The notes beneath the pieces are model-generated. The model did no database searches and was not told where the DNA came from. It worked only from the letters and a program-made list of their open reading frames with translations. Source: a virus (Duplodnaviria > Caudoviricetes). From it: a stretch of 64,000 bases of DNA. The stretch lies in IMG/VR virus record IMGVR_UViG_3300037483_000693, positions 137 through 64,136 of that record; one strand, written 5' to 3'. Of this stretch, positions 1 to 64,000 are shown in pieces. A program made the position numbers and the translations under genes. Each line of letters starts with the position of its first letter. Positions within the stretch are counted from its first letter, which is position 1.

Positions 1-89
1 CCGTAGCCGTCGCCGTAGCCGCCGTCGCCGTAGCCGCCGTAGCCGATCAATGCGTGCGCCTCCTCCAGCACGGCGCAGGACGTGCTCAC
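1..89 (-). CDS. Gly/Tyr/Asp-repeat protein, 5' part (runs off the left edge)
   Basis: GTG at 89 overlaps the TGA of the upstream gene; reads VSTSCAVLEEAHALIGYGGYGDGGYGDGY. Confidence 0.75.
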   Translation of the reverse strand, partial: MSTSCAVLEEAHALIGYGGYGDGGYGDGY

Positions 90-379
90 AGCCGGTCGGC
101 CCACTTCCCGGCATCCGCGTCGATGACCAGCACGGTCGCGAGCTCGTGCGCCCGGACGGTCCCGCACCGGTCCAGGACCGTCGACCCGGTGGGCCCCTCG
201 GTCACGATCTGGCCGAGGCCCCTGCTGGTGCCCCAGCGGCGGACGATCGCGGCGTCGGTCAGGACGTGCTCGTGGCCGTCTTTGGTGTGCCGGCCGACGG
301 CGATCCAGCCGCGTTGCAGGACGAGGATCTTCACGTCGGTGGGGGTGGCGGGCTGGTCGGTCATTGTCGTCTCACTCAC
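86..379 (-). CDS. Conserved phage hypothetical protein (DUF6948-like)
   Basis: Motifs LVLQRGW and IVRRWGTSRGLGQI; GAAGGAAG SD; adjacent to the GYGDG-repeat gene. Confidence 0.65.
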   Translation of the reverse strand: MSETTMTDQPATPTDVKILVLQRGWIAVGRHTKDGHEHVLTDAAIVRRWGTSRGLGQIVTEGPTGSTVLDRCGTVRAHELATVLVIDADAGKWADRL

Positions 380-439
380 TGTTGATCTTCCTTCGGTTGG
401 TGGTCCCCGGGCAGCCGGATGGCTCCCGGACGGTCAGGG

Positions 440-1228
440 TCAGGCGGGCCGGTCCCGGGAACGGGCTGCGGCGTACCGGGTCCGGAGTTCGCCGGGACCG
501 CAGCGGTGCTCGCCGTCGGGCAGATCCGGGGCGGCGGCGGGCCAGAACGCGGGCTGGGTTGCGACCGGCCGCGCAGCGGCCTGGTCGAGCGGCGGAGAAG
601 GACCCGGCCTGGAGGCTGTGGACGACGCAGGTGACGTACTCACCTCAGGTGAGGTTTTGGGTGGTGTGTTTGGGTGGTCCCTTGGTAGGCGCTCACCCAT
701 GGGTGAGCGGAGTTCGGGCCCGAATCGAGCGGAGTTCCCTCCGGAAGTGAGCGGAGTTCCCCTCTCGGCCACTTCGGAACTTCGCTCCGATCCAGCACAC
801 CCGCGAGCGGAGTTCTCTCCGTTGTCCACAGGCCGCCCTGGATTGCGAACTTCGCTCCGATCCAGCACACCCGCGAGCGGAGTTCTCTCGTCGGCTGCCA
901 GCATCGGCACCCGCTCCAGCAGGTCCGTCGGGACCGTCAGCCGGTACCTCGCCGCATCCCCGTTCGGCCCGCCACCGTGCGACAGCACCTCGACCAGCCC
1001 CATCTCCCGCAACTGCTTCAGGCGGCGGCGCAGGGTGCTCTCCCCCATCTCACAGACCGCCGCCAGCCGCGGCACGCCAGGCCTGATGTTCTGCCCGTGC
1101 TTGTCCCCGTACTGGGCCAGTGAGTAGGCGACAGCCTTCAGGTCACGGCCGATCCGGCATCGACGCACGATGCGCTCCCATTCGAAACGGTCGACGGGCT
1201 GTAGCTCGACCTCACCAGAGGACGGCAC
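440..1228 (-). CDS. HTH replication initiator / replisome organizer
   Basis: N-terminal wHTH (PGVPRLAAVCEMGESTLRRRLKQLREMGLVE) followed by a region of internal DNA repeats typical of phage O-like rep genes. Confidence 0.75.
   Translation of the reverse strand: MPSSGEVELQPVDRFEWERIVRRCRIGRDLKAVAYSLAQYGDKHGQNIRPGVPRLAAVCEMGESTLRRRLKQLREMGLVEVLSHGGGPNGDAARYRLTVPTDLLERVPMLAADERTPLAGVLDRSEVRNPGRPVDNGENSARGCAGSERSSEVAERGTPLTSGGNSARFGPELRSPMGERLPRDHPNTPPKTSPEVSTSPASSTASRPGPSPPLDQAAARPVATQPAFWPAAAPDLPDGEHRCGPGELRTRYAAARSRDRPA
690..889. repeat. Iteron cluster / putative replication origin inside rep
   Basis: GAGCGGAGTTC at 705, 727, 749 (22-bp period), 805 and 875; 43-bp perfect direct repeat at 777-819 and 847-889; 20-bp palindrome at 690-709. 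Confidence 0.8.
822..830 (+). promoter_or_regulatory. DnaA box TTGTCCACA
   Basis: Exact actinobacterial consensus TT(G/A)TCCACA between the two 43-bp repeats; a one-mismatch inverted copy lies at 617-625. Confidence 0.65.
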
Positions 1229-1283
1229 GGCGGCGGGATCCCTTCTCGGGGACGGAGATCAGGGGCGGACACTCCGGCCGCCA

Positions 1284-2447
1284 CTACGGCGGTGCGACGT
1301 CCTCCGCGACCAGCTCCCGCATCTGCTCCACGGACGGTTCGGGGACATCCCGGAGCCGCCACGCCTGCCGGACGATGGCCTCTTCGAGGACGTTGCGGGC
1401 CCACCGGCCGTTGCCGAAGTGCTCGTCCCGGACGGTCCCTGCGAGGAGGTCGAGGAGCGCCTCCTGGCAGGGCGTGTCCGCGGCGTAGTCGGCTTGCTCG
1501 GCGAGGCGCGCGAAGACCTCGATCAGCTCGACGTCGGTGTAGTCGTCGAAGCTGATCACCGTGCGGAACCGGCTGGCGAGGCCCGGGTTGGAGGCGATGA
1601 ACCGGGTCATCGGGGCGGGGTAGCCGGCGACGATGACGACCAGGTCGTCGCGGTGGTCCTCCATCAGCTTCACGAGGGCGTCGATCGCTTCGGCGCCGAA
1701 GTCGTTGCGGATCCCGGTGATCCGGGCGAGGCTGTATGCCTCGTCGACGAACAGGACCCCGCCGAGCGCCGAGGCGACGACCTTGTGGGTCTTCTCGGCT
1801 GTGTGGCCGACGTACTGGCCAACCAGCCCGCTGCGGTCGGTCTCGACCATCTGCCCCCGCGTCAGCAGACCGACAGCGCGGTAGATGCCCGCCACCAGTC
1901 GGGCGACGGTGGTCTTGCCGGTGCCGGGATTGCCGGTGAACACGAGGTGCCGGGTGATCGCCGGGACCTTCATCCCGGCCGCTTCGCGGGCTTTGGCGAG
2001 GCGGAGGGTCTGGACCTGGCGGCGGATCTCGCCCTTGACCGGGTCGAGGCCGACCATCGCGTCCAGCTCCGCGAGCAGGACCTCGAGCGTCGGGGGCTCG
2101 TCCTGGTCCTGGCTCCCGGTTGGGGTGCGTTCGGGGACGAGGGCGAGTTGCCGGGTGTCGCGGCGGGGCGGTGGCTCCTGCCGGCCGGTGCGGGGCTTGC
2201 AGGTGGCCTGGTGGGGCATGTGCCGGACTTCGTCGGCGAGGGGCTTCTCGCCCTTGTGGAGGGCGCGTCCGCGTTTGTTCCCGGCCCCGGACACCGCCCA
2301 CGTGGCCGTCTCGTCGTCGCGCTGGTGCGGGTCTGCGTCCAGGGGCATCCAGCCCCGGCGGGTGGGGTCGTCCAGGTGCCAGATCGGCACGAGGAGGATC
2401 CGGGCCTGGCAGGTGCGGCAGGTGCGGAGCTGGCGGGCGGCGCTCAC
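1284..2447 (-). CDS. CbbX/SpoVK/EccA-family AAA+ ATPase with an N-terminal Cys/His domain
   Basis: HLVFTGNPGTGKTTVAR (Walker A), GGVLFVDEAYSL (Walker B), VIVAGY, NPGLASRF, FGNGRWARN; N-terminal CRTC...HQATC. Confidence 0.9.
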   Translation of the reverse strand: MSAARQLRTCRTCQARILLVPIWHLDDPTRRGWMPLDADPHQRDDETATWAVSGAGNKRGRALHKGEKPLADEVRHMPHQATCKPRTGRQEPPPRRDTRQLALVPERTPTGSQDQDEPPTLEVLLAELDAMVGLDPVKGEIRRQVQTLRLAKAREAAGMKVPAITRHLVFTGNPGTGKTTVARLVAGIYRAVGLLTRGQMVETDRSGLVGQYVGHTAEKTHKVVASALGGVLFVDEAYSLARITGIRNDFGAEAIDALVKLMEDHRDDLVVIVAGYPAPMTRFIASNPGLASRFRTVISFDDYTDVELIEVFARLAEQADYAADTPCQEALLDLLAGTVRDEHFGNGRWARNVLEEAIVRQAWRLRDVPEPSVEQMRELVAEDVAPP

Positions 2448-2518
2448 GACGCCGCCACCAGGGGCCGCAGGCGGCGGCATCGGGCGCACGGCCCTAGCCG
2501 GTACCGGGTGGGGTTCAC
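2444..2518 (-). CDS. 24-aa CxxC peptide coupled to the AAA gene
   Basis: AAGGAGG 6 nt before GTG; its TGA overlaps the GTG of the AAA gene. Confidence 0.35.
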   Translation of the reverse strand: MNPTRYRLGPCARCRRLRPLVAAS

Positions 2519-2566
2519 CTGCAGCCTCCTTCGAGTGGTCATGTCGGGCGGGATGACGGTCTGGGG

Positions 2567-3406
2567 TCAGCCGGCTGCTGCGGTTCGGGCGGCGCGGTGG
2601 TCGGTGAGCCGGGATCGGAGGTCCCGCTTGTTCCCGGTCGCCCGTAGCCCGGCCTCCTTGCACAGGTGCCGCAGGCCTGCCATGTCGAGTAGGTCCAGAT
2701 CCTCCCCGGTCCAGGACCGCTCGGGGGGTGCGGCTGCGGGTTCGGGGACGACAGTCAACGCCGGCCGGGCCGCGGCGGGGGTCGGGTCAGGGTCGGCGGC
2801 GAGGTCGGTGCGCAGCAGGGCCAACTCCGCGTCAGCCGCGTCCCCCGCACGCTGTGCGGCGTCCTTCTTCAGCTGGCTGGTGGGGGTCAGGACCCACCTG
2901 GGGGACGGCCTGGACGCGGTCACACCGGGGACGGGGTGGGTGTGCCGCTGCCCGTCGACGTGCAGGACCAGCCACCCGCCCGGCAGGTCGGGGTCGGCCT
3001 GGACGATGCACCGGTCCCTCAGGAACTCCCCCGCGGCCGGGCCGGGTGTCACCGCCGGGGTCCCCGGGATGCCGGCGAAGCCGAGTGCCTCCATCGCCTG
3101 CTCAAGGAGCGGGGCGGGGACGGTGAGGGTGGCGGTGACGGTGTCGGGGGCGTGGTCGGCGAGCCAGGACGCGTACTCGGACGATCCGGTGATGGTGGGG
3201 GTGGCGGGCCGGTCGGCGCCGTCGAGGCGCAGGTTCCCCAGACCCTGGCTGGAGGGGAAGCGGTCGACGAGGCCGCCGGTGACGCGGAGGTGTTCGGCTT
3301 CGGCGACCGCTGCGGCCTTCATCCGCAGGGCTCGGACCGCGGCGGCTTCGGCTTCGATGGCTGCGCCGCAGGCGGTGTCTACAAGGTCCTCGATGCGGGG
3401 GGGCAT
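2567..3406 (-). CDS. Hypothetical protein with a C-terminal SAP DNA-binding motif
   Basis: LDMAGLRHLCKEAGLRATGNKRDLRSRL matches the SAP pattern. Confidence 0.65.
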   Translation of the reverse strand: MPPRIEDLVDTACGAAIEAEAAAVRALRMKAAAVAEAEHLRVTGGLVDRFPSSQGLGNLRLDGADRPATPTITGSSEYASWLADHAPDTVTATLTVPAPLLEQAMEALGFAGIPGTPAVTPGPAAGEFLRDRCIVQADPDLPGGWLVLHVDGQRHTHPVPGVTASRPSPRWVLTPTSQLKKDAAQRAGDAADAELALLRTDLAADPDPTPAAARPALTVVPEPAAAPPERSWTGEDLDLLDMAGLRHLCKEAGLRATGNKRDLRSRLTDHRAARTAAAG

Positions 3407-3420
3407 GGTGTGTGCTCCGT

Positions 3421-4677
3421 TCAGGTGGTGAGGTCGGAGGCGGCGTCGTTGGCGGACCTGCCGTCGCCGGTCGTGAGGTGGCGGCGGGTCGCGTGCATGA
3501 CGGCGCCCAGCGGGATGGGTTGGGTGCCGTCGCCGAGGCTCAGGACTTGGGCGTGCTCCGGGGACAGGACCGGGCGGCAGTCGACGTGCAGGGCCCCCGC
3601 GGCCTGCGCGTCCCGCATCAGCTCGGTCAGCTGGTCGAGCTGGTGTGCGGTGAGCGCGGTGCTGGCGAGCTGGTGCGCCGGCTGGATCGGCTCGCCGATG
3701 GTCGGGTCGGCGGCCGGTTCCGCAGGGCCCTGCACGGGATGGGCGTCGGGCAGCGTCGTCTCGGCCTCGGCAGGGTCGGAGGCGGTAGCTGTGGGGGTGA
3801 CCGTCTGCACGCGGTGCAGGAGCCACTCGCGCAGGCTGACCGGCCCGTCCTGGCCGCCGGTCACGGCGCTCACGTCCAGGTCCAGAAGCCCCCGGTTCGA
3901 TGCCTCCTGCCACGTGCCGCGGAGCTTGTCCAGGTCGTCGCAGCGGGCCGCGAGCTGGGCGATCTGCTCGGCCAGCTGCTGCGGCGACACCACGCTGGGC
4001 GCCGGGTCGGCGCCGTCCGTCACGACCTCGCCGACGACGACCTGCTCGTCGGTGCGGGCGGTGACTGACTCGGGGTCAGCCTGCGCCATCTCCTCGGCGG
4101 TGTAGATGCCCGACAGGTCCTGAGGGAACGCCTTCCGCAGCGCCAAGGCTTCGGCGCACTTGGCGAGCATCCGGTGGGGCATCTTGGCCCACATCCGCGT
4201 CGGCTCTGCGTTGTCTCCGCGGCCGCGCAGTTGCACGTACTCGTCCCAGTGCGCGGTCGCGCTGAACCCGCGGACCTGGCCGGCGACGAGCTTGTAGACG
4301 GTGACAGTGGCGGAGGTGGGGAACCGGCCCCGGCCTTCGGTCCAGGCTTCCTCGCTGCCCACGTACTTGCCGGTGCGGTCGGCGATCAGGCGGTAGCCGT
4401 CGATCCCGGTCTGGATGGTGTGCGTGACCTTCGTGGTCCAGTTGCCCTGCTCGTCGCGGACGTTGTTCTCACGGGGGATCATGTAGATCTGGCGGGCGGC
4501 CGGGTCGAGGCCGGTGCGCTGCACGGTGTTGAGGAAGACCAGCTGCTCACCGCGGGTGGCCTGGGAGAGGCCGAACGCTTCGAGCTGGGCGGTGGTGAAC
4601 TCTTGCTGGTCGTCATGGATGGCCAGGACGCCGACCGGCTTGTCCCGGCGGGCGACGTCCATGGACGGTGCGGTCAC
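3421..4677 (-). CDS. bet: Single-strand annealing protein, Red-beta/RecT family
   Basis: RTGLDPAARQIY, IQTGIDGYRLIADRTG, MWAKMPHRMLAKCAEALALRKAFPQDLSGIYTAEEM. Confidence 0.9.
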   Translation of the reverse strand: MTAPSMDVARRDKPVGVLAIHDDQQEFTTAQLEAFGLSQATRGEQLVFLNTVQRTGLDPAARQIYMIPRENNVRDEQGNWTTKVTHTIQTGIDGYRLIADRTGKYVGSEEAWTEGRGRFPTSATVTVYKLVAGQVRGFSATAHWDEYVQLRGRGDNAEPTRMWAKMPHRMLAKCAEALALRKAFPQDLSGIYTAEEMAQADPESVTARTDEQVVVGEVVTDGADPAPSVVSPQQLAEQIAQLAARCDDLDKLRGTWQEASNRGLLDLDVSAVTGGQDGPVSLREWLLHRVQTVTPTATASDPAEAETTLPDAHPVQGPAEPAADPTIGEPIQPAHQLASTALTAHQLDQLTELMRDAQAAGALHVDCRPVLSPEHAQVLSLGDGTQPIPLGAVMHATRRHLTTGDGRSANDAASDLTT

Positions 4678-4907
4678 CTGCTGCTCACCTCGGCGTGTGC
4701 TGTCAGGACGGCGCGGACCAGGGCCGCGTGCTCGGTGTCGGTGCCGTCGGGGCGGATGAACCCGTAGAGCGTCGCGACAGCGACAGCGTCGGGGCCGGGG
4801 TTGGGCAGGTGGGCGAGCTCGGTCCGGAAGTAGGCGACCGCTCGGGCGGTCCACTGGCTGGTGTCCGCGGTGGCGCGGGCCGGGCCGGTGAACGTCTCGT
4901 GGCTCAT
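4674..4907 (-). CDS. Hypothetical protein
   Basis: Overlapping start/stop codons with both neighbours. Confidence 0.5.
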   Translation of the reverse strand: MSHETFTGPARATADTSQWTARAVAYFRTELAHLPNPGPDAVAVATLYGFIRPDGTDTEHAALVRAVLTAHAEVSSR

Positions 4908-5455
4908 GACGTGGCCGCCGTGCTGGCGCCGTGCTCGGGCCCGTCCTGGTCCGGGTCGGTGGCCACCTGGATGGTGATGCGGGACCCGTCCGGGAGGGTG
5001 AGCACGCCGTCGACCCACAGGACGGACGCCCGGGTCGGGTCGGCGGCGAGGAGCAGCTCGTTGGTCGGGTCTGCTCCGGTCAGGGCCCGGATGTACGCGC
5101 GGCCCTGGTCCGGGGATACCTTCCGGTCGCCGCCGGCGGGCCACAGGTGGACCAGGATCTGGTCTTCAAGTGAGCTGATGCCGGCCGCGGTGAGGGCAAG
5201 GCGGTTGGCGGTCTGCAGGACGTGGGTGAACGCTGCGACCCGCGGCTCGGCGGCCAGCTGGAGCTGGGTGCGTAGGGCCGTGATGCTGTGCGCTGCGTGG
5301 TCGATCTGCGCGGCGACCAGCAGGCGGACCTGGGCGCCGAGTTCGGTGTCGTCGTCGGCTTCGAGGCAGAGGGCGGCGAGGAAGGCTGCGACGGCCCGGT
5401 CCGGGGCGTACCCGACCGTGAGGAGCTGTTCGTACCGGTCGGCGATGGTGGCCAT
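4904..5455 (-). CDS. Hypothetical protein
   Basis: ATG coupled to the upstream TGA; protein-like composition. Confidence 0.55.
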   Translation of the reverse strand: MATIADRYEQLLTVGYAPDRAVAAFLAALCLEADDDTELGAQVRLLVAAQIDHAAHSITALRTQLQLAAEPRVAAFTHVLQTANRLALTAAGISSLEDQILVHLWPAGGDRKVSPDQGRAYIRALTGADPTNELLLAADPTRASVLWVDGVLTLPDGSRITIQVATDPDQDGPEHGASTAATS

Positions 5456-5721
5456 CAGGAGGTCACCCCGTCCTGGTCCTCGTCGTCCTCGTCGTCCTCG
5501 TTCTCGACGGGGCACTCCTCGTTCTCGGCCTGGATGTCGAGGTCGCCGACGTAGAAGCTGCACCCGCACTGGTCGCAGGTCAGCTCGGACTGGGCGACGG
5601 ACATCTCCAGGTCGATGCGGATCGGCCCGTCCTCGGGCTGGGTCAGGTCGAGGGTCGTCGTGCCGGCGAACCCGTCGTCGCAGTGGGGGCAGTCGATGCC
5701 GTAGGTGATCATCTGGCTCAT
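5455..5721 (-). CDS. Small acidic Zn-ribbon protein
   Basis: CPHC and CDQC motifs; acidic tail. Confidence 0.6.
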   Translation of the reverse strand: MSQMITYGIDCPHCDDGFAGTTTLDLTQPEDGPIRIDLEMSVAQSELTCDQCGCSFYVGDLDIQAENEECPVENEDDEDDEDQDGVTS

Positions 5722-6113
5722 CGGGTCACCCCGGCTGCGGTGGCGACGGCGAGGATCTCGACCTCGACCTGGGATACGACCGTGGGGGGGGCGGCGAGCG
5801 CCTGCTCAAGGTCGGTGATGCCGCGGAGGATCCGGGCGACCTGCCGGTCGTGGGCGGTGTCGGCGGCGTCGACCTGGACGTAGATCCGGGCCCTGAGGTG
5901 GGCGAGCGCGTGGGCGGCCTGCGCGCTGGTCAGGGTCGGGTCGTGCAGTATCCGGGTGGTTTCGGTGTCGAGGATCCGGCGGAGTGTCACGTCGGTCGCG
6001 GCGCGGGCCTGTTCGATGGTGGCGAGGTCGCGGCGGGCGGCGCGGAGTCCGAGGTCGATGATGTGGCGTCCGCGGGGTGGGTTTGTGGCGGTAGTTGTGG
6101 TTTCCGAGTCCAT
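5718..6113 (-). CDS. Hypothetical helical protein
   Basis: In operon with coupled neighbours. Confidence 0.5.
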   Translation of the reverse strand: MDSETTTTATNPPRGRHIIDLGLRAARRDLATIEQARAATDVTLRRILDTETTRILHDPTLTSAQAAHALAHLRARIYVQVDAADTAHDRQVARILRGITDLEQALAAPPTVVSQVEVEILAVATAAGVTR

Positions 6114-6191
6114 CAGGGACACTCCCTAGGTAGCGTTCGTGCTGCGGTGGCCCGGGCTTGGTCGGCTCAGCGGGCCGTCGATGTTTCGGAG

Positions 6192-6222
6192 AGGCCTCCA
6201 CCTGCCGGTGGGGGTCTTTCTG
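6192..6222 (+). terminator. Intrinsic terminator-like hairpin, oriented antisense to the surrounding genes
   Basis: AGGCCTCCACC-TGCC-GGTGGGGGTCT followed by TTCT; the two G-U pairs form only on the + strand. Confidence 0.4.
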
Positions 6223-6290
6223 CTGTCCTGGGTTCTCCCCCCGGCGCTCACTCGGGTTCGGCCGGTTGAGCGCCAGAGGCAGACGCCAGG

Positions 6291-6851
6291 TCAGCCGAGC
6301 GACAGAGCGAAGTCGCAGACGCGCAGGCTGTACGACTCGGCGCCGTTGAAGCCCGAGGGCTGGATCTTGAAGCGGGCGGTCGTCTGCCCGTTGGTCCGCG
6401 GCACCTGGATCACGTTGATGTTCGCCAGGAACCCGTCCGGGATGCCCGCGGCGGTGGACCGCCACATGTCGACCGAGCCGGACGACTGGAAGGCCGGCAG
6501 GCCGGTGATGGTCACCTGGCGCTGGGAGCCGGGCAGCGCCTGGTAGTCGGCGTCCACGGTGACGTCGGCGCACTTGCGGACGATCGACTCCGGACCCGCC
6601 GGGCCCTGCGCTCCGGTGTCGCCCTTCTGGCCCTGGACGCCCTGGGTGCCCTGGGGTCCGGCGAGGCCCTGCAGGCCGACCGGGCCACGAGGACCGACCG
6701 GGCCGCGGGGGCCGACCGGGCCACGAGGACCGGTAGCGGCCTTGACGGCGGTGTGGCTGCTGGAGGTGACGGCGGACGCGCCGGCGATGCCGCCGCCGAG
6801 GAGGGTCAGCACGGTCGCGCCGATGATGAGCCTCTTGCTTGCGTGGATCAC
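6291..6851 (-). CDS. Secreted collagen-like protein
   Basis: Signal-peptide-like N-terminus ([22 protein letters not shown]), 16 contiguous G-X-Y triplets, C-terminal domain bracketed by two Cys. Confidence 0.75.
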
Positions 6852-7034
6852 GGAGATGGTTCCTTCCATCGGGTTCCGGCCTCCGCCGGACGGCGGGGGC
6901 CTGGCTCGCCCCGGTCGGGGCGAGGGGTTGGGGAGGGGGCGCTGCCCGAGGTCCGGCTCCCGCGTCGGGGGTCGTGGGGGCCGGGACCGCATACGGGGGG
7001 TCTGCGGTCGTGGAGACCCCGGACAGCACCCCGT

Positions 7035-7289
7035 CTAGGGGGCCCCGCCCGTCACGACGCTGCCGACGAAGAGCGCGGTGATCGGGACGTCGAGGTACTC
7101 CGCGATCCGCTCAGCGGTGGTGATCGTGATCGGCACGCGGCCGGCCAGCCAGCGGGAGACCGTCGCGCTGGAGACCTGCAGTGCAGTTGCGAGCTCCCGC
7201 TGGTCCTTCCCCTGTCTGGCGAGGTGGGCGCGGATCTCCGCGGCCACACGCTGCTGCGCGGTGGCTTCCGTGGGCGACATGGATTGCAT
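7035..7289 (-). CDS. Cro-like XRE HTH regulator
   Basis: QRELATALQVSSATVSRWLAG; divergent from the repressor and heads the leftward operon. Confidence 0.8.
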   Translation of the reverse strand: MQSMSPTEATAQQRVAAEIRAHLARQGKDQRELATALQVSSATVSRWLAGRVPITITTAERIAEYLDVPITALFVGSVVTGGAP

Positions 7290-7297
7290 AGTGAGCA

Positions 7298-7327
7298 ACC
7301 CTAGTGCCGCTCACGTACTGGCGTCAA
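7298..7327 (-). promoter_or_regulatory. Sigma-A-like promoter of the cro-like gene (leaderless transcript likely)
   Basis: TTGACG-N18-TAGGGT, 8 nt before ATG 7289; GTGAGC-N12-GCTCAC inverted repeat (7291-7314) overlaps the -10. Confidence 0.6.
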
Positions 7328-7392
7328 CCGCACTGGCCGTGCGTGTCACGCAATACACTGCCCACGTGCGGAAGTTCGTTGCACAGGGCGCC

Positions 7393-7422
7393 TTGCGGGT
7401 TTATCCACAGGCACGGCAGACT
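7393..7422 (+). promoter_or_regulatory. Putative repressor promoter with a DnaA box (7401-7409) in the spacer
   Basis: TTGCGG-N18-CAGACT, 7 nt before ATG 7430; perfect TTATCCACA between -35 and -10. Confidence 0.5.
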
Positions 7423-7429
7423 GTCCGCC

Positions 7430-7825
7430 ATGAGCGTCTTCACCACCTACGCGACGGCCGAAATCCGCGCCGAGATGGCCCGCCAGCGGATCTACAACAA
7501 GGACCTCGCAGCCAAGATCGGCGTCACCGCGCCGACCATGAGCCGGTACCTATCCGGGCGGATCCCGCTCACCCTGGACGACCTTGAGCGCATCGCGGAG
7601 GCGCTCGGCGTGAGCCTGTGGCGCTTCATTCCGGCGGCGGACCTGGCCGCGACCGGGACGGGGGGCGGCCCAACCCCTCAGGTACTGGCCAGGCCGACCA
7701 GGACGAACCGGCAGAAGGCGGGTACTCCCCGTAACGGCATGAGTGCACAAAGCCGACCAGGATGCGGACAGTCGCCGGACCAGGCCGTGACCCGGCTCGA
7801 CTCCTACCGCATCCGGGCAGCGTAG
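7430..7825 (+). CDS. Immunity repressor (XRE HTH) with a low-complexity tail ending RAA
   Basis: NKDLAAKIGVTAPTMSRYLSGRIPLTLDDLERIAEALGV; divergent from the cro-like gene; upstream of the integrase. Confidence 0.8.
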   Translation: MSVFTTYATAEIRAEMARQRIYNKDLAAKIGVTAPTMSRYLSGRIPLTLDDLERIAEALGVSLWRFIPAADLAATGTGGGPTPQVLARPTRTNRQKAGTPRNGMSAQSRPGCGQSPDQAVTRLDSYRIRAA

Positions 7826-7913
7826 GACCCACAATGCCCGGGGAATCCCCCAAACAGATGATCACCAGCTGTAACGGTCCCGTCATTCTTCGCACACGTA
7901 CACGATCTTCGCC

Positions 7914-8771
7914 ATGACAGCCCGAGACCTGGGGGCCGCTGTCATCACCCGGTTCCTCGACGACAGCCGGGCACGCGGTCTCTCCACCGACGGAACCCTC
8001 CCCGGATGGCGTCGCACCCTCGACGCCCTCGCCCGCTGGGCCGACCAGCCCGTCCTCTACCTCACCGAGGACCAGCTCCGCGCCTGGGCCCGCGAGCGGG
8101 CGAAGGAGATCCTCCCCCAGACCCTCCACGGCTACGTCGTCTGCCTCCGAGCGTTCTACTCCTGGGCGGTCCGCACCGGCCTCCTCGCCGAGAACCCGGC
8201 CCTCGCCCTCGAACTACCGCGCCTGCCGAAACGGACCCCGGACCCGATCACCGAACGGGCGTACAGCCTGTGCGTCGACACCGCCCCCCTGGACCTCGCC
8301 GCCTGCTACGGCCTCGCCGGGTTCGCCGGTCTACGCGCCTGCGAGGTCGCCCGCCTCGCCTGGCCCGCCGTCCGGTGGGCCGAGCAGCTGCTCCGCCTCG
8401 ACGGGAAGGGCGACGTTGAGCGGGTCGTGCCGATGTCCGGGCCGCTGGCCGAGCTGCTCGTCCGGCTACCGTCCGGGCCGAGCGCCCGCCGGGGGCCGGT
8501 GATCCGCCGCCGCGACGGCGGGGCCGGCCACAACCGGCCGCACACCATCTCCCAGACCGCGAACACCTGGCTGGCCGACCACGACATCCCCTGGACGCTC
8601 CACAAGATGCGGCACCGGTTCGCCACCCGCCTCCTCGATGAGGGCGCGGACGTGCGGATCGTGCAGGAGGCCCTCGGGCATGCGTCCCTGTCGTCGACGG
8701 CGATCTACACGAAGGTCCGCCCGGAGCGGCTCCGTGCCGCGATCGAAGCCGCCGGCCGGATCATCGCCTGA
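7914..8771 (+). CDS. int: Short (285 aa) XerC-like tyrosine recombinase/integrase
   Basis: GLRACEV, GKG, HKMRH, LGH and AIYT catalytic motifs; no N-terminal arm-binding domain evident. Confidence 0.92.
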   Translation: MTARDLGAAVITRFLDDSRARGLSTDGTLPGWRRTLDALARWADQPVLYLTEDQLRAWARERAKEILPQTLHGYVVCLRAFYSWAVRTGLLAENPALALELPRLPKRTPDPITERAYSLCVDTAPLDLAACYGLAGFAGLRACEVARLAWPAVRWAEQLLRLDGKGDVERVVPMSGPLAELLVRLPSGPSARRGPVIRRRDGGAGHNRPHTISQTANTWLADHDIPWTLHKMRHRFATRLLDEGADVRIVQEALGHASLSSTAIYTKVRPERLRAAIEAAGRIIA

Positions 8772-8781
8772 TCAGTGCCGG

Positions 8782-9027
8782 TCAACCATTGACCCGGGGC
8801 CGGCCAGGGCGGCGCCTGCCAGCGGACAGCCACGGACGGATCGTCGACTCCCGCCACCGCAAACGCCGACGATTCGGAGGATCACCCAGTCCGTCATCCG
8901 GCGGCGGGATCCTCCCCGGCAGTGGCCTCGCAAGAGATGCCGCCACGTAAGACCGGATCGTTGACTCCGCCACGTCCCGCTCTCGGGCCACGTCCGTGAC
9001 GGTCAGCCAGCCATCCCCGTCATTCAC
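8782..9027 (-). CDS. AlpA/MerR/excisionase-like HTH protein
   Basis: WLTVTDVARERDVAESTIRSY...WRESTIRPW; GGAGG SD. Confidence 0.65.
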   Translation of the reverse strand: MNDGDGWLTVTDVARERDVAESTIRSYVAASLARPLPGRIPPPDDGLGDPPNRRRLRWRESTIRPWLSAGRRRPGRPRVNG

Positions 9028-9944
9028 GTCGCCGCCTCCCACGCCTCCGAGAACTCCTCGTCAGCGAACATCTCCGCCAGACCCGTCACCTGCTTCAGCC
9101 GAAGTACCTCGTCCGGCTCCATGCCCAGCTCCTTGCCGATCCGCGCGTCAGACCAGTTCCGGCGTGCCAGGTCGAGGACGATCTCCGACATGGCGTCCAC
9201 CTGGTGAACGCCGCGTGCCCGGTTGTGGCGGATCGTCGCCGCGATCCGGTCCTCCTTCGCCGACCGATCCCCGTTGATCACCGTGATGGGGAGCCGGCCA
9301 CCGACACGCTTCGCCACCCCGCCCACCTCCCGCGCGACCCGGTTGCGGTGGAACCCGTCGACGATCTCGTAGGAGTCCCCACCGTCATCGTCGGCCCAGG
9401 CCACGATCGGCTGCGTGTACCCGTCCGACATGATCGACAGCTTGAGGAGCTCCATCTCCGGTCGGGCGACGGTGTTCGGATTGTAGGAGTTGGCGTGCAC
9501 CTGGTCTTGAGGCACCCACAGGACACAGTCGACAGGCTCTCGACGCATCGGTGAGTGTTCGCGCAACGCGAGCCGGATCTCGTTGATGGCGTCCATCCGC
9601 TCCCCCTCCGGCAAGGACGAGAGCTCCTGGAACACAGCCCGAGCCATCCCTACGATCCCCGCCCGCCGAGGGTCTGGGCCAGCATCCGCCAACCTCAGAT
9701 CCAATGTCTCCTGCGCCTCCACGGCCCCTCCACCATCTTCGCTGTCCACTGTCGGCCATCTCCACCAGCTCTCGTGCCCGCAGCGCTCCTTGCGGCCCAC
9801 GACCCCCGCCGCGTACAGGTCCAGCAGTTCTGCGACCGCGTCTGACAGCGTCACTCCTGCTGCGGACGCGATGACCGGGGTGGTGGATCGCCGGAGTTTC
9901 CCGACCGGCGTAGACGCGAGCACCGCCTTCGTCATCTCGGTCAC
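9024..9944 (-). CDS. ibrB: IbrB-like ParB/sulfiredoxin-domain protein
   Basis: EPVDCVLWV, ANSYNPNTVARPEMELLKLSIMSDGYTQPIV, IVDGFHR, ATIRHNRARG. Confidence 0.85.
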   Translation of the reverse strand: MTEMTKAVLASTPVGKLRRSTTPVIASAAGVTLSDAVAELLDLYAAGVVGRKERCGHESWWRWPTVDSEDGGGAVEAQETLDLRLADAGPDPRRAGIVGMARAVFQELSSLPEGERMDAINEIRLALREHSPMRREPVDCVLWVPQDQVHANSYNPNTVARPEMELLKLSIMSDGYTQPIVAWADDDGGDSYEIVDGFHRNRVAREVGGVAKRVGGRLPITVINGDRSAKEDRIAATIRHNRARGVHQVDAMSEIVLDLARRNWSDARIGKELGMEPDEVLRLKQVTGLAEMFADEEFSEAWEAAT

Positions 9945-10336
9945 GGGGTCGCCACCTTCGTGAACCGGCCCTTCGCCCCAGTCGCCACCCATCCGGCGGC
10001 CAAGAAGACCGGGAGCGACCCGGCTGTGCACGTGGCCCGGGCCGGGCCGGGGAACGCATCCCGGCGTGCCTGCCACAACACCCGGTACACGCCAGCCCTC
10101 CGGGATGACGGCGCCACATACGCGGACAGGTAGGAGGTGACTCCTTTCGCCGCGGGCCGGGCCGCGCAGAATCCGACCACGGTCTTGCCGTCCACCGCGA
10201 CGAACCACGTCTTGTCGTCGTCGTCCCACATGTGACCACCAACCTCGGCGACGACCTCCCGCCTGGCCAGGAACGGGCCGAGCAATGCGTAGAACCCTCG
10301 GGTTCGGTTCGTCATCTGACGGACGACGATGCTCAC
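9941..10336 (-). CDS. GNAT-family acetyltransferase
   Basis: SAYVAPSSRRAGVYRVL acetyl-CoA-binding motif A; coupled to ibrA and ibrB. Confidence 0.75.
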   Translation of the reverse strand: MSIVVRQMTNRTRGFYALLGPFLARREVVAEVGGHMWDDDDKTWFVAVDGKTVVGFCAARPAAKGVTSYLSAYVAPSSRRAGVYRVLWQARRDAFPGPARATCTAGSLPVFLAAGWVATGAKGRFTKVATP

Positions 10337-11562
10337 AGGTCATACCCCCAGTCGGCGCGACGCTTCTTCATGAGCGCCTTGTATGCGTCGTACGCACCGG
10401 ACCGGTGCGCGCTGAAACTCAGTTCTTTACAGAGGAAGTCATTGCGTAGAAGCACCTTGCATATCCGTTTCCATGACGCGTGGCCCTTCTCTACCGGGCC
10501 GTCGTCTGGAATTACGCCACCTTCGTACCCGCGGTTCATCTCGTACCACCGCAGAAACACGGCGATCTTGTCACGGTAGTGGTCTGCGGTCGGCCCTGGC
10601 ATCGACTCAAGTAGTCGCCGCGCGAACTCCTCCCACGTGATGCCGTCCGGCTTCGTGATCTTTATCCGACCGAGCGCATTACCCGTAGTGTTGGCCTGGG
10701 CGGCCCCCCAGTTCGCGCCGTTCACTCTGGCGACGACACGGGCCCACGTCTCCGGCTCGATCACATGGAACAGCCACAGTCCGCGGCGCTGGTCGTCGCC
10801 GTACGGCTGGCAGATCCGCGCCTGGTGGATCGTCAGCCCGGCCTGCCACATCCGGTCGTACAGCCGGTTGTATGGCATCTTCTCCTTCGCCGTGTACCGC
10901 CAGATGTCCTCTGTCTGCCAGTCGTAGATCGGGTACGCGTTGTACACATTCCCGGTCACCCAGGTCGTCCACCGCAGTCCCTGGTAGGGGTTCTTGTCTC
11001 GGCGGGCGATGGACCGCCACCGGTTGAGGGACTCCTGTGTGCGAATGCCGACGAAACATGCCGTGAGCTTCCCCTCGGCACCGGGCACCCCATCCCGCGA
11101 GAACCAATCCCCAAACTGCGGGACGAACTCCTCGAACTCCATCCGGCGACGGAAGAACGGAAAGAAACCCTCATCGGTGATGGCCACCGCCGGCGGTCGC
11201 CGGATCCAGTCAGCCTCACGGTCCGGGTCCCAGCACATCCATTGCGGCTCGAACTGGGATACGGCGTTGCGGAGGTTGAGTGGTAGGGCGACCCAGTACG
11301 GGTCCGCTACGTCAGCCCACCGGCCCAAGGTCTCCAACGCGTAGTCGATGGTCAGCTTGTATTGACCCTCAAGGTCCACGAGCAGAACACCTACCCGCCG
11401 ACCCCGCGCCCTAGCCTCAGCGCAGACCAGGTCAAGCATAACTGAGGAGTCTTTGCCGGCGCTGAACGAAACGTAGATCTTGGGGAAGTCGTCGAAGACG
11501 CGTCTGATGCGCTGCTGAGCTCCTTCGAGGACGTTCATCCCGAGGTACCGCTTCGAGGACAT
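10333..11562 (-). CDS. ibrA: IbrA-like PAPS-reductase/PP-loop protein (DUF3440)
   Basis: IYVSFSAGKDS PP-loop, FVGIRTQESLNRW, YPIYDWQTEDIW, RICQPYGDDQRRGL, ICKVLLRNDFLC. Confidence 0.9.
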   Translation of the reverse strand: MSSKRYLGMNVLEGAQQRIRRVFDDFPKIYVSFSAGKDSSVMLDLVCAEARARGRRVGVLLVDLEGQYKLTIDYALETLGRWADVADPYWVALPLNLRNAVSQFEPQWMCWDPDREADWIRRPPAVAITDEGFFPFFRRRMEFEEFVPQFGDWFSRDGVPGAEGKLTACFVGIRTQESLNRWRSIARRDKNPYQGLRWTTWVTGNVYNAYPIYDWQTEDIWRYTAKEKMPYNRLYDRMWQAGLTIHQARICQPYGDDQRRGLWLFHVIEPETWARVVARVNGANWGAAQANTTGNALGRIKITKPDGITWEEFARRLLESMPGPTADHYRDKIAVFLRWYEMNRGYEGGVIPDDGPVEKGHASWKRICKVLLRNDFLCKELSFSAHRSGAYDAYKALMKKRRADWGYDL

Positions 11563-12998
11563 CAGACGTCACCCTCCTCGACCGCGCAGGGATCCACCCA
11601 TGTGAGGCCATGCCTGAGCATGGCGTCGACCTGGTCTCGGGTGATCTCCTCCGTCCCTCCAACTGGCGTGACCCGCAGGAACACCCGTTTACTCTTCTTC
11701 CAACTCGTGGGCCAGAACGCCTCATACGGGGCGTTCGGCGACAGGACCCACCGGGACGTGACCCCTCTAGACCCGGACCATGTGGCGTCCTGGTAGTCAC
11801 GGCGGGGTGGAAGGAACGCGCGCTGGTAGCCGAACTGCCGGTCGTGGCCAGTGACCTGCGCGAGCCACGGCTTGCAGTCCCCGATCCGCTCGGCTGAGAA
11901 CGCCGCCTTGAACCCCCGCGACTGGGGTATCGCGTCGACCGCGAGCTCTACCTCGTCGGCGAGGACGGGGGCAGCCTCATCCCAGGTGGCGGCCCGGACC
12001 AGGGCCAGGCGCATGCCGTCCTCCCGGTCCCGCGCGTCGAGGACCGACACGATGAGGGACACCATCCCCTCGTCCAGGGCATGCCAGCCGGGCGCAGAAT
12101 CGGGGACGGTGGCCTCTCCCGGCCGGGGCGCGACGACGGCGCGGAACACGCCGCCGGTCGGATACTCGTCGCCCCGTCGGCGGATCCGCCACGACGGCAG
12201 GGCTGGGACCGGGCGACATCCCATCCCGCAGCGTGCGGCGCGGTCCTTCCACACGCCGTGTCCGGCGCGGACGAGACGACCGCAGTCGGGGCACCAGTCG
12301 GTCCACCTGTTCGGCAGGTCGACCGGGGCCGCGTCACACGCTTGCGGTGTGGGGTGCTCGACAGTCCATCGTGGAGATGCGGTCAAGTCGTCCCACTCGC
12401 GCTCCAGCAGGCCTGCGCCTGCCGGGACCGGCTTGCCGCACCGGTGGCAGGGGCCGTCTCTCTCGTTGGGTTTCGGTGGGGCGGCCGGGCACTGGTCGGT
12501 GTGGCATACCTTGCTGGCCCCGCCGGTGGTGATGACGGACCCTCCGCCGCGGGGGATGCCCTGCCCGCACCGGTAGCAGTAGGCCGGGTACCGGTTTGGG
12601 ACGCCCGCAATAGGCGCCGCCCGCCATGTTTCTGCGGGAAGCCTGCGGGCTATGTAGGCCGTGATCCGGGGGCCTAGGGGCGCCTTCTGCCGCCACTCCT
12701 TGACGGTTTCCAGCCCGCCCGGGTGGACACGGAGTAGCCGGATCGATCTGCCCATGGGGTAGGTGTCGACTGCAACGATCAGCGTGCCGTGCTGGGCCCG
12801 GTAGCAACCTCCGGGCTGGAGGCTCTGCCCATCGAGTGCGTACGCCCCGGTCTTGTCTGGGCTGACGGCTTGGATGAGCCGACGCCATCCCTTGAGTGCA
12901 GCGGTCGGGATCGGGGCGATGACGATGATCGTCGAGTCATACCGGTCTGACTGGCCTGAGGGTGGGACGGTGGTCTCCGGACTGAGCCTGGCGGCCAT
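11562..12998 (-). CDS. Protein with three Zn-finger-like repeats
   Basis: CYRCG...CH, CHRCG...EH..C and CPDCG...C repeats, plus a distinct C-terminal domain. Confidence 0.6.
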   Translation of the reverse strand: MAARLSPETTVPPSGQSDRYDSTIIVIAPIPTAALKGWRRLIQAVSPDKTGAYALDGQSLQPGGCYRAQHGTLIVAVDTYPMGRSIRLLRVHPGGLETVKEWRQKAPLGPRITAYIARRLPAETWRAAPIAGVPNRYPAYCYRCGQGIPRGGGSVITTGGASKVCHTDQCPAAPPKPNERDGPCHRCGKPVPAGAGLLEREWDDLTASPRWTVEHPTPQACDAAPVDLPNRWTDWCPDCGRLVRAGHGVWKDRAARCGMGCRPVPALPSWRIRRRGDEYPTGGVFRAVVAPRPGEATVPDSAPGWHALDEGMVSLIVSVLDARDREDGMRLALVRAATWDEAAPVLADEVELAVDAIPQSRGFKAAFSAERIGDCKPWLAQVTGHDRQFGYQRAFLPPRRDYQDATWSGSRGVTSRWVLSPNAPYEAFWPTSWKKSKRVFLRVTPVGGTEEITRDQVDAMLRHGLTWVDPCAVEEGDV

Positions 12999-13001
12999 CG
13001 G

Positions 13002-13379
13002 TCAGCAGAACGAGAGTTCGTAGGACTCTTCCCGGGCGCATCGACCGCAGACCACGCCGGGGATGCCGGACGAGTCGAACCGCTCGTATCTGGCTCCGCG
13101 CCCGCCGCAGTTGTCGCACATGTCGGCGCGCGGCTGGCGGCGGATGGCGGCGGTTGCCTCGCGAGGCTCCGGCCGCGGGTGTCCGTAGGCCATCTTGACG
13201 CCGTCCACGGTGAATGGCTTGCCGACGCTGTCGATGGCGACGTCCTTGGTGCTGCCGGCTTTCGTGGTGACGGTGACCGGTTCGGCCTGGGACTGCGCAT
13301 GGTCGAGCGCCTCGTGGGTGGCGTAGACGACCCATTCGCCGCTCTTGGTCTTCCGCCAGGTGGCCTTCGCGTTGCTCAT
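13002..13379 (-). CDS. Hypothetical protein with a C-terminal CxxC-CxxC motif
   Basis: First gene after the promoter at 13413-13442; CDNC and CGRC. Confidence 0.65.
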   Translation of the reverse strand: MSNAKATWRKTKSGEWVVYATHEALDHAQSQAEPVTVTTKAGSTKDVAIDSVGKPFTVDGVKMAYGHPRPEPREATAAIRRQPRADMCDNCGGRGARYERFDSSGIPGVVCGRCAREESYELSFC

Positions 13380-13396
13380 GTCGACTCCCGCGTCTC

Positions 13397-13442
13397 GCGT
13401 CTGTTTAGACGCAATCTACATCGTCCACGCGGCACATATCAA
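13397..13442 (-). promoter_or_regulatory. Promoter and operator of the ibrA-GNAT-ibrB operon
   Basis: TTGATA-N18-TAGATT, immediately followed by the palindrome GCGTCT-N4-AGACGC (13397-13412). Confidence 0.6.
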
Positions 13443-13756
13443 GCTGGGTCAGCTCCGCTCGTGCCGGTCCAACCGTGGCCGTCCCACCAGCGCAGCCCGC
13501 CCGCCGCCGCGACCGCTGGGTCCGGATCCGGATACCAGCCGGGCGCCGCGGCCGACACCACCGGCAGGCCGCTGCGGACCGCGGTCAGTCCCCACACGAG
13601 CGCGGCGATCCACCCGATGACCGTCCACCCGAGCAGCACGTTCAACACCGAGATCGCCAACGTCTGGTGATGCCGCCTGACCGCAGCCACCCACGTCGGC
13701 ACCAGGTAGACGGCCATCACCATCAGCACGCCGAGCAGGCCACCGATCGTGTCCAT
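13439..13756 (-). CDS. Superinfection immunity membrane protein (T4 Imm-like) fused to a DUF2510-like motif
   Basis: YLVPTWVA...NVLLGWTVIGWIAALVW, then GWYPDP...LRWWDGHGWT. Confidence 0.75.
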   Translation of the reverse strand: MDTIGGLLGVLMVMAVYLVPTWVAAVRRHHQTLAISVLNVLLGWTVIGWIAALVWGLTAVRSGLPVVSAAAPGWYPDPDPAVAAAGGLRWWDGHGWTGTSGADPA

Positions 13757-14082
13757 CACGCGCCGCACCCCTGCTCGTGCTCGTGCTCGTGCCGGTCCCG
13801 CCACGCCTGCAGCTCGGCCACGTCGGCAGCCAGGCGATCTAGGGTCACCCGGGCCGCGCCGGGCGCCGCGACGATCCGCACCCCCCGACCCGGCTCCCCC
13901 ACCACCACCCCACCCGCCTTCAACGCGCCCACAGCCCGCTGCACCGGCCCCGGCGACACCCCAAACTCCCGGCACAACGCCACCGTCGACGGCAACAACC
14001 CACCGACCGGATACCGTCCGGCGCCGATCCGGACCCGCAGCTCATCGGCGATCTCCAGCCATGACCGCGGCCCGGCCGTCAT
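13756..14082 (-). CDS. GntR-family wHTH repressor (KorA/KorSA-like)
   Basis: IADELRVRIGAGRYPVGGLLPSTVALCREFGVSPGPVQRAVGALKAGG...GRG. Confidence 0.85.
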   Translation of the reverse strand: MTAGPRSWLEIADELRVRIGAGRYPVGGLLPSTVALCREFGVSPGPVQRAVGALKAGGVVVGEPGRGVRIVAAPGAARVTLDRLAADVAELQAWRDRHEHEHEQGCGA

Positions 14083-14108
14083 CGGCTGACCTGCGGGGAT
14101 CGTGCACG

Positions 14109-14208
14109 CATGGTGCACATGGTGCCGCAACAGCGACGGCCGGCACAGTCCGGCCGGGCCTGTTCGGCGTGCCGACCCTGGACAACCATACGCACTTAGT
14201 GCACCATG
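14109..14208. promoter_or_regulatory. Divergent control region with repeated operator motif
   Basis: CATGGTGCA at 14109, CATGGTGC at 14118, inverted TGCACCATG at 14200. Confidence 0.5.
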
Positions 14209-14213
14209 CTTGC

Positions 14214-14432
14214 GTGGACGCATCGCAGGCAGGGACGGCAGGGACGGCACTGGGCGCACTCCCGGCCCGGGTCCTGCTCGTCCGCGAAGTCGCAGACCAG
14301 CTCCGCGTCGACACGTCCACCGTGCTCCGCCTGATCGCCTCCGGGCAGCTCCACGCGCACCGGATCTCCGCCCGCTGCATCCGGATCCCGGAGCGGGCAC
14401 TCCTCGACTACCTGGCTGGTGGTGCCGCGTGA
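14214..14432 (+). CDS. Excisionase-like HTH_17 protein
   Basis: LLVREVADQLRVDTSTVLRLIASGQL...IRIPERAL. Confidence 0.75.
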   Translation: MDASQAGTAGTALGALPARVLLVREVADQLRVDTSTVLRLIASGQLHAHRISARCIRIPERALLDYLAGGAA

Positions 14433-14785
14433 CCGTCCCCGCCCTGCAGCTCGCCGACGTGTGCGAGTCGTGCCGGCAGCAGCCAGGCACCCGGTGGGTC
14501 ATCGGAGGCGACGGTGAGCCACCGTTCCTGGTCTGCCCGGGCTGCGCCCCCACCCCAATGTCAGCCTCCGCCCCGCCACCCTCTGGCACGGTCCCCCCGT
14601 CCGTGCCGGCGGGGCGGAGGCCCACCGTCCACCCGGCGGGCCTGGTCGTCCTGGCTGCCAGTGCCGGTGGTGCTGGGCTGGCCGGGATCACGGTCGGCGG
14701 CCCAGCCGGAACCGTCCTGGTCTACTGCGCGTTCGCCGGCGCCGCGGGCGTGGCGGTCCTGCGTGCCCTCGGGTACGCCCGGTGA
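14429..14785 (+). CDS. Membrane protein with an N-terminal CxxC-CxxC motif
   Basis: Two C-terminal hydrophobic helices; GTGA coupling. Confidence 0.55.
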   Translation: MTVPALQLADVCESCRQQPGTRWVIGGDGEPPFLVCPGCAPTPMSASAPPPSGTVPPSVPAGRRPTVHPAGLVVLAASAGGAGLAGITVGGPAGTVLVYCAFAGAAGVAVLRALGYAR

Positions 14786-15153
14786 TCCGGATCGTCGCCG
14801 CGGCCGCCGTGCTCGTCGCCGGCCTGCTGGTCCTGGCGACCGAGGGGGCGGCGATCGCGGACGCTCTGCTGCGGATCGTGCTGGTGCTGGTGGCCGGCGC
14901 CGCTGCCCTCACCGTGATCATCGTTGGTGGCGTGGTCCTGGTCCGCCGTCTGGTCAGGCCGAGTGAGCAGCCGGCACCGCAGGTCCCGGATCACTCCCAG
15001 GAGCTCCCAGCGCCGGACGCTCCCTGCGCTCGTGGTTGCGGCCGGACGGGGACCGTGCTGATCGCCGGGGCCGGTTCCCTGCCGACGCTGGTGTGTCAGC
15101 GGTGCGCTGACGTGCACACCGGCCGGATCCAGCCTCGTGGGGCGACCCAATGA
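14782..15153 (+). CDS. Small membrane protein
   Basis: Two N-terminal TM segments; C-terminal CxxxC/CxxC. Confidence 0.55.
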   Translation: MIRIVAAAAVLVAGLLVLATEGAAIADALLRIVLVLVAGAAALTVIIVGGVVLVRRLVRPSEQPAPQVPDHSQELPAPDAPCARGCGRTGTVLIAGAGSLPTLVCQRCADVHTGRIQPRGATQ

Positions 15154-15159
15154 ACGCGC

Positions 15160-15294
15160 CCGTTCCGGAAGTACTCATCCGGAACGGCTGCGTTGTGGCG
15201 CCGGATCGGGGAGCGCGTCCTGCACCGATGCCGTTCCGAAAGTCCGTTCCAACCGTCCGGCCGTCCCGGTCGGCTCCCACCCACTTCCGGAACG
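15160..15294. promoter_or_regulatory. res-like site of the serine resolvase
   Basis: 28-bp site CCGTTCCGGA-AGTACTCA-TCCGGAACGG (15160-15187), with further CCGTTCC/GGAACG half-sites at 15231, 15244 and 15285-15294 just upstream of the resolvase. Confidence 0.7.
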
Positions 15295-15313
15295 ACAGCA
15301 AGGGGGAACCCAG

Positions 15314-16123
15314 ATGACCATGCTCGGCTACGCCCGCGTCTCCACCACTGACCAGGACCCCGGCCCGCAGGTCGCGCAGCTGCGCGCCGCCGGCTGTGAC
15401 CGGGTCTTCGTCGAGTCCGCGTCCGGGTACCGCGATGACCGGCCCGAGCTGGCCGCGCTGCTGGACTACGCGCGCGACGGCGACGTGATCGTGATCTGGC
15501 GGCTGGACCGGCTCGCCCGCTCCACCACCCACCTGCTGACCCTGTCCGCGGACCTGGACGCCCGCGGGGTCGGCCTCAAGTCCCTGTCCGACCCGATCGA
15601 CACGACCACGGCGACCGGCAAGTTGATCTACACGCTGCTCGCGGCCATCGCAGAGTTCGAGGGCAACCTGCGCCGGGAACGTCAGCAGTTGGCGTGGGAG
15701 GCCGGGAAGCCGAAGGGTCGCCCGCCGACGCTGACCGGCGACCAGCGGTCGCTGGCCGCACGGTTGCGGGGTGAGGGTAAGTCGCTGGCGGAGATCGGGC
15801 GGGCGGTCGGCGCGCCGAAGACAACGATCCACCGGCACCTCACCGCGCTCCTAGCCGTGATCCGCGGCCGACGCACAGCGCCACTCGCCGTGTCCCTGCT
15901 CGCGTTCGCGGTGCTCGCCGGGTTCGGCGTCGTCTCAATGCTGGCCGTCGCTGCCGGCGCGACGTCGCCGCTGCTGCTGCCCGGGCTGGTGGCCACCGCG
16001 CTGACGATGCTGGTCTTACAGGGCTGCACCGCCAGTGCGCCTGCCGGGGCGCGGGGGCCGGTGAGGGTCCGTCCGCCGGTCCGGATCCGCCCGATCATGC
16101 CGATGGCGGTGGCCTGGTCATGA
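15314..16123 (+). CDS. Small serine recombinase (resolvase) read through into a two-TM C-terminal extension
   Basis: GYARVST, RPEL, WRLDRLARS, AEFE and a C-terminal HTH; then LAVSLLAFAVLAGFG... hydrophobic hairpin. Confidence 0.85.
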   Translation: MTMLGYARVSTTDQDPGPQVAQLRAAGCDRVFVESASGYRDDRPELAALLDYARDGDVIVIWRLDRLARSTTHLLTLSADLDARGVGLKSLSDPIDTTTATGKLIYTLLAAIAEFEGNLRRERQQLAWEAGKPKGRPPTLTGDQRSLAARLRGEGKSLAEIGRAVGAPKTTIHRHLTALLAVIRGRRTAPLAVSLLAFAVLAGFGVVSMLAVAAGATSPLLLPGLVATALTMLVLQGCTASAPAGARGPVRVRPPVRIRPIMPMAVAWS

Positions 16124-16911
16124 CGACTCTGCGCCTGGCTGACCGCTCCCGCTGGCGTGCGGCACGCACCTTGCAGGACCTCGCCGACCTCACCGCGGCG
16201 TGGCTGGCTGGGGAGATCCGGTCGCAGCCCGGCTACTACGGCCGCGTCGATGTCGACGAGGACCGGGCGCCCGGGCTGACCGCCGCGCTGGTGGCCTGCA
16301 ACAGGGCCGGGTTCCTCACCCGCACCTCCCAAGCGGGCTACGTCGGGCCCGGCTACCACGGCGCCACCCGCGCGACCGTGCTGGCCGCCGTGTACGGGTA
16401 CACCGACAGGGACACCGCCCAGCGCCTGTTCTCGGCGTCCGTCTGGGCCCCGACCCGGGTCCACGTGTTCATTCACCCCATCGGGGCCGGCCGCCTTGGC
16501 GAGGACGCCCGTGAGGTGTCGTGGGCTGACGACAGGGCCACCTGCTCATTCGGGGGCTGCGTACCGGTCGGCTACCTGCTGGACGAGTTCGCCGGCTGCT
16601 CCCGGCACGTGATCGACGCGCTCGCGCATGCATGGTCAGTGACGGTCCTCGACCCGGAGCCGGGCCGGAACACGTTGTGGGCGTGGCTGTCCGAGGTCAT
16701 GCCTGCGCTCGCCAAGGGCGCCCGGCCAGTCCCCATCTACGGCTACCGCGTGCCCGAGTATCCAGACCGGTGTGGATGCGGTGGGACCCTCCGGCCAGCC
16801 GACAGGCCGATCTTCGCTCCCGACGGCGGGGCGCACCTGATCCTCCGTTGCGACCGCTGCGGGATCCAGACCCCGATGGATTGGACATGGCGGCCCGGTG
16901 GTGACCGGTGA
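16120..16911 (+). CDS. Conserved actinobacterial mobile-element protein (DUF6919-like)
   Basis: WRAARTLQDLADLTAAWLAGEI...NRAGFLTRTSQAG. Confidence 0.55.
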   Translation: MTTLRLADRSRWRAARTLQDLADLTAAWLAGEIRSQPGYYGRVDVDEDRAPGLTAALVACNRAGFLTRTSQAGYVGPGYHGATRATVLAAVYGYTDRDTAQRLFSASVWAPTRVHVFIHPIGAGRLGEDAREVSWADDRATCSFGGCVPVGYLLDEFAGCSRHVIDALAHAWSVTVLDPEPGRNTLWAWLSEVMPALAKGARPVPIYGYRVPEYPDRCGCGGTLRPADRPIFAPDGGAHLILRCDRCGIQTPMDWTWRPGGDR

Positions 16912-17474
16912 TGGCCACCAGCAAGCGCCGGAAGCCGCCCCGGACCCGCACCACTCGGCGCCGGGGCACGACCAGCACCCGGCTCGTGAAGCCCCGCCGC
17001 AAGCGGACGGCGGCTGGTGGGCAGAGGGTCGCGAACTTCTCCTTGTTCAACATTAACTTCGGCGGTACCGGTGGAGGTCGCGGACGGCGCAAGCGGCGCT
17101 TCCAGGGCTTCCTGAAGGGCCTGTTCAAGACCGGCCGGGAGGTCGGCAAGGGGGTCGGCCGGCACATGCCGCAGGCGGGGTGCCTCAACAGCCCAGGGTC
17201 CGTCCAGCGTGCTGCGGCCCGGACTGGTGGGCAGCGGCAGCCCAGCAGAGTCACCGGCGCCGGGGCTGGGGCTGCGGCCACGCTCAGCGCGCGCGGCGGG
17301 AGCCGGTCGCCTAGGTCTCGGTTCGCCGCGTCCGTGGTGCCCGCGGGCCGGGCCGGGCCCGGGCGGTACGGCTGCCCGGAGTGCGCAGGTGCCCTCGGAG
17401 GGCATGCCGTCGGCTGCTCGCTGGACGACGGCGAACTCTCCCTCTCAAGCGACGGGGGAGAGGACCCGCAATGA
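16908..17474 (+). CDS. Highly basic Arg/Gly-rich hypothetical protein
   Basis: Coupled on both sides; CPEC motif near the C-terminus. Confidence 0.5.
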   Translation: MMATSKRRKPPRTRTTRRRGTTSTRLVKPRRKRTAAGGQRVANFSLFNINFGGTGGGRGRRKRRFQGFLKGLFKTGREVGKGVGRHMPQAGCLNSPGSVQRAAARTGGQRQPSRVTGAGAGAAATLSARGGSRSPRSRFAASVVPAGRAGPGRYGCPECAGALGGHAVGCSLDDGELSLSSDGGEDPQ

Positions 17475-19672
17475 GCACCGACTCGGCCAACGGCTACCAC
17501 GACGGCGCCCTCGACCTCGAGGAGCGCCTCGAGGTCGACGCCCACGACCTGAGGGACTCCCTCACCCACGAGCCCGGCGGCTTGACCGCCGGGGACCTGG
17601 AGACCGGACAGGCAGAGGAGGCGGCCGAGCAGGGCCCGCCCGTCGACCCGCCCGACCGCCGGTCCGCGGCGGCAGACCGGATCCGGGCAAAGGCGGACGC
17701 GCGGCGCCGGCCCCTGGTCCCGGAGTGGATGGCCACCCAGGTCGGCCGGCGTACGGTCACCCGGATCGCCGCGTCAGCGGCCGGGCACTGGACGCTGTAC
17801 CGACTGGTGCACCTGCTGCCCGACCTGGGGCTCCTCGCCTGGTATGCGGTCGTGGGTGCGGGCCGGTTGGCGTGGGGGTCGGTCCAGTTCGTGGGTGACG
17901 GTGAGGCGCGGCCGCTGCGGAAGTCGGCGATCCTGTCCGACGACCACAAGGCGTACATCATGCTGGTCCGGGAGCGGAACGCGCGGATCTCCCGCCGGAT
18001 GGCGGGCGCGGTGACCCTCGGGGTCCTCACGCTGCCGGCGGTCGGCCTGTTCGTGTGGCTGGCGCCCATCTGGCTGACCGCGCCCGCCATGGCCGGGGCT
18101 GTGGTGGGGCTGGTCCGGGCTGGTCGACCGGTGGGACGGCCGATCCTGTCCCCAGCGACCGTCCGGTCGACGGTCCCCCGGCTCACGTCGGTGGCGATCG
18201 TCCGGGCACTGGCAGGGGTCGGGATCGGCCCGCTCACCACAGGCGCCGCGAAGGGTGAGACGGCCGAATGGTTCCCCGAGCCGATCACCCGCACGGCCGT
18301 CGGCCACGAGGTCGGGATCGAGCTGCCGCACGGCACGACCGCAGCGGAGGTCGCGGACAAGCGGGAAAAGCTGGCCGCCGGGCTGCGCCGCCCGATCGGC
18401 TGCGTGTGGCCGATGGGTGAGCCGCGGGTCCACCCGGGCCGGCTGACCCTGCACGTCCTGGACGCGCCGATGTCGAAGATGGTGCAGCCGGCGTGGCCGC
18501 TGGCCAAGACGGGGCGGTGCGACGTGTTCAAGCCGATCCTCCTCGGATGGGACCAGCGCGGACGGCCTGTCACCGTCCTGCTGATGTTCTCCAACCTGCT
18601 GGTCGGGTCGATCCCGAGGCAGGGCAAATCCAGGACGGTCCGGGTCCTCATGCTCGCCGCTAGCTTCGATGTCACCTGCGAGCTCCACGACCACGAGTTG
18701 AAGGGCACCGACGACGACTCGATGTTGGAGCCGTACCTGCACCGGTACACGACCGGCGCCGGGTCGACCGACACGCCGGCGATCGAGTCGGTGATGGCCT
18801 CGATCCGGGAGGTCCACGGCTACCTCGATCCGCGGGCCAAGACGATCGCCCGGGTGTCCCGGGAGAACCCGGCGCGGTGCCCGGACAAGAAGGTCACCCG
18901 CGAGCTGGCCGACGACGCGTCCCTGAAGTTGCACCCGGTGATCCTGAAGATCGACGAAGTGCACGAACTTTTCGAGACCGAGTTCGCGGCCGAGGCCGAG
19001 CAGAAGCTGACCGCGATCATCAAGCGCGGTCCCGCCCTGGGGATCATGCTGATCCTGGCCACACAGCGGCCGGACGCGAAGTCGATCCCCACGGCGATCA
19101 GCGCGAACGTGGGCCTGCGGTTCTGCCTGCGGGTCGGCGGCTGGAAGCCGAACAACCTCATCCTCGGGGACGGCGCCTACGCGATGGGCATGAGGGCCGA
19201 CCTGTTCACCGAGGACGACAAGGGCTGCGGCCTACTCCGGGACGGCGGGACCACCGCGCAGACCGTCCGGGGCGCCGACATCGACGGCCCGGCAGCGGAG
19301 CCCATCGCCCGCCGCGCCCTGGCCATGCGCACCGCAGCAGGCGTGCTGTCCGGCGACGCGGTCGGCGAGCACATCGAACTCGAGCGGAACCAACTCGAGG
19401 TCGTCTACGACTGCATTCGGGTCTTCCGGGAGTGCCCATCGAGCGACGAGTCTGTGTGGCTGCACCAGCTGGAGGAGCTCCTCACGGAGTGGGCGCCGAG
19501 CGAGTACGGAGACCTGGAGGTGCCGTGGCTGGGGGACCGGCTGCGGGCGATCGGGGTGCCGACGATGGGGCAGCGGAAACGGAACGTGGACGGCGAGCAG
19601 GTGAACAGGGCAGGGGTCTCGCTGGCCGTCCTGAGGAAGGCGGTTGAGGGCCGCGAGCAGGACTCTCGGTAG
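17471..19672 (+). CDS. traB: TraB-type FtsK/SpoIIIE DNA translocase
   Basis: N-terminal TM region, GSIPRQGKS (Walker A), ILKIDEVHELF (Walker B), LILATQRP, C-terminal wHTH; 733 aa. Confidence 0.85.
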   Translation: MSTDSANGYHDGALDLEERLEVDAHDLRDSLTHEPGGLTAGDLETGQAEEAAEQGPPVDPPDRRSAAADRIRAKADARRRPLVPEWMATQVGRRTVTRIAASAAGHWTLYRLVHLLPDLGLLAWYAVVGAGRLAWGSVQFVGDGEARPLRKSAILSDDHKAYIMLVRERNARISRRMAGAVTLGVLTLPAVGLFVWLAPIWLTAPAMAGAVVGLVRAGRPVGRPILSPATVRSTVPRLTSVAIVRALAGVGIGPLTTGAAKGETAEWFPEPITRTAVGHEVGIELPHGTTAAEVADKREKLAAGLRRPIGCVWPMGEPRVHPGRLTLHVLDAPMSKMVQPAWPLAKTGRCDVFKPILLGWDQRGRPVTVLLMFSNLLVGSIPRQGKSRTVRVLMLAASFDVTCELHDHELKGTDDDSMLEPYLHRYTTGAGSTDTPAIESVMASIREVHGYLDPRAKTIARVSRENPARCPDKKVTRELADDASLKLHPVILKIDEVHELFETEFAAEAEQKLTAIIKRGPALGIMLILATQRPDAKSIPTAISANVGLRFCLRVGGWKPNNLILGDGAYAMGMRADLFTEDDKGCGLLRDGGTTAQTVRGADIDGPAAEPIARRALAMRTAAGVLSGDAVGEHIELERNQLEVVYDCIRVFRECPSSDESVWLHQLEELLTEWAPSEYGDLEVPWLGDRLRAIGVPTMGQRKRNVDGEQVNRAGVSLAVLRKAVEGREQDSR

Positions 19673-19773
19673 GGGCGCCGACCCCTACCGGTAGGGGTGC
19701 CACTACTGGGCACCCCTACCGGCAAACCAGCAGGTCAGATGCCGTTCTCAGCAAGATCGCAGACTGGTAGGGC
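19668..19773. repeat. clt-like 8-mer repeat cluster directly after traB
   Basis: GGTAGGGG at 19668 and 19690; CCCCTACC at 19682 and 19713; GGTAGGGC at 19766; 18-bp palindrome at 19681-19698. Confidence 0.65.
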
Positions 19774-19815
19774 GGGGGTCGCGCAGGGCCCCGAAACAGC
19801 TCCTGGAGGGGAATC

Positions 19816-20052
19816 GTGCACGTGCTCGTTTTGGCCGCTACCACTACCGGCGTCGTGGCCGTGCTGGCCGCCGGGTACCTCGGTTGGTGCTGGCTGGTCC
19901 CCGGCTACACCTGCCACGCTTGCGGCGGGGACGGGTCTCGCCGGACGCGGATCCTGGGCCGGGAGCGGACCTGCCGGACGTGTCGGGGGATCGGTGAACG
20001 GCCCCGGCTGGGCATGTACGTGCTCCGCGCGTTGCGGGAGGGGAGCAGATGA
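19816..20052 (+). CDS. Small membrane protein with a DnaJ-like CxxCxGxG zinc finger
   Basis: One TM helix, CHACGGDG and CRTCRGIG. Confidence 0.7.
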   Translation: MHVLVLAATTTGVVAVLAAGYLGWCWLVPGYTCHACGGDGSRRTRILGRERTCRTCRGIGERPRLGMYVLRALREGSR

Positions 20053-21119
20053 GCGTGTTGTCGCTGCCGAGGCGCCGCGTGCCCCTGGAGACCGCACGTC
20101 GGCTGGCCCGCCGGCTCGACCGGACCGCGTCGGCCCCGGATCGGGCGCCGAGGCGCCGGCTGGCCGAGGTCGCTTCCCGCGGCGGGACGTGGGCACTGGT
20201 CGTGCCCGTCGTCCTGGTCAACACGTTCGCCGGGATCGGGCAGACGCTGTGGGCGATGGACCACATCTCCCCGGCGCTCGGCGGCTACCCGGTCGTGACT
20301 GCGGTCGGGTTCGCGGCCACCCTGGAGTCGATCGCCGTGTACCTGGCCTACCAAGCACACCGGGCGCTGATGGCCGGCGATGCGGCGCTGCGGCTGCGGG
20401 TCGCCTCGTATGCGGCGGCGGGCACGGTCGGTGCCCTGAACTACAGCCACTGGTCGGCCGACTGGTCGCCGACTGCGGTGGCGATCACCTACACGGGGTT
20501 CTCGGTGATCTCGCCGTGGCTGTGGTCGATCCAGTCGAGGTCGATGCACCGCGCCGAGTTGCGGGCGGAGGACCTGATCGACCCGAGGACGGTCCGGTTC
20601 TCGATGGCCCGGTGGACGCTGTACCCGGTCCGGACGTTTACCGCGTTCCGGGCCGCGGTGTGGGCTGGGGTGGTCGATCCTGCGGTGGCGATCCGGCTGG
20701 CCGATCGAGTCGATCCCGTCCGGTCGATCGACCCCGATCCGGGGGTCTCGATCGAGGCCTCGATCGAGTCGATCCAGTCCGCTGCGGATCGACCCGTCGG
20801 GCCGCCGGTGATCGAGGCGCCGAAGTCGATCGGATCGACTCCGACCCCGGCCGGGAGATCGACCAGGAGGAGGCCGACCCGGCAGCCGCGGACGGTCGAC
20901 GAGTTGGCCGTCGAGTTGGCCGCTGAGATCGAGTCGGGTGGCCTCGATCCGGCACCGTCGGCTGAGGCGATCCGGCGGCGGCTCAAGTGCGCTCCCGCCA
21001 CTGCCAGGGAGCTGCGGGATCGGCTGGCGAGTGGGGACGGTCCAACTGGGCCGGTCCCTGTGTTGGAAGTTGCCGATGACGTTCCAAGCGCGACCCAGGA
21101 AGGAACACTGACCACATGA
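20049..21119 (+). CDS. DUF2637/Spd-like membrane protein with a C-terminal HTH
   Basis: About four TM helices (FAATLESIAVYLA, LNYSHW); C-terminal PSAEAIRRRLKCAPATARELRD. Confidence 0.7.
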   Translation: MSVLSLPRRRVPLETARRLARRLDRTASAPDRAPRRRLAEVASRGGTWALVVPVVLVNTFAGIGQTLWAMDHISPALGGYPVVTAVGFAATLESIAVYLAYQAHRALMAGDAALRLRVASYAAAGTVGALNYSHWSADWSPTAVAITYTGFSVISPWLWSIQSRSMHRAELRAEDLIDPRTVRFSMARWTLYPVRTFTAFRAAVWAGVVDPAVAIRLADRVDPVRSIDPDPGVSIEASIESIQSAADRPVGPPVIEAPKSIGSTPTPAGRSTRRRPTRQPRTVDELAVELAAEIESGGLDPAPSAEAIRRRLKCAPATARELRDRLASGDGPTGPVPVLEVADDVPSATQEGTLTT

Positions 21120-21370
21120 CCCAGCACACGCCGCTGCCCGGACCGATCGAGGAGCTGCCGCTGTCGGCTGTGACCGATGTGGAGGCGCGGGCTCAGCTCG
21201 CCGCCGCGACGGACGGTCTCCCGCTCGGGGGGTGCGATGCGGAGTTCCTGGAGTGGCTGGCGGCCACGGATACGAGGGCCACGGTGGTGGTGGCGTCGTT
21301 GTTGCGGCGGGCGTGGACGGCGGGGTTGGCGGCGGGGCGGATGGAGATCCGGGAGGAGCGGACCCGCTGA
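21116..21370 (+). CDS. Hypothetical protein
   Basis: GGAAGGA SD; LGGCDAEFLEWLA motif. Confidence 0.6.
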   Translation: MTQHTPLPGPIEELPLSAVTDVEARAQLAAATDGLPLGGCDAEFLEWLAATDTRATVVVASLLRRAWTAGLAAGRMEIREERTR

Positions 21371-21374
21371 GCTA

Positions 21375-21404
21375 GTTGACGCCATCGTCTATCAACGCTA
21401 GAGT
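21375..21404 (+). promoter_or_regulatory. Sigma-A-like promoter with overlapping operator
   Basis: TTGACG-N17-TAGAGT; GTTGA-N12-TCAAC inverted repeat. Confidence 0.65.
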
Positions 21405-21443
21405 CGAGTTATCGACATCGAATAACGAGACCCGGAGGGCACC

Positions 21444-21806
21444 ATGACCGAGACCGGCGACTACTTCACCGCCAAGGCCCGCAGCGTCTTCACCGCAGCC
21501 AGCGGCGACCCGGACCTGTGTGGTCCGCTCGCCGCCTGGGCGCGATACGCGCACGGTGTTGGAGATTCCCGCCGCGGAGTGATCGTCAGCGAGACCGGCC
21601 AGATCCTGGCCGAGACGCGCCACCACCCCGCCACGGTCAGCACCCCGGGCGCCACCTACGCCACGTCGGGCGGCGAGCACGTGCAGGACCGTGAGCTGGG
21701 CCTGGCCATGGCCGCGCTGCAGCGCCGCACGGGCCGCCGCTGCATCCACGTCAAGTACTGGCAGGTCTGCACCGGGGCGAGCCGCTTCACGCCGGCTTCC
21801 CGGTGA
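21444..21806 (+). CDS. Hypothetical protein
   Basis: GGAGG SD; first gene after the promoter. Confidence 0.6.
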   Translation: MTETGDYFTAKARSVFTAASGDPDLCGPLAAWARYAHGVGDSRRGVIVSETGQILAETRHHPATVSTPGATYATSGGEHVQDRELGLAMAALQRRTGRRCIHVKYWQVCTGASRFTPASR

Positions 21807-22009
21807 CCGCCGAGACCAAGCGTCGGCCGGGTCGCCCCACCGTCGGCGGCCGGGTCACAGTCTCCCTGGGCTCCGAGCGGGTCGCCAGGGTGAAGGCTGC
21901 GGCCCGTCTCGCCGGGGTCAGTTTCCCGGTGATGCTCCGCAGGTGCATCGACACGGCACTGGCAGGGCGGGACGGCCACGAGCAGGAGAACCCAGGAGAG
22001 CGGTTGTGA
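21803..22009 (+). CDS. Ribbon-helix-helix-like regulator
   Basis: PGRP..RVTVSLGSERVARVKAAARLAGVSFPVMLRRCI. Confidence 0.55.
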   Translation: MTAETKRRPGRPTVGGRVTVSLGSERVARVKAAARLAGVSFPVMLRRCIDTALAGRDGHEQENPGERL

Positions 22010-22626
22010 CGATGACGGCCAGGACCGGCGCGGTGGTGGTGGGCTGTGTGCTGCTGGCCGCCTGCGGCAGTAGTGGCGCCGAACACGGCGACAGCCCGGA
22101 CGGGGCGCTGGCCGGGGTCACGGTCGCAGCCGAAGCGCACGCCGACACCTACCAGCGGACGGCGTTCGGGCAACGCTGGCGCGACACCGACCGGAACGGG
22201 TGCGGGCAGCGGGACGACGTCCTGGCCCGGGACCTGACCGGGATCACCCGGCGGGGCCGGTGCGTCGTGGTCGCAGGCGCCCTGGTCGACCCGTACACCG
22301 GCCAGCAGGTCACCTTCGTCAAGGCCCGCGCGAGTGAGGTGCAGATCGACCACGTGGTCGCTCTGGCTGAGGCGTGGCGGTCCGGGGCCTGGTCCTGGAC
22401 CCCGGACCGGCGGGAAGCCTACGCCAACGACCTGACGGTCCTGCAGGCGTCGGCGGGCCGGGTGAACCAGGCCAAGGGTGACGCGGATGCGGCGGGCTGG
22501 TCACCGGATGGCGGCGTGCGGCGGTGCCGGTACGCCGGCATGGTTGTGCAGGTCAAGGCCCGGTGGGGTCTGACCGCTGACCCGGTCGAGGTCGACGCTC
22601 TGGCCGCGATGATCAGGGACTGTTGA
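22006..22626 (+). CDS. Lipoprotein HNH nuclease (DUF1524-like)
   Basis: Lipobox LAAC, YQRTAFG, DRNGC, DPYTG, QIDHVVALAEAWRSGA, VNQAKGD. Confidence 0.85.
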   Translation: MTMTARTGAVVVGCVLLAACGSSGAEHGDSPDGALAGVTVAAEAHADTYQRTAFGQRWRDTDRNGCGQRDDVLARDLTGITRRGRCVVVAGALVDPYTGQQVTFVKARASEVQIDHVVALAEAWRSGAWSWTPDRREAYANDLTVLQASAGRVNQAKGDADAAGWSPDGGVRRCRYAGMVVQVKARWGLTADPVEVDALAAMIRDC

Positions 22627-22724
22627 TGGCCGGGGCGGTGCTCGCTGGGCTCGGTATCGGCGCCGTAGTCGTCTTGGTCGCGCTGGCTGCCGCGGGCCTG
22701 CTGCTGTGGCTTGAGGGCCGCTGA
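22626..22724 (+). CDS. 32-aa single-TM peptide
   Basis: TGATG coupling; MAGAVLAGLGIGAVVVLVALAAAGLLLWLEGR. Confidence 0.45.
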   Translation: MAGAVLAGLGIGAVVVLVALAAAGLLLWLEGR

Positions 22725-22751
22725 TGGCCGGGGCGAGGCGTCGCCTGCCGG

Positions 22752-23003
22752 GTGGTCCGACCCGGCCAGCGCGCTCCTGCGGCCGGACTGCCAGCGGCCC
22801 GGCCGGTCACGGTCCGGCTCCAGGCCGGGGCGTGGACGGCGCTCGGGTTCGCCGCACTGATCGACGGGAAGCGGCCCGGCGAGTGGCTGTCGGAGCGGGT
22901 GGAGCAGCTGCTCGCCGACGCTGTTACCGCGGATCCCGTGCTGGCGGGGATGGTCGCCAGCACACTGACCTACCAGCAGGGGAGGACCACCGACCATGGC
23001 TGA
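22752..23003 (+). CDS. RHH-like small protein
   Basis: VTVRLQAGAWTALGFAALIDGKRPGEWLSERVEQ. Confidence 0.45.
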   Translation: MVRPGQRAPAAGLPAARPVTVRLQAGAWTALGFAALIDGKRPGEWLSERVEQLLADAVTADPVLAGMVASTLTYQQGRTTDHG

Positions 23004-23154
23004 CACCCCCGGGACGTGCCGCTACTGCGACACGGAGACGAACAAACCGTGCTGCGGTGCACCGGCATGCCGTCGACAGCACGGCGCGCGCCTGCTCGGC
23101 CAGCTCGCCGACGTCCTCGACGGTGAGGCCGACCGGGAGGGCACCCATGGCTGA
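22996..23154 (+). CDS. 52-aa Cys-rich protein
   Basis: GGAGG SD; CRYC...CC...C. Confidence 0.5.
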   Translation: MADTPGTCRYCDTETNKPCCGAPACRRQHGARLLGQLADVLDGEADREGTHG

Positions 23155-23569
23155 CCTGGTCGGGTTCCTGCGCGCCCGCATCGACGCGGACGAGGCGGCT
23201 GCCCGGGCGGCGACGGAGGATCCCGGCATGTCGGCCGAGTGGTATGAGCAGACCAGTGGCTGTCTCGACATTGGGCTGCCGAACCATGGCGGACAGGACT
23301 GGACCGATTACGTGTGGCCCCAGGGCGACAGTCGCGTGACGCGGTACATCGCCCGGTGGGATCCGGCCCGGGTGCTCGCCGAGGTAGCAGCGAAGCGGCA
23401 GCTGGTCCGCCTGTTCTCAGACCGGCCAACCGCGCCCCCGGCCAGCGATGTCTTCCTGTCGGCGATGGCAGCGAGCGTGACCAGTACGAATGACTGGGTG
23501 CTGCGGCAGATGGTCCAGCCGTACGCGGATCATCCGGACTTCGACCCGACCTGGAGGGACGCGCCGTGA
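23147..23569 (+). CDS. DUF6221-like protein, copy 1
   Basis: LVGFLRARIDADE...IARWDPARVLAEVAAKR...QPYADHPDF. Confidence 0.75.
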   Translation: MADLVGFLRARIDADEAAARAATEDPGMSAEWYEQTSGCLDIGLPNHGGQDWTDYVWPQGDSRVTRYIARWDPARVLAEVAAKRQLVRLFSDRPTAPPASDVFLSAMAASVTSTNDWVLRQMVQPYADHPDFDPTWRDAP

Positions 23570-24318
23570 GCCGGAAGCGTCGCCCGGGTGGCCGGGACCC
23601 ACGGGCGGCCGGGGTCGACCCGCAGACGGCGGCCGTCCGGCGCTGGCTCACCGACAGCCTCCGGGCCGCAGCCGGCCGGCAGCTGGGACGGACTCCTGTC
23701 GAGCACGTCTACGGTTCGCCGGAGGAGTTCGTGCTCCGGCACGGCACCTGGCATACCCCCGGCCGGGTCACGCCGATGGTCATGAAGCACTGCTTCGCCA
23801 ACGCCCTGAACTGCGCGCTGGTGTACCCGGGCTGGACCTATGTCGAGGGGTACGCCCTGGAGCCGCTCACACGGATGCCGATCCACCACGCCTGGGGGCT
23901 GGACGAGCGGGGGCGGGCGATCGAGTTGACGTGGCGGGTCCCCGGCCTGGCGTACCTGGGTGTGCCGTTCGCGGTGGAGCGGGCGGACGACTGCTCGTGG
24001 GTTGGTGACGCAACAGTGCTGGACGACTACCGGCGGGCCTGGCCGCTGCTGCGCGAGCGGTGGCAGGGGGAGCCGGGGGACGTGCCCCGCTCGGACCGGC
24101 TGCGGGCGCTGGCTGTCACGCTGCCGTTCTCGCCGCTGTTCGCCGAGGCTGGGCTGCCGGCACCGCCGCAGCCGCTGCTGGCTGGGGACGCTCTGGGGGC
24201 GTTCCGGGGGCGTTCCGGGCGGCTCAGGCCCGGTTCGAGGCGGAGCCGGGGCTGGGCCCGGATGAGGCGATGGCTCTGCTGGTGGAGGCGGTGGAGGGTG
24301 CGCTGTAGCGCCCCCTGA
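23566..24318 (+). CDS. Hypothetical protein with a Cys-His-Asp arrangement (transglutaminase/papain-like fold possible)
   Basis: HCFANA, YVEGYA, IHHAWGLD. Confidence 0.55.
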   Translation: MSRKRRPGGRDPRAAGVDPQTAAVRRWLTDSLRAAAGRQLGRTPVEHVYGSPEEFVLRHGTWHTPGRVTPMVMKHCFANALNCALVYPGWTYVEGYALEPLTRMPIHHAWGLDERGRAIELTWRVPGLAYLGVPFAVERADDCSWVGDATVLDDYRRAWPLLRERWQGEPGDVPRSDRLRALAVTLPFSPLFAEAGLPAPPQPLLAGDALGAFRGRSGRLRPGSRRSRGWARMRRWLCWWRRWRVRCSAP

Positions 24319-24332
24319 CCGGCCTGTCCGCA

Positions 24333-24360
24333 ATAACCGATAATGTACCTTATGTCAGGT
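24333..24360. other. dif-like XerC/XerD recombination site
   Basis: ATAACCGATAA-TGTACC-TTATGTCAGGT has the 11-6-11 architecture of dif (E. coli GGTGCGCATAA-TGTATA-TTATGTTAAAT); AT-rich, intergenic, between convergent genes. Confidence 0.75.
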
Positions 24361-24436
24361 AGTGGGTTTCGGACCCATCCCCCGGGGGGCTGAGACGCAT
24401 CCCCAGCCCTCCCGCCGCCCACGCCCTGCTCACGGG

Positions 24437-24742
24437 TCAGCCGCCGTTGGTGACGACGCCGAGGCCCCCCTTGGCGATCGCCCGGAGGCGGGTCTTCTCC
24501 GCGGCGGACAGGTCGGCGCACTCGGGCAGGCCATCCAGGATCGGCCCGGCTGTGCGGGGCCAGCTCGGGGCGGCCTCACCGGCGAGGAGCCAGCAGCGGG
24601 CGACGGCCTGCTCGCGGGTCGAGGTGAGCGCGCCGCCCAGGGGGGCGGCCATCACGAGGGCCACGCCGCCGGCGGCGGCTGCGAGCAGGCACGCGCCGAT
24701 CGCTACTGCGGCCAGGGGGCTTATGCGGCTTTCGGGGGTCAT
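24437..24742 (-). CDS. Small exported/membrane protein
   Basis: N-terminal hydrophobic helix; two Cys. Confidence 0.45.
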   Translation of the reverse strand: MTPESRISPLAAVAIGACLLAAAAGGVALVMAAPLGGALTSTREQAVARCWLLAGEAAPSWPRTAGPILDGLPECADLSAAEKTRLRAIAKGGLGVVTNGG

Positions 24743-24866
24743 CGTCGGTTGGCCTTCCGGTCGATCCAGCGGGTGAGGCGTGGCGCCTGTGGTGGCGGTG
24801 CGCACACCGGCCCTGGTCACGTCTTGAGCCGCCTGGATCGAGTCACCAAGGGGGCCGGGACCGCAC

Positions 24867-25091
24867 TCACAGGCCCTTCGCCGCCCAGCCCGCGACCCAC
24901 ATCGACCCGGCCAGCACCCCCGCCAGCGCCGTCACAGGCAGCACCGTCCACGGCCCGACGATCGCCCACCAGACCGCGACCAGCCCAGCCGCTGCGACGG
25001 CCGCGGCGTACCCGTGTCTCGACCTGACCGATCTGAGCAGGCGTGCGAGGGCGGTGACGTGGCGGGGGTGGCGGACGATCACGGGTGGCAT
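24867..25091 (-). CDS. Small two-TM membrane protein
   Basis: Hydrophobic C-terminal hairpin. Confidence 0.45.
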   Translation of the reverse strand: MPPVIVRHPRHVTALARLLRSVRSRHGYAAAVAAAGLVAVWWAIVGPWTVLPVTALAGVLAGSMWVAGWAAKGL

Positions 25092-25289
25092 CACGATCCA
25101 GAGCGGGGCTTGGTGCGCGGCGGCGAGTCCAGGGTAGGCGACCCGCGCGGGTCCTCCCCCCTCAAGGTCGGCCCGGCCGGCGCCGATAGACCTGGGGACA
25201 GCACGAGACCCCCGGACGCGGTGCGCTAACACCAGCCGGGGGCCCAGCCCCCGAGGGGGCTGACCACCTGCTAGCACAGGAGGCCCGCG

Positions 25290-25469
25290 ATGAGCGACCC
25301 TACCCCCATCACCCGCGCCCGTCAGGCGCTCGCAGCTGCACGCGTCACAGCGGCCTGGCATGCCGCCGTCGCCGCCGGGGACACCGACCCGGGCCGGCCG
25401 CGGAGGCTGTGCGCCGCGATCCGCGCCCAGCTCGCCGTCCTGGCCGTGACCGAGGACGTGGCCCTGTGA
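25290..25469 (+). CDS. 59-aa hypothetical protein
   Basis: AGGAGG SD; preceded by the perfect inverted repeat CAGCCCCC-GA-GGGGGCTG (25245-25262). Confidence 0.55.
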   Translation: MSDPTPITRARQALAAARVTAAWHAAVAAGDTDPGRPRRLCAAIRAQLAVLAVTEDVAL

Positions 25470-25546
25470 CCGGGCCGCTGCCGACCCCCGGCCCGGTGCT
25501 GGTCCTCATCCTGGTCGTGGCCGCGGTCCTGGCAGGCCGGCTGTGA
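25466..25546 (+). CDS. 26-aa single-TM peptide
   Basis: GTGA coupling on both sides; VLVLILVVAAVLA. Confidence 0.45.
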   Translation: MTGPLPTPGPVLVLILVVAAVLAGRL

Positions 25547-25797
25547 CCGGCCTCGACCGCCTCGTCATCGACGGCGATGGGCGGATCCGGCTGGACCCGG
25601 CGCGGCCCGGACGGTGGCTGCACCGGACCGTCAACACCTGCGCGGCCGGGATGCTGGCCGGCGGGTGCTGGGTGGCGTTCGGCCACCTGGGTGGCCCACG
25701 CTGCGTGGGCGACTGGGTGGCCCTCGGCCTGGCGCTGGCCGTTGTCAGCGTGATGGCGGTCCTCGTCGCCGCCTCGACGTTGCGGAGCCCCCGGTGA
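25543..25797 (+). CDS. Small two-TM protein (Spd-like)
   Basis: Coupled; hydrophobic helices. Confidence 0.5.
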   Translation: MTGLDRLVIDGDGRIRLDPARPGRWLHRTVNTCAAGMLAGGCWVAFGHLGGPRCVGDWVALGLALAVVSVMAVLVAASTLRSPR

Positions 25798-26771
25798 TCC
25801 CCGCGCCGTGGGGGTGCGCGACCCCAGCATCGGCGTGCGCGGCCGGCGCGGCTGCAGCGCTGGCCCTGGACTGGTGGGGCATCGGACACCAGGCGACCCG
25901 CGACCGTCTGACCACCGTCACCGCCGCGGTCAGCCTGGCCGGGCTGTCCGCGGCCGCGGGCTGGCCGGGCTGGGTGCACGTGCCCGGTCCGGTGATGGCC
26001 GCGGGCACCGCCGTGTGGGTCACTGCTGCCGGTGGTCTCGGTGTGGTTCTCGCCTCGTCCCGGCGGGCGGCGATGCGCCGGCCACGTGGTCGGATCGCGG
26101 TCCAGGCGTGGCTGCTGGTCGTCCTGCTGGTGGCCCTGGCCCCGGCGACGGTGGGGCGGCCGGTCGTGCTCGCGGGGGCGTGGCTGGTGGGAGACCCTGA
26201 CCTTGCAGTCGGTGGGGGGCTCATCGGGGTGGTTACCGGGTGGTGGCTGGCCGCGGCGGGGGTCCGGCCGTGGCTGCTCCTGACCCGCCCCAGTGGCAGG
26301 CAGGGCCACTCCCCCACTGGTCGGCTCCGGTCGGCTGGCACACGTTTCCGCAGGTCAGGCAGTGCAGTTGCAGGTGCAGTGCAGTTGCAGCGGTCGCGAC
26401 CGGTCGCGGCCGGTCGGCCGGTCGGCGGCGACCGGCGCGACGCGTTCGCCGACACGGCGGTCATGGTCGGCGAGCCGGTCGCACCGGTCCGCCTGGCCCG
26501 CCCGGTCGTCGCCTGGTCGTGGCGGTCGGCCACCCGTCGGGTCCTGGCGTGGGCTCCCCCGGACGCGGTCGCGATGGACGCCCCGACCGACGCCCCCGCC
26601 GAGCCGGGCTGGCGGGCATGGGTCGGCCGGCAGCTCGACCGGGGCGCACCGACCACGGAGATCATCCGGACGGCACGCCGGCAGTGGGGCGGGTCGGAGC
26701 GGACCTGGTACAACCGGTTGGCCGGGATCCGCGCCGACCGGTCGCGGCTGGCCCGGGCAGGCCTGCGGTGA
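25794..26771 (+). CDS. Multi-TM protein with a C-terminal HTH (Spd-like)
   Basis: Several TM helices; GAPTTEIIRTARRQWGGSERTWYNRL. Confidence 0.6.
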   Translation: MIPAPWGCATPASACAAGAAAALALDWWGIGHQATRDRLTTVTAAVSLAGLSAAAGWPGWVHVPGPVMAAGTAVWVTAAGGLGVVLASSRRAAMRRPRGRIAVQAWLLVVLLVALAPATVGRPVVLAGAWLVGDPDLAVGGGLIGVVTGWWLAAAGVRPWLLLTRPSGRQGHSPTGRLRSAGTRFRRSGSAVAGAVQLQRSRPVAAGRPVGGDRRDAFADTAVMVGEPVAPVRLARPVVAWSWRSATRRVLAWAPPDAVAMDAPTDAPAEPGWRAWVGRQLDRGAPTTEIIRTARRQWGGSERTWYNRLAGIRADRSRLARAGLR

Positions 26772-27403
26772 CCGGCCGCACCGGTCACCCGACCGGTCGG
26801 ACCATGACCGCTCCGTCCGGTGTCGACCGGGCGCTGCGGGCGGTCGTCCTGCTCGCCGGGCTGGCGGTGACCGCCCGCTGGGAGCACGCCTACGGCGCCA
26901 CGATCGGGCTGGATGCGCTGGCGTGGGCGATCCCGGTCCTGACCGCCGGGTATCTGACCCTGGCGATCCGCAGGGGCCGGGATGTGGCCGCGGCGATGTG
27001 CGCAGCGCTCGCCTCGACGCTGGTCGGGGCGCTCGCGTCCACCCTGCCGGTCCCTGCCCCGGTGCTGGCTGCGGCGACCGCGACGCTGGTCGCTGCGGTC
27101 GCGTTCCGGGCGCACACCATCTTGGAGGGCGACCGGCCGGATCCTGGGCCGGTTGCGTGCCCGGCCGACCGGCTGGCCCCGGACGCCCCGGTGCCGGTCG
27201 TCCCTGCTCTGAGGCGGGCTGGCGTCGGGGACGGCGACCGGTCGCCGCGGGCGGTCGCCCGGCAGGTCGTCCTGGACCATGCCGGCGCCGAGCTGGACGA
27301 CCGGCAGGTCCGGGACCTGATCGCGGTCGCGCTGCCGGGCCTGTCCAGGGACGCCGTCCGCGGCCTGCACCGCCGGGTCGCCGCGGAGCTGGAGGACGCC
27401 TAG
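26768..27403 (+). CDS. Four-TM protein with a C-terminal helical/HTH-like domain (Spd-like)
   Basis: Hydrophobic helices, then LDDRQVRDLIAVALPGLSRDAVRGLHRRV. Confidence 0.55.
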   Translation: MTGRTGHPTGRTMTAPSGVDRALRAVVLLAGLAVTARWEHAYGATIGLDALAWAIPVLTAGYLTLAIRRGRDVAAAMCAALASTLVGALASTLPVPAPVLAAATATLVAAVAFRAHTILEGDRPDPGPVACPADRLAPDAPVPVVPALRRAGVGDGDRSPRAVARQVVLDHAGAELDDRQVRDLIAVALPGLSRDAVRGLHRRVAAELEDA

Positions 27404-27473
27404 GCGGGCTGGGGCCCGGCCAGCGCTCGCAACGCTGGTCGGGCCCTCGCTTGATTCCCGCCGGTATGGGCGG

Positions 27474-29738
27474 TCAGGCGATTGGTCGGGTGTAGGGCTG
27501 GATGTCCCGCACCGTGCCAGCAGTGGTCACTGCGAATGGGTCATAGTTGCTGGCGACGTCAAGCCATGCGCGGAGCCCGACCAGGTTCCACCCCCACCAT
27601 GGAACATGCGTTTGCGCGTCTGCGGCGCCCGTGTCGGGGTGATTCCACTCGCCGATCATTGCGCTGGCCGCAGCATTCGCGGCGTTGGCCGGGTACAGGT
27701 TCGCACCCCTGCGTGCCACTTCCAGGGCGTCGGTGCCGAAGCCGTAACGCAAAAGGCCGATCGCGGCCATGTACTGGGATGGCTCCCAGATCGGGCCGTT
27801 CCAGTTGGTCTGCCAGGCGGTCGGGGTGGTGTAGCCGGACGGGAGGTAGGCAGCGTCGGTCTTGTCCAAGGTGGCGATGCCGTAATTGGAGAGGAAATGA
27901 CTCGGATCCATCAGTCGGTTCCGTACAACCTGCGCCTGCGCCTGCGCGAGAACGCCGCAGTAGAGACCATAGATGGCGTCAGCCTGATAGTGCGGGGACG
28001 GGGCGGCGAGTTGCGTGTCGTAGTTGAACAGCCATCCGCCGGAGTCTGACCACAGATGGGTCTGGATCGCGGTCTTGAGGGTTGCGGCCTTCCCTGCATA
28101 AATGGCCACGTCGGTGGTGTTGGCCTGCTGGGCGGCGATCCCCTGCATGGCCCGGTATTCGGCGAACATCAGGCAGTTCGCGATCACCGATTCGAACCGG
28201 TTCGGTTCGACGTTGGTTGTGCCGCTCGGGTTGGTTGCGATGGCGCCGTCCCATCCGAGTTCTTGCCCGTTGTCCATGACAAATAGGCCGCGGCCGGTCT
28301 TCCGGTTCGCCTCCCACCATGCGAGGTGGTTGGCCAGGGTCGCGTAAGTGAACCAGCTTGTGTCCCCGTCGTGGGAGAGGATTGCCGCCGACTGGCAGAA
28401 CAGTGCCTGAGACCAGACACGGCCGCCCCCGGGATCGGTTGGTCCGGCCGCCGTAAGGATGGCGGGGAGGCGTCCCCCGGCCTGCGGGTTGGCCAGGACG
28501 TTCAGGAGTAGGCCGCGCGCCTGATCGAGGGCCCCGATGTCCCGGAAGAACGGAAGCAGCCAGTAGGCGTCGAAAATGAATATCCCGAAGTTCTGGTAGG
28601 CGGTCGCAGGGGCGATCCACCAGGTATTCGGAAAGATCCCCGTGGCTGCTCGGCAGCGGGCGTTAAGACGGTTGATCTCGGTGTTCAGAAGCGCGTCGTG
28701 CAGCTCATTGCCGCCGCGGAGCGGCCCCATGATCGGAACCTCGACGGCGGGGCTCGGGGTGAGGCTGTCCAGGGGCTGCATGGTTAGCGACTGAATGATG
28801 AATTCGAGAGTGACGGTGCCGACCGCGTTGTCCATCTTTCCGAGGATGAGACGGCATGGGCCGTCGTATGTTGTGGAGATGTCCGCCGCACAGCGGGGTC
28901 GGTAGGTCGTGCTCGTGCCGTCGGCCTTGGTGAACACCACTAGGTAGCCGACGGCGTCGCGCCGGACCCGGATTGTGGTAACGGCATTCCCGGTCTGGCT
29001 GAATGAGCCGATCGTCACGATCGACCCAGCGGTGTTCGTGGCTTTCACCGCCCAGGTTTGCGAGCTTCCGTAGTTGAATTCAATCTGTATCGCCATGGGG
29101 GCCTGGGGTGTCGCCGGTGTCGTCCCCCAGGAAGGAACCACCCCGAGGATTTGGGTGTTTCCCGACTGCGCCACGATGTTCGGGGACAGGGTGATATCGA
29201 AGTGCCCGAGGGGCCCGCTGATCATATACGCACTCGTACTCGCTGTACCGCACGTGAACCGGTAACCCCAAAGCCCTTGCGTGTTGTTCGTTATCGGCTG
29301 CAATGCGACAGCAGTCGCACCCGTACCCACGGCCTTCAATCGAAACGACTGGTCGACCCCGGACGGGCGGGCCGGGAACAGCGCCGAGCCGCCACCTAAC
29401 GCGACGCCGTTGACGGTTGGCGTACCGGTGAATGCGGGAGAGACCATCGGGGCATACGTGCCGGACAGGGCCGCGGGAAGCAGCGAATACCGGGTGACCC
29501 CATCACCGACTTTGACCACCCCCGTGTCCGTCTCAAGGCAGACACCACCCGGACCGACAACCGAATCCGCGGCAGCCAACGCGGCAGCCGTCGCGACGAA
29601 CCGGGCCCGGACCACCACCCCCGCCGCCGCGAACCCCCGCAACTCGTCATCGGTCAAGAGCGTCGTGTCGACCGGGTCCCCGATCTCGAACGACGCCGCC
29701 CTCGCCGCGAACGGCCTGGCCGCGTAGTAGATCGCCAT
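27474..29738 (-). CDS. Tail spike/depolymerase-like protein: fibre-type N-terminus plus a GH63/MGH1/trehalase-like (alpha/alpha)6 domain
   Basis: CLETDTGVVKVGDG N-terminal motif; FIFDAYW, ELGWDG, WNGPIWEP, GLLRYG, GEWNHPDTG. Confidence 0.7.
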   Translation of the reverse strand: MAIYYAARPFAARAASFEIGDPVDTTLLTDDELRGFAAAGVVVRARFVATAAALAAADSVVGPGGVCLETDTGVVKVGDGVTRYSLLPAALSGTYAPMVSPAFTGTPTVNGVALGGGSALFPARPSGVDQSFRLKAVGTGATAVALQPITNNTQGLWGYRFTCGTASTSAYMISGPLGHFDITLSPNIVAQSGNTQILGVVPSWGTTPATPQAPMAIQIEFNYGSSQTWAVKATNTAGSIVTIGSFSQTGNAVTTIRVRRDAVGYLVVFTKADGTSTTYRPRCAADISTTYDGPCRLILGKMDNAVGTVTLEFIIQSLTMQPLDSLTPSPAVEVPIMGPLRGGNELHDALLNTEINRLNARCRAATGIFPNTWWIAPATAYQNFGIFIFDAYWLLPFFRDIGALDQARGLLLNVLANPQAGGRLPAILTAAGPTDPGGGRVWSQALFCQSAAILSHDGDTSWFTYATLANHLAWWEANRKTGRGLFVMDNGQELGWDGAIATNPSGTTNVEPNRFESVIANCLMFAEYRAMQGIAAQQANTTDVAIYAGKAATLKTAIQTHLWSDSGGWLFNYDTQLAAPSPHYQADAIYGLYCGVLAQAQAQVVRNRLMDPSHFLSNYGIATLDKTDAAYLPSGYTTPTAWQTNWNGPIWEPSQYMAAIGLLRYGFGTDALEVARRGANLYPANAANAAASAMIGEWNHPDTGAADAQTHVPWWGWNLVGLRAWLDVASNYDPFAVTTAGTVRDIQPYTRPIA

Positions 29739-29750
29739 CAGGTCCTCCGG

Positions 29751-30212
29751 TCAGGTCGTGAGGGTCAGCCCGGCACGCCCGGCGACAGTCGGCACAGCCG
29801 GCGCCACCACCGCTGTCACCGCCGCCGTACCAGCCGCCGCCACCGCAGCGACCACAACAGCCCGCCAGTCCACGTCCAGCATCCCAGACCACGACGGCGG
29901 CAGGAACCCCAACACCACCCCAGCGAACGCCGGCAGGACCCGGGAATAGGCCAGGGACAGGACTCCCCCACCAGTGACAGCAGGCACCTCCGCCACCGCG
30001 ACGACCATCCCCTTCACGACGGTGAAGGCCAGGACACCGCCCATCGTCACCGCGGTGGCCGCGAGGTCGACGTGCCCGGCCGCCGCCGTCACCGCGAGCA
30101 GCACGGGTGCGATGGCTTGCAGTCCCTGCCGGGCGAGGCGCTCGCCGAGGTCACGCCACCACGGCCAGGAAATGACCGGACGGACAAGGACAGGACTGGG
30201 ATTGGTGGTCAT
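29751..30212 (-). CDS. Holin-like membrane protein
   Basis: About four TM helices; WWRDLGERLARQ; in the lysis cassette. Confidence 0.6.
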   Translation of the reverse strand: MTTNPSPVLVRPVISWPWWRDLGERLARQGLQAIAPVLLAVTAAAGHVDLAATAVTMGGVLAFTVVKGMVVAVAEVPAVTGGGVLSLAYSRVLPAFAGVVLGFLPPSWSGMLDVDWRAVVVAAVAAAGTAAVTAVVAPAVPTVAGRAGLTLTT

Positions 30213-30261
30213 CAGTTTCCTCTCGATTGGTGCGCCCAGGGGGCGCAGGTGGATTCAGAAC

Positions 30262-30609
30262 TCAACCCTGCCTAAGCAGGTAGGCGTAGCTGACGAGTGT
30301 CGCCAGCGCGACCAGCGCGCCGAGAGCGGTGGCGACCCGGGTCAGCGGCGACCAGGAATGGTCATCCTTGCTCCGGCGTGCGTCCTCAGCGTCTTTGAGT
30401 GCCGCCGCAGTCGTCACGACCGTGGCGTCCCTGCTGACGGCCTGGTCGCCGAGACGCTGGACGGCGAGCGTCAGCTGGTGCATTTCGCTGGCCAGGGCAG
30501 CGATCGACCCGTTGATGTCGGCGAAGTGCTGGTCGTGGCCGGCGAGGCGGGCGGCGATCTCTCCCGCGAGGTGGCCCCGCTCGTAGGCGTCGTCGAGTGT
30601 GCCCGTCAC
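30262..30609 (-). CDS. Coiled-coil protein with a C-terminal TM helix (lysis accessory)
   Basis: Heptad pattern, then one TM helix. Confidence 0.55.
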   Translation of the reverse strand: MTGTLDDAYERGHLAGEIAARLAGHDQHFADINGSIAALASEMHQLTLAVQRLGDQAVSRDATVVTTAAALKDAEDARRSKDDHSWSPLTRVATALGALVALATLVSYAYLLRQG

Positions 30610-30932
30610 GGGCGTGCCCTCTGCGTGGCGGCGGAGAGGCTGGCCCGTGCATGGTCAGCGAGGTGCCCGGTCAGCGCAGCCCGGTCCGCGATGGCCTCTG
30701 CGCGCATGTCCCGGACCTCCGCATGAATCAACTCGAGGAGGCCGACGGTCTTCTTGGCGTAGCCGTTTCCGGTGGGCTCGGACAGGTCCCGGGCTTCCTC
30801 GGCGAGGTTGGACGCAGCGTCGACCTTTTTCCCGGTCTTGTTGATCCGGGCGATGGCGACCCCGGAGCCTCCTGCGGAGATCGCGGAGACGATCACGCCG
30901 AGCGCGGCCCATGCCTCTTCGGGTATGTACAT
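30606..30932 (-). CDS. Membrane protein of the lysis cassette (DUF2746-like)
   Basis: N-terminal TM helix, coiled C-terminus. Confidence 0.55.
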   Translation of the reverse strand: MYIPEEAWAALGVIVSAISAGGSGVAIARINKTGKKVDAASNLAEEARDLSEPTGNGYAKKTVGLLELIHAEVRDMRAEAIADRAALTGHLADHARASLSAATQRARP

Positions 30933-30983
30933 CGGCTGGTCTCCTGGGGGTCTCGTGGCCCCCCGGCCAAGTTGCTGGGTCGG

Positions 30984-31817
30984 TCAGGCGTGCGGCAGTG
31001 CGGCACCCAGTCCGACCAGCACGCGGTGCGCGACGTCGGCGGGGTCGACGCCGCCGGCCAGGTGCGGGGCGAGCGCCGCGGCGAGCGCTGCGACGTCGAC
31101 CATGGTGGCGACCGGCGCGGCGACGTCCGGGAGGAGCTGCAGGTCGTCGCCCGACAGTCTCGGGATGGTCGCGCGGGTCTGGCCGGTGATCTTCAGCCAC
31201 GCGTCGAGGGTCGCCTGGTCGGGGATCCGGACCCGCCTGGACCCGGCGACCAGGTAGTCGGCGACACCGGGGACGTTCACGATGATCATGTCTGGCTCCT
31301 TCTCGATCGGACTGATGCTGGCGGTGGTGGTGGCCGCCAGCAGCATCCCGGCGTGCACCCAGTCGTAGAGCAGCTCGCCGGGGCACAGGGTGGCGTACCC
31401 GTCGCTGTGGCCGAGCATCGTCAAGCGCCGGCCGGCACGCTCGCAGGCCTGCTCGTACAGCCCCCGTGTCGTGGCGAGCGCGGCCGGGGACGGCACCTGC
31501 CCGCCACCGACATGGATCTGACAACCCCACCCGGACCGGTTGTGGCCCTCGCAGTGCGCGCCGACCAGCCCCCAGCCGCGGCCCTCCCACGCGGAGCCGT
31601 CCTGGAACACCACGTGGTTGTAGCCGACCCCGGACCAGCCGTTCGCGCGGTGCCCGGCGTCGATCGCCCGCATCGCCGCCGCGCCGGTGTCCCGCGTCGG
31701 GGTCCCGCCCTCGTAGTGCACGAAGAACTCCCGCCGGGCCGCGTCCGGCCAGGGGTAGACGGCTCCCGCCCATGCCGGCGCACCCCAACCGGACCGGGAG
31801 ACGACCTGGACACCCAT
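30984..31817 (-). CDS. Endolysin, N-acetylmuramoyl-L-alanine amidase (Amidase_2/PGRP-like)
   Basis: VSRSGWGA, FVHY, GWSGVGYN, EGRGW..VGAH, GHSD..ATLCPG. Confidence 0.9.
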   Translation of the reverse strand: MGVQVVSRSGWGAPAWAGAVYPWPDAARREFFVHYEGGTPTRDTGAAAMRAIDAGHRANGWSGVGYNHVVFQDGSAWEGRGWGLVGAHCEGHNRSGWGCQIHVGGGQVPSPAALATTRGLYEQACERAGRRLTMLGHSDGYATLCPGELLYDWVHAGMLLAATTTASISPIEKEPDMIIVNVPGVADYLVAGSRRVRIPDQATLDAWLKITGQTRATIPRLSGDDLQLLPDVAAPVATMVDVAALAAALAPHLAGGVDPADVAHRVLVGLGAALPHA

Positions 31818-32263
31818 CAGGCAGCCTCATACGTGCCGACGACCGTGACCACGTCGCCGGCCGCGAACGTGAACGGCACCGTGCTGGTGATCCCGCCCGA
31901 CGGGCCGGCACCGTAGGTCAAGCCGATGGTGGAGGTGTCGACGAGGCGGGCGTTCGCGAGATAGTGCCCCGCGGTCCCCGCGGAGCTGTCGAACAGGCTG
32001 GCGGAGAACAACCCCGCCGGTCCGGTCACGTAGTCGCCCGCCGCCGCAACCGGGAGACTTATTTGTGGTGGGTTGGCCAGGCTGATCCCGGTCCCTCCGA
32101 GCGTGACCTGCACCCGGAAGTGGACCAGGTCTCCCCACTGGCGCCACCTGGCGACAACCGTCCCGGTGGTCCCCTTGGACAGGTTCGTCAGGGTCGGCGT
32201 CCACGTCGCGAAGTCCGCGAAGTCGGATGCCTTGATCTCCTCACCGGCCAGAACCATTCCCAC
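31817..32263 (-). CDS. Minor tail protein
   Basis: Beta-rich; WTPTL...ARWRQWGDLV motif; position after the large tail gene. Confidence 0.55.
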   Translation of the reverse strand: MGMVLAGEEIKASDFADFATWTPTLTNLSKGTTGTVVARWRQWGDLVHFRVQVTLGGTGISLANPPQISLPVAAAGDYVTGPAGLFSASLFDSSAGTAGHYLANARLVDTSTIGLTYGAGPSGGITSTVPFTFAAGDVVTVVGTYEAA

Positions 32264-32266
32264 ACC

Positions 32267-34999
32267 TCACATTCCGTAGTAGCAGCGGTCGAACAGATAG
32301 ACGGACTCCCCGCCGGCCAACGCCTTGACGACGCCGTTGACCGAGCGGGTGACGGTCAGGGCCTGCGGCCAGGAAGCGCCGGCCACTGCGGTCACCCTGA
32401 CCCGTTCCCCGGAGCCGACCATCAGGTCGTAGTCGCCGTCACCGTGCCCGAACAGTGGGCCGCTGCCGGCCACGGTCAGGGCCGTGGCGGTGCTGGTGTG
32501 GGCGCCGGACACAGTCGCGCCGTCCGGCGCCCGCCGCGACCCAGTGCCCGCCCGGGCGACGTTCCACGGCTGGGCGGGACGGCACGCGAAGTCCAGGACC
32601 CGCCGGAACGGGGTGATCGTCTCCCGGATCCCGGTCACGACCTGCGGCATGTCGTCCGGCGCGGACTGGCTGGCCATCCCGGTGACGTCCACCCGGTCGC
32701 CGATCTCAACGCCCGCAACCGCCTTCCGTCGCGCGGCGTCGGCCACCAGCTGGGGGCGGGTCAGCTCGACACCCAGGTCCGGTACCCGCGGCAGGTCGGT
32801 CGTGCCGAGATGCACCCGCCACGCTGCCGCGTCCGGGAGCTGGCCGTCATCATGCAGACCGAGGGTGACCGTCGCCTCGTACAGCCCTGCACCTGCGGGT
32901 GGGGCCTGCGTCGACAGTGGGCCGACCGTCAGGGCGTACCGGTAGGACGAGCCGCCCAGGCGGGTCACGGTCAGGTCGTTGACGAGCTGCTGGTCGTCAT
33001 CGGTGATGGCCAGCGCGGACAGGTCACCCCCCGTCCGGGACAGGGTGACCGCCGGGGCCTGGGAGTCCATCGACGCCCTCGCCCGGTACAGGATCCCGAG
33101 CCGGTCGCGGCAGCCGGCCAGGATCCCCCCGTCCGCGGTCTCACACTCGTGGAGCAGGTCGAGCAGCGGCCGGCTCCGCTGCGGGCCCATCGCCACCGAC
33201 TGCGGGCCGCCGCCGAGGACGACCACAGCCAGCGACTCCTCCCCCGCGAGGCGGGCGACGCGATCCGCAGCGGTCTCCCCGTCGTAGGCGGCGAGCTGGC
33301 CGGCCAGGTCGTAGACGCTGGTGGCCACCGACTGGACGGTGACCTGGCCGAGGGTGACACCACCCAGCCCGGCGTCCGGGGCGATGGCCAGCCACGTGGC
33401 GCGCCCGACGGTCCCGGCGGCCAGGTTCCCGGCGACGGTCATGCCGGACGCCGCGCCCGGCGCCAGGGTCGTGACGTTCCAGTCGATCCCCGCACCGTTC
33501 TGGGTCATGCCGAGCTGGACGCGGACCGGGGCGCCGTTCAACGCGAACCCGAGGACGCCGGAGGACACGACGGCGGCGCCACCGGTGTCGTAGGCGGTCA
33601 GCGACAGCGTCCCCGTCGTGGCCAGCGACAGCTCCCAGCGGGGGACGGTGCCCGTCGTCAGGACGGTCCACATGCGCGTGCCGGCCGCGACTCCACCGGT
33701 CGGGACTGCGACCAGGGCCCGGACCTGGACCTGGTTGGTGGAGGCATAGGCGGGGACCGGGCCTGCGGCCGACGCGCCGGCCGCCCACACCGGCAACGCG
33801 TCCGAGCAGGGAAACGAGTCCGGGTCGGAGGCCAGCGCCGGGCCGCCGTTGACCCGCATCCCGGGCCCGCCGGGCAGACCGGACGCCAGGGTCGTGCTGC
33901 CCGACGCGTCTTCCATCGGCCAGTACGCCCGCAGGCCGGTCACCGCGGCGACAGTGGAGGCGCACCCCCGGTAGTACGTGGACCGCAGCGCCTTCTGGCC
34001 CTTGCCCAGCCTGCGGAACGGGTCAGCGGAGGTGACCGCGGCCGTGCAGTCCATCCCGGACGTGTCCCAGGCGACGGGCCACTCGCTGACCTCACCGTGG
34101 TGCCGGTAGTCGCGGCCGACGACCTCGGCGCCGGCGTTGACCGTCCAGGTCTCTCCCGCACCGCCGGTGAACGAGGTGTCGCCGTCGGCCTGCGCCCGGA
34201 AGTCCACGTCGGCGACCACGGTCCCGCCGATCCCGGAGTACAGGCGTGCACTGTAGACACGGCCGGAGAAGAAGCTCGTGGAGTCTGCGGCGCAGCCGCA
34301 CCGCAGCGCGGCCGTGCCGTCGAACAGGACGACGGTGGCGCCGCCGGCCACGTCAGTGCCGAGCTGCGTCCACGTCCCGTCCACACCCTCATCGGGCGAC
34401 GTGAAGAACCGGTACTGCCTCACGCCACCGAAGTCCGCGTCGTAGGTGACCCTGACCGACAGGCGGCCAGTGTGCTGCGGGACCACCGCATTCGCGGTCC
34501 CGGCGACCTCGGCCGCTCCGTCCACGGACCAGACGAACCGAAGCCGGCCGTCGCTGGTGACACTGAAGTTGTAGGACCTCTGCCCTGCGACCTCGTCCCA
34601 CTTGTGGACCAGGTCCTGCTCCCGCCTCCACGAGTCGAGGTGGACGTCGGCCCGGATCTCCATGTCCCCGGTGATCGACAGTGCGGCACTGTCCGGGACG
34701 CTGGCGCCGGCATTGACCTGCGGCAGGACCAGCAGGTGCGACTCGAGGGCGTCGACGGACATCCGGTGCGGGGTGTTCCGGCCCAGGAACCCGTGCCAGG
34801 CCCCGGAAGGGTTGCGGGGCGTGTAGTCCCCGACCCGGTTGTCGACCACGAGTGTGCACTGCCCGGGTGACGCCGTCCCGCCGAGCGCCTCCCCGGATAG
34901 GCCCCTACTGCACGTCGTGTCCGCGGACTGCCGCACGTCGGGTGTGATGTCACGCCAGGCGCCGTCGAGGTACAGCTCGTGTTTCAGGCCGGTGGTCAT
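32267..34999 (-). CDS. Large minor tail/baseplate protein with a LamG/ConA-like domain
   Basis: ELYLDGAWRDIT N-terminus, AYWPMEDASG, position after the tape measure gene. Confidence 0.75.
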   Translation of the reverse strand: MTTGLKHELYLDGAWRDITPDVRQSADTTCSRGLSGEALGGTASPGQCTLVVDNRVGDYTPRNPSGAWHGFLGRNTPHRMSVDALESHLLVLPQVNAGASVPDSAALSITGDMEIRADVHLDSWRREQDLVHKWDEVAGQRSYNFSVTSDGRLRFVWSVDGAAEVAGTANAVVPQHTGRLSVRVTYDADFGGVRQYRFFTSPDEGVDGTWTQLGTDVAGGATVVLFDGTAALRCGCAADSTSFFSGRVYSARLYSGIGGTVVADVDFRAQADGDTSFTGGAGETWTVNAGAEVVGRDYRHHGEVSEWPVAWDTSGMDCTAAVTSADPFRRLGKGQKALRSTYYRGCASTVAAVTGLRAYWPMEDASGSTTLASGLPGGPGMRVNGGPALASDPDSFPCSDALPVWAAGASAAGPVPAYASTNQVQVRALVAVPTGGVAAGTRMWTVLTTGTVPRWELSLATTGTLSLTAYDTGGAAVVSSGVLGFALNGAPVRVQLGMTQNGAGIDWNVTTLAPGAASGMTVAGNLAAGTVGRATWLAIAPDAGLGGVTLGQVTVQSVATSVYDLAGQLAAYDGETAADRVARLAGEESLAVVVLGGGPQSVAMGPQRSRPLLDLLHECETADGGILAGCRDRLGILYRARASMDSQAPAVTLSRTGGDLSALAITDDDQQLVNDLTVTRLGGSSYRYALTVGPLSTQAPPAGAGLYEATVTLGLHDDGQLPDAAAWRVHLGTTDLPRVPDLGVELTRPQLVADAARRKAVAGVEIGDRVDVTGMASQSAPDDMPQVVTGIRETITPFRRVLDFACRPAQPWNVARAGTGSRRAPDGATVSGAHTSTATALTVAGSGPLFGHGDGDYDLMVGSGERVRVTAVAGASWPQALTVTRSVNGVVKALAGGESVYLFDRCYYGM

Positions 35000-36885
35000 G
35001 CGACTGCCGCGCGGATCGCGGCCTGCACGCCGGGGTCGACCCGCAGGACCCGGCGCAGGAACTCGGCGAACTCGCGGTCGGCGCCGGTCACGGCCAGCTC
35101 GACCCGAGCCACGCCCCCGCCCCTGCCGGTGGACGCCCCGGCGAGCATCCGTTCACTGTCCGGGTTCGACCAGACCCGCGACCCAGGCGGAAGGGCCATC
35201 GCCCCGGCACCGCCAGGGACCTCGATCAGCTCCCGGCCCTGCTCGGCGACCTCGGTCAGCCCACCCCGGATCCCCCCGTCCGCCGCATGACCGACCGGGC
35301 CGCCGACGATCCCGCCCGCCGCCCGGGCGGCCCGCGGGACCTGCTGGCTGAACGTCGACCGCCGAGCCGCCCGGTACTGCTCCGTGATCACCACGGTCGT
35401 GTCAACCCGCCGCGGGATCCCCAGCACCGCCCTCGCGTAGGCCTCAGCCTGCGCCCGGGTCATCCCGAACCGGCGGCCCGTCGCCGTCAGCTGGCCCTGA
35501 GCCTGCGCGAGGATCCTGTTCTGCGCCGCCGTTGACCCGCCCGCCTTCTGCACCGACTCCCGCCACCGCATCGCCGACGAGGCGATGTCGTCCAACGCGG
35601 CCTGGTTGTCCCGGCCCTTCGCGGTGTGAACGTTCAGGGTCCGCCCGTTCTCCTTCAACGCCTCGGACGCCGCGTCGACCGCCGCCTCGTAGCCGCGGAC
35701 GTCCGCCCGCTGCTGCAGCATCTCGCTCGCCAACGCCTGCAACGACTTCTTGACCTGCTGGGTCGAGGAGTCCAGACCCTTGAACTCGCCGGTGAGTTTG
35801 CCGGTGGACGCTGCCATCCCGTCGGTGACGTCAACCCCGTCGGTCAGGGCCCGGCCCATCAGGTCGAGTCCCTCGGCCAGGTCGCCGTGCAGGATGTCGA
35901 CCGTCCCGGCGCCGGCAAGGGATAGCCGCCTGAACGCCTCGACCAGCCCCATGATGACGACCAGCAGGTCCTCGATCGCCTGCCCCGCCTCGGGCGCGAT
36001 GTCCGCAAATGTGGCGAACAGATTCCCGAGTTCCGCGCCCAGCATCGGCAGGTTCTCGGCGACGGCGTCGATGACCGGCCCCGACTTCTCCAGCATCGCC
36101 ACGAACCCCGGCAGGGCGTTATGGGCGGTTTCGGCCAGGGCCCGTGCGAGAGGCGCGACCGCGCCCGCGACCGCGTCGAACGCCGCCCGGATCTGAGGCA
36201 GGTCCCGGACGAACCCGGCCTTCAGGATGTTCATCCCGGCGGCGAGCGGCCCGGCCATCCCGGCCGACGCCCGCCTGAGACCGTTGACAAAGACCCTGCC
36301 CAGCGACGCGCCTGCGTCCGCGACGACCGGGTTGTCCTTCTGCAGGTAGCCGCCGAGGCCGGCCATCCCGGCGACCCCACCGGCTGTGATCGCGCCGGCG
36401 ACGGCGGCGGTCAGCGGCCCGGCGAGCACCGCGCCGGTGATGATCAGGCCGGGCATCAGCCCCGCCTTGAAGTTGCGGGAGAAGCTCGCGGACGACTCCA
36501 TCCCGGACTTGGCGGCGTCCTCGCCGAGCTGGTGCAGCCCGCCGTCCGCGCCCGTCTTGTCGACCTCGACGCGGAGCCGGACAACCTCACCGTCCAGGTC
36601 TTTCGCCTGGGCGTGCATCACTTTCAGCTTCGCCTCGCCGGCGGCGATGTCGGCGTCGACCTTGACCTTGACGTCGCCGGTCGCGGTCTTCGCCTGCTCG
36701 CGGAGCCTGGCCAGCTTCTGCTCGGCGGCGACGACATCGGCGTCGATCTTCAGTTTCTTCGCGTTCAGCTCGTCGATCGTCCGCGCCAGGTCGGCCTTGA
36801 ACTTCTTCGCCTTCGCGTCCGCGGACGCGAAGGCCGTGGCGGAGTCGTCGCGGCCTCTGACGACGATCTCGATGTCGTTGCTCAC
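34996..36885 (-). CDS. Tape measure protein (629 aa)
   Basis: Ala/Gly-rich helical sequence; follows the tail assembly chaperones; C-terminal GGIVGG...EQGRELI motif. Confidence 0.8.
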   Translation of the reverse strand: MSNDIEIVVRGRDDSATAFASADAKAKKFKADLARTIDELNAKKLKIDADVVAAEQKLARLREQAKTATGDVKVKVDADIAAGEAKLKVMHAQAKDLDGEVVRLRVEVDKTGADGGLHQLGEDAAKSGMESSASFSRNFKAGLMPGLIITGAVLAGPLTAAVAGAITAGGVAGMAGLGGYLQKDNPVVADAGASLGRVFVNGLRRASAGMAGPLAAGMNILKAGFVRDLPQIRAAFDAVAGAVAPLARALAETAHNALPGFVAMLEKSGPVIDAVAENLPMLGAELGNLFATFADIAPEAGQAIEDLLVVIMGLVEAFRRLSLAGAGTVDILHGDLAEGLDLMGRALTDGVDVTDGMAASTGKLTGEFKGLDSSTQQVKKSLQALASEMLQQRADVRGYEAAVDAASEALKENGRTLNVHTAKGRDNQAALDDIASSAMRWRESVQKAGGSTAAQNRILAQAQGQLTATGRRFGMTRAQAEAYARAVLGIPRRVDTTVVITEQYRAARRSTFSQQVPRAARAAGGIVGGPVGHAADGGIRGGLTEVAEQGRELIEVPGGAGAMALPPGSRVWSNPDSERMLAGASTGRGGGVARVELAVTGADREFAEFLRRVLRVDPGVQAAIRAAVA

Positions 36886-37109
36886 TCTGCGGTGTCACCT
36901 CCTTCCCGGTGGCCTCGATGCTCGATCCGCAGCAGCCGGATCAGGGATGCGTCCTCGGCCAAGACAGCGGACGGCAGTGCGTGGAAACGCTGGCAGAGGG
37001 CGAGGACCGTCTCGGTGCGGGTCAGCTCGACTGGTTTCCGGACAACGCTTCCATCGGGAGTGACGCCTCCGGGGCAGGCGGCCCAGAGGTCGAGCTGCCG
37101 CCCAAAGGG
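36882..37109 (-). CDS. Tail assembly chaperone GT extension (reached by -1 frameshift)
   Basis: Frame entered after a -1 slip at CCCTTTG; ALCQRFHALPSAVLAEDASLIRLL. Confidence 0.65.
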   Translation of the reverse strand, partial: PFGRQLDLWAACPGGVTPDGSVVRKPVELTRTETVLALCQRFHALPSAVLAEDASLIRLLRIEHRGHREGGDTAE

Positions 37110-37447
37110 GCCGGGACGCCCGCGGCGGCGGTCATCCATTCGCGTGCGACCCGGGTCAGGACGGCGATGGTGAGCCGGCCGACCGCGTGCCGGGATGGTG
37201 GGATCGGCTCCCCGGCCTCGGTCTGCAAGTTCCAGGACAGGATGCCGGCGGCGAGGACGTCCACGACCGGTGCGACCTGCCGGATCTGGTCGACCTCGCT
37301 GACGGCGTCCTCGACCTCGGCGACGGCCTGGGCGAGGGCCAGGAGGTCGTCCACGGACAGTGCCCGCAGCCGGACCTCGAACCCGGCCAGATCGGTGTCC
37401 TGGTCGAAGATCAGCCGGTAGGTGTTGGCGGGCATCACGAAACCCAT
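37022..37447 (-). CDS. Tail assembly chaperone G
   Basis: Between tail tube and tape measure genes; LSWNL motif; slippery site near the 3' end. Confidence 0.75.
   Translation of the reverse strand: MGFVMPANTYRLIFDQDTDLAGFEVRLRALSVDDLLALAQAVAEVEDAVSEVDQIRQVAPVVDVLAAGILSWNLQTEAGEPIPPSRHAVGRLTIAVLTRVAREWMTAAAGVPAPLGGSSTSGPPAPEASLPMEALSGNQSS
37103..37109 (-). other. -1 programmed ribosomal frameshift heptamer C CCT TTG
   Basis: X XXY YYZ pattern in the correct frame; the slip links 37022-37447 to the 36882 frame. Confidence 0.7.
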
Positions 37448-37454
37448 GGTCAGA

Positions 37455-37859
37455 TCAGCTCCAGGTGGGCGGGGTGCCGTTGGCCAGGACGCCGGGGACC
37501 GCGAATGTGAGCTCGCCGGACGCCGACCGGGTCAGGGGGTAGTCGGTGAGGAGCTGCTCGGCGGTCATCGTCTTCGACGCGATCGTCCAGATGCACGTCC
37601 GCGAAACGGACGTGGTGGGGATCGTGGAGAACACCAGGTGGGACCCGGCTGCGTTGAAGACGCCGTTCAGCGTCGAGGAGAAGTCGGCCAGGAGTAGGAG
37701 CCGCTCCATCGCGGCCTTGTCGAGGCCCGTGACGTCCTGCACCCCGCGGGGGGTGGCGAACTGGAAGTTGGTGATGTCGTTGCGGACGTCGGTGGCGGAC
37801 GTGCCCGTCGAATCATCGACTGTCAGCGTCGTCCACGAAAGTCCGGACTGTTTGCTAAT
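37455..37859 (-). CDS. Tail tube (major tail) protein, apparently starting at ATT
   Basis: GAGAGGG SD, 9 nt, then ATT AGC AAA CAG TCC GGA (xSKQSGL); an in-frame TGA 3 codons upstream excludes a canonical start; continues QDVTGLDKAAMERLLLLADF. Confidence 0.65.
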   Translation of the reverse strand: MSKQSGLSWTTLTVDDSTGTSATDVRNDITNFQFATPRGVQDVTGLDKAAMERLLLLADFSSTLNGVFNAAGSHLVFSTIPTTSVSRTCIWTIASKTMTAEQLLTDYPLTRSASGELTFAVPGVLANGTPPTWS

Positions 37860-37865
37860 GGCTGG

Positions 37866-38318
37866 TCACCCTCTCTGGATCTGGTCGGCGATGCGCTGCT
37901 GATGGGTCCCGAAGTCGTCGACCCAGTCGTCCGGGCGGGTGTGCTGGTAGACCTCACCGGTGGGGTTTCCGCGCCAGTCCCCGCCACGGCGCAGGAACAG
38001 CTCCTGCCGGTCCAGCAGCACCCGGTGGGTGGACGCCCGGAAGCACGGCTGCCCGGCCGGGAACACGAACCGCAGGAACCCGTCCTCGGTCCGCTCCTCG
38101 ACCACCCACCGCCGGCCAGAGGACCGGATCGTGCCCTCGTCGAGGGAGCCGGGCAGGATGGTGGTGGCCCAGCCGTGCTGGTGGTGCTCGCAACCGACCT
38201 CCGCGCAGGTCGCGGGCCGCCAGTGGGTGGCCAGCGGTGAGACGACCTGGTAGGTCTGCATCGCCGCCGCGGGCAGCAACGGCTGGATCCGTTGCCCTTC
38301 CGGGCTGGGCACGGTCAT
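37866..38318 (-). CDS. Conserved tail-region hypothetical protein
   Basis: TGATG coupling; ATCAEVGC, FVFPAGQPCF, WVDDF. Confidence 0.65.
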   Translation of the reverse strand: MTVPSPEGQRIQPLLPAAAMQTYQVVSPLATHWRPATCAEVGCEHHQHGWATTILPGSLDEGTIRSSGRRWVVEERTEDGFLRFVFPAGQPCFRASTHRVLLDRQELFLRRGGDWRGNPTGEVYQHTRPDDWVDDFGTHQQRIADQIQRG

Positions 38319-39061
38319 CAGAACGCCACCGCCGTCCGGCACCGGGAGAACATGACAGCGAACACCGCGCTGGTGAAGGCGCCGTTGGTGACGGCGCGGA
38401 CGTACCGGCGGACGGTGGCGTCCCGGGCGCCCTGCAGACGCTGCACGCCTGGCCCGGGTGCGGCTACGGCGGTGAACGTCCCGCCGGCCAGTGTCGCGAA
38501 CCCGGTCCCGGCGGACGCGGAGTCCTCCAGGGTCACGGTCACGGAGGTGCCGGCCACGGAGAACACCTGCACGTACGCCTGCCACCCGAACGCGGTGGTG
38601 ACGTCGGTGAGGTCCACTGAGGTGCCGGCCACTGCGGTGGTGTCGGTCCGCTGCCCTGCCGTCAGTAGCTGTCCCCAGTCCAGGCCGTACCCGTTGGCCA
38701 GCGCCTGGACGTCGAGGGTCAGGGACCCGTCGGTCGGTCTGGTCGGGTCGTAGCTGGCCTGCTTGGCGATCATCGCCGCGGCCGGGCTGCCGAGGAGCGT
38801 GCCCCGCGCGTACATCACGTGGACGTCGGTGGTCGGCAGCACCGACAGGACCGGGTGTGCCTGTGCGGCTGCCGGGTTGAAGTAGGCGGTCCAGTCGATG
38901 CCGCCGTCGCGTAGGCCGCCGATCCGCTCGTGGGCGGTCTTGTCGATGCCGGTGACGTCGAGCGTGGCGACCGACCCGGAGACCCGCTTCAGCTGCTGGG
39001 TGTCGCCGGACAGGTTAAACCCGGCCACGTACAGGTTGTCGCCCATTCCGCTGGATTTCAT
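38318..39061 (-). CDS. Tail-tube-like structural protein
   Basis: AGGAGG SD; KSSGMGDNL, DVTGIDK (similar to the 37455 gene), GLRDGGIDW. Confidence 0.65.
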   Translation of the reverse strand: MKSSGMGDNLYVAGFNLSGDTQQLKRVSGSVATLDVTGIDKTAHERIGGLRDGGIDWTAYFNPAAAQAHPVLSVLPTTDVHVMYARGTLLGSPAAAMIAKQASYDPTRPTDGSLTLDVQALANGYGLDWGQLLTAGQRTDTTAVAGTSVDLTDVTTAFGWQAYVQVFSVAGTSVTVTLEDSASAGTGFATLAGGTFTAVAAPGPGVQRLQGARDATVRRYVRAVTNGAFTSAVFAVMFSRCRTAVAF

Positions 39062-39073
39062 AGGAACCGCCTC

Positions 39074-39535
39074 CTATCTGGCCTGGGGCCATAGGTCGTC
39101 GACGATCAGCGGGATCGTCACGTCGATCACCCGGTAGACGGCGGCGTCCTGGGTCAGGTAGCCGGGCTTGGCGGCGATGGGTGGGCCGTGGGCGCCGAAC
39201 ACGTCGACCTCCACGCTCGCGCCGAGGTCCAGGTCGCCGATCAGGGAGCCGATCAGGGCGGACGCGGCGGCGAGGATCTCCGGATCCACCCGGTCCCCGT
39301 CGACAACCGCCGGCAGGGGCCGGAAGACCCGGGCCAGGAACGCCAGCCGCGCGGACGTCGTCGCGAGGCCGGACCGGCGCGGCAGCGGCCGCAGGTCGTC
39401 GACCCAGACCGCGCAGGACAGGCCCCGGCCGGGCGCGTTCGACGGTTCGTGCCCGGCGACCCGATCGAACAGACCCAGGGTGGCGGCGTGGTCGATGACC
39501 GCGGCGTGCAGCCCGGCAGCATCGAGGGCGGTCAT
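39074..39535 (-). CDS. Tail terminator/completion protein
   Basis: Position and size; DDLWPQ C-terminus. Confidence 0.6.
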   Translation of the reverse strand: MTALDAAGLHAAVIDHAATLGLFDRVAGHEPSNAPGRGLSCAVWVDDLRPLPRRSGLATTSARLAFLARVFRPLPAVVDGDRVDPEILAAASALIGSLIGDLDLGASVEVDVFGAHGPPIAAKPGYLTQDAAVYRVIDVTIPLIVDDLWPQAR

Positions 39536-39915
39536 CGGATGGCCGCCAGGTGCCGGGCCACGACCGGCGCGGCGAGCGCCGGGATCTGCTCGACGACAGC
39601 GGCGGTGGCGTCGCGGGCGGAGTGGTAGCCCTTGAACCGGGTCGTCTGGTTGCGCCGGCTGGTGCCCTCCAGCCACGGCCCGTAGACGATGCCCCGGTCG
39701 GTGACGACCTCAGCCAGGCCCCTGCTGGTGCGCAGCAGTTGCGTCTCGTAGTACGGGGTCGGGTATTGGATGTTGGCGTCCAGGAGACGGTGCCATTCGG
39801 CGGACGCCTGGTCGACCACCACGCTGGCGACGTCGGCGGCGAGGTCGGCGAGCTCGGCGGCGGCGCGGCCGTCGAACATCGGCCCCCGCAGGGTCACCTC
39901 CAGGTCGATGTTCAT
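39532..39915 (-). CDS. HK97 gp10-like neck protein
   Basis: IVYGPWLEG motif; position. Confidence 0.6.
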   Translation of the reverse strand: MNIDLEVTLRGPMFDGRAAAELADLAADVASVVVDQASAEWHRLLDANIQYPTPYYETQLLRTSRGLAEVVTDRGIVYGPWLEGTSRRNQTTRFKGYHSARDATAAVVEQIPALAAPVVARHLAAIR

Positions 39916-40976
39916 ATGGACCGCACCCGCGCCTTCCGGCCGTGGGCGGCGTACACGCGGTCCCGCAGGTCGGACAGGGCCCGGCCGGGTGCCGGCCGGG
40001 TGTTGTCTCCCGAGCCGACGGTCCGGGCGTACCCGGATGCCTGCTGTTCCAGCGCATCCAACGCGTGGGCGATCACGTACTGGTTGACCAGTCCGGGTGG
40101 CAGATGCCGGGTCAGGGCGGCGCCGGAGGTGTGGGTCGCGGCGGTCGTGCCCGCAGCGGCGCGTTCGACGGTCAGGGTCCGCGGCGCCCAGATCGGTGTG
40201 GCCGCCGCGTGGGCGGCGACCGTCGTTCCGTCCCAGCCGCGGCGCACCACCAGCGTCGTGGCGGCCACGTCGTCCACGTACAGCCGTTCGCTGTCGATCA
40301 GGAGCGTCTCCCCCACGAACCAGGTCCCGGCCGACACGGTCAGGGCCTGCCCGGCAGTTGAGGCAGCGAGCCCGGCGCCGGCGACGGTCCGGGTGGTGTC
40401 GGCCATCGTCTTGCCGGTCACGTGCATCCGCTCGGTGCCGGCCAGGACCAGGTCCCCGACCCCGATACTGCCGGAGTCGGTCACGTCCACGGCGGTCTCA
40501 GCGGCGTCGAGGTCCTCCGCGAGCTGGCCGGCCGCAGCAGTGTCGAGGCTGTACGCCCAGACGCCGGTAGCGGTGATCGCCCGCTGCCATGTCGGCCCAG
40601 ACCCGAGCGCATAGGCGGTGGATGTGTCGATCTCCAGGCGGGTGTACGGGGGGCCCTCATCCGGGCGTAGGAGCGCCGCGGTGGTGGGGATCGCCGCACC
40701 GCCCGAGACCAGGCCGGTGAGGGTCGCAAGGTCGGGCATCGGCGGGTCCCCGACACCCTCGGACAGCCAGATCAGCCACGGCGTGGCCTGGGTGGGGTGC
40801 GGCCAGTCGAACGTCCTGGATCCGGTCTGGGGCCAGAAGATGCGGTGGCACAGCCGGTCCACGTCCCGGGAGCCGGCGGCGATGGCGTCGTCGATGCGGC
40901 GGTTCGCCCGCGCGGTGTCTTTCAGGTCGAGGGCGTCCTTGACCTGCTCGCGGGTCGCGTACACCGGCAGGCTCAT
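39912..40976 (-). CDS. Head-tail adaptor protein (extended)
   Basis: YATREQVKDAL...IDDAIAAGSRDVDRLCHRIF; ATGVWAY. Confidence 0.7.
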   Translation of the reverse strand: MSLPVYATREQVKDALDLKDTARANRRIDDAIAAGSRDVDRLCHRIFWPQTGSRTFDWPHPTQATPWLIWLSEGVGDPPMPDLATLTGLVSGGAAIPTTAALLRPDEGPPYTRLEIDTSTAYALGSGPTWQRAITATGVWAYSLDTAAAGQLAEDLDAAETAVDVTDSGSIGVGDLVLAGTERMHVTGKTMADTTRTVAGAGLAASTAGQALTVSAGTWFVGETLLIDSERLYVDDVAATTLVVRRGWDGTTVAAHAAATPIWAPRTLTVERAAAGTTAATHTSGAALTRHLPPGLVNQYVIAHALDALEQQASGYARTVGSGDNTRPAPGRALSDLRDRVYAAHGRKARVRSI

Positions 40977-41031
40977 CGCCGGTCACCTCCTCTCACGGCT
41001 CGGGCTGGCTGGGGTCAGGTGGCAGGCAGGG

Positions 41032-41196
41032 TCAGGGTTCGTTGCCGCAGAACGGGCACCGCAGGGCCCCGCCCTTGCCGGCGACCAGGAGGGTGCCGTC
41101 GTCAGGGCAGGACACGGGCCGCCGGCGGCTGCCGGCTTCGCCTTCCTGTCGGGCCTCCTTGAGGATCGACAGGAGTCCGTCCCAGCTGCCGGCCAC
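41032..41196 (-). CDS. 54-aa Zn-ribbon protein
   Basis: WDGLLSILKEA...CPDDG...CPFC. Confidence 0.55.
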   Translation of the reverse strand: MAGSWDGLLSILKEARQEGEAGSRRRPVSCPDDGTLLVAGKGGALRCPFCGNEP

Positions 41197-41201
41197 GACG
41201 G

Positions 41202-41600
41202 TCAGAAGGGTTTCGGCGTGGTCGATCGGCGGCGGGTTCGGGCCGGGACGGCGAGCTTCGCCTCCGGCTCAGGACCGGGGTTGTCCTCGGGCTCCGGGGC
41301 CGGGGCCGGCTCGGGGTCGGGGCTGACGGTGGAGGTCGCGGCGTCCGTGCCGTCCGCCTGGTCGCTCACCTCGGCCTCCACCGCGGCGGACGCGGCCGGG
41401 GCAGGCTCCGGCACCGGGATGACCTCCACCGGGTCGGGTGCGGCGGTGGCGTCCTCGGCGGACTCGTTGCTGGCCCCACCATGCGCTGTGATCTTCGGCA
41501 TCCCTTGGCCCTCCTCGAAACGTCGCCTCCGGTGACAGTGCGGGCACCGCGGAAGCCCGACCGCGAACTTGGTCCCGCACGCTATGCAGGTCCACAACAT
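41202..41600 (-). CDS. Small Zn-ribbon plus Pro/Ala-rich protein
   Basis: WTCIACGTKFAVGLPRCPHC; MPKITAHGGAS. Confidence 0.6.
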   Translation of the reverse strand: MLWTCIACGTKFAVGLPRCPHCHRRRRFEEGQGMPKITAHGGASNESAEDATAAPDPVEVIPVPEPAPAASAAVEAEVSDQADGTDAATSTVSPDPEPAPAPEPEDNPGPEPEAKLAVPARTRRRSTTPKPF

Positions 41601-41703
41601 CCCGGCGGTCCCCCCTCCCTCTCCCCTGTCGATTGCTGATGGCTGGCCTCCACGATCCGGGCCCGGTCACCCAGGCGCCGGGACCGTGGAGGTGACCCCC
41701 GGG

Positions 41704-42165
41704 TCAGGCCGAGGCCGTGACCGTGGCGCCTGTCGTCAGCGCCACATACGTGCAGTACCACTGGATCGCGCCGTCAGCGGTGGCCTCAGTGGCCACCGAC
41801 TCGACCTCACCGATCGTGGCCACGAAGCTGAGCGGCTGCCCGGACCCCTTGACCAGGGCCGGCGCGGCAGCGGTCGCGGCCTGCCCGCAGATGACCGTCC
41901 CGGCCGCCGTGTTCGTGGTCCCGAGGTCGACCGCGGTCCCGATCACGACCGTGTCACCGGTGGTCGGGTCGGTCTGGACGTTGATCGTGTTCGCGCCGGC
42001 CATCTCGACCGTGCACACGCCCCACATCGCGGTGATGAGGACCTGCCCGCCGGCGACGGTGAACACCTGGTGGGTGGCTGCGCCGGAGATCGTCTGGAGC
42101 TTCCCGACGACCCGCTCGCCGAGGACGACCTTGCGGATGGATGTCTGGTCAACCATTGTCGTCAT
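41704..42165 (-). CDS. Head-associated structural protein
   Basis: Beta-rich; downstream of capsid genes. Confidence 0.55.
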   Translation of the reverse strand: MTTMVDQTSIRKVVLGERVVGKLQTISGAATHQVFTVAGGQVLITAMWGVCTVEMAGANTINVQTDPTTGDTVVIGTAVDLGTTNTAAGTVICGQAATAAAPALVKGSGQPLSFVATIGEVESVATEATADGAIQWYCTYVALTTGATVTASA

Positions 42166-42166
42166 G

Positions 42167-42598
42167 TCAGGCTCCCAACGCGGCGAGGTTGCCCGGAGCC
42201 CGCTGCGTCTTCAGGTCCAGGGCCATCACCGTCACCAGGCCGGCACCGGTCGAGGCGAGCTTCAGGTACCTGTACCCGTCGGACATCGAGTCGGGGTTGA
42301 CCTCGACGACCATGCAGTTCTGCGTGGCGGCCGCGGCGGTGATCACCGTGGACCCGGCCGCTTGGGTCCGCTTCGTCCACGTGTCGACGCCGGTGCCGGT
42401 GCACGTGTAGTAGCGGGTGATGCAGGCCAGGACCTGCGGCGATCCGCCGGCTGCGGTCTTGGCCTCGGTCAGGGTGTACGTGTCCCCCGCTGCCCCCGCC
42501 AGGTAGCAGAGGAACGCGATGGTTCCGCCCGCTTTCGCGTTGATGTACACCGCATCCGCGAGATGGATGTGGTTGTAGAGCCGTCCGAGCGCTTCCAC
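42167..42598 (-). CDS. Capsid decoration-like protein
   Basis: GGAGG SD; position after the capsid gene. Confidence 0.55.
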   Translation of the reverse strand: MEALGRLYNHIHLADAVYINAKAGGTIAFLCYLAGAAGDTYTLTEAKTAAGGSPQVLACITRYYTCTGTGVDTWTKRTQAAGSTVITAAAATQNCMVVEVNPDSMSDGYRYLKLASTGAGLVTVMALDLKTQRAPGNLAALGA

Positions 42599-42749
42599 GG
42601 GAGGGGCCTTCCTGTTGGGGTGTGAATGCCGTCCAGGTCGTGTCCTCGGGCGGGGGTCTGAATGCCCGCCCGAGGTCGGTCACGGTTAGGTTGGGCCTAC
42701 CGCGTGCTCGGGGCCGGGCCACGGCCCCGAGCACGCTCGGCCGAGAGTG

Positions 42750-43070
42750 TTAGGAGCGCTGGGGCCAGGCGAAGTGCCCGGGCCCATCGCCGACCGAGCG
42801 GCTGGGCGCCCAGTAGACGTCGTTGCCGTCGAGGAGCACCTGGAGATTGACTGCCGACTCGGGGGTCTCCCCCCAGGTGCGGACGATGACCGCAGCGCAG
42901 ACCTGACCCTCCGCGGCGGAGTTCCCGATGTGCGCGACGAACCCGGACTTGGCCTCCTGGGTCTGGCGGAGGTTCAGGCTGGCGTCCGAGCGGCGCCGGT
43001 TGATGACCTCGGCATCCGCCTCGGTCAGCGTGTAGTGGACGGTCCGGCCGACCGTCGGGACCGGCGTCAC
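42750..43070 (-). CDS. Conserved actinophage hypothetical protein
   Basis: PTVGRTVHY...VNLQVLLDGND...WP. Confidence 0.6.
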   Translation of the reverse strand: MTPVPTVGRTVHYTLTEADAEVINRRRSDASLNLRQTQEAKSGFVAHIGNSAAEGQVCAAVIVRTWGETPESAVNLQVLLDGNDVYWAPSRSVGDGPGHFAWPQRS

Positions 43071-44440
43071 GAGCGGGTCGCGATCTGGACGAACGGGGAC
43101 AGGGTGGAGCCGCCGTTCTTCGGGGTGATCGGCGACTTGATCCACGGTTGACCGTCGACCCGCTCGATGATCTTGTAGGCGGTCAGGTCGCTGGCGAACT
43201 TGTAGTGCGGCGAGGACGTCGCGGACATGACCTGCCGGTCACCGATCAGGTAGAACCCCGGGTCCACGAAGCTGATGTCCCCGGCGGTGCCCAGCGTCGG
43301 GACCTTCTCCGTGAAGTACACCGGCCTGCCGAGGATCGACATCGGCGGCCCAGACACACCATTGTTCAGCCAGATCGCGGAGCCACCCGTCCCCACAGAC
43401 AGGGCCATGGTGGCCAGCTCCGGGAACGTGTCGATGGAGGCGATCCAGATCGCCCGCCCCAGGCTGGAGGGGAGCATCCGGGCGAACATCTTCACGATGT
43501 TCTCCCACACGACCGTGGTCGCCGGCTGCCCCGCCTCGGCGGCCACCGCCACCAGGGACGTGTTCCCGGCGTCGAGCATCCCGAGCGGCATCCCGACGCC
43601 GGTGCCGTTGATGAACGCGTCGTCCTCGTAAAAGCCCAACGCTTCGGGGAAGATCTGGTTGATGAACGCCTCGAAGCTGATCGCGCTGTCGCTGATCAGC
43701 TCATTCGGCACCTCGGTGTAGGCGGTCAACTTCTTCGCTTCGAGGACGATCCGGGAGAACGCCGCCTGCGACGCGGTGAGGGCGCCGCCCTCTTCGGTCC
43801 AGTAGCAGACGATCCCCCCATACACGCTGGACGCGTTGGAGGTGGCGTCGATCGCGGGGAACGGGACCCGCAGCGACTCCATCGGGATGACGCGGGCGCG
43901 GGGCCGGATCAGCGCCGTTTCCAGGGCGACGCGCAGCAGCTCGGCGCGGAGCGTCTCCGGGATCAAGAACCCACCCTCGGACGGCACCGTGGAGTCGAAC
44001 GCGGCCCGGACGCGGGAGATCCTCGCCTGCGCCTGCGCGTCTCGCTGCGACAGGTGCCAGATGGACTTGAAGTAGTCCGCGCTGCCCTTGAACTCGTTGT
44101 CGATCTTCGCGCCCATGGCCTTGGGGTTGTGGATCGCGTTGCGCTGCACGGGGATCGGAAGCGGATCGCCGGGGGCCAGGTTCGGGCGGATCAGGTCCTC
44201 CTGCCGGTGCTCCTTCAGGAAGCTGGCGACGACCCGCTGCGTCTCCTCCCTCACCTGCGTCGCGACGGACTGGTCCTTGTCCAGGACCGTCTTCGCGTAG
44301 TTGCTGATGAACTCACCGAACTGGTCCTTGTTCGTTGTGAACAGGTCCTTCATCTTGCTCGGGTCCTGGAGCATCGCCTCGAGCTCGGCCGGGGTGGTGG
44401 GGATGGTGAGCCGCTTCGGCTCGACCGTCGGTGCGGGCAT
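43067..44440 (-). CDS. Major capsid protein (HK97 fold)
   Basis: SEGGFLIPE, WTEEGG, LEAKKLTAYTEVPNELISDS, GTGVGMPLG, IERVDGQP. Confidence 0.92.
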   Translation of the reverse strand: MPAPTVEPKRLTIPTTPAELEAMLQDPSKMKDLFTTNKDQFGEFISNYAKTVLDKDQSVATQVREETQRVVASFLKEHRQEDLIRPNLAPGDPLPIPVQRNAIHNPKAMGAKIDNEFKGSADYFKSIWHLSQRDAQAQARISRVRAAFDSTVPSEGGFLIPETLRAELLRVALETALIRPRARVIPMESLRVPFPAIDATSNASSVYGGIVCYWTEEGGALTASQAAFSRIVLEAKKLTAYTEVPNELISDSAISFEAFINQIFPEALGFYEDDAFINGTGVGMPLGMLDAGNTSLVAVAAEAGQPATTVVWENIVKMFARMLPSSLGRAIWIASIDTFPELATMALSVGTGGSAIWLNNGVSGPPMSILGRPVYFTEKVPTLGTAGDISFVDPGFYLIGDRQVMSATSSPHYKFASDLTAYKIIERVDGQPWIKSPITPKNGGSTLSPFVQIATRS

Positions 44441-44445
44441 GCGGC

Positions 44446-45702
44446 TTACCACGCTTTCTCTAGAGCCGTAATGAACACGTCCTGGTCGATCACGTACTGG
44501 TCGAGGTCCGGGTCGACGGGCTGGGCGGGGATGCGGGCGGTCGGGGTGGGGATGGGCGCGTCGTCGGCTGCGAGCGCGACGGCGTGGTGGAACAGCTCGG
44601 CGAGGGTCACCGGCGCCGGCTCGGCTGGCGGGTCGGCGACCTGGGGTGCGGGCACCGTTGGTGCGGCGTCGGCCGGGGCCGGGGTGGGGACGGCGGGGGC
44701 GGTCTCGGCCATCGCCGCGATCGCCTGACGGATCACATCGGCGAGGGACTCCCCCTCCGCCTCCGGCTCCGGCTCGGCCGCGGCCGGGGCGGACCCCGGG
44801 TCCGGGACGACCGGCACCGGGGCAGGGATCGCGGGCATCTCGGTGGCACTTGCGGTGATCGCGGACGCCACCGCGTCCGGGTCCCAGGCGTCGGCGAACC
44901 CGGCAGTGGCGGACACGGCGCTGGCCAGCAGCGCCGGGTCCCAGGCGGCATCGAACCCGTCGCCATCCGGGGTCTGGGCGGGTGCGGGCAGCGCGGACAG
45001 GACCGCCGCGACCCGGCCCGTGTCCTGGATCCCAGCCAGGTCCCACCGTGCCGCTGCAGCCCGGGCCTTCGCCCCGTCCTTGGCCGGGACCGCAGCGACC
45101 TCGTCGGCCAGGCCCGCCTCGACGGCTTCCTCGGCGGTGTACCAGGTCTCGGCGTCCATCGCCGCCCGCCAGCCGTCGACGGGGGTGGCGGTGCGGTCGG
45201 CGTAGACCTGCGCGATGACGCCGGTGATCTTGTCGAGGAGTTCGGCCATGGCCCGCAGGTCCTTCGCCTCGCCCCAGGCGCAGGCAGACGCGTTGTGGAT
45301 CATCATTTGGGCGGCGCGGCCCATGATCACCCGGTCCCCTGCCAGGGCGATCACCGACGCGATCGACGCGGCGAGGGCGTCGACCTTCACCGTCACCGTG
45401 GCGGGATGCTCGATCAGGGAGTTCGCGATCGCGATCCCGTCGAACACGTCCCCGCCGGGCGAGTTGAGGTGCAGGGTGATCCGGGTTGCGTCGATCTGGC
45501 GGAGGTCGTCGACGAACTCCGACGCCCAGACGCCCCAGCCGCCGATCGTGTCGTAGATCCAGATCTCCGCCTCGTCCTTGCTGGCGTTCTCGATCCGGTA
45601 CCACGACCGGCCCGCCTCGTCGTTGCTGGCGGCGCGGGCGTGGGGTGCGGGTGGCCGGGCTGTCGCCGGGCGGGGCGTCGCGGGCAGGCTCACGGGAGGC
45701 AT
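44446..45702 (-). CDS. ClpP-like head maturation protease with a scaffold-like tail
   Basis: HLNSPGGDVFDG, DALAASIASVIALAGD, MMIHNAS, ETWYTAEEAV. Confidence 0.9.
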   Translation of the reverse strand: MPPVSLPATPRPATARPPAPHARAASNDEAGRSWYRIENASKDEAEIWIYDTIGGWGVWASEFVDDLRQIDATRITLHLNSPGGDVFDGIAIANSLIEHPATVTVKVDALAASIASVIALAGDRVIMGRAAQMMIHNASACAWGEAKDLRAMAELLDKITGVIAQVYADRTATPVDGWRAAMDAETWYTAEEAVEAGLADEVAAVPAKDGAKARAAAARWDLAGIQDTGRVAAVLSALPAPAQTPDGDGFDAAWDPALLASAVSATAGFADAWDPDAVASAITASATEMPAIPAPVPVVPDPGSAPAAAEPEPEAEGESLADVIRQAIAAMAETAPAVPTPAPADAAPTVPAPQVADPPAEPAPVTLAELFHHAVALAADDAPIPTPTARIPAQPVDPDLDQYVIDQDVFITALEKAW

Positions 45703-47921
45703 CAGCCGTCACCTCTCTGCACAGGCTGCTTCTCGATCCACTTCGTCCAGTCGGATCCACCTCGCCAGGTGGCCACTACCTGACCTCGGCAGCGGTCCCG
45801 GCCCAAGCAGTCGAGGTAGCCGCGGATCGGGTACGTGAGCAGCCAGGGCCGCAGCGGGTCGTCGCTGTTGCCGAGCCACCGGCCGTCGACCGCGGAGCAG
45901 GGGCCGCACGTATTGCGGTCGAGCGTTTCTCTCGCGTATAGCGCTGCGGACGGTCCGGCGGTGATCGTGGCGAGGCGGCCCTCGTGCTGCGCCTGCGTCA
46001 GCGCGCCACCAAGGACGTCCTCCGCCTGCGCATCCGTCAACAGGTCGAGGTGTTCGGTGACCACGGTGGTGACCTGGTCGGGGGTGGAGCCGGGGCCCCA
46101 GGAGCGCAGCGCGGCCCTGCCTGCGGACATGGCCAGCCCGGCCGCCAGCGACGCGGCGGCGACCTGCGCGGTCGCCGCGAGACCGAACCGTTGGACCGTC
46201 CCGGTGCTGATGGTGACGTCCTGCGCGGCGGCCTCCGCGACGACCTGCCCGGCAGCATCCGCGGCGAGGGCGACCATCGCGTCCTCCAGGGCTGCGGCTG
46301 CGTCGAGGGACGCGGCGTGCAGGCCGGTGAGGGCGATGACGTCGCCGGCCGCGACGGCCTGCCTGACCTGCTCGACCAGGGCCGTCTTCTGCGCTGCCGT
46401 GTAGCCGGCCCAGGTGGCGAGCAGGGCGTCCAGCGCGGCCTGCCACGAGTCCTGGACGGGGGTCAGGTCCGGGCCGGTGCCGGCAGGCATCTCGGCGGGG
46501 GTACCGTCACCGGGCGCCTCGGGCAGGACCGCGGCAGCCCGGGGCGCACCAGCGTCGTCGCGGGCATGCCGGCGGGCGGCGGGCGCACTGTATGTGAGGG
46601 CGGTCCGGACGGCGTCGGCGAGGGTCTGGCTGGTGGCCAGCGCCATCGTCAGCGCACGGTCATCGCGGGGGTGGCGGGCCGCCGGTGTCGGGGTCACCGG
46701 CGGCCCGCCGTCCTGGGGAGGCTGCGCCGCCGTCGGGGCCGGGGCGGCGTCCATCTCCAGGTCATCAGGCAGACCCACCACCCGGGCAGCCGACCGGGCG
46801 GAGACACCGGCCTGCCGGTATGTCGAGAACGCGGTCGCCTTGCTGGTGCGGTCGGTCTGCTCCAGCACCTCGTCCTCAGGGACCGGGGAGTCGTAGTCGA
46901 ACTCGACGCCCTTCCCCGTCGTCCCGAACATGGGCAGGTAGAACCCGTTCAAGGCGAGCTTGATCCGCTCCAGGCGGGGGACGAGGCAGCCCGTCGCGTA
47001 GATCACCCGGGCTGCCTCGGCGTTGGCCCGGTTCACGTTCTCGGTGGTGCCGAGCATCGGCTTGGGGTACCGGTACGCCTCCCGGATCCGCTCGCTGGAC
47101 AGGTTCCGCAGTTCGGTGAACTGCATGTCCTTCACCGAGTAGGACCGGTCGACCCATTCGCCTTGCTCCAGGATCGCGACCCGGTGGGCTTGGGCGACAC
47201 CCTGATGCTGCTGCCGCCACCGGTCACGCATCTCGTCGAACTCGTCGTCCGACAGGCGCTTGTCGACCTTGATGATCCCGCCGGGCTGCGCGGAGTTGAG
47301 GAAGAAGTTCCGGTTCCATTCGGCGCCGAACCGGGCCGAGTCGATGTCCGCGAGGATCGTCCCGACCGGGCCAAGGCCCCGGTACGGGTCCATCGGGTCC
47401 GGCAGCCGCAGTTGGATGACCTCGTCGAGGTCCAGTGGCACTTTCTCCCCGCCGGGGCCGGTGTACACCCAGCCCTTCAGGTAGTCCTTCACGGAGGGGA
47501 CGGGTTCCATCCGGTCCGGGCGGACCGGCCACAGTTCCAGCGGGATCGACCCCGCCCTGACGACCACCCAGTACGCCTCGCCGGGCAGGTCGAGGTGCTG
47601 CTGGAACGTTTCGACGAACAGTTGCCGGTGGAAGAAGGTGTTGGGCTTGCTCCACACGTCGAGGGCGAGGTGGCGGGTCACCTCCTCCCGCTGGCCGTCC
47701 GGGGTGCCGGGGGCGGGGGTGCGGTACAGGTGCCAGTCGACGGCGGCGGTGTCGTAGGCGAGGGAGGAGACGATCGCATGGAGGGTGCCCGTCGCGCCCA
47801 TGGCGGCGAGTTGGGCGGTGCGGCCCCCTCCCCCGCCGCCCGGGGCGGTGAACGCGTTCTGCCGTCCCGTGGTGTAGGGGACGGGGGCGCGGTCGAGGAT
47901 GCCGCCGATGAGGGACCGCAC
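45702..47921 (-). CDS. HK97-family portal protein fused to a MuF-like C-terminal region
   Basis: LPGEAYW, LWPVRPDRM, YRGLGPV, FFLNSAQPGGII; C-terminal DRNTCGPC...CLGRDRCRG. Confidence 0.9.
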   Translation of the reverse strand: MRSLIGGILDRAPVPYTTGRQNAFTAPGGGGGGRTAQLAAMGATGTLHAIVSSLAYDTAAVDWHLYRTPAPGTPDGQREEVTRHLALDVWSKPNTFFHRQLFVETFQQHLDLPGEAYWVVVRAGSIPLELWPVRPDRMEPVPSVKDYLKGWVYTGPGGEKVPLDLDEVIQLRLPDPMDPYRGLGPVGTILADIDSARFGAEWNRNFFLNSAQPGGIIKVDKRLSDDEFDEMRDRWRQQHQGVAQAHRVAILEQGEWVDRSYSVKDMQFTELRNLSSERIREAYRYPKPMLGTTENVNRANAEAARVIYATGCLVPRLERIKLALNGFYLPMFGTTGKGVEFDYDSPVPEDEVLEQTDRTSKATAFSTYRQAGVSARSAARVVGLPDDLEMDAAPAPTAAQPPQDGGPPVTPTPAARHPRDDRALTMALATSQTLADAVRTALTYSAPAARRHARDDAGAPRAAAVLPEAPGDGTPAEMPAGTGPDLTPVQDSWQAALDALLATWAGYTAAQKTALVEQVRQAVAAGDVIALTGLHAASLDAAAALEDAMVALAADAAGQVVAEAAAQDVTISTGTVQRFGLAATAQVAAASLAAGLAMSAGRAALRSWGPGSTPDQVTTVVTEHLDLLTDAQAEDVLGGALTQAQHEGRLATITAGPSAALYARETLDRNTCGPCSAVDGRWLGNSDDPLRPWLLTYPIRGYLDCLGRDRCRGQVVATWRGGSDWTKWIEKQPVQRGDG

Positions 47922-47922
47922 G

Positions 47923-48093
47923 TCAGTCCCTCCGGCCGGCTTCGGTGACGGCGTCGGCTGCGTCGTTCCATGCCTGGCGGATGTCGGCGGTCAGGTCCGG
48001 CCAGCCCGGGAGCTGCGCACCCGAGACCAGGGACTTGTGGTCGGACGCCGCGCAGTACGCCTCGTACGCGACCCGACCCAGGACGGCATCCAT
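47923..48093 (-). CDS. 56-aa conserved phage protein
   Basis: GRVAYEAYCAASDHKSLVSGAQLPGWPDL. Confidence 0.55.
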   Translation of the reverse strand: MDAVLGRVAYEAYCAASDHKSLVSGAQLPGWPDLTADIRQAWNDAADAVTEAGRRD

Positions 48094-48295
48094 CAGGGCC
48101 GGAAGTTACGTCCCCTACCAGCCGGTTTGACCTGGACTCGTGGTACCGGTTTTCGCCGGCTGGACATACCCCGCCCGGGTAGGACCAGTAGCATCCGGGC
48201 TGGACAGGTCCGGGGCCTGGGGTGGTGCCGGATGGACTGGGGTTGGGGGTGTCGGTGTGGCGGATGGGCCGGGCAGGACGCGGGCTGGTCGGGGC

Positions 48296-48496
48296 ATGTC
48301 CCGGCAGGACGTCCTGGGGTTACCGGCCGTCATGTCCGTCGACACGGCGGCGGAGGCGTGGGGGATCAGCAAGGCGGCGGCGTACGACATGATCCGGCGG
48401 GGGACGTGCCCGTTCCGGACGGTGCCGGTGGGGCGGTGGACGCGGGTGCTGCGGGCGGACCTGCTGGAGTCGCTGAGGATCCGCGACCACGACTGA
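48296..48496 (+). CDS. Excisionase-like HTH protein, antisense to the head operon
   Basis: LPAVMSVDTAAEAWGISKAAAYDMIRRGTCPFRTVPVGRWTRV; start could be further upstream. Confidence 0.7.
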   Translation: MSRQDVLGLPAVMSVDTAAEAWGISKAAAYDMIRRGTCPFRTVPVGRWTRVLRADLLESLRIRDHD

Positions 48497-48514
48497 CCCG
48501 GGGGTCCCCGGCCG

Positions 48515-48862
48515 TCAGTTCGGGAGCAGTGCCTTCGCCAGGACCAGCACCAGACCGCCCGCGACGGTGAGCGCCCCGCCGAGCGCGACCTGCCACAACC
48601 CCAGCCCCGACCCGCCGCCAGAGCTGGGGCCAGCCGACGACGGGGTCTCGTGGATCCGGTACTCCAGCAGCAGCACGGCGGCGGCGGCGGCGAACCACCC
48701 CCACCGGCCGAACACCGCGAACCCGCCCACCGCAGCCAGCGTGAGCCCGGCGACGGCCAGGCCGTAGGGGGCGATCCGGTCCCGCCAGGCCAGGTGGGCG
48801 CGGCGGGACACCTGCTGCCGGGCGAGCCGCCAGCGGGGGTGCCGGTTCGGGCGTCGGGTCAC
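48515..48862 (-). CDS. Membrane protein
   Basis: Three hydrophobic segments. Confidence 0.55.
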   Translation of the reverse strand: MTRRPNRHPRWRLARQQVSRRAHLAWRDRIAPYGLAVAGLTLAAVGGFAVFGRWGWFAAAAAVLLLEYRIHETPSSAGPSSGGGSGLGLWQVALGGALTVAGGLVLVLAKALLPN

Positions 48863-49233
48863 AGGGTGCTCATCGCCCCGGCGGGCATCCGGCACCCGCA
48901 GTCCCGGATCGTGCACCGATGGCCGTCGTACATCCGCCTCGCGTCCGCCGCGATCCACCGCCCCAGGTCATCGACCGCGGCATACCAGGCGTAAACGAAC
49001 GGGTGCCCGACGTAGGGCGCAGGCCCCCAGAACCTCTCCCGGTGAAGCTGGTGGACCTTGACCGTCATCTCGGTCACCGGAGCGGTGAAGGACGCGGCCG
49101 GGACGAACGGGATCTGCAGGTGGTCAGACGGTAGGTCTGGGCGGTTCCCATCCAGCCAGCCAATCAGCCATGTCTTGCTGCGGTAGGCGGGGTGCCATTC
49201 CAGCGGCGACGGTGGCGCCGCACGGCCGCTCAC
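48859..49233 (-). CDS. Hypothetical protein
   Basis: GTGA-coupled on both sides. Confidence 0.5.
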   Translation of the reverse strand: MSGRAAPPSPLEWHPAYRSKTWLIGWLDGNRPDLPSDHLQIPFVPAASFTAPVTEMTVKVHQLHRERFWGPAPYVGHPFVYAWYAAVDDLGRWIAADARRMYDGHRCTIRDCGCRMPAGAMSTL

Positions 49234-49649
49234 GCGTCCCTCCAGGTCGGGTCGAAATCCGGATGATCCGCGTACGGCTGGACCAGCTGCCGCAGCAGGT
49301 CCGGCGCTGCGTCAACAAGGGCCGCGTCCACCCGGTCCAACTCCCAATCCTTGATCGGACCGTAAGAGAGCCACTGTGCGCACAGGTCGACGATCGCCCG
49401 CTTCGCTGCTACCTCGGCGAGCACCCGGGCCGGATCCCACCGGGCGATGTACCGCGTCACGCGACTGTCGCCCTGGGGCCACACGTAATCGGTCCAGTCC
49501 TGTCCGCCATGGTTCGGCAGCCCAATGTCGAGACAGCCACTGGTCTGCTCATACCACTCGGCCGACATGCCGGGATCCTCCGTCGCCGCCCGGGCAGCCG
49601 CCTCGTCCGCGTCGATGCGGGCGCGCAGGAACCCGACCAGGTCAGCCAT
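49230..49649 (-). CDS. DUF6221-like protein, copy 2
   Basis: First 84 aa identical to copy 1 (23147-23569); different middle; same C-terminal motif. Confidence 0.75.
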   Translation of the reverse strand: MADLVGFLRARIDADEAAARAATEDPGMSAEWYEQTSGCLDIGLPNHGGQDWTDYVWPQGDSRVTRYIARWDPARVLAEVAAKRAIVDLCAQWLSYGPIKDWELDRVDAALVDAAPDLLRQLVQPYADHPDFDPTWRDA

Positions 49650-49956
49650 GGGCCCGGATGTGCTCAGCCAGGGTCGGCTCCGGGGACTCAGGGAATGGGG
49701 CCACCGGCCCATGATGCTGCACCGTCAGGTCCTCCACGGCAGGCTCACCGGTGTCGACGTCCATGTAGGGGCGGCCGTGCCGCGACGCGAGGACCTGCAC
49801 CGTGACCGTCCCCGCCTCATCGTCCACCGTCACCCTGGCACCCACGGGGATGGTCGCCGGGTTGATGCCGACCGTCTGGAGCCAGGCGATCCACGCGGGC
49901 CGGCTGGTGTCCCAGTCGGGATCCTGGTGGGTCGGCAGCTTGGTGGTGCGGGTCAC
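49642..49956 (-). CDS. Hypothetical protein
   Basis: WLQTVGINPATIP motif; coupled. Confidence 0.55.
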   Translation of the reverse strand: MTRTTKLPTHQDPDWDTSRPAWIAWLQTVGINPATIPVGARVTVDDEAGTVTVQVLASRHGRPYMDVDTGEPAVEDLTVQHHGPVAPFPESPEPTLAEHIRAHG

Positions 49957-50249
49957 AGTGTCGCCTCCAGTGCCTCTTCCAGTGCGTCCCGGACGGTCGC
50001 CGTCCACCTGACGATCACCATGTCCGCGTCGGCCTCCTCGCATGGAACCTGGACCGGGCCGTCCGGGGTGGCGACGTACCGGGCGAAGGTGTGCCCCCGC
50101 CACGGCCGCCCATCGGGGACCGCCGCCTGGTCGAGGCACGCCTGCTCCCACATCGCGTCCAGCACCATCTCCCGCAGACCCGGCCCCATCTCTCGCCAGA
50201 GCTCGATCGTCATCCGCTGGGCGAGGGAGAACCGCCTCTGGTCGTTCAT
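49953..50249 (-). CDS. Hypothetical protein
   Basis: Coupled ORF. Confidence 0.5.
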   Translation of the reverse strand: MNDQRRFSLAQRMTIELWREMGPGLREMVLDAMWEQACLDQAAVPDGRPWRGHTFARYVATPDGPVQVPCEEADADMVIVRWTATVRDALEEALEATL

Positions 50250-50545
50250 CGGGGTACCGCCTCGGTGCCAGTGATCCAGGCCGAGTAGCTCAGCCGCACC
50301 TCGAACAGGTGCGCGTCGATCCGGGTCCAGTCACCCCGCGGCGGGGTCGGCGGCAGGTCCAGCGTCGGATTCCCCGGAGGCCCGCCACCGAGGCGGACAC
50401 CCTGCTCCTTGGCCAACGCCACCGCTTGGGCGTGCAGCAGGTCGGTGATGGCCGACCGGCCGCGCTGCTCGACCGGGACCTGCGCGTAGAAAGTCCACGT
50501 ACCCCATCGCCCGCTCACCGGGATGCCCCCACGGTCGCTCCCCAT
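50246..50545 (-). CDS. Hypothetical protein
   Basis: TAATG overlap with the terL stop. Confidence 0.5.
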   Translation of the reverse strand: MGSDRGGIPVSGRWGTWTFYAQVPVEQRGRSAITDLLHAQAVALAKEQGVRLGGGPPGNPTLDLPPTPPRGDWTRIDAHLFEVRLSYSAWITGTEAVPR

Positions 50546-53058
50546 TACATCCACCTCACTCGCGGCCTGGCGCCGAGATCCCGCTCGGCGCACAGATACC
50601 GTGCGCAGTCGCATCCATGATCGTCCACCTTCAATGGCGTCTCCTTCGTCGCCTTCTCCTGCCCCGCCTGCGCGGCGCCCGGGTCCCACACGTAGCCGGG
50701 CAGCTCCTCCACCAGACATGTCGGCTTCTTCGCCTCCTCGAGCTCCGGGTCCCGCTCGACCAGCGAATCCCGCAGGATGTACAGGCGGGGCCTCCCGTCA
50801 CCGGCTGGCCGGAGCCGGGCCTGCATCGCCTGGATGCCGTCCTTGACCGTCTTGTGTGCCGCCTGCGTGGACATGCCCAGGTGCCGTTCCAGGGTCGCCC
50901 TGTCCTCGGCGTCGTGGTCGCAGATCACCGCGGTGGGGCGGGGCTCCAGCCAGACGCCGTCGCCGTCGCGCATCTGGGCGAGCATGGTCCGGGCGTGGTC
51001 CTCGACGAGCCGTCTTGTGTGGTAGATCTCCCGGTACATCCACAGCCGGCCTTCGCCGTCCTCGGCCCACCACTGTGCGCTGAAGGGGTTCGTGAAGCCA
51101 AAGTCCACCACGATCCACCTGGTCCAGTCGGCTGGGATTTCGAACCGGTCGACGAGGTGGATCGCAGGGTCGTACCCGTCGTAGATGATCCCTTCGGCGG
51201 CGACCCACTGGCCCCGTTCGAGCCGGGCCTTCCGGACCCCGGTCAGCCGGGACAGCTTCGCCAGATAGGCGGCGCCCGCGACCGTGGGCCGGCCGGTGGC
51301 CGGGTCGACGAGGGTCGGGTTGTCCGAGTGCCGGCAGTGGAGCATCCGGGTGTCGCCCCGGTCGCAGCGGACGTTCAGCCAGTGGGTGGGCTTGTCCGGG
51401 TTGGTGTCCGCGAGGAGCTGCTGGACCGGGGTACGCGCGTTCCGGAGCCGGGTCGTGAGGGCCTCCCAGTTGTCGGTGGTCAGCTCGATCGCTTCTTGGA
51501 CGAACACGCAGTTATGAGAAACTATCTCGTTGGCGTAGTACCAGGATTCAACCGTCTGGAGGTTGTAGACGTGCCCGCCCCGTCCCGCGTCAGCGACGCT
51601 GATCTTGACGATGCGATCCAGCGCTACCTCGCCCGCGAGGGTCGGCTGTCGATCATCGCTCTTTCGATCGGCGTCAGCGTGCCCCGGTTCAAGCGGGAGA
51701 TGACCGCCCGGGGCATTGCCTGGCGCACTCCCGCGGACACCCTTGCCGAGCGACAGGCGCGGATGCGGGTTGACCCCGAGTGGCAGCGCAATCTCGCCGA
51801 GGGTCGTCAGCGCACCGCCGAGATCTGGGGTCGTTCTGAGGCCAACCGTGAGCGGATGCGCCAGCTCGGGCGGGACGCTACTCGACGAAAGGCCGTCGGC
51901 CGCGTCAAGTCCCCCGATGAGTTGAGCGAACGTTCGATTACTCATCAACGCGGCCTGCTCAAGGTCTCGCCGTGTGCGATACAGGTCCGAGATTGGCTGG
52001 TCGAGCGAGGGGCGATCCCAGTCCTGGAACAGGCGTGTGGTCGTTACAACATCGACATAGCTGTGCCCCCCGTCGCCGTGGAAGTCCATCGGTACGGTTT
52101 CAACCCGCTCGGCGCGTCCCGAGCTGCGAGCCGAGAACGCAAGCGCACGCGCTACCTCGCGGATCGGGGCTGGCTGGTCTGCTATGTGTGGATCGGCCCG
52201 CGCGGACAATGGCTCTCGCCGGATGCGGCTAACTACGTGATCGCCCTCGCGCAGGCGGCCGAGCGCGACCCATCCCTGATCGGTGAGTACCGGGTGATTC
52301 GGGGTGCCTGTGAGCTCGTGGCCAGCGGCCGTGGTGATGGTGACGAGCTGACCTGAGTACGGCCGGGAGTAGCACCGCTCGATCGGCGACGGGCTCTCGA
52401 CCACGGTCCCGCCGACCACGCAGTCGTAATCGGAGGACATCACCCTGGTCGATTTGTCCATTCCGCCGAGGTTGATGGCGGACCCGTTGGTGTACCGGTA
52501 GGCGGCGGCCTCCTGCTGGGAGCCGCCGTAGAAGTGGACCAGCCCCGCTTCGAGGGCTTCGGGGATGACCTTCTCCCGCCAGGTGACCAGCGCGGTGGAC
52601 CCGAGGGAGGTGAGGGTCTTGCGGATGATCAGGCCGCGCATCCCAGGCCAGGCGAGGGCGAGGAGGCCCAGCAACTCGAGGGCCGCCCGGCTCTTGCCGG
52701 TGCCCGCGGGGCCTGAGAGGAGGACCTCGTCCTGGTCGGCGGTGAACACGTCGCGGGCCGCGCCGTGCGGGGCGTACAGGTGGACGCCGGGCCCGGCCGG
52801 ATGCTCGTCGGTGCTGGCCTGGTCGGGGTGGATGGGCAGGTGTAGTGAGGTCGGCAGGTGCACGCCGGGGATCAGGTGGGTGACGGTCTTGCCACCGGGA
52901 CCGGTCAGGACGATCCGGTCGCCGGCCGGGACGGTCGCGGTCCAGCCGGCCTTGCGCCACAGCCGGTGCCCGGAGTGGTCGAGGTCGTCCGCGGCGTTCC
53001 TGGCGGCCTGGGCGACCAGCCTGGCCACCCACCCACCTGGGGCCGCGGTCGTTGTCAC
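50545..53058 (-). CDS. terL: Terminase large subunit containing an intein (837 aa precursor, about 533 aa spliced)
   Basis: LLSGPAGTGKS (Walker A), IIRKT, spliced SSDYD|CVFVQEA (Walker B), DTNP, VDFGFTNP, DDHGCD. Confidence 0.92.
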   Translation of the reverse strand: MTTTAAPGGWVARLVAQAARNAADDLDHSGHRLWRKAGWTATVPAGDRIVLTGPGGKTVTHLIPGVHLPTSLHLPIHPDQASTDEHPAGPGVHLYAPHGAARDVFTADQDEVLLSGPAGTGKSRAALELLGLLALAWPGMRGLIIRKTLTSLGSTALVTWREKVIPEALEAGLVHFYGGSQQEAAAYRYTNGSAINLGGMDKSTRVMSSDYDCVVGGTVVESPSPIERCYSRPYSGQLVTITTAAGHELTGTPNHPVLTDQGWVALGRLREGDHVVSRIRREPLSARADPHIADQPAPIREVARALAFSARSSGRAERVETVPMDFHGDGGHSYVDVVTTTRLFQDWDRPSLDQPISDLYRTRRDLEQAALMSNRTFAQLIGGLDAADGLSSSSVPPELAHPLTVGLRTTPDLGGALTTLGEIALPLGVNPHPRLSLGKGVRGSAPGNAPGGHLPLEPGHADADRKSDDRQPTLAGEVALDRIVKISVADAGRGGHVYNLQTVESWYYANEIVSHNCVFVQEAIELTTDNWEALTTRLRNARTPVQQLLADTNPDKPTHWLNVRCDRGDTRMLHCRHSDNPTLVDPATGRPTVAGAAYLAKLSRLTGVRKARLERGQWVAAEGIIYDGYDPAIHLVDRFEIPADWTRWIVVDFGFTNPFSAQWWAEDGEGRLWMYREIYHTRRLVEDHARTMLAQMRDGDGVWLEPRPTAVICDHDAEDRATLERHLGMSTQAAHKTVKDGIQAMQARLRPAGDGRPRLYILRDSLVERDPELEEAKKPTCLVEELPGYVWDPGAAQAGQEKATKETPLKVDDHGCDCARYLCAERDLGARPRVRWM
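51511..52422 (-). mobile_element. Intein, 304 aa, without an in-frame endonuclease
   Basis: Block A CVVGGT, block B TGTPNHPV, block F HVYNLQT, block G IVSHN, +1 Cys. Confidence 0.92.
51571..52356 (+). CDS. Vsr/DUF559-like putative homing endonuclease encoded antisense within the intein (261 aa)
   Basis: GGAGG, 8 nt, GTG; N-terminal HTH-like segment, NUMOD3-like RSEANRERMR, then LEQACGRYNIDIAVPPVAVEVH...ERKRTRYLADRGWLVCYVW. Confidence 0.8.
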   Translation: MPAPSRVSDADLDDAIQRYLAREGRLSIIALSIGVSVPRFKREMTARGIAWRTPADTLAERQARMRVDPEWQRNLAEGRQRTAEIWGRSEANRERMRQLGRDATRRKAVGRVKSPDELSERSITHQRGLLKVSPCAIQVRDWLVERGAIPVLEQACGRYNIDIAVPPVAVEVHRYGFNPLGASRAASRERKRTRYLADRGWLVCYVWIGPRGQWLSPDAANYVIALAQAAERDPSLIGEYRVIRGACELVASGRGDGDELT

Positions 53059-53738
53059 AGTCGCGCTGCCGGGTCGATCTGCTCGGCGAGCGCACGCAAC
53101 TGGACGGGGATCATGGCCTGCGCCCGAGCGGTCTGCTCTGCGGTCAGGTCCAGGCCGTCGAGGACAGCGCGGAGGGTTTCCCCGACCATCGCGCCGACCT
53201 GCTCGGCGAGGGTAACGCGGCGCTCTTCGATGCCCATCCGGTGGGCGATCTCGCAGGCTTTCAGGAGCCGGTCCTGCGCTTTGCCGAGGAGTTCCACCCA
53301 CAGGTTCGGGTGGGCTTCTTCGGTGATGTCGGTGCCCGGGCTCTCGGTGGCCTGCTTGCTGACCTGCTTCGTGGTACCCCAGATCACGTCGTCCGCGGGT
53401 AGGTTGCGGACCTGGATCCGGTACCAGGCGACCTCCCCCGCCAGGTGGGCGATCTCGCCGAGGACGACCTCGGCCGGGTCGAGGCCGTCGATGGGCAGGC
53501 CGAGCGTGGTGGCGGCGGCCCGGGCGGCGAGCTCGGCGCGGGCCCGCTCGGCCGCGGTCTTGGAGCGGCGGGTGGCGCCGCCGTGGACCCGGCATGCCTT
53601 CCCGCCCGCCTCCGGGTAGGCGAGGCACGGGGCGGGCGGGCTGGTGCCTTTGCGGTGACCGCTGCAGGTCGGCACGCCGGGGGCGGTTTCCCGCTCGTGA
53701 CGGCTGCCGCAGCGGCGGCACTTCCGGACGGGACTCAT
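53055..53738 (-). CDS. terS: Terminase small subunit
   Basis: CxxC...CRVHGG N-terminus; GIEERRV; directly upstream of terL. Confidence 0.75.
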   Translation of the reverse strand: MSPVRKCRRCGSRHERETAPGVPTCSGHRKGTSPPAPCLAYPEAGGKACRVHGGATRRSKTAAERARAELAARAAATTLGLPIDGLDPAEVVLGEIAHLAGEVAWYRIQVRNLPADDVIWGTTKQVSKQATESPGTDITEEAHPNLWVELLGKAQDRLLKACEIAHRMGIEERRVTLAEQVGAMVGETLRAVLDGLDLTAEQTARAQAMIPVQLRALAEQIDPAARL

Positions 53739-53802
53739 GAGGGTCCAGCGTCCCGGGGGGACTCATGAGGTTCCGGGGATCCGGGGGGACTCATGAGGGT
53801 CC
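53730..53802. repeat. Three 17-bp repeats at a 28-bp period over the terS start
   Basis: GGGACTCATGAGG(G/T)TCC at 53730, 53758 and 53786; palindromic core CTCATGAG. Confidence 0.75.
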
Positions 53803-54040
53803 CGGGCTCGAGCAGCGCCGGCTCGACCCCGAGGGCCCGGGCCAGCGCGTAGAGGTCATCGACGTCCACCCGCCGCCTGCCTGTCTCGATCGTGCTCAGC
53901 GCCGACGCTGACATCGGGCACCCGACGGCGGTCATCCGGGCCGAGAGGTCAACGAGGCTCCACCCCCACCACCGGCGGTACCGGCGCACGCGCTCGCCGA
54001 CCCGCCTGCTGCGCGGGCCGGCCGCCGGAGGGGCCGTCAT
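53735..54040 (-). CDS. XRE HTH protein
   Basis: WSLVDLSARM...SASALSTIETGRRRVDVDDLYALARALGV. Confidence 0.8.
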   Translation of the reverse strand: MTAPPAAGPRSRRVGERVRRYRRWWGWSLVDLSARMTAVGCPMSASALSTIETGRRRVDVDDLYALARALGVEPALLEPGTLMSPPGSPEPHESPRDAGPS

Positions 54041-54162
54041 GCGGCGTCCGCCAGTGCTGCGGCCTCGACGTAACCGGCGTCAAGGTCCCCGTCGACAGCG
54101 GCGAGCAGCTGCTGCAGGCGGGCGGTGCGCTCGGCGTCGCGGCGGACGTACCCGGCGGTCAT
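54037..54162 (-). CDS. 41-aa hypothetical protein
   Basis: Coupled on both sides. Confidence 0.4.
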   Translation of the reverse strand: MTAGYVRRDAERTARLQQLLAAVDGDLDAGYVEAAALADAA

Positions 54163-54623
54163 CAGATCCCTCCGAGCCATGCGAAGTCGGGGTGGGTCCG
54201 GGCGCCGTCTGCTCTGCCCCACAGGTGCAACACCTGGGTGATGTTGACGTGGCCGCTCGGTGGGGCGAAGACCTGGAAGGCCCAGCCGGTGTCTCCCCAG
54301 ACGGCGTGCCGGAGCATGACGAGGTCGTCGTAGCCGGGTAGGTCGACGGGGTGCGGGCCGTGGATGTCGGTGGGGCCGTGGACGGCGATGGAGGCGTGGG
54401 TCCAGACGGTCCGGTCGGGGTCGTCGGGGTAGGTGGCTGCGGATAGGACGATCATGCGGAGGCCGTCGGAGCGGATGAGTTTCGCTGCGGCACCGTCTGG
54501 GCTGATCGTGGGTGGTCCCCATTGGTCGCGGCCGAGGCGGCGGCGGACAGCGAGGACGTCGATGGCCCCTTGGATGCCGAGACTGTCGAGGCGGACGGCC
54601 GGTAGGGCGGTCATCGGGCCCAC
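54162..54623 (-). CDS. Conserved actinophage protein
   Basis: WTHASIA, PGYDDL, AFQVFAPP..HVNI...LHLWGR. Confidence 0.7.
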   Translation of the reverse strand: MGPMTALPAVRLDSLGIQGAIDVLAVRRRLGRDQWGPPTISPDGAAAKLIRSDGLRMIVLSAATYPDDPDRTVWTHASIAVHGPTDIHGPHPVDLPGYDDLVMLRHAVWGDTGWAFQVFAPPSGHVNITQVLHLWGRADGARTHPDFAWLGGI

Positions 54624-54835
54624 CTCGGCGTGTGTCCCGCACGCTGGGTCCGGGTGGCGCGCGCCACATGGACGGATGTGACGCCGGCGATGAACGCGAC
54701 TGGCCAGCCGGGATGGTGGCGGTTCCGTGCCTGGCGGGCGCCGTCGAGGTCACCATCGGCGGCGTGCGGGTCGAGGGTGATGATCGTCAGGTCTCGGCGG
54801 CGGGCCCGCTGGCGGTCTGCTCGGACGGTCACCAC
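54611..54835 (-). CDS. Hypothetical protein
   Basis: AGGAAGGA SD before GTG. Confidence 0.4.
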   Translation of the reverse strand: MVTVRADRQRARRRDLTIITLDPHAADGDLDGARQARNRHHPGWPVAFIAGVTSVHVARATRTQRAGHTPRWAR

Positions 54836-55086
54836 GGCGGTCCTTCCTTGGGTCGGCTGATTCCGGATCGACGGGCCCGGCGGACCTCCCACCACGACGC
54901 CCAATGCCAGAAGTCGGGCACTCTCTGCATGCCGCCACGGCGGGTCAGGGGCGGTTGTCTGACGATCCAGTGGGCTCCGCAGGGGCAGCGCCAGACAGTC
55001 CCACGCGGAGCAGCCGGGATGTCGAGGGCCCTGACGGGCGGCTCGCAGCGGTGCCGGGGCCTGTGTGCTTGGCCGGTGATCGTCAC
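54829..55086 (-). CDS. Hypothetical protein
   Basis: HRC..GTVWRCPCGAHW. Confidence 0.5.
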   Translation of the reverse strand: MTITGQAHRPRHRCEPPVRALDIPAAPRGTVWRCPCGAHWIVRQPPLTRRGGMQRVPDFWHWASWWEVRRARRSGISRPKEGPPW

Positions 55087-55412
55087 TGGTTGCCTTCCTT
55101 GGGTTGGGTCCAGCTGGGGCGTTCGCTCGTGTGGCGTGGTCGGGCGCGGGCGTCGTCGGGGTGCCGGTCGGCCCAGATGGCCATCTGGTCGAGGAGGGCG
55201 GTGACGAGGTCCCAGGTTGGGGAGAGGCGGTGGGGTGGGTTGACGCCTGCGGTGCGTGCGGCGCGGCGGCGGGTGGGTTGGTCCCAGGTGGTGATGTCGG
55301 TGGGGGGGATGGCGTGGTGCCAGCACCAGTGGGCGAGTTGGCGGGCTTTCGCTGCCCGGTTGGTGTCCGCCTGGCTTGTCCGCGTGTAATCCACGTCACG
55401 TCCGTGTGGCAT
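55083..55412 (-). CDS. Hypothetical protein
   Basis: RAAKARQLA...AGVNPP..SPTW. Confidence 0.55.
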   Translation of the reverse strand: MPHGRDVDYTRTSQADTNRAAKARQLAHWCWHHAIPPTDITTWDQPTRRRAARTAGVNPPHRLSPTWDLVTALLDQMAIWADRHPDDARARPRHTSERPSWTQPKEGNQ

Positions 55413-55716
55413 TGGTCACCTCCCACCTCTCATAGGAGTGGCATCCGACACACATCCCGCACGGCCCGGCCCGCGGATGCCGCACCCTCAGATGCCCACA
55501 CACACACCTCGACGGCGGACGAGGCTCCAACTCCACCTCCGACACCGCCGCAGGCCCACACCCCCCCACAGCAAGCTCACCAGACCCAGCGCACACCGCC
55601 GCATAGACGTCCCGGGCACCGTGGATGACCATCGTCCCGTCCAGCCTCACCGCCATCTCCCGCCGACAGACCGGGCACGGCCTACGCGGATGCGGACCAC
55701 CGATCACGACCCGCAC
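55396..55716 (-). CDS. Cys/His-rich hypothetical protein
   Basis: CPVC...H...CAGS and CVCGH...H...C..C..C. Confidence 0.5.
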   Translation of the reverse strand: MRVVIGGPHPRRPCPVCRREMAVRLDGTMVIHGARDVYAAVCAGSGELAVGGCGPAAVSEVELEPRPPSRCVCGHLRVRHPRAGPCGMCVGCHSYERWEVTNATRT

Positions 55717-56069
55717 CCCCTCACTGCCTCCATCGTGACCTCGGACCGGACAGGTGGCGCCACGTCCGGCGGGGTGCGGGCCAGGACAGCCCGGGCCAAC
55801 GCCAGATCCAGGGCGAACGCCTCCTCGATCCGCTCAGGCGTGGCGTCGGGGTCGGTGACCGCGAGCTGCGCGTTGGACCGCATCAGCAGCCCCCGGACGG
55901 CGGCAGTGACCGCTGTCGACCCGTCCAGGAGCAGCGCAGGGTCGCCCGCCGGGTAGGTCAGGGCCCGGCCCAGGACGGTGACCGCGCCGGTCAGGGTCCG
56001 TGCCTGGTCGAGGTGGACGTAGGGCCGGCCGTTGCGGGGCCCTGCACGGTGACGGGCTAGCCGGGTCAT
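55704..56069 (-). CDS. Hypothetical protein
   Basis: ATG coupled to the upstream stop. Confidence 0.45.
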   Translation of the reverse strand: MTRLARHRAGPRNGRPYVHLDQARTLTGAVTVLGRALTYPAGDPALLLDGSTAVTAAVRGLLMRSNAQLAVTDPDATPERIEEAFALDLALARAVLARTPPDVAPPVRSEVTMEAVRGCGS

Positions 56070-56665
56070 CGGGTGCCGCCCATCACCGCGTCGTAGATGG
56101 CCATCGCCCACAGGCAGTCACCGAGCGCGGTGTGCCGCTCGAACCGGTCCGGGTTGACTCCGACCGCCCGGGACAGGTCCTCGGAGTCCCAAGGCGGCGC
56201 GCATAGCTGGGCGAGCGCGGCGGGCTGAGGGTCGCCGCCGGTACCCCAGGGGGTGAACTTGACGCGGCCGCGCAGGTAGCCGACGGCGAGGTTCTCGACG
56301 TCGATCAGGTGGTGATGCCAGCAGGGGGTCCGGCCACGGCCGTGGAGGATCCGGGCGAGGCGCTCGGTATCGAAGTTGGGGACGGCGCCGACGATGGTTG
56401 GCCGGTCGATGGTCAGCTCGCAGACGAGGTCCGTGAGGTCGTCCAGGGTGACCGCGAAGTCGGGGTAGTACCGGCTGTCGTGGTCAGCGCGGAACGACTC
56501 AGGCAGTCGGGCGGCCTTGGCCAGGTTGTGCTGGACGAGCACCCGGTGCGCGGCCTGCTGCCCGTCCACCTCGCGGCGGATGGCGGCGAACTCCCAGATC
56601 TCGTCGTCCGGGTCGAGGCCTGTGGTCTCCGTGTCGAGGAACACGATCGGTGCGGTGGGGGTCAC
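56066..56665 (-). CDS. DEDDh 3'-5' exonuclease (DnaQ-like)
   Basis: FLDTETTGLD, PNFD, HTALGD. Confidence 0.88.
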   Translation of the reverse strand: MTPTAPIVFLDTETTGLDPDDEIWEFAAIRREVDGQQAAHRVLVQHNLAKAARLPESFRADHDSRYYPDFAVTLDDLTDLVCELTIDRPTIVGAVPNFDTERLARILHGRGRTPCWHHHLIDVENLAVGYLRGRVKFTPWGTGGDPQPAALAQLCAPPWDSEDLSRAVGVNPDRFERHTALGDCLWAMAIYDAVMGGTR

Positions 56666-57771
56666 TGCTGGGTCTCCGTCTCGTCTACATGGCTGGAAGT
56701 TCTCCGCCGGCCGCCGGTCACCGGCCGTGGCCCATCCGGGTCGGGCACCAACCGGCGGTACAGGGCACAGTCGTTTCGGCGGGCAGCGGTCACCACCGAC
56801 TCGGGGGCCACCCCGAGCCGGACCGCCACCCAGTCGAGGGACTCCCGCAAGTCCAGGAGGTGCCGGACCTCCGCCAGGTCGACCGGCGGGGCGGCGGCGG
56901 TCAGGGTCCGGACCCCGGTCGGGACGGCTTGCGGGTCGTCGATGTCGTCCCACGCTGCCGGCGGCGCCCAGCCTTGCGCCGCTGCCCGGTCCCGGGACAG
57001 ACGCGACGGCCCCGGCTGACCCTGCAGCTCCTCGTAGACGTCCCGGATCGCGCGGGCCCGGCCGGCGGAGACCTGGCCCTGGCGGCGGCACAGGAACGAG
57101 ATGTGGCTCTTGCTCATCCCGATCCGGGCCCCGATCTGGTCGGCGGGCCAGCCGATCGCGTGCAGGGCGTGCAAGCGGCGGACGGTGCCGACCGCCAAGA
57201 TGAACGCTTGGTCTGGTGCGGCGTCGATGGGGCGGCGGACAGTGAGCAGCGCCGCCGCGGTGGAGGTGCGGACCCGCTGGCGTGCCCCGCTGTGCGCGGC
57301 CCAGGCGAGGGGCGCGACCGTCGCCGGGTGGACACCAGATGCGGCAGCGATCGCGGTCACGGACATTCCCGCGGCGCGGAGCCGCGCGACGTGCTCCTCG
57401 ACCGGGCGGGCAGGGACGAACGGGTGCCACTGGCCCCGCCGGATCGCGAGTTGCCGGGCGGCCGCCCGGCGCGCGCCGGGCGTCTTCCCACTTGAAAGCG
57501 GATACCCCCCGCGGGTACCGTACGGCGCAGGAGGTGCCAAATGCCCCGCCCCGACGACCTGGTCCGCGACCGCGACGGCGACCTCACCCCCAACACCGGC
57601 GACCACGACCACCGGTGCGACGGCACCGGATGGGCCGGGGAAGACGCCCACGGCAGGCCTCGCCCCTGCCGGGCATGCCGCCCCGACACCGCAGCCCGCC
57701 TCGACCGGCAACGCCGCACCGGCGTCCCCGCACCCCGCGGATGGCGACCCACCTAACCCGCAGCCCGTCAC
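56662..57771 (-). CDS. Multi-HTH DNA-binding protein; 5' part overlaps an antisense gene
   Basis: HVARLRAAGMSVTAIAAASGV, GTVRRLHALHAIGW, GWAPPAAWDDIDDP; the only coupled start (GTG 57771) lies beyond the antisense gene, so the start is uncertain. Confidence 0.65.
   Translation of the reverse strand: MTGCGLGGSPSAGCGDAGAALPVEAGCGVGAACPAGARPAVGVFPGPSGAVAPVVVVAGVGGEVAVAVADQVVGAGHLAPPAPYGTRGGYPLSSGKTPGARRAAARQLAIRRGQWHPFVPARPVEEHVARLRAAGMSVTAIAAASGVHPATVAPLAWAAHSGARQRVRTSTAAALLTVRRPIDAAPDQAFILAVGTVRRLHALHAIGWPADQIGARIGMSKSHISFLCRRQGQVSAGRARAIRDVYEELQGQPGPSRLSRDRAAAQGWAPPAAWDDIDDPQAVPTGVRTLTAAAPPVDLAEVRHLLDLRESLDWVAVRLGVAPESVVTAARRNDCALYRRLVPDPDGPRPVTGGRRRTSSHVDETETQQ
57492..57534 (+). promoter_or_regulatory. 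Sigma-A-like promoter and SD of the antisense gene
   Basis: TTGAAA-N18-TACCGT; GGAGG at 57530-57534. Confidence 0.55.
57541..57756 (+). CDS. 71-aa Cys/His protein on the opposite strand to the operon
   Basis: GGAGG-6 nt-ATG; HRCDGTGWAGED..GRPRPCRACRP. Confidence 0.6.
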   Translation: MPRPDDLVRDRDGDLTPNTGDHDHRCDGTGWAGEDAHGRPRPCRACRPDTAARLDRQRRTGVPAPRGWRPT

Positions 57772-58001
57772 CGGTAGCACCCCCGGGACAGGTCACCGTG
57801 CACCACGGCAGGCCGCAGATGCCCCAAATGCCAGCAGCCGCCAGCGGCAGGACACCGGTACGGGGAGATCGTCGAGTCCCCCGGATACGCGGCCCGCGCC
57901 GCCCGCCGCGCATGCCTCCGCGACGCATACGCCCGCTTCCCGCACCTGCAAGTGTGCAGCGGCTGCACGTACACCCGGTCCGGGCCGGGATGCCCGCTCA
58001 C
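57768..58001 (-). CDS. Small Zn-binding protein
   Basis: CRCGKRAYASRRHA...YRCP..GCWHLGH. Confidence 0.6.
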   Translation of the reverse strand: MSGHPGPDRVYVQPLHTCRCGKRAYASRRHARRAARAAYPGDSTISPYRCPAAGGCWHLGHLRPAVVHGDLSRGCYR

Positions 58002-58243
58002 GCCCACACCCCGGACGGTGCATGACCCGCGGTGCCGGCGTGCTGGCACAGCATCCGGGCCGCGGTCGTCTCGTCAGCGCCGAACGGGGCCTGTATCCGG
58101 GCCAGGCACGGGTAGGCGCACACTGCGACCAGCCGGCCAGCGACCTGCGTCACCATGCCCAGCCGGCTCGCCCCGTCGTGCACGTCCTGCCATTGCACTG
58201 CCGGCACGGTTCCCGCCGACCGGACCGCCGACACCACCACCAC
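57998..58243 (-). CDS. Hypothetical protein
   Basis: AGGAAGGG SD; stop overlaps the next start. Confidence 0.4.
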   Translation of the reverse strand: MVVVSAVRSAGTVPAVQWQDVHDGASRLGMVTQVAGRLVAVCAYPCLARIQAPFGADETTAARMLCQHAGTAGHAPSGVWA

Positions 58244-58272
58244 AGCCGTCCCTTCCTGCCCTGTCCCGGGCC

Positions 58273-58533
58273 TCACGGTCCCTGCCTCCTGGTCTTGTGC
58301 CCGTTCGCGCCGACGCTCCGCGGCCACCCCGCCAGAGCCCGCCGACGCTCCATCACCAACCGCGGCGGCTCCGGCGGCAGCCGCGCCAACATCCCCGCAG
58401 CAACCGCCCGGACCCCCGCCGGGCCACGCGCCGCGACCGACGTCATGACCCCGACCTGCCGGACAGTCACCTCCTGGGCGCGGCGGGCCTCAGCAGCCTC
58501 CCGCCGCACCGCATACGGGGCAGGCCCCATCAC
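58273..58533 (-). CDS. Hypothetical protein
   Basis: Coupled ORF. Confidence 0.4.
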   Translation of the reverse strand: MMGPAPYAVRREAAEARRAQEVTVRQVGVMTSVAARGPAGVRAVAAGMLARLPPEPPRLVMERRRALAGWPRSVGANGHKTRRQGP

Positions 58534-58730
58534 GCGCCTCCCGTCAGCCAGTGCCGCAGCGCGGCACCGAGCAGCGCCCGGTCAAGGACCACGGCCGGGA
58601 CCAGCACCTGTGGGTCACCGGCACGCCGGACCAGCTCCTGGCGGCCGGCGTACACCTCGGCGTGGACGTCTGCCGAGAGCCGCCCGTTGGCCGGCCGGGG
58701 CGGGCCCACGACCGACTGGCGGGGGATCAT
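58530..58730 (-). CDS. Hypothetical protein
   Basis: Coupled ORF. Confidence 0.4.
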   Translation of the reverse strand: MIPRQSVVGPPRPANGRLSADVHAEVYAGRQELVRRAGDPQVLVPAVVLDRALLGAALRHWLTGGA

Positions 58731-58948
58731 CCGGTCACCTCCACCATGGTGGCCGGACCGACCACGGCAGTCCTCCCGGCCGTCTCCCCGACAGTCAGAA
58801 CCGTCAACCGCACCCACGTCGGGTGCGCCTCGGACGGGCCCCCGGACGACGTGGCCAGCAGCCGCCCAGACCGGCCGTCCACGGTCACGGTCCGGCCGTG
58901 ATGGGCCGCCGTCAGACGGCGAGCCTCAAGTACGAGCCGGGCCATCAC
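58727..58948 (-). CDS. Hypothetical protein
   Basis: GGAGG SD; beta-rich small domain. Confidence 0.45.
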   Translation of the reverse strand: MMARLVLEARRLTAAHHGRTVTVDGRSGRLLATSSGGPSEAHPTWVRLTVLTVGETAGRTAVVGPATMVEVTG

Positions 58949-59051
58949 CTGCCTCCGATGCCCGGCGGGGGGCCGATCACGATCAGGGCGAAACCGGCCA
59001 GCATCGCCGCCAGGACCAGCGCCCGCCCGGCCGTGCGGGCGGCCCGGCCGG

Positions 59052-59339
59052 TCAACGGCCCTCCCCCTCGACCAGGTGGAGGCGCGCGGTCAGGGCGTCC
59101 AGGTCCATCGGGCACGGATCCGGGTCGCAGGCCAGCTCCGCCTCCAGGGCGGCGGCCAGGTCCCGGGCGCGGTCCCGCTCCCCACGCACCACTTCGAGGC
59201 GCTCCTCCGCATCCGCCAGAAGCAGCTCCGCCAACCGTTCCCGGCCGGACCGGACCAGCAGCGCAGCCAGGGTGAGGACGGTCAGCCCGAGCCCGCCGAG
59301 CAGCGTGCACCACACCTGCCCGACCTGGCCCGCGATCAT
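59052..59339 (-). CDS. TM plus coiled-coil protein
   Basis: N-terminal hydrophobic helix, then heptads. Confidence 0.5.
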   Translation of the reverse strand: MIAGQVGQVWCTLLGGLGLTVLTLAALLVRSGRERLAELLLADAEERLEVVRGERDRARDLAAALEAELACDPDPCPMDLDALTARLHLVEGEGR

Positions 59340-59572
59340 CGGTCGGCCCCGTCCGGGACGGCAATATGTGGGCAATGCCTCCGGACGGCCGCGACGAAGC
59401 GCACCTTGTCGCGTAGGGCGGTCGTGACGTCCCGGGCAGCATCGTCGGCAGCGTCCTGCGCCTGGTCCAGCCGGGTCCGCGCACGAGACAGCCGCTCCTC
59501 ATGCTCGGCCAGTCCCGTGTCGAACCGTTCCTGGGTGGCCACGCCGGGCTGGCCCCCTGTTGTGGTGCTCAT
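59336..59572 (-). CDS. Small coiled-coil protein
   Basis: AAGGAG SD; helical composition. Confidence 0.5.
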   Translation of the reverse strand: MSTTTGGQPGVATQERFDTGLAEHEERLSRARTRLDQAQDAADDAARDVTTALRDKVRFVAAVRRHCPHIAVPDGADR

Positions 59573-59602
59573 CAAGGGTTGCTCCTTCGGTCGGTGGGCT
59601 GG

Positions 59603-59938
59603 TCAGTCCCAGCCGCAGGCACAGTCGTGGTCGGCGCAGGTGCAGCTGTCGGGCCGGCCGCAGTCATGGGCACGGCAGCGGTCCTGCTCGTCGTGGGCGT
59701 CTCCGGAATGGGCGCAAGGGCGGCCGGTGCGGGGGCAGGGTGGCGGCTGCCAGCGGGTGCAGCAGCCGCAGTGCTCCCCGTCCTGCCCGTCCGGGCCGGG
59801 ACGCTCACACCACCGGCAGCACCGGTCGGGGTCATGGATAGTGCCGGCGGCGTGGTGGACGAGCGCGGGGATCTCGGTGTCTGTTTCGGCGGTCATGCTC
59901 GCGCCGCACCGGCAGGTTCCGGTGAGTTTCGCGGTCAC
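59603..59938 (-). CDS. Very Cys-rich protein (16 Cys in 111 aa)
   Basis: CRC, CC, CGCC, CTC and CAC clusters; GTGA coupling. Confidence 0.5.
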   Translation of the reverse strand: MTAKLTGTCRCGASMTAETDTEIPALVHHAAGTIHDPDRCCRWCERPGPDGQDGEHCGCCTRWQPPPCPRTGRPCAHSGDAHDEQDRCRAHDCGRPDSCTCADHDCACGWD

Positions 59939-60138
59939 TGGTCCTCCGGGGGTGTGACGGTGGCTTGGACGGCGGTGATGTGTTCGCAGCGCCGCTGGTC
60001 CGGGCAGGCGCGGGTCAGCGGTTCGGGGGTGCACCACCAGCCTTCGAACGGCAGCCATGCGACGCGCCATGCGTGGCGTCCGGCCTTCATGGTGGCCTGG
60101 ACGGTGGTGACCCGGGGCAGGTCCAGGCCACCAGTCAT
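59935..60138 (-). CDS. Small protein with a SWIM-like C/C/C/H motif
   Basis: WWC...AC....RCEHI. Confidence 0.45.
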   Translation of the reverse strand: MTGGLDLPRVTTVQATMKAGRHAWRVAWLPFEGWWCTPEPLTRACPDQRRCEHITAVQATVTPPEDQ

Positions 60139-60155
60139 CGGTGCCGGCTTCTGCG

Positions 60156-60254
60156 TCACGACGCCACCTCGATGTGAGCGGCGCAGTAGCCCCTGGCTCG
60201 ATAGGTCCGCGTGCATCCGTCGACCGAGCAGCGACGCTCGTCCACCTCGGTCAT
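60156..60254 (-). CDS. 32-aa isolated Zn-finger peptide (possible remnant)
   Basis: CSVDGCTR..RARGYCAAH resembles the N-terminal finger of phage HNH proteins. Confidence 0.4.
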   Translation of the reverse strand: MTEVDERRCSVDGCTRTYRARGYCAAHIEVAS

Positions 60255-60736
60255 CGCGCGCACCTCCTCGCTGCTGGGAGAACCTGAGGTGCGGAAGCCT
60301 GGGGTGCGCGGAGATACTCGCCATCCGCCGTGAGGTAGACCCATCCGCACCGCGGAAGCCAGACAGGTGCCGTGGCCGGGGTCCGGCTGGATTCGAGGAT
60401 CAGGCCGGCGGCCTTGGCTGCGGCCGGGTTGTCGTGGCACCAGTCATGGCAGGGGCGGCACAATGCCAGCCCGTTCGCGGCTTCCCACCTGCCTAGCTGG
60501 GATCGAGCCACCCGGTGCGCCCAGTCGTTCGCTTCCGACCCGCAGAACTCACACCGATCGCCGGAGCGTGCCGAGACCAGGTCCTTGGCCAGCAGCTCTT
60601 CCGGGCTCGGCCTGGCGATCGAGGTACGCAGCCGGGGCCGCGTGCGGGCCACCGGCGCCCGGCGGAGACCCGTCCGGCGCACCATGGCAGACCCCGCACG
60701 CAACGCCGCCCTCCGGGACAACGCAGCCCGCCTCAC
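60251..60736 (-). CDS. HNH endonuclease
   Basis: RCEFCG...AHRVARSQLGRW..ANGLALCRPCHDWCH. Confidence 0.8.
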   Translation of the reverse strand: MRRAALSRRAALRAGSAMVRRTGLRRAPVARTRPRLRTSIARPSPEELLAKDLVSARSGDRCEFCGSEANDWAHRVARSQLGRWEAANGLALCRPCHDWCHDNPAAAKAAGLILESSRTPATAPVWLPRCGWVYLTADGEYLRAPQASAPQVLPAARRCAR

Positions 60737-62598
60737 AGCACGCCGTCGACGACATCGACGTCCTCGACCCGGCGGCCAAGCTGGGCATCATTCGCCGCGA
60801 CCACGCAGGCGCCGCAGAACTGGCCTCGCCCGTCATCACTTGCCGCCAGGTCACAGCCCGGGAACTGGTCCCCACATCCGTCGCAGAGCCCAGTCGGGCC
60901 GTCCCTGTAGACCGCATCCGAAGCAGCATGCGCCTCCTGCTCGCTGGCCACGGGCTCGTCTCGCCTGCTCGCCGCGATCAGCACCGCGCAGTCCCGCTCG
61001 TGCACGCCGTCCTCGTCCGGCCCCTGGCAGTTGCAGACCACCGTCGCCGGATCGGCTTCGGCGTCCTTCTCGGCCTGCAACGCCCGGGCGGCCTGGATCC
61101 GCTCCAACTCCCAGGAGGACGCCTCCCAGCCGAGCGCCGCGAGCAGGTCCAGCCACCGCAGCTTCGCCCGCAACGGGCCCGGCGCCCACCACGCCGGCTT
61201 CACCAGCAGCTGCTCATCCTCGGCCGCAGCGATCGCGAGGAGGACCCGGTGCGGGTCCCGGCAGCCCGCGAGGCGGACCGCGCGCACGTCGACATCCTCG
61301 ACGTCCTCATCGGTGTCCGGGTCGACCATGCCCACCCACAACTCGGGCGTCACGTCACCGAAGTACTCGACTGCCATCGACGCGACCACGAACCGGGACA
61401 CCAACTGGACGTGCGTCCTGGGCATCTCGCCCGTCTCTGAGGTGAGCGCCAGGATGAAGGTTCCGCGGACCTGCCGGGCCGCCTCACACAGCGCCTCGTC
61501 CTCCCGGAGCTTGGCCGCCGCCTGCTCCTGCTGCTCCAGCTCGGCGGCATCCTCCTGCCGGGCCTCCATCTCGGCCAGGGACGGCACCCGGGAAACGGGG
61601 GGGCTGGCCTCAGGCTCCTCGTCGTCGCCTGCGGCATCGTCGGCCCGCTCCGGGCGGTGCAGTCCCGGCTGCAGACACAGCCACCACACACGCCCGAGCG
61701 GCTCGTTGTAGGCGACCATGCTGACCGGGTCCACCGCGGCATGTCCGGGGCAGGCGGCGTGCTCGGCCAGCTCCTCCGGCGACAGGTACCCCGAGACGCC
61801 GTGCAGGACCCGGGACAGGTCCAGGCCGTACACGGCGACGCTGGGCCGCCCCGGCTCGACCTCCACCGCGCTGTACGCGACCCGCTTGACCAGGCGGACA
61901 CCCGCACGTGTCAGCTCCGCCTGCGACTTCCGGGCCGCCTTCTCCTGGTCCCGCTCACTGCGGGCCCGCTGCAGGGTCGTCGCGAAGTCCCGGGTCCCGG
62001 CCGTCAGCGCCAACTGCGCGAGACGCCGCCTGTCGCCAGCGAACTCCGCCAGCCCGGCCGCCTCATCGAGGGTGATCTGCCGGTCCTGCACGCGGTCCCG
62101 GATCTTCTCCGGGAGCCGCGCGATCGCGGACCGGCCCCGCACCGTCGCCGGCGACCGGGACACCGCACCGGCGATCTTCTTCACGGTGTACCCGAAGGCC
62201 ATCAGCTGCTCGTACGCCTGACCTTCCTCGACGGGCGTCAGGTCGGCGCGGTGGAGGTTCTCGACCAGCATCGCGGCGAGCTGCCGGTCGGGGGTGTCGA
62301 GGTCCTCCCGCAGCAGGCACGGCACCTCCGCCAGGACGGCCAGTTGGGCTGCGGCGTACCGGCGGTGCCCGGCCAGCACCCAGTACGGGGTGCCCCCGGT
62401 CGGGGCGTGGACGATCACCAGGGGCTGGAGGACACCCACTTCGCCGATGGACGCGGCGAGGTCGGTCAGGTCGCCGAGCTGGTGGCGGGGGTTACGCGGG
62501 TGGGGGTCGATGTCGGCGAGCGCGACGCGGATCACGTCGGGGCTGTCCGGCGTGCCGCTGGAGGCGGTGGGCTTGGCGCGGGTTGCGGTGTGTGCCAT
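60733..62598 (-). CDS. parB: ParB/Spo0J-family protein (621 aa)
   Basis: NPR, LAASIGEVGVLQPLVI, VLAGHRR, ENLHRADLTPVEE, HTH; no ParA in the window. Confidence 0.88.
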   Translation of the reverse strand: MAHTATRAKPTASSGTPDSPDVIRVALADIDPHPRNPRHQLGDLTDLAASIGEVGVLQPLVIVHAPTGGTPYWVLAGHRRYAAAQLAVLAEVPCLLREDLDTPDRQLAAMLVENLHRADLTPVEEGQAYEQLMAFGYTVKKIAGAVSRSPATVRGRSAIARLPEKIRDRVQDRQITLDEAAGLAEFAGDRRRLAQLALTAGTRDFATTLQRARSERDQEKAARKSQAELTRAGVRLVKRVAYSAVEVEPGRPSVAVYGLDLSRVLHGVSGYLSPEELAEHAACPGHAAVDPVSMVAYNEPLGRVWWLCLQPGLHRPERADDAAGDDEEPEASPPVSRVPSLAEMEARQEDAAELEQQEQAAAKLREDEALCEAARQVRGTFILALTSETGEMPRTHVQLVSRFVVASMAVEYFGDVTPELWVGMVDPDTDEDVEDVDVRAVRLAGCRDPHRVLLAIAAAEDEQLLVKPAWWAPGPLRAKLRWLDLLAALGWEASSWELERIQAARALQAEKDAEADPATVVCNCQGPDEDGVHERDCAVLIAASRRDEPVASEQEAHAASDAVYRDGPTGLCDGCGDQFPGCDLAASDDGRGQFCGACVVAANDAQLGRRVEDVDVVDGVL

Positions 62599-62647
62599 CA
62601 GGTGTGTGTCCCTTCGCGATCAAGTGACGGGTGGGCGGGCGTGGCGG

Positions 62648-63382
62648 TCAGTCCCCAGCCAGGCCGATGGTTCGGGCGTCCGGGAGCCGCTCGCGGACGA
62701 TCCGCTCCCGCTCGGTCCCGGCCGAGACCACGAGCGAGACGTACGCCAGGCCGCGCTCGACCAGGAACCTCGTCATGGCGACGTCGGAATGGGCTCCCGC
62801 CTGGTCGGGGGTGGGGCCGAACCCGGCCGGGGTCACCCCGAGGTCGGCGAGCAACTCCTGGTCCAGGTCCGGGCCGGCCATCGCCGACCGCAGCGAGTCC
62901 ACGAGGAGCCCGTTCAGGTTCCCAACCTGCTCCTGGGGGTCCGTCCAGTTGATGCGGTCGCCGTCCTGCCGGTAGGCCAGGTGCACGCTGGCTGCGTCGC
63001 CGGCACGGTTGACGGCCAGCACGACCAGCGCCTCCGTGATCCAGCCCTTGGCCAGGGCGTCGTGCTGCTCGACGAGGAGCTGCATCTCGCCGCGCTCCCA
63101 CGGCTTGCCGGTCAGCGGGCTCAGCCCGCCCCGCTCGGACTTGGCCACCCACGTGTCGGTGACCAGGACCACCAGGTCGGCCCGGTAGCCGGCTGCGCAG
63201 ATCCCGGCGAGCCGGGCGGCGTGACGGCCGTCGCCCTCAGGGACGGCGGCGATGGCTATGAGGTCCCGACCGCGGTAGGGCAGCACGGTCGCCGGGAAGG
63301 CGATCCCGGCCTGGTGTGCATGTTCGAGGCAGGTCCGGGCGGGGACGGCGGCGTGGTCGAGGGATTCGCGGATCGTCGGCAT
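62648..63382 (-). CDS. Hypothetical protein
   Basis: AAGGGCGG SD; protein-like composition. Confidence 0.55.
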   Translation of the reverse strand: MPTIRESLDHAAVPARTCLEHAHQAGIAFPATVLPYRGRDLIAIAAVPEGDGRHAARLAGICAAGYRADLVVLVTDTWVAKSERGGLSPLTGKPWERGEMQLLVEQHDALAKGWITEALVVLAVNRAGDAASVHLAYRQDGDRINWTDPQEQVGNLNGLLVDSLRSAMAGPDLDQELLADLGVTPAGFGPTPDQAGAHSDVAMTRFLVERGLAYVSLVVSAGTERERIVRERLPDARTIGLAGD

Positions 63383-63385
63383 GGG

Positions 63386-63811
63386 TCACCGCCCGCCCTT
63401 CGGCATGCGGCGGGAGTCGACGAGGACCGTCGCCGAGACCAGCACCGCCCGGCCGGAAGCCCGCAGCACCGCAGCCATCTCCTCATCCCGGGCAGTCACG
63501 GCCGGGACGGCCAGGTCGGGTCCGGTCCTAGCGGTGGCCATCCAGTCGATGGCCTCCTGCCCGTGCAAGTGCAGGAACGTGACCGGCGTCAGCCTGGCCT
63601 GGCCGGTGCCGTCGATGACCGTGTCGTGCAGCTGCTGGGCCAGCTGGGCGACAGCTTCGACGGCGTCCGGGGCTGGGGTGTCGTCGGCGATCTGGGCGAC
63701 GCCGGTGCGGGAGACGGCGGTCAGGGTTCCGGCTTGGCGGGCTTGGGCCATGCGGATCGAGTGGCGCACGGACAGGGCCGGGATCGGGGCGGGGTGGGCG
63801 TTGGGGGGCAC
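63386..63811 (-). CDS. Hypothetical protein
   Basis: AAGGAAGGA SD. Confidence 0.5.
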   Translation of the reverse strand: MPPNAHPAPIPALSVRHSIRMAQARQAGTLTAVSRTGVAQIADDTPAPDAVEAVAQLAQQLHDTVIDGTGQARLTPVTFLHLHGQEAIDWMATARTGPDLAVPAVTARDEEMAAVLRASGRAVLVSATVLVDSRRMPKGGR

Positions 63812-63840
63812 GGGGTTCCTTCCTTGCGCTCTGGGGTGGT

Positions 63841-63866
63841 GCCCGGGGGCTGTGAGGCCCCCGGGC
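63841..63866. terminator. GC hairpin after the repeat gene
   Basis: GCCCGGGGGC-N6-GCCCCCGGGC; no U-tract. Confidence 0.35.
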
Positions 63867-63876
63867 CCGGGACTTC

Positions 63877-64000
63877 TTAGTAGCCGTAGCCGTAGCCGTC
63901 GCCGTAGCCGTAGCCGTCGCCGCCGCCGTAGCCGTCGCCGTAGCCGTCGCCGCCGCCGAAGCCGTAGCCGTCGCCGTCGCCGCCGCCGACGCCGTCGCCG
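63877..64000 (-). CDS. Gly/Tyr/Asp-repeat protein, 3' part (enters from the right edge)
   Basis: Reads GDGVGGGDGDGYGFGGGDGYGDGYGGGDGYGYGDGYGYGY then TAA. Confidence 0.75.
   Translation of the reverse strand, partial: GDGVGGGDGDGYGFGGGDGYGDGYGGGDGYGYGDGYGYGY

Follow-up and report, generated by a model that had tools for sequence, protein, structure and literature searches.

A candidate homing nuclease encoded in codon register on the opposite strand of an intein in a phage terminase gene

Introduction

Inteins with a nuclease gene on their opposite strand are already known from actinophages. Gosselin, Arsenault and Gogarten (bioRxiv 10.1101/2025.01.02.630785, v2 Oct 2025) described inteins with an 'anti-sense VSR-like HEN' in 16 MuF-like minor-capsid genes of PhagesDB actinophages, and they cite antisense LAGLIDADG cases reported since 1998. 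These inteins have a complete splicing domain and a separate antisense ORF; their own frame is unstructured, and the protein encoded antisense resembles Vsr 1CW0 (Z 10.6) and 3R3P. Also, the Vsr-like fold is found in homing endonucleases associated with inteins or introns and made as a polypeptide apart from the splicing domain, as in fractured genes (Dassa et al. 2009, PMC2677866) and in the I-Bth0305I/EDxHD family (Taylor et al. 2011, PMC3239194). In fractured genes the host gene is left as two ORFs, split by the endonuclease gene, and an antisense layout is not mentioned. The ShiLan-type insertions of phage methylase genes (Arsenault et al. 2025, PMC11855218) consist of an in-frame insert with a mobility nuclease in another reading frame, missed by annotation; this nuclease lies on the same strand, is of the HNH and not the Vsr-like type, and comes without a splicing domain, so that the insert stays in the host protein. 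In canonical LAGLIDADG/HNH inteins the endonuclease is in frame between blocks B and F and forms one polypeptide with the splicing domain, and class-1 Hint inteins of mycobacteriophage TerL sit in the ATPase motif, including the Walker B site (TerL1-e) (Kelley et al. 2016, PMC5050341).

Here we describe an intein in a TerL gene of a tailed phage, found in a stretch of 64,000 nucleotides (the window) of the IMG/VR record IMGVR_UViG_3300037483_000693. It shares the architecture and the antisense protein family with the MuF inteins, and TerL is an additional host gene of the same design. The novelty implied when the locus was first read is thus lost to the preprint, which had the layout in full inteins of actinophage MuF genes.

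Results

The TerL gene and its intein

Both extein halves match TerL PHROGs and are 59-69% identical to the intein-less TerL of Thermobifida phage P1312. The gene may start at GTG 53058 (in a GTGA that overlaps the TGA of the upstream gene) or at GTG 52863. The insertion point lies between SSDYD and CVFVQEA, at the first residue of the TerL Walker B strand, and the P1312 allele reads SSEYD-LVFADEA there without a break. Among the matches listed, 17 phage TerL genes align with the two exteins as separate pieces and have no insert; the insert is missing from the closest phage TerL genes, and the presence of the intein in TerL is sporadic. No nearly identical pair of terL genes with and without the intein, which would have pointed to recent mobility of this copy, was found. 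The Walker B location and the class-1 Hint type are also seen among the mycobacteriophage TerL inteins mentioned above. The features are collected in Table 1.

Table 1. Positions of the features of the TerL intein and of the ORF on its opposite strand, numbered from the first letter of the window
Feature	Position	Strand	Basis or remark
TerL precursor gene including the intein	50545..53058	-	ORF list and sequence; start uncertain
TerL Walker A (GPAGTGKS)	52690..52713	-	translation and alignment to P1312 TerL
Class-1 intein, 304 aa, C1...HN	51511..52422	-	translation, Pfam/NCBIfam, AF2, P1312 comparison
Block B (TPNHPVLT)	52282..52305	-	complement is EYRVIRG near the + ORF C-terminus
Intein residues 136-261: read-through of the antisense gene, not conserved and predicted to be disordered	51640..52017	-	AF2, alignment A3
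Block F (HVYNLQ)	51556..51573	-	complement holds the + ORF start codon and Shine-Dalgarno site
Block G (NEIVSHN)	51511..51531	-	complement of the Ile-Ile codons is TATAAT in relatives; poor match in the window
Antisense ORF, 261 aa and stop: HTH and Vsr/DUF559/MTES_1575-like nuclease, candidate homing endonuclease	51571..52356	+
Shine-Dalgarno GGAGG	51558..51562	+	8 nt upstream of GTG at 51571
Helix-turn-helix region, residues 9-46 of + ORF	51595..51708	+	AF2 helices, VIA, profile
Nuclease domain, residues 130-253 of + ORF	51958..52329	+	VIA fold matches
Nuclease core motif YNIDIA..PVAVEVH	52045..52089	+	family alignment
Doubly constrained patch: + P-V-A-V-E-V, - D-F-H-G-D-G	52069..52086	both	codon counts

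The first-pass annotation had placed an intein of this length immediately before Walker B, and translation, Pfam and the Hint fold agree with it. The intein ends in IVSHN and is followed by a +1 Cys (51508-51510; IVSHN/C at 51508-51516). It matches Pfam Intein_splicing (1.2e-9, 38.6 bits against a cutoff of 35.8) and also NCBIfam intein_Nterm. C1 and the block B residues T40-P-N-H43 are present, T40, N42 and H43 being invariant in 59 relatives (alignment A3). The Hint core (residues 1-70 and 262-304) is modelled by AF2 at pLDDT >90 and superposes on the Mtu RecA mini-intein with Z 13.6 and rmsd 1.6 over 107 aligned residues. In agreement with the earlier reading, no LAGLIDADG or HNH family is listed for the intein frame at E<=1. 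The intact catalytic blocks, together with the essentiality of TerL, suggest that the intein splices. Its middle of ~190 aa had been called featureless, which holds for residues 136-261, predicted as disordered (pLDDT 38-55, <50 over most of the segment, at the same 59-locus alignment depth) and without conserved residues in the A3 consensus, but not for residues 71-135, which are partly ordered in the AF2 model.

A nuclease-like protein on the opposite strand

The 261-aa ORF noticed on the + strand uses, as had been stated, exactly the triplets of the intein, with position 1 of one frame opposite position 3 of the other. Its C-terminus does overlap block B, EYRVIRG being the exact complement of TPNHPVL. 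The AF2 model, built with 59 sequences, has a mean pLDDT of 91.5 and no disordered segment. The HTH-like N-terminus was recovered as AF2 helices: residues 1-52 match HTH domains at Z 5-6.5 (VIA), the family profile matches the HTH of 2lvs_A at 8.6e-7, and HTH_58, HTH_7 and HTH_23 give matches in about half of the family members. A segment first read as NUMOD3-like has no Pfam match at E<=1 and corresponds to a helical insert present in only ~4 of 63 aligned relatives.

The proposed Vsr/DUF559-type core was found by fold, profile and Pfam. In an exhaustive VIA search of 48,161 chains the only matches at Z>=8 were Vsr (1cw0_A, Z 10.3, rmsd 2.9, 116 aligned), I-Bth0305I (3r3p_B, Z 8.8) and the DUF559 protein 3hrl_A (Z 8.7, rmsd 2.0), which points to a restriction-endonuclease-like alpha/beta core. 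Foldseek with the two-domain model returned nothing at E<=0.001, and its top match was again 3r3p (probability 0.99). The family profile matches 3hrl in the PDB at 2e-4 and 3r3p at 0.011, so that the similarity to I-Bth0305I is direct both in profile and in fold. MTES_1575 matches 56 of the 59 family members (best 2.5e-9) and DUF559 18 of them (best 5.4e-8); the window protein alone reaches E 0.0062 with MTES_1575, at 17 bits, under the cutoff of 38.2. These nuclease matches, like those to HTH families, occur in the + frame only.

The family-invariant residues of the nuclease core are Y159, N160, D162, A169, V170 and E171, and the window protein keeps all the invariant residues of the family, including R192, G200 and W201. 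The position of the histidine varies by subgroup, being 'E-V-H' in the window versus 'GGxWH' in most of the family. In the subgroup of the window an Asn replaces the Vsr-like 'WH' histidine, so that altered or reduced activity is possible, and a His lies instead two residues past the catalytic Glu, a variant common to many intact relatives. As to the EDxHD constellation, D162 and E171 are invariant and the His differs between subgroups, as judged at the level of the alignment. The product of the + ORF is most likely an enzyme that cuts DNA and spreads the intein.

Conservation of the two frames

In the window, the + frame is open over 579 aa, far past the intein, in DNA of 70% GC, and the chance of meeting no antisense stop, derived from the exteins, is 0.13; the open frame in the window itself therefore carries no weight. 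We compared 63-65 non-redundant related loci (GC 0.41-0.73) for alignment and selection. In relatives of 41-54% GC the per-locus probability of an open antisense frame falls between 0.11 and 2e-6, mostly <0.02. All 65 representatives keep an antisense ORF of 219-319 codons ending near block B (in one, L011, it is possibly broken), a count to be read with the fact that loci were gathered by similarity to the + protein, which enriches intact copies. Not one antisense stop occurs in their 17,512 codons, versus 403 in 29,128 extein codons, a rate from which ~240 would be expected. In addition, 98 of 98 further loci have the opposite-strand frame open across the match, and nearly all of these show recognisable intein blocks.

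Conservation follows different frames along the intein. In the middle, mean pairwise amino acid identity is 0.36 for the + frame versus 0.23 for the - frame; the Hint blocks show the opposite, with 0.43-0.51 for the - frame versus 0.29-0.30 for the + frame. For the closest TerL pair (L008/L009), differences at + codon positions 1/2/3 amount to 0.16/0.14/0.38 in the middle and to 0.47/0/0 in Hint-C. Within the TerL subgroup, + frame identity is 0.49-0.79 versus 0.30-0.56, i.e. purifying selection on the + frame. By these measures, the selected frame switches, being - in the Hint blocks and + in the middle.

It could be argued that the + ORF codes for nothing and only mirrors the intein in GC-rich DNA, and that the true endonuclease is the in-frame middle, given that the open frame runs well past the intein and that the DFHGD motif of the intein frame is highly conserved. 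We consider this highly improbable and reject it: the + ORF stays open in low-GC relatives, conservation in the middle is higher in the + frame, and it is the + product that is predicted with confidence as a known nuclease fold with frame-specific Pfam matches, against an in-frame middle predicted as disordered. The first-pass annotation had read the locus as a two-strand selfish element and had counted a lack of nuclease-family matches, antisense stops in homologous inteins or selection confined to the intein frame against it. None of these sequence outcomes occurred, and at this level the reading is supported.

A patch constrained in both frames

A stretch of 15 nt encodes the active-site strand PVAVE of the nuclease opposite DFHGD of the intein frame. 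This segment of the intein, DFHGDG, had been taken as simply the shadow of the nuclease motif. It is complementary to PVAVEV, yet its codons are nearly fixed (GCC in 62 of 63, GTG in 61 of 63, GAA in 58 of 63 and RTC in 61 of 63 loci, across GC 0.41-0.73) and per-column identity is ~0.9-1.0 in both frames. As synonymous positions are fixed, both frames appear to be constrained there, and a substitution in these codons cannot be confined to one frame.

Expression signals within blocks F and G

The Shine-Dalgarno site and the GTG start of the + ORF lie, as first noted, in the reverse complement of block F: the GTG lies opposite the His codon of block F, and GGAGG opposite the Leu-Gln codons of HVYNLQ. 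In 62 of 80 loci, this His codon is the complement of a start codon (ATG, GTG or TTG). Codon choice is skewed at these sites, with His written as CAT in 69% versus 34% of extein His codons, and Leu as CTC in 82% of representatives versus 29% of extein Leu codons. In block G, the Ile codons are ATA in 61% versus 15%, and ATT in 56% versus 19%, in the extein, and 29 of 65 loci have TATAAT (>=5/6) at a fixed position complementary to block G. An antisense promoter in the AT-rich end of the intein had been suspected; relatives are in line with this, but the -10 candidate of the window is weak, and a scan of 51200-52700 for sigma-70 promoters and terminators found nothing, so that the promoter argument rests on the relatives. 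The start, Shine-Dalgarno and -10 signals in blocks F and G, with their skewed codons, support a separate expression of the nuclease.

The weak or absent -10 region, the Asn in place of the 'WH' histidine and a frame that may be open by chance would also fit a vertically inherited relic in the window, where the intein splices and a poorly expressed or weakened antisense gene is decaying. This is rather improbable in our estimation, as the window protein has lost none of the invariant residues, GGAGG and GTG are intact, the + frame of the TerL subgroup is under purifying selection and the His-after-Glu variant is shared with many intact relatives.

Relatives of the antisense gene

By tblastn, the + ORF is 36.9% identical to the antisense ORF of Vivi2 (Vivi2 gp14; E 4e-30). 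Matches on the antisense strand of MuF genes (E 4e-30 to 7e-8) were found in Vivi2, Fosterous, Affeca, Angelicage, Sampson, APunk, ViaConlectus, Keitabear, Sedona and Kewpiedoll, and the preprint lists the same ten phages as 'VSR -1 ORF'. Carriers in Salmonella, Pseudomonas, Escherichia, Idiomarinaceae and MAGs, which match here, are beyond those covered by the preprint; carriers that can be cultivated include the Salmonella phages PhiSTP2 and SE1, Gordonia phage Vivi2 and the vB_Pae_* phages of P. aeruginosa. In IMG/VR there are 309 relatives. A scan of bacterial genome contigs used one stringent pattern (alignment A1, A2 being too divergent to yield patterns) and gave 9 loci, and has little bearing on frequency. 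The antisense gene is annotated in none of the five GenBank phage records inspected, and under each match the tblastn table names only the host MuF or minor-capsid CDS.

We found no free-standing relative of the nuclease at the similarity level searched. The nearest case is a chromosomal copy in Streptomyces eurythermus, whose + ORF of 370 aa is intact while the intein opposite it has decayed (ART instead of HN, C1 missing). This copy, together with the deep, family-wide purifying selection and with the preprint's view of several VSR-type intein groups as apparently vertically inherited, would suit a real, selected nuclease that has lost, or never had, the role of homing enzyme for this intein. 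Such a protein may serve a phage function (competitor exclusion, DNA processing, defence evasion) or be a free-standing endonuclease that uses the intein as a harbour. We regard this as unlikely, although slightly less so than a decaying relic, because in the 98 further loci the nuclease never occurs without an intein-like frame on the other strand. Furthermore, nuclease and intein occur together in at least two exteins that are unrelated (TerL and MuF) and at several points of insertion, as a mobile unit of intein plus endonuclease predicts. Within TerL, the loci window/L010, L008/L009 and L011 suggest three neighbouring insertion points at Walker B.

Discussion

We propose that the locus is probably a two-strand selfish element made of an intein and an antisense homing nuclease. 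On the - strand, a class-1 intein would be translated within TerL and remove itself by protein splicing, most of the ~190 residues between the Hint halves (at least 136-261) being a read-through that is tolerated and for the most part disordered. An independent 261-aa protein would be encoded by the same triplets on the + strand, with a DNA-binding HTH region at its N-terminus, a Vsr/DUF559-type nuclease and helical linkers. It would be translated from a GTG and a GGAGG of its own and, in many relatives, is apparently transcribed from a -10 box complementary to block G codons. In a co-infection, this nuclease would most likely cut an intein-less terL near the SSxYD/xVFxxEA codons, and repair would then copy the whole element into the cut allele. 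Antisense transcription, cleavage specificity, homing and efficient splicing are what we infer from sequence.

This element resembles the MuF inteins also in its unstructured intein middle and in a practically equal match of the antisense protein to Vsr. The 16 MuF cases are all in minor capsid genes, whereas the window case is in TerL at the Walker B strand. Promoter, Shine-Dalgarno site and start codon go unmentioned in the text of the preprint, and in the passages considered it has no frame-by-frame selection test. Unlike in fractured genes, the intein is not interrupted here, because the endonuclease gene is read through on the opposite strand. The present study adds a TerL host gene, a broad distribution outside the actinophages, the expression signals embedded in the splicing blocks and the 15-nt patch constrained in both frames.

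A more far-reaching, tentative idea that we hold as doubtful is that the overlap is a mechanically interlocked dual-coding unit, with the patch selected in both frames and the promoter, ribosome-binding site and start of the nuclease built from invariant codons of blocks G and F. In this case, the supposedly inert insert of the intein would bear a functional motif of its own; DFHGD might stabilise or time splicing, or contact the nuclease or DNA. Losing either function would then harm the other, and late expression of terL could in addition be modulated by antisense transcription.

With ~780 bp read as protein on both strands, the locus is among the longer natural cases of antisense dual coding in exact register. 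It shows how a free-standing endonuclease gene can sit inside an intein without breaking the host gene, and supports the view that the splicing domain came first and the endonuclease invades later. Since the gene is absent from the annotations inspected, it is probably missing from many phage annotations, and such inteins may be mistaken for decaying or mini-inteins. The signals in blocks F and G offer testable handles on how a nuclease gene that runs against late transcription is expressed, and new site-specific enzymes might be drawn from the nuclease family. In this sense, TerL joins the hosts of the intein type with an antisense Vsr-like nuclease.

An intein with an antisense nuclease ORF in TerL

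The TerL gene of the window is interrupted by an intein, and the presence of a nuclease ORF on the strand opposite to this intein is confirmed. Both extein halves match TerL families (PHROGs), with 69% and 59% identity to TerL of Thermobifida phage P1312, which has no intein. Since the P1312 protein reads SSEYD-LVFADEATEL uninterrupted, the intein interrupts the Walker B strand right at its first residue, where the first-pass annotation had located it. The intein passes the thresholds of Pfam Intein_splicing and NCBIfam intein_Nterm, and no LAGLIDADG or HNH family is listed for it (Pfam, E<=1), in agreement with the earlier reading of this frame.

Features of the TerL intein locus in the window
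Feature	Position	Strand	Remarks
TerL ORF	50545-53766	-	probable start GTG 53058, overlapping TGA of upstream gene; alternative GTG 52863
Intein, 304 aa	between SSDYD and CVFVQEA	-	first residue Cys, last His-Asn, then Cys; from translation
Antisense (+) ORF, 261 aa	51571-52356	+	exact triplets of the intein, position 1 opposite position 3
Start GTG of + ORF	51571	+	complement of His codon, block F (GHVYNLQ)
GGAGG	51558-51562	+	complement of block-F Leu-Gln codons
Doubly near-invariant patch, 15-18 nt	52069-52086	both	+ PVAVEV, - DFHGDG

The Walker B of the window TerL carries Gln-Glu (C-extein CVFVQEA, 51508-51500), the canonical Asp-Glu (VFADEA) being found in P1312. Among TerL-hosted relatives there are apparently three adjacent insertion points in this strand (slash): ...YD/C-VFVQEA in the window (52400-52440) and L010, ...DLVY/C-QEA in L008 and L009 (L008:3320-3340), and ...YDLI/C... 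in L011, which suggests that the insertion site may have shifted by a few codons. Also, the TGA of a 227-aa gene upstream (53055-53738, -) overlaps the candidate TerL GTG (GTGA) in what looks like translational coupling. This gene has an N-terminal Cys-rich CxxC...C..H stretch and may encode a small terminase or HNH-like partner.

The antisense ORF was found as first annotated, in codon register with the intein, with its SD and GTG complementary to block F and its C-terminal EYRVIRG complementary to block B (TPNHPVL). Openness of the + frame within the window itself proves nothing about coding; it extends over 579 aa at 70% GC, and the chance of zero antisense stops is 0.13 from the extein rate. 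In the TerL frame, third-position GC is 0.9-0.98 over the exteins and falls to about 0.7 within the intein, where that of the + frame rises to 0.75-0.84.

Relatives and selection on the two frames

Unlike openness in the window, the sequences of relatives settle whether the + ORF is real. A protein search gave 16 homologues, some with HTH domains, and tblastn against GenBank phages matched 46 records, from Gordonia, Pseudomonas, Salmonella, Escherichia, Idiomarinaceae and Mycobacterium phages. The CDS beneath the match was MuF-like, minor-capsid, head-morphogenesis or hypothetical-protein among the 40 matches listed, and lay on the opposite strand in 4/4 GenBank records opened. We analysed 80 of the 309 IMG/VR relatives together with other loci. 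Along the match, no stop interrupts the in-register frame of the opposite strand in any of 89 loci, a set that counts the window twice (as window and as its own record), or in nine MAG contigs of six or more phyla; nearly all of them carry the intein blocks C1..., TPNHPxLT, GHVYNLQT and NGIxxHN/C. Most of the insertions lie at the MuF 'HPN/CRC' motif, and those of the window and L008-L011 lie in TerL. Reduced to 65 non-redundant representatives, the loci have antisense ORFs of 219-319 codons, which always end 11-80 codons (mostly 14-38) ahead of block B and contain TTA, CTA or TCA of the intein frame in 0/17,512 codons, vs 403/29,128 in the exteins of these genes. The chance of zero antisense stops, calculated per locus at 41-54% GC, was 0.11 to 2e-6, mostly <0.02. 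Gathering loci by similarity to the + protein favours intact copies; a complete ORF was demanded neither by the search patterns nor by tblastn.

The GenBank records of L004 (Salmonella phage PhiSTP2, OL944023.1 6452-7204), L005, L006 and L007 annotate a MuF or minor capsid CDS alone, and the unannotated antisense nuclease ORF has 250-304 aa, with an ATG start in PhiSTP2. In the TerL-hosted L011 (2084-3253) the + frame is open for just 46 codons at the match start and block F could not be located; this copy may be in decay. L001 (4830-6197, Streptomyces eurythermus chromosome, GCA_043080785.1), among ordinary metabolic and regulatory genes, holds an intact 370-aa + ORF with extra HTH repeats, facing a decayed intein frame that lacks the N-terminal Cys, reads TPDHPVLT at block B and ends in ...IIART rather than HN; this nuclease may be outliving its own intein.

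In a single codon alignment of 63 inteins, we compared amino-acid identity of identical codons in both frames. The intein frame is more conserved in blocks G/F and B/A (e.g. Asn 1.00 vs 0.55, Val 1.00 vs 0.30, Gly 1.00 vs 0.42), and the + frame clearly so in the middle (e.g. Arg 0.97 vs 0.27, Gly 0.94 vs 0.30, Ser 0.88 vs 0.31), with Y, N and D of its YNxD at 1.00. All-pair mean identity is 0.36 (+) vs 0.23 (-) in the middle, and 0.43-0.51 (-) vs 0.29-0.30 (+) in the Hint parts. The TerL subgroup of the window shows the same pattern: between L008 and L009, identity in the middle is 0.79 (+) and 0.56 (-), and nucleotide differences at + positions 1/2/3 are 0.16/0.14/0.38 there and 0.47/0/0 in Hint-C. 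When the window is compared with L008, L009 or L010, the identities are 0.49-0.51 (+) and 0.33-0.35 (-).

Within the middle, the DFHGDG segment had been described as simply the shadow of the nuclease motif, a view that the synonymous sites contradict. The + codons there read NCC RTC GCC GTG GAA RTC in nearly all relatives, at GC from 0.41 to 0.73, with GCC fixed in 62/63, GTG in 61/63 and GAA in 58/63, while the remaining invariant + residues show free synonymous variation (TAC/TAT, AAC/AAT, GAC/GAT, GCN). The + protein alone would permit GCN GTN GAR, and the intein frame alone would permit Pro/Ser/Thr, Met and Lys in the + frame. Because just the intersection of both sets occurs, the constraint acts on both frames, or on a nucleic-acid element.

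Predicted folds and expression signals

For both frames, the alignment given to the fold prediction came from one set of 59 loci. The + protein model (mean pLDDT 91.5, zero disordered stretches) combines HTH helices and long helices with an alpha/beta domain. Of 48,161 chains, just three match its residues 130-253 at Z>=8: 1cw0_A (Vsr; Z 10.3, rmsd 2.9 over 116 aligned residues), 3r3p_B (catalytic domain of I-Bth0305I; Z 8.8) and 3hrl_A (a DUF559 protein; Z 8.7, rmsd 2.0). Profile matches of the + family agree (3hrl 2e-4, 3r3p 0.011, tandem-HTH 2lvs 8.6e-7); MTES_1575 is matched by 56/59 members and DUF559 by 18/59, the window protein by itself reaching just E 0.006 for MTES_1575. These results support the proposed HTH plus Vsr/DUF559-type nuclease. 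The supposed 'NUMOD3-like' segment found no family support in Pfam, and is part of a helical insert present in about 4/63 aligned relatives. In the intein model, confidence is high for the Hint core (residues 1-70 and 262-304; vs Mtu RecA mini-intein Z 13.6, rmsd 1.6, 107 aligned), pLDDT averages 82-88 at 81-100 including a helix at 87-100, confidence is low at 101-135, and pLDDT is <50 over most of 136-261.

Read on the + strand, the block-F His codon is a start codon in 62/80 loci (ATG 44, GTG 17, TTG 1). Compared with exteins of the same genes, the sites prefer CAT for this His (69% vs 34%), CTC for the block-F Leu that gives GGAG (82% vs 29%), ATA for the block-G Ile adjoining xHN (61% vs 15%) and ATT for the Ile one before (56% vs 19%). 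The two Ile codons combined give a + strand TATAAT whose position is fixed, perfect in 12/65 representatives and 5/6 or better in 29/65, often with TGn upstream; in a second subgroup TATAAT lies about 19 nt further downstream. The antisense promoter suspected at the intein end is thus supported for the family. The window copy has a good SD and start and a poor -10, and a consensus scan found no promoter in it.

Prior work and proposed mechanism

Full inteins with an 'anti-sense VSR-like HEN', which resembles 1CW0 in its predicted fold (Z 10.6) and matches 3R3P by HHpred, were described by Gosselin, Arsenault and Gogarten (bioRxiv 10.1101/2025.01.02.630785), who also cite work of 1998-2002 on inteins with antisense LAGLIDADG endonucleases. 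Their Supplementary Table 1 holds 16 'VSR -1 ORF' inteins, each hosted by a gene for a MuF-like or putative minor capsid protein, and many of these phages are tblastn matches of the window + ORF; the TerL inteins of the Gordonia phage Vivi2 group have an out-of-frame endonuclease VII instead. That text mentions no promoter, Shine-Dalgarno or start codon. This kind of intein was described in 2025, and the TerL-hosted copy of the window is a new member of it. Related systems differ: in fractured genes the free-standing Vsr-like gene sits between split-intein halves (Dassa et al., 2009, PMC2677866), and the hidden HNH of ShiLan, a related arrangement, is same-strand and without a splicing domain (Arsenault et al., 2025, PMC11855218).

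At sequence level, the comparisons support a two-function, two-strand reading of the TerL intein. Most likely, the intein frame (-) would supply splicing and the antisense gene, via its own transcript, an HTH-guided Vsr-like nuclease, which would cut intein-free terL and thereby let repair insert a copy of the element.
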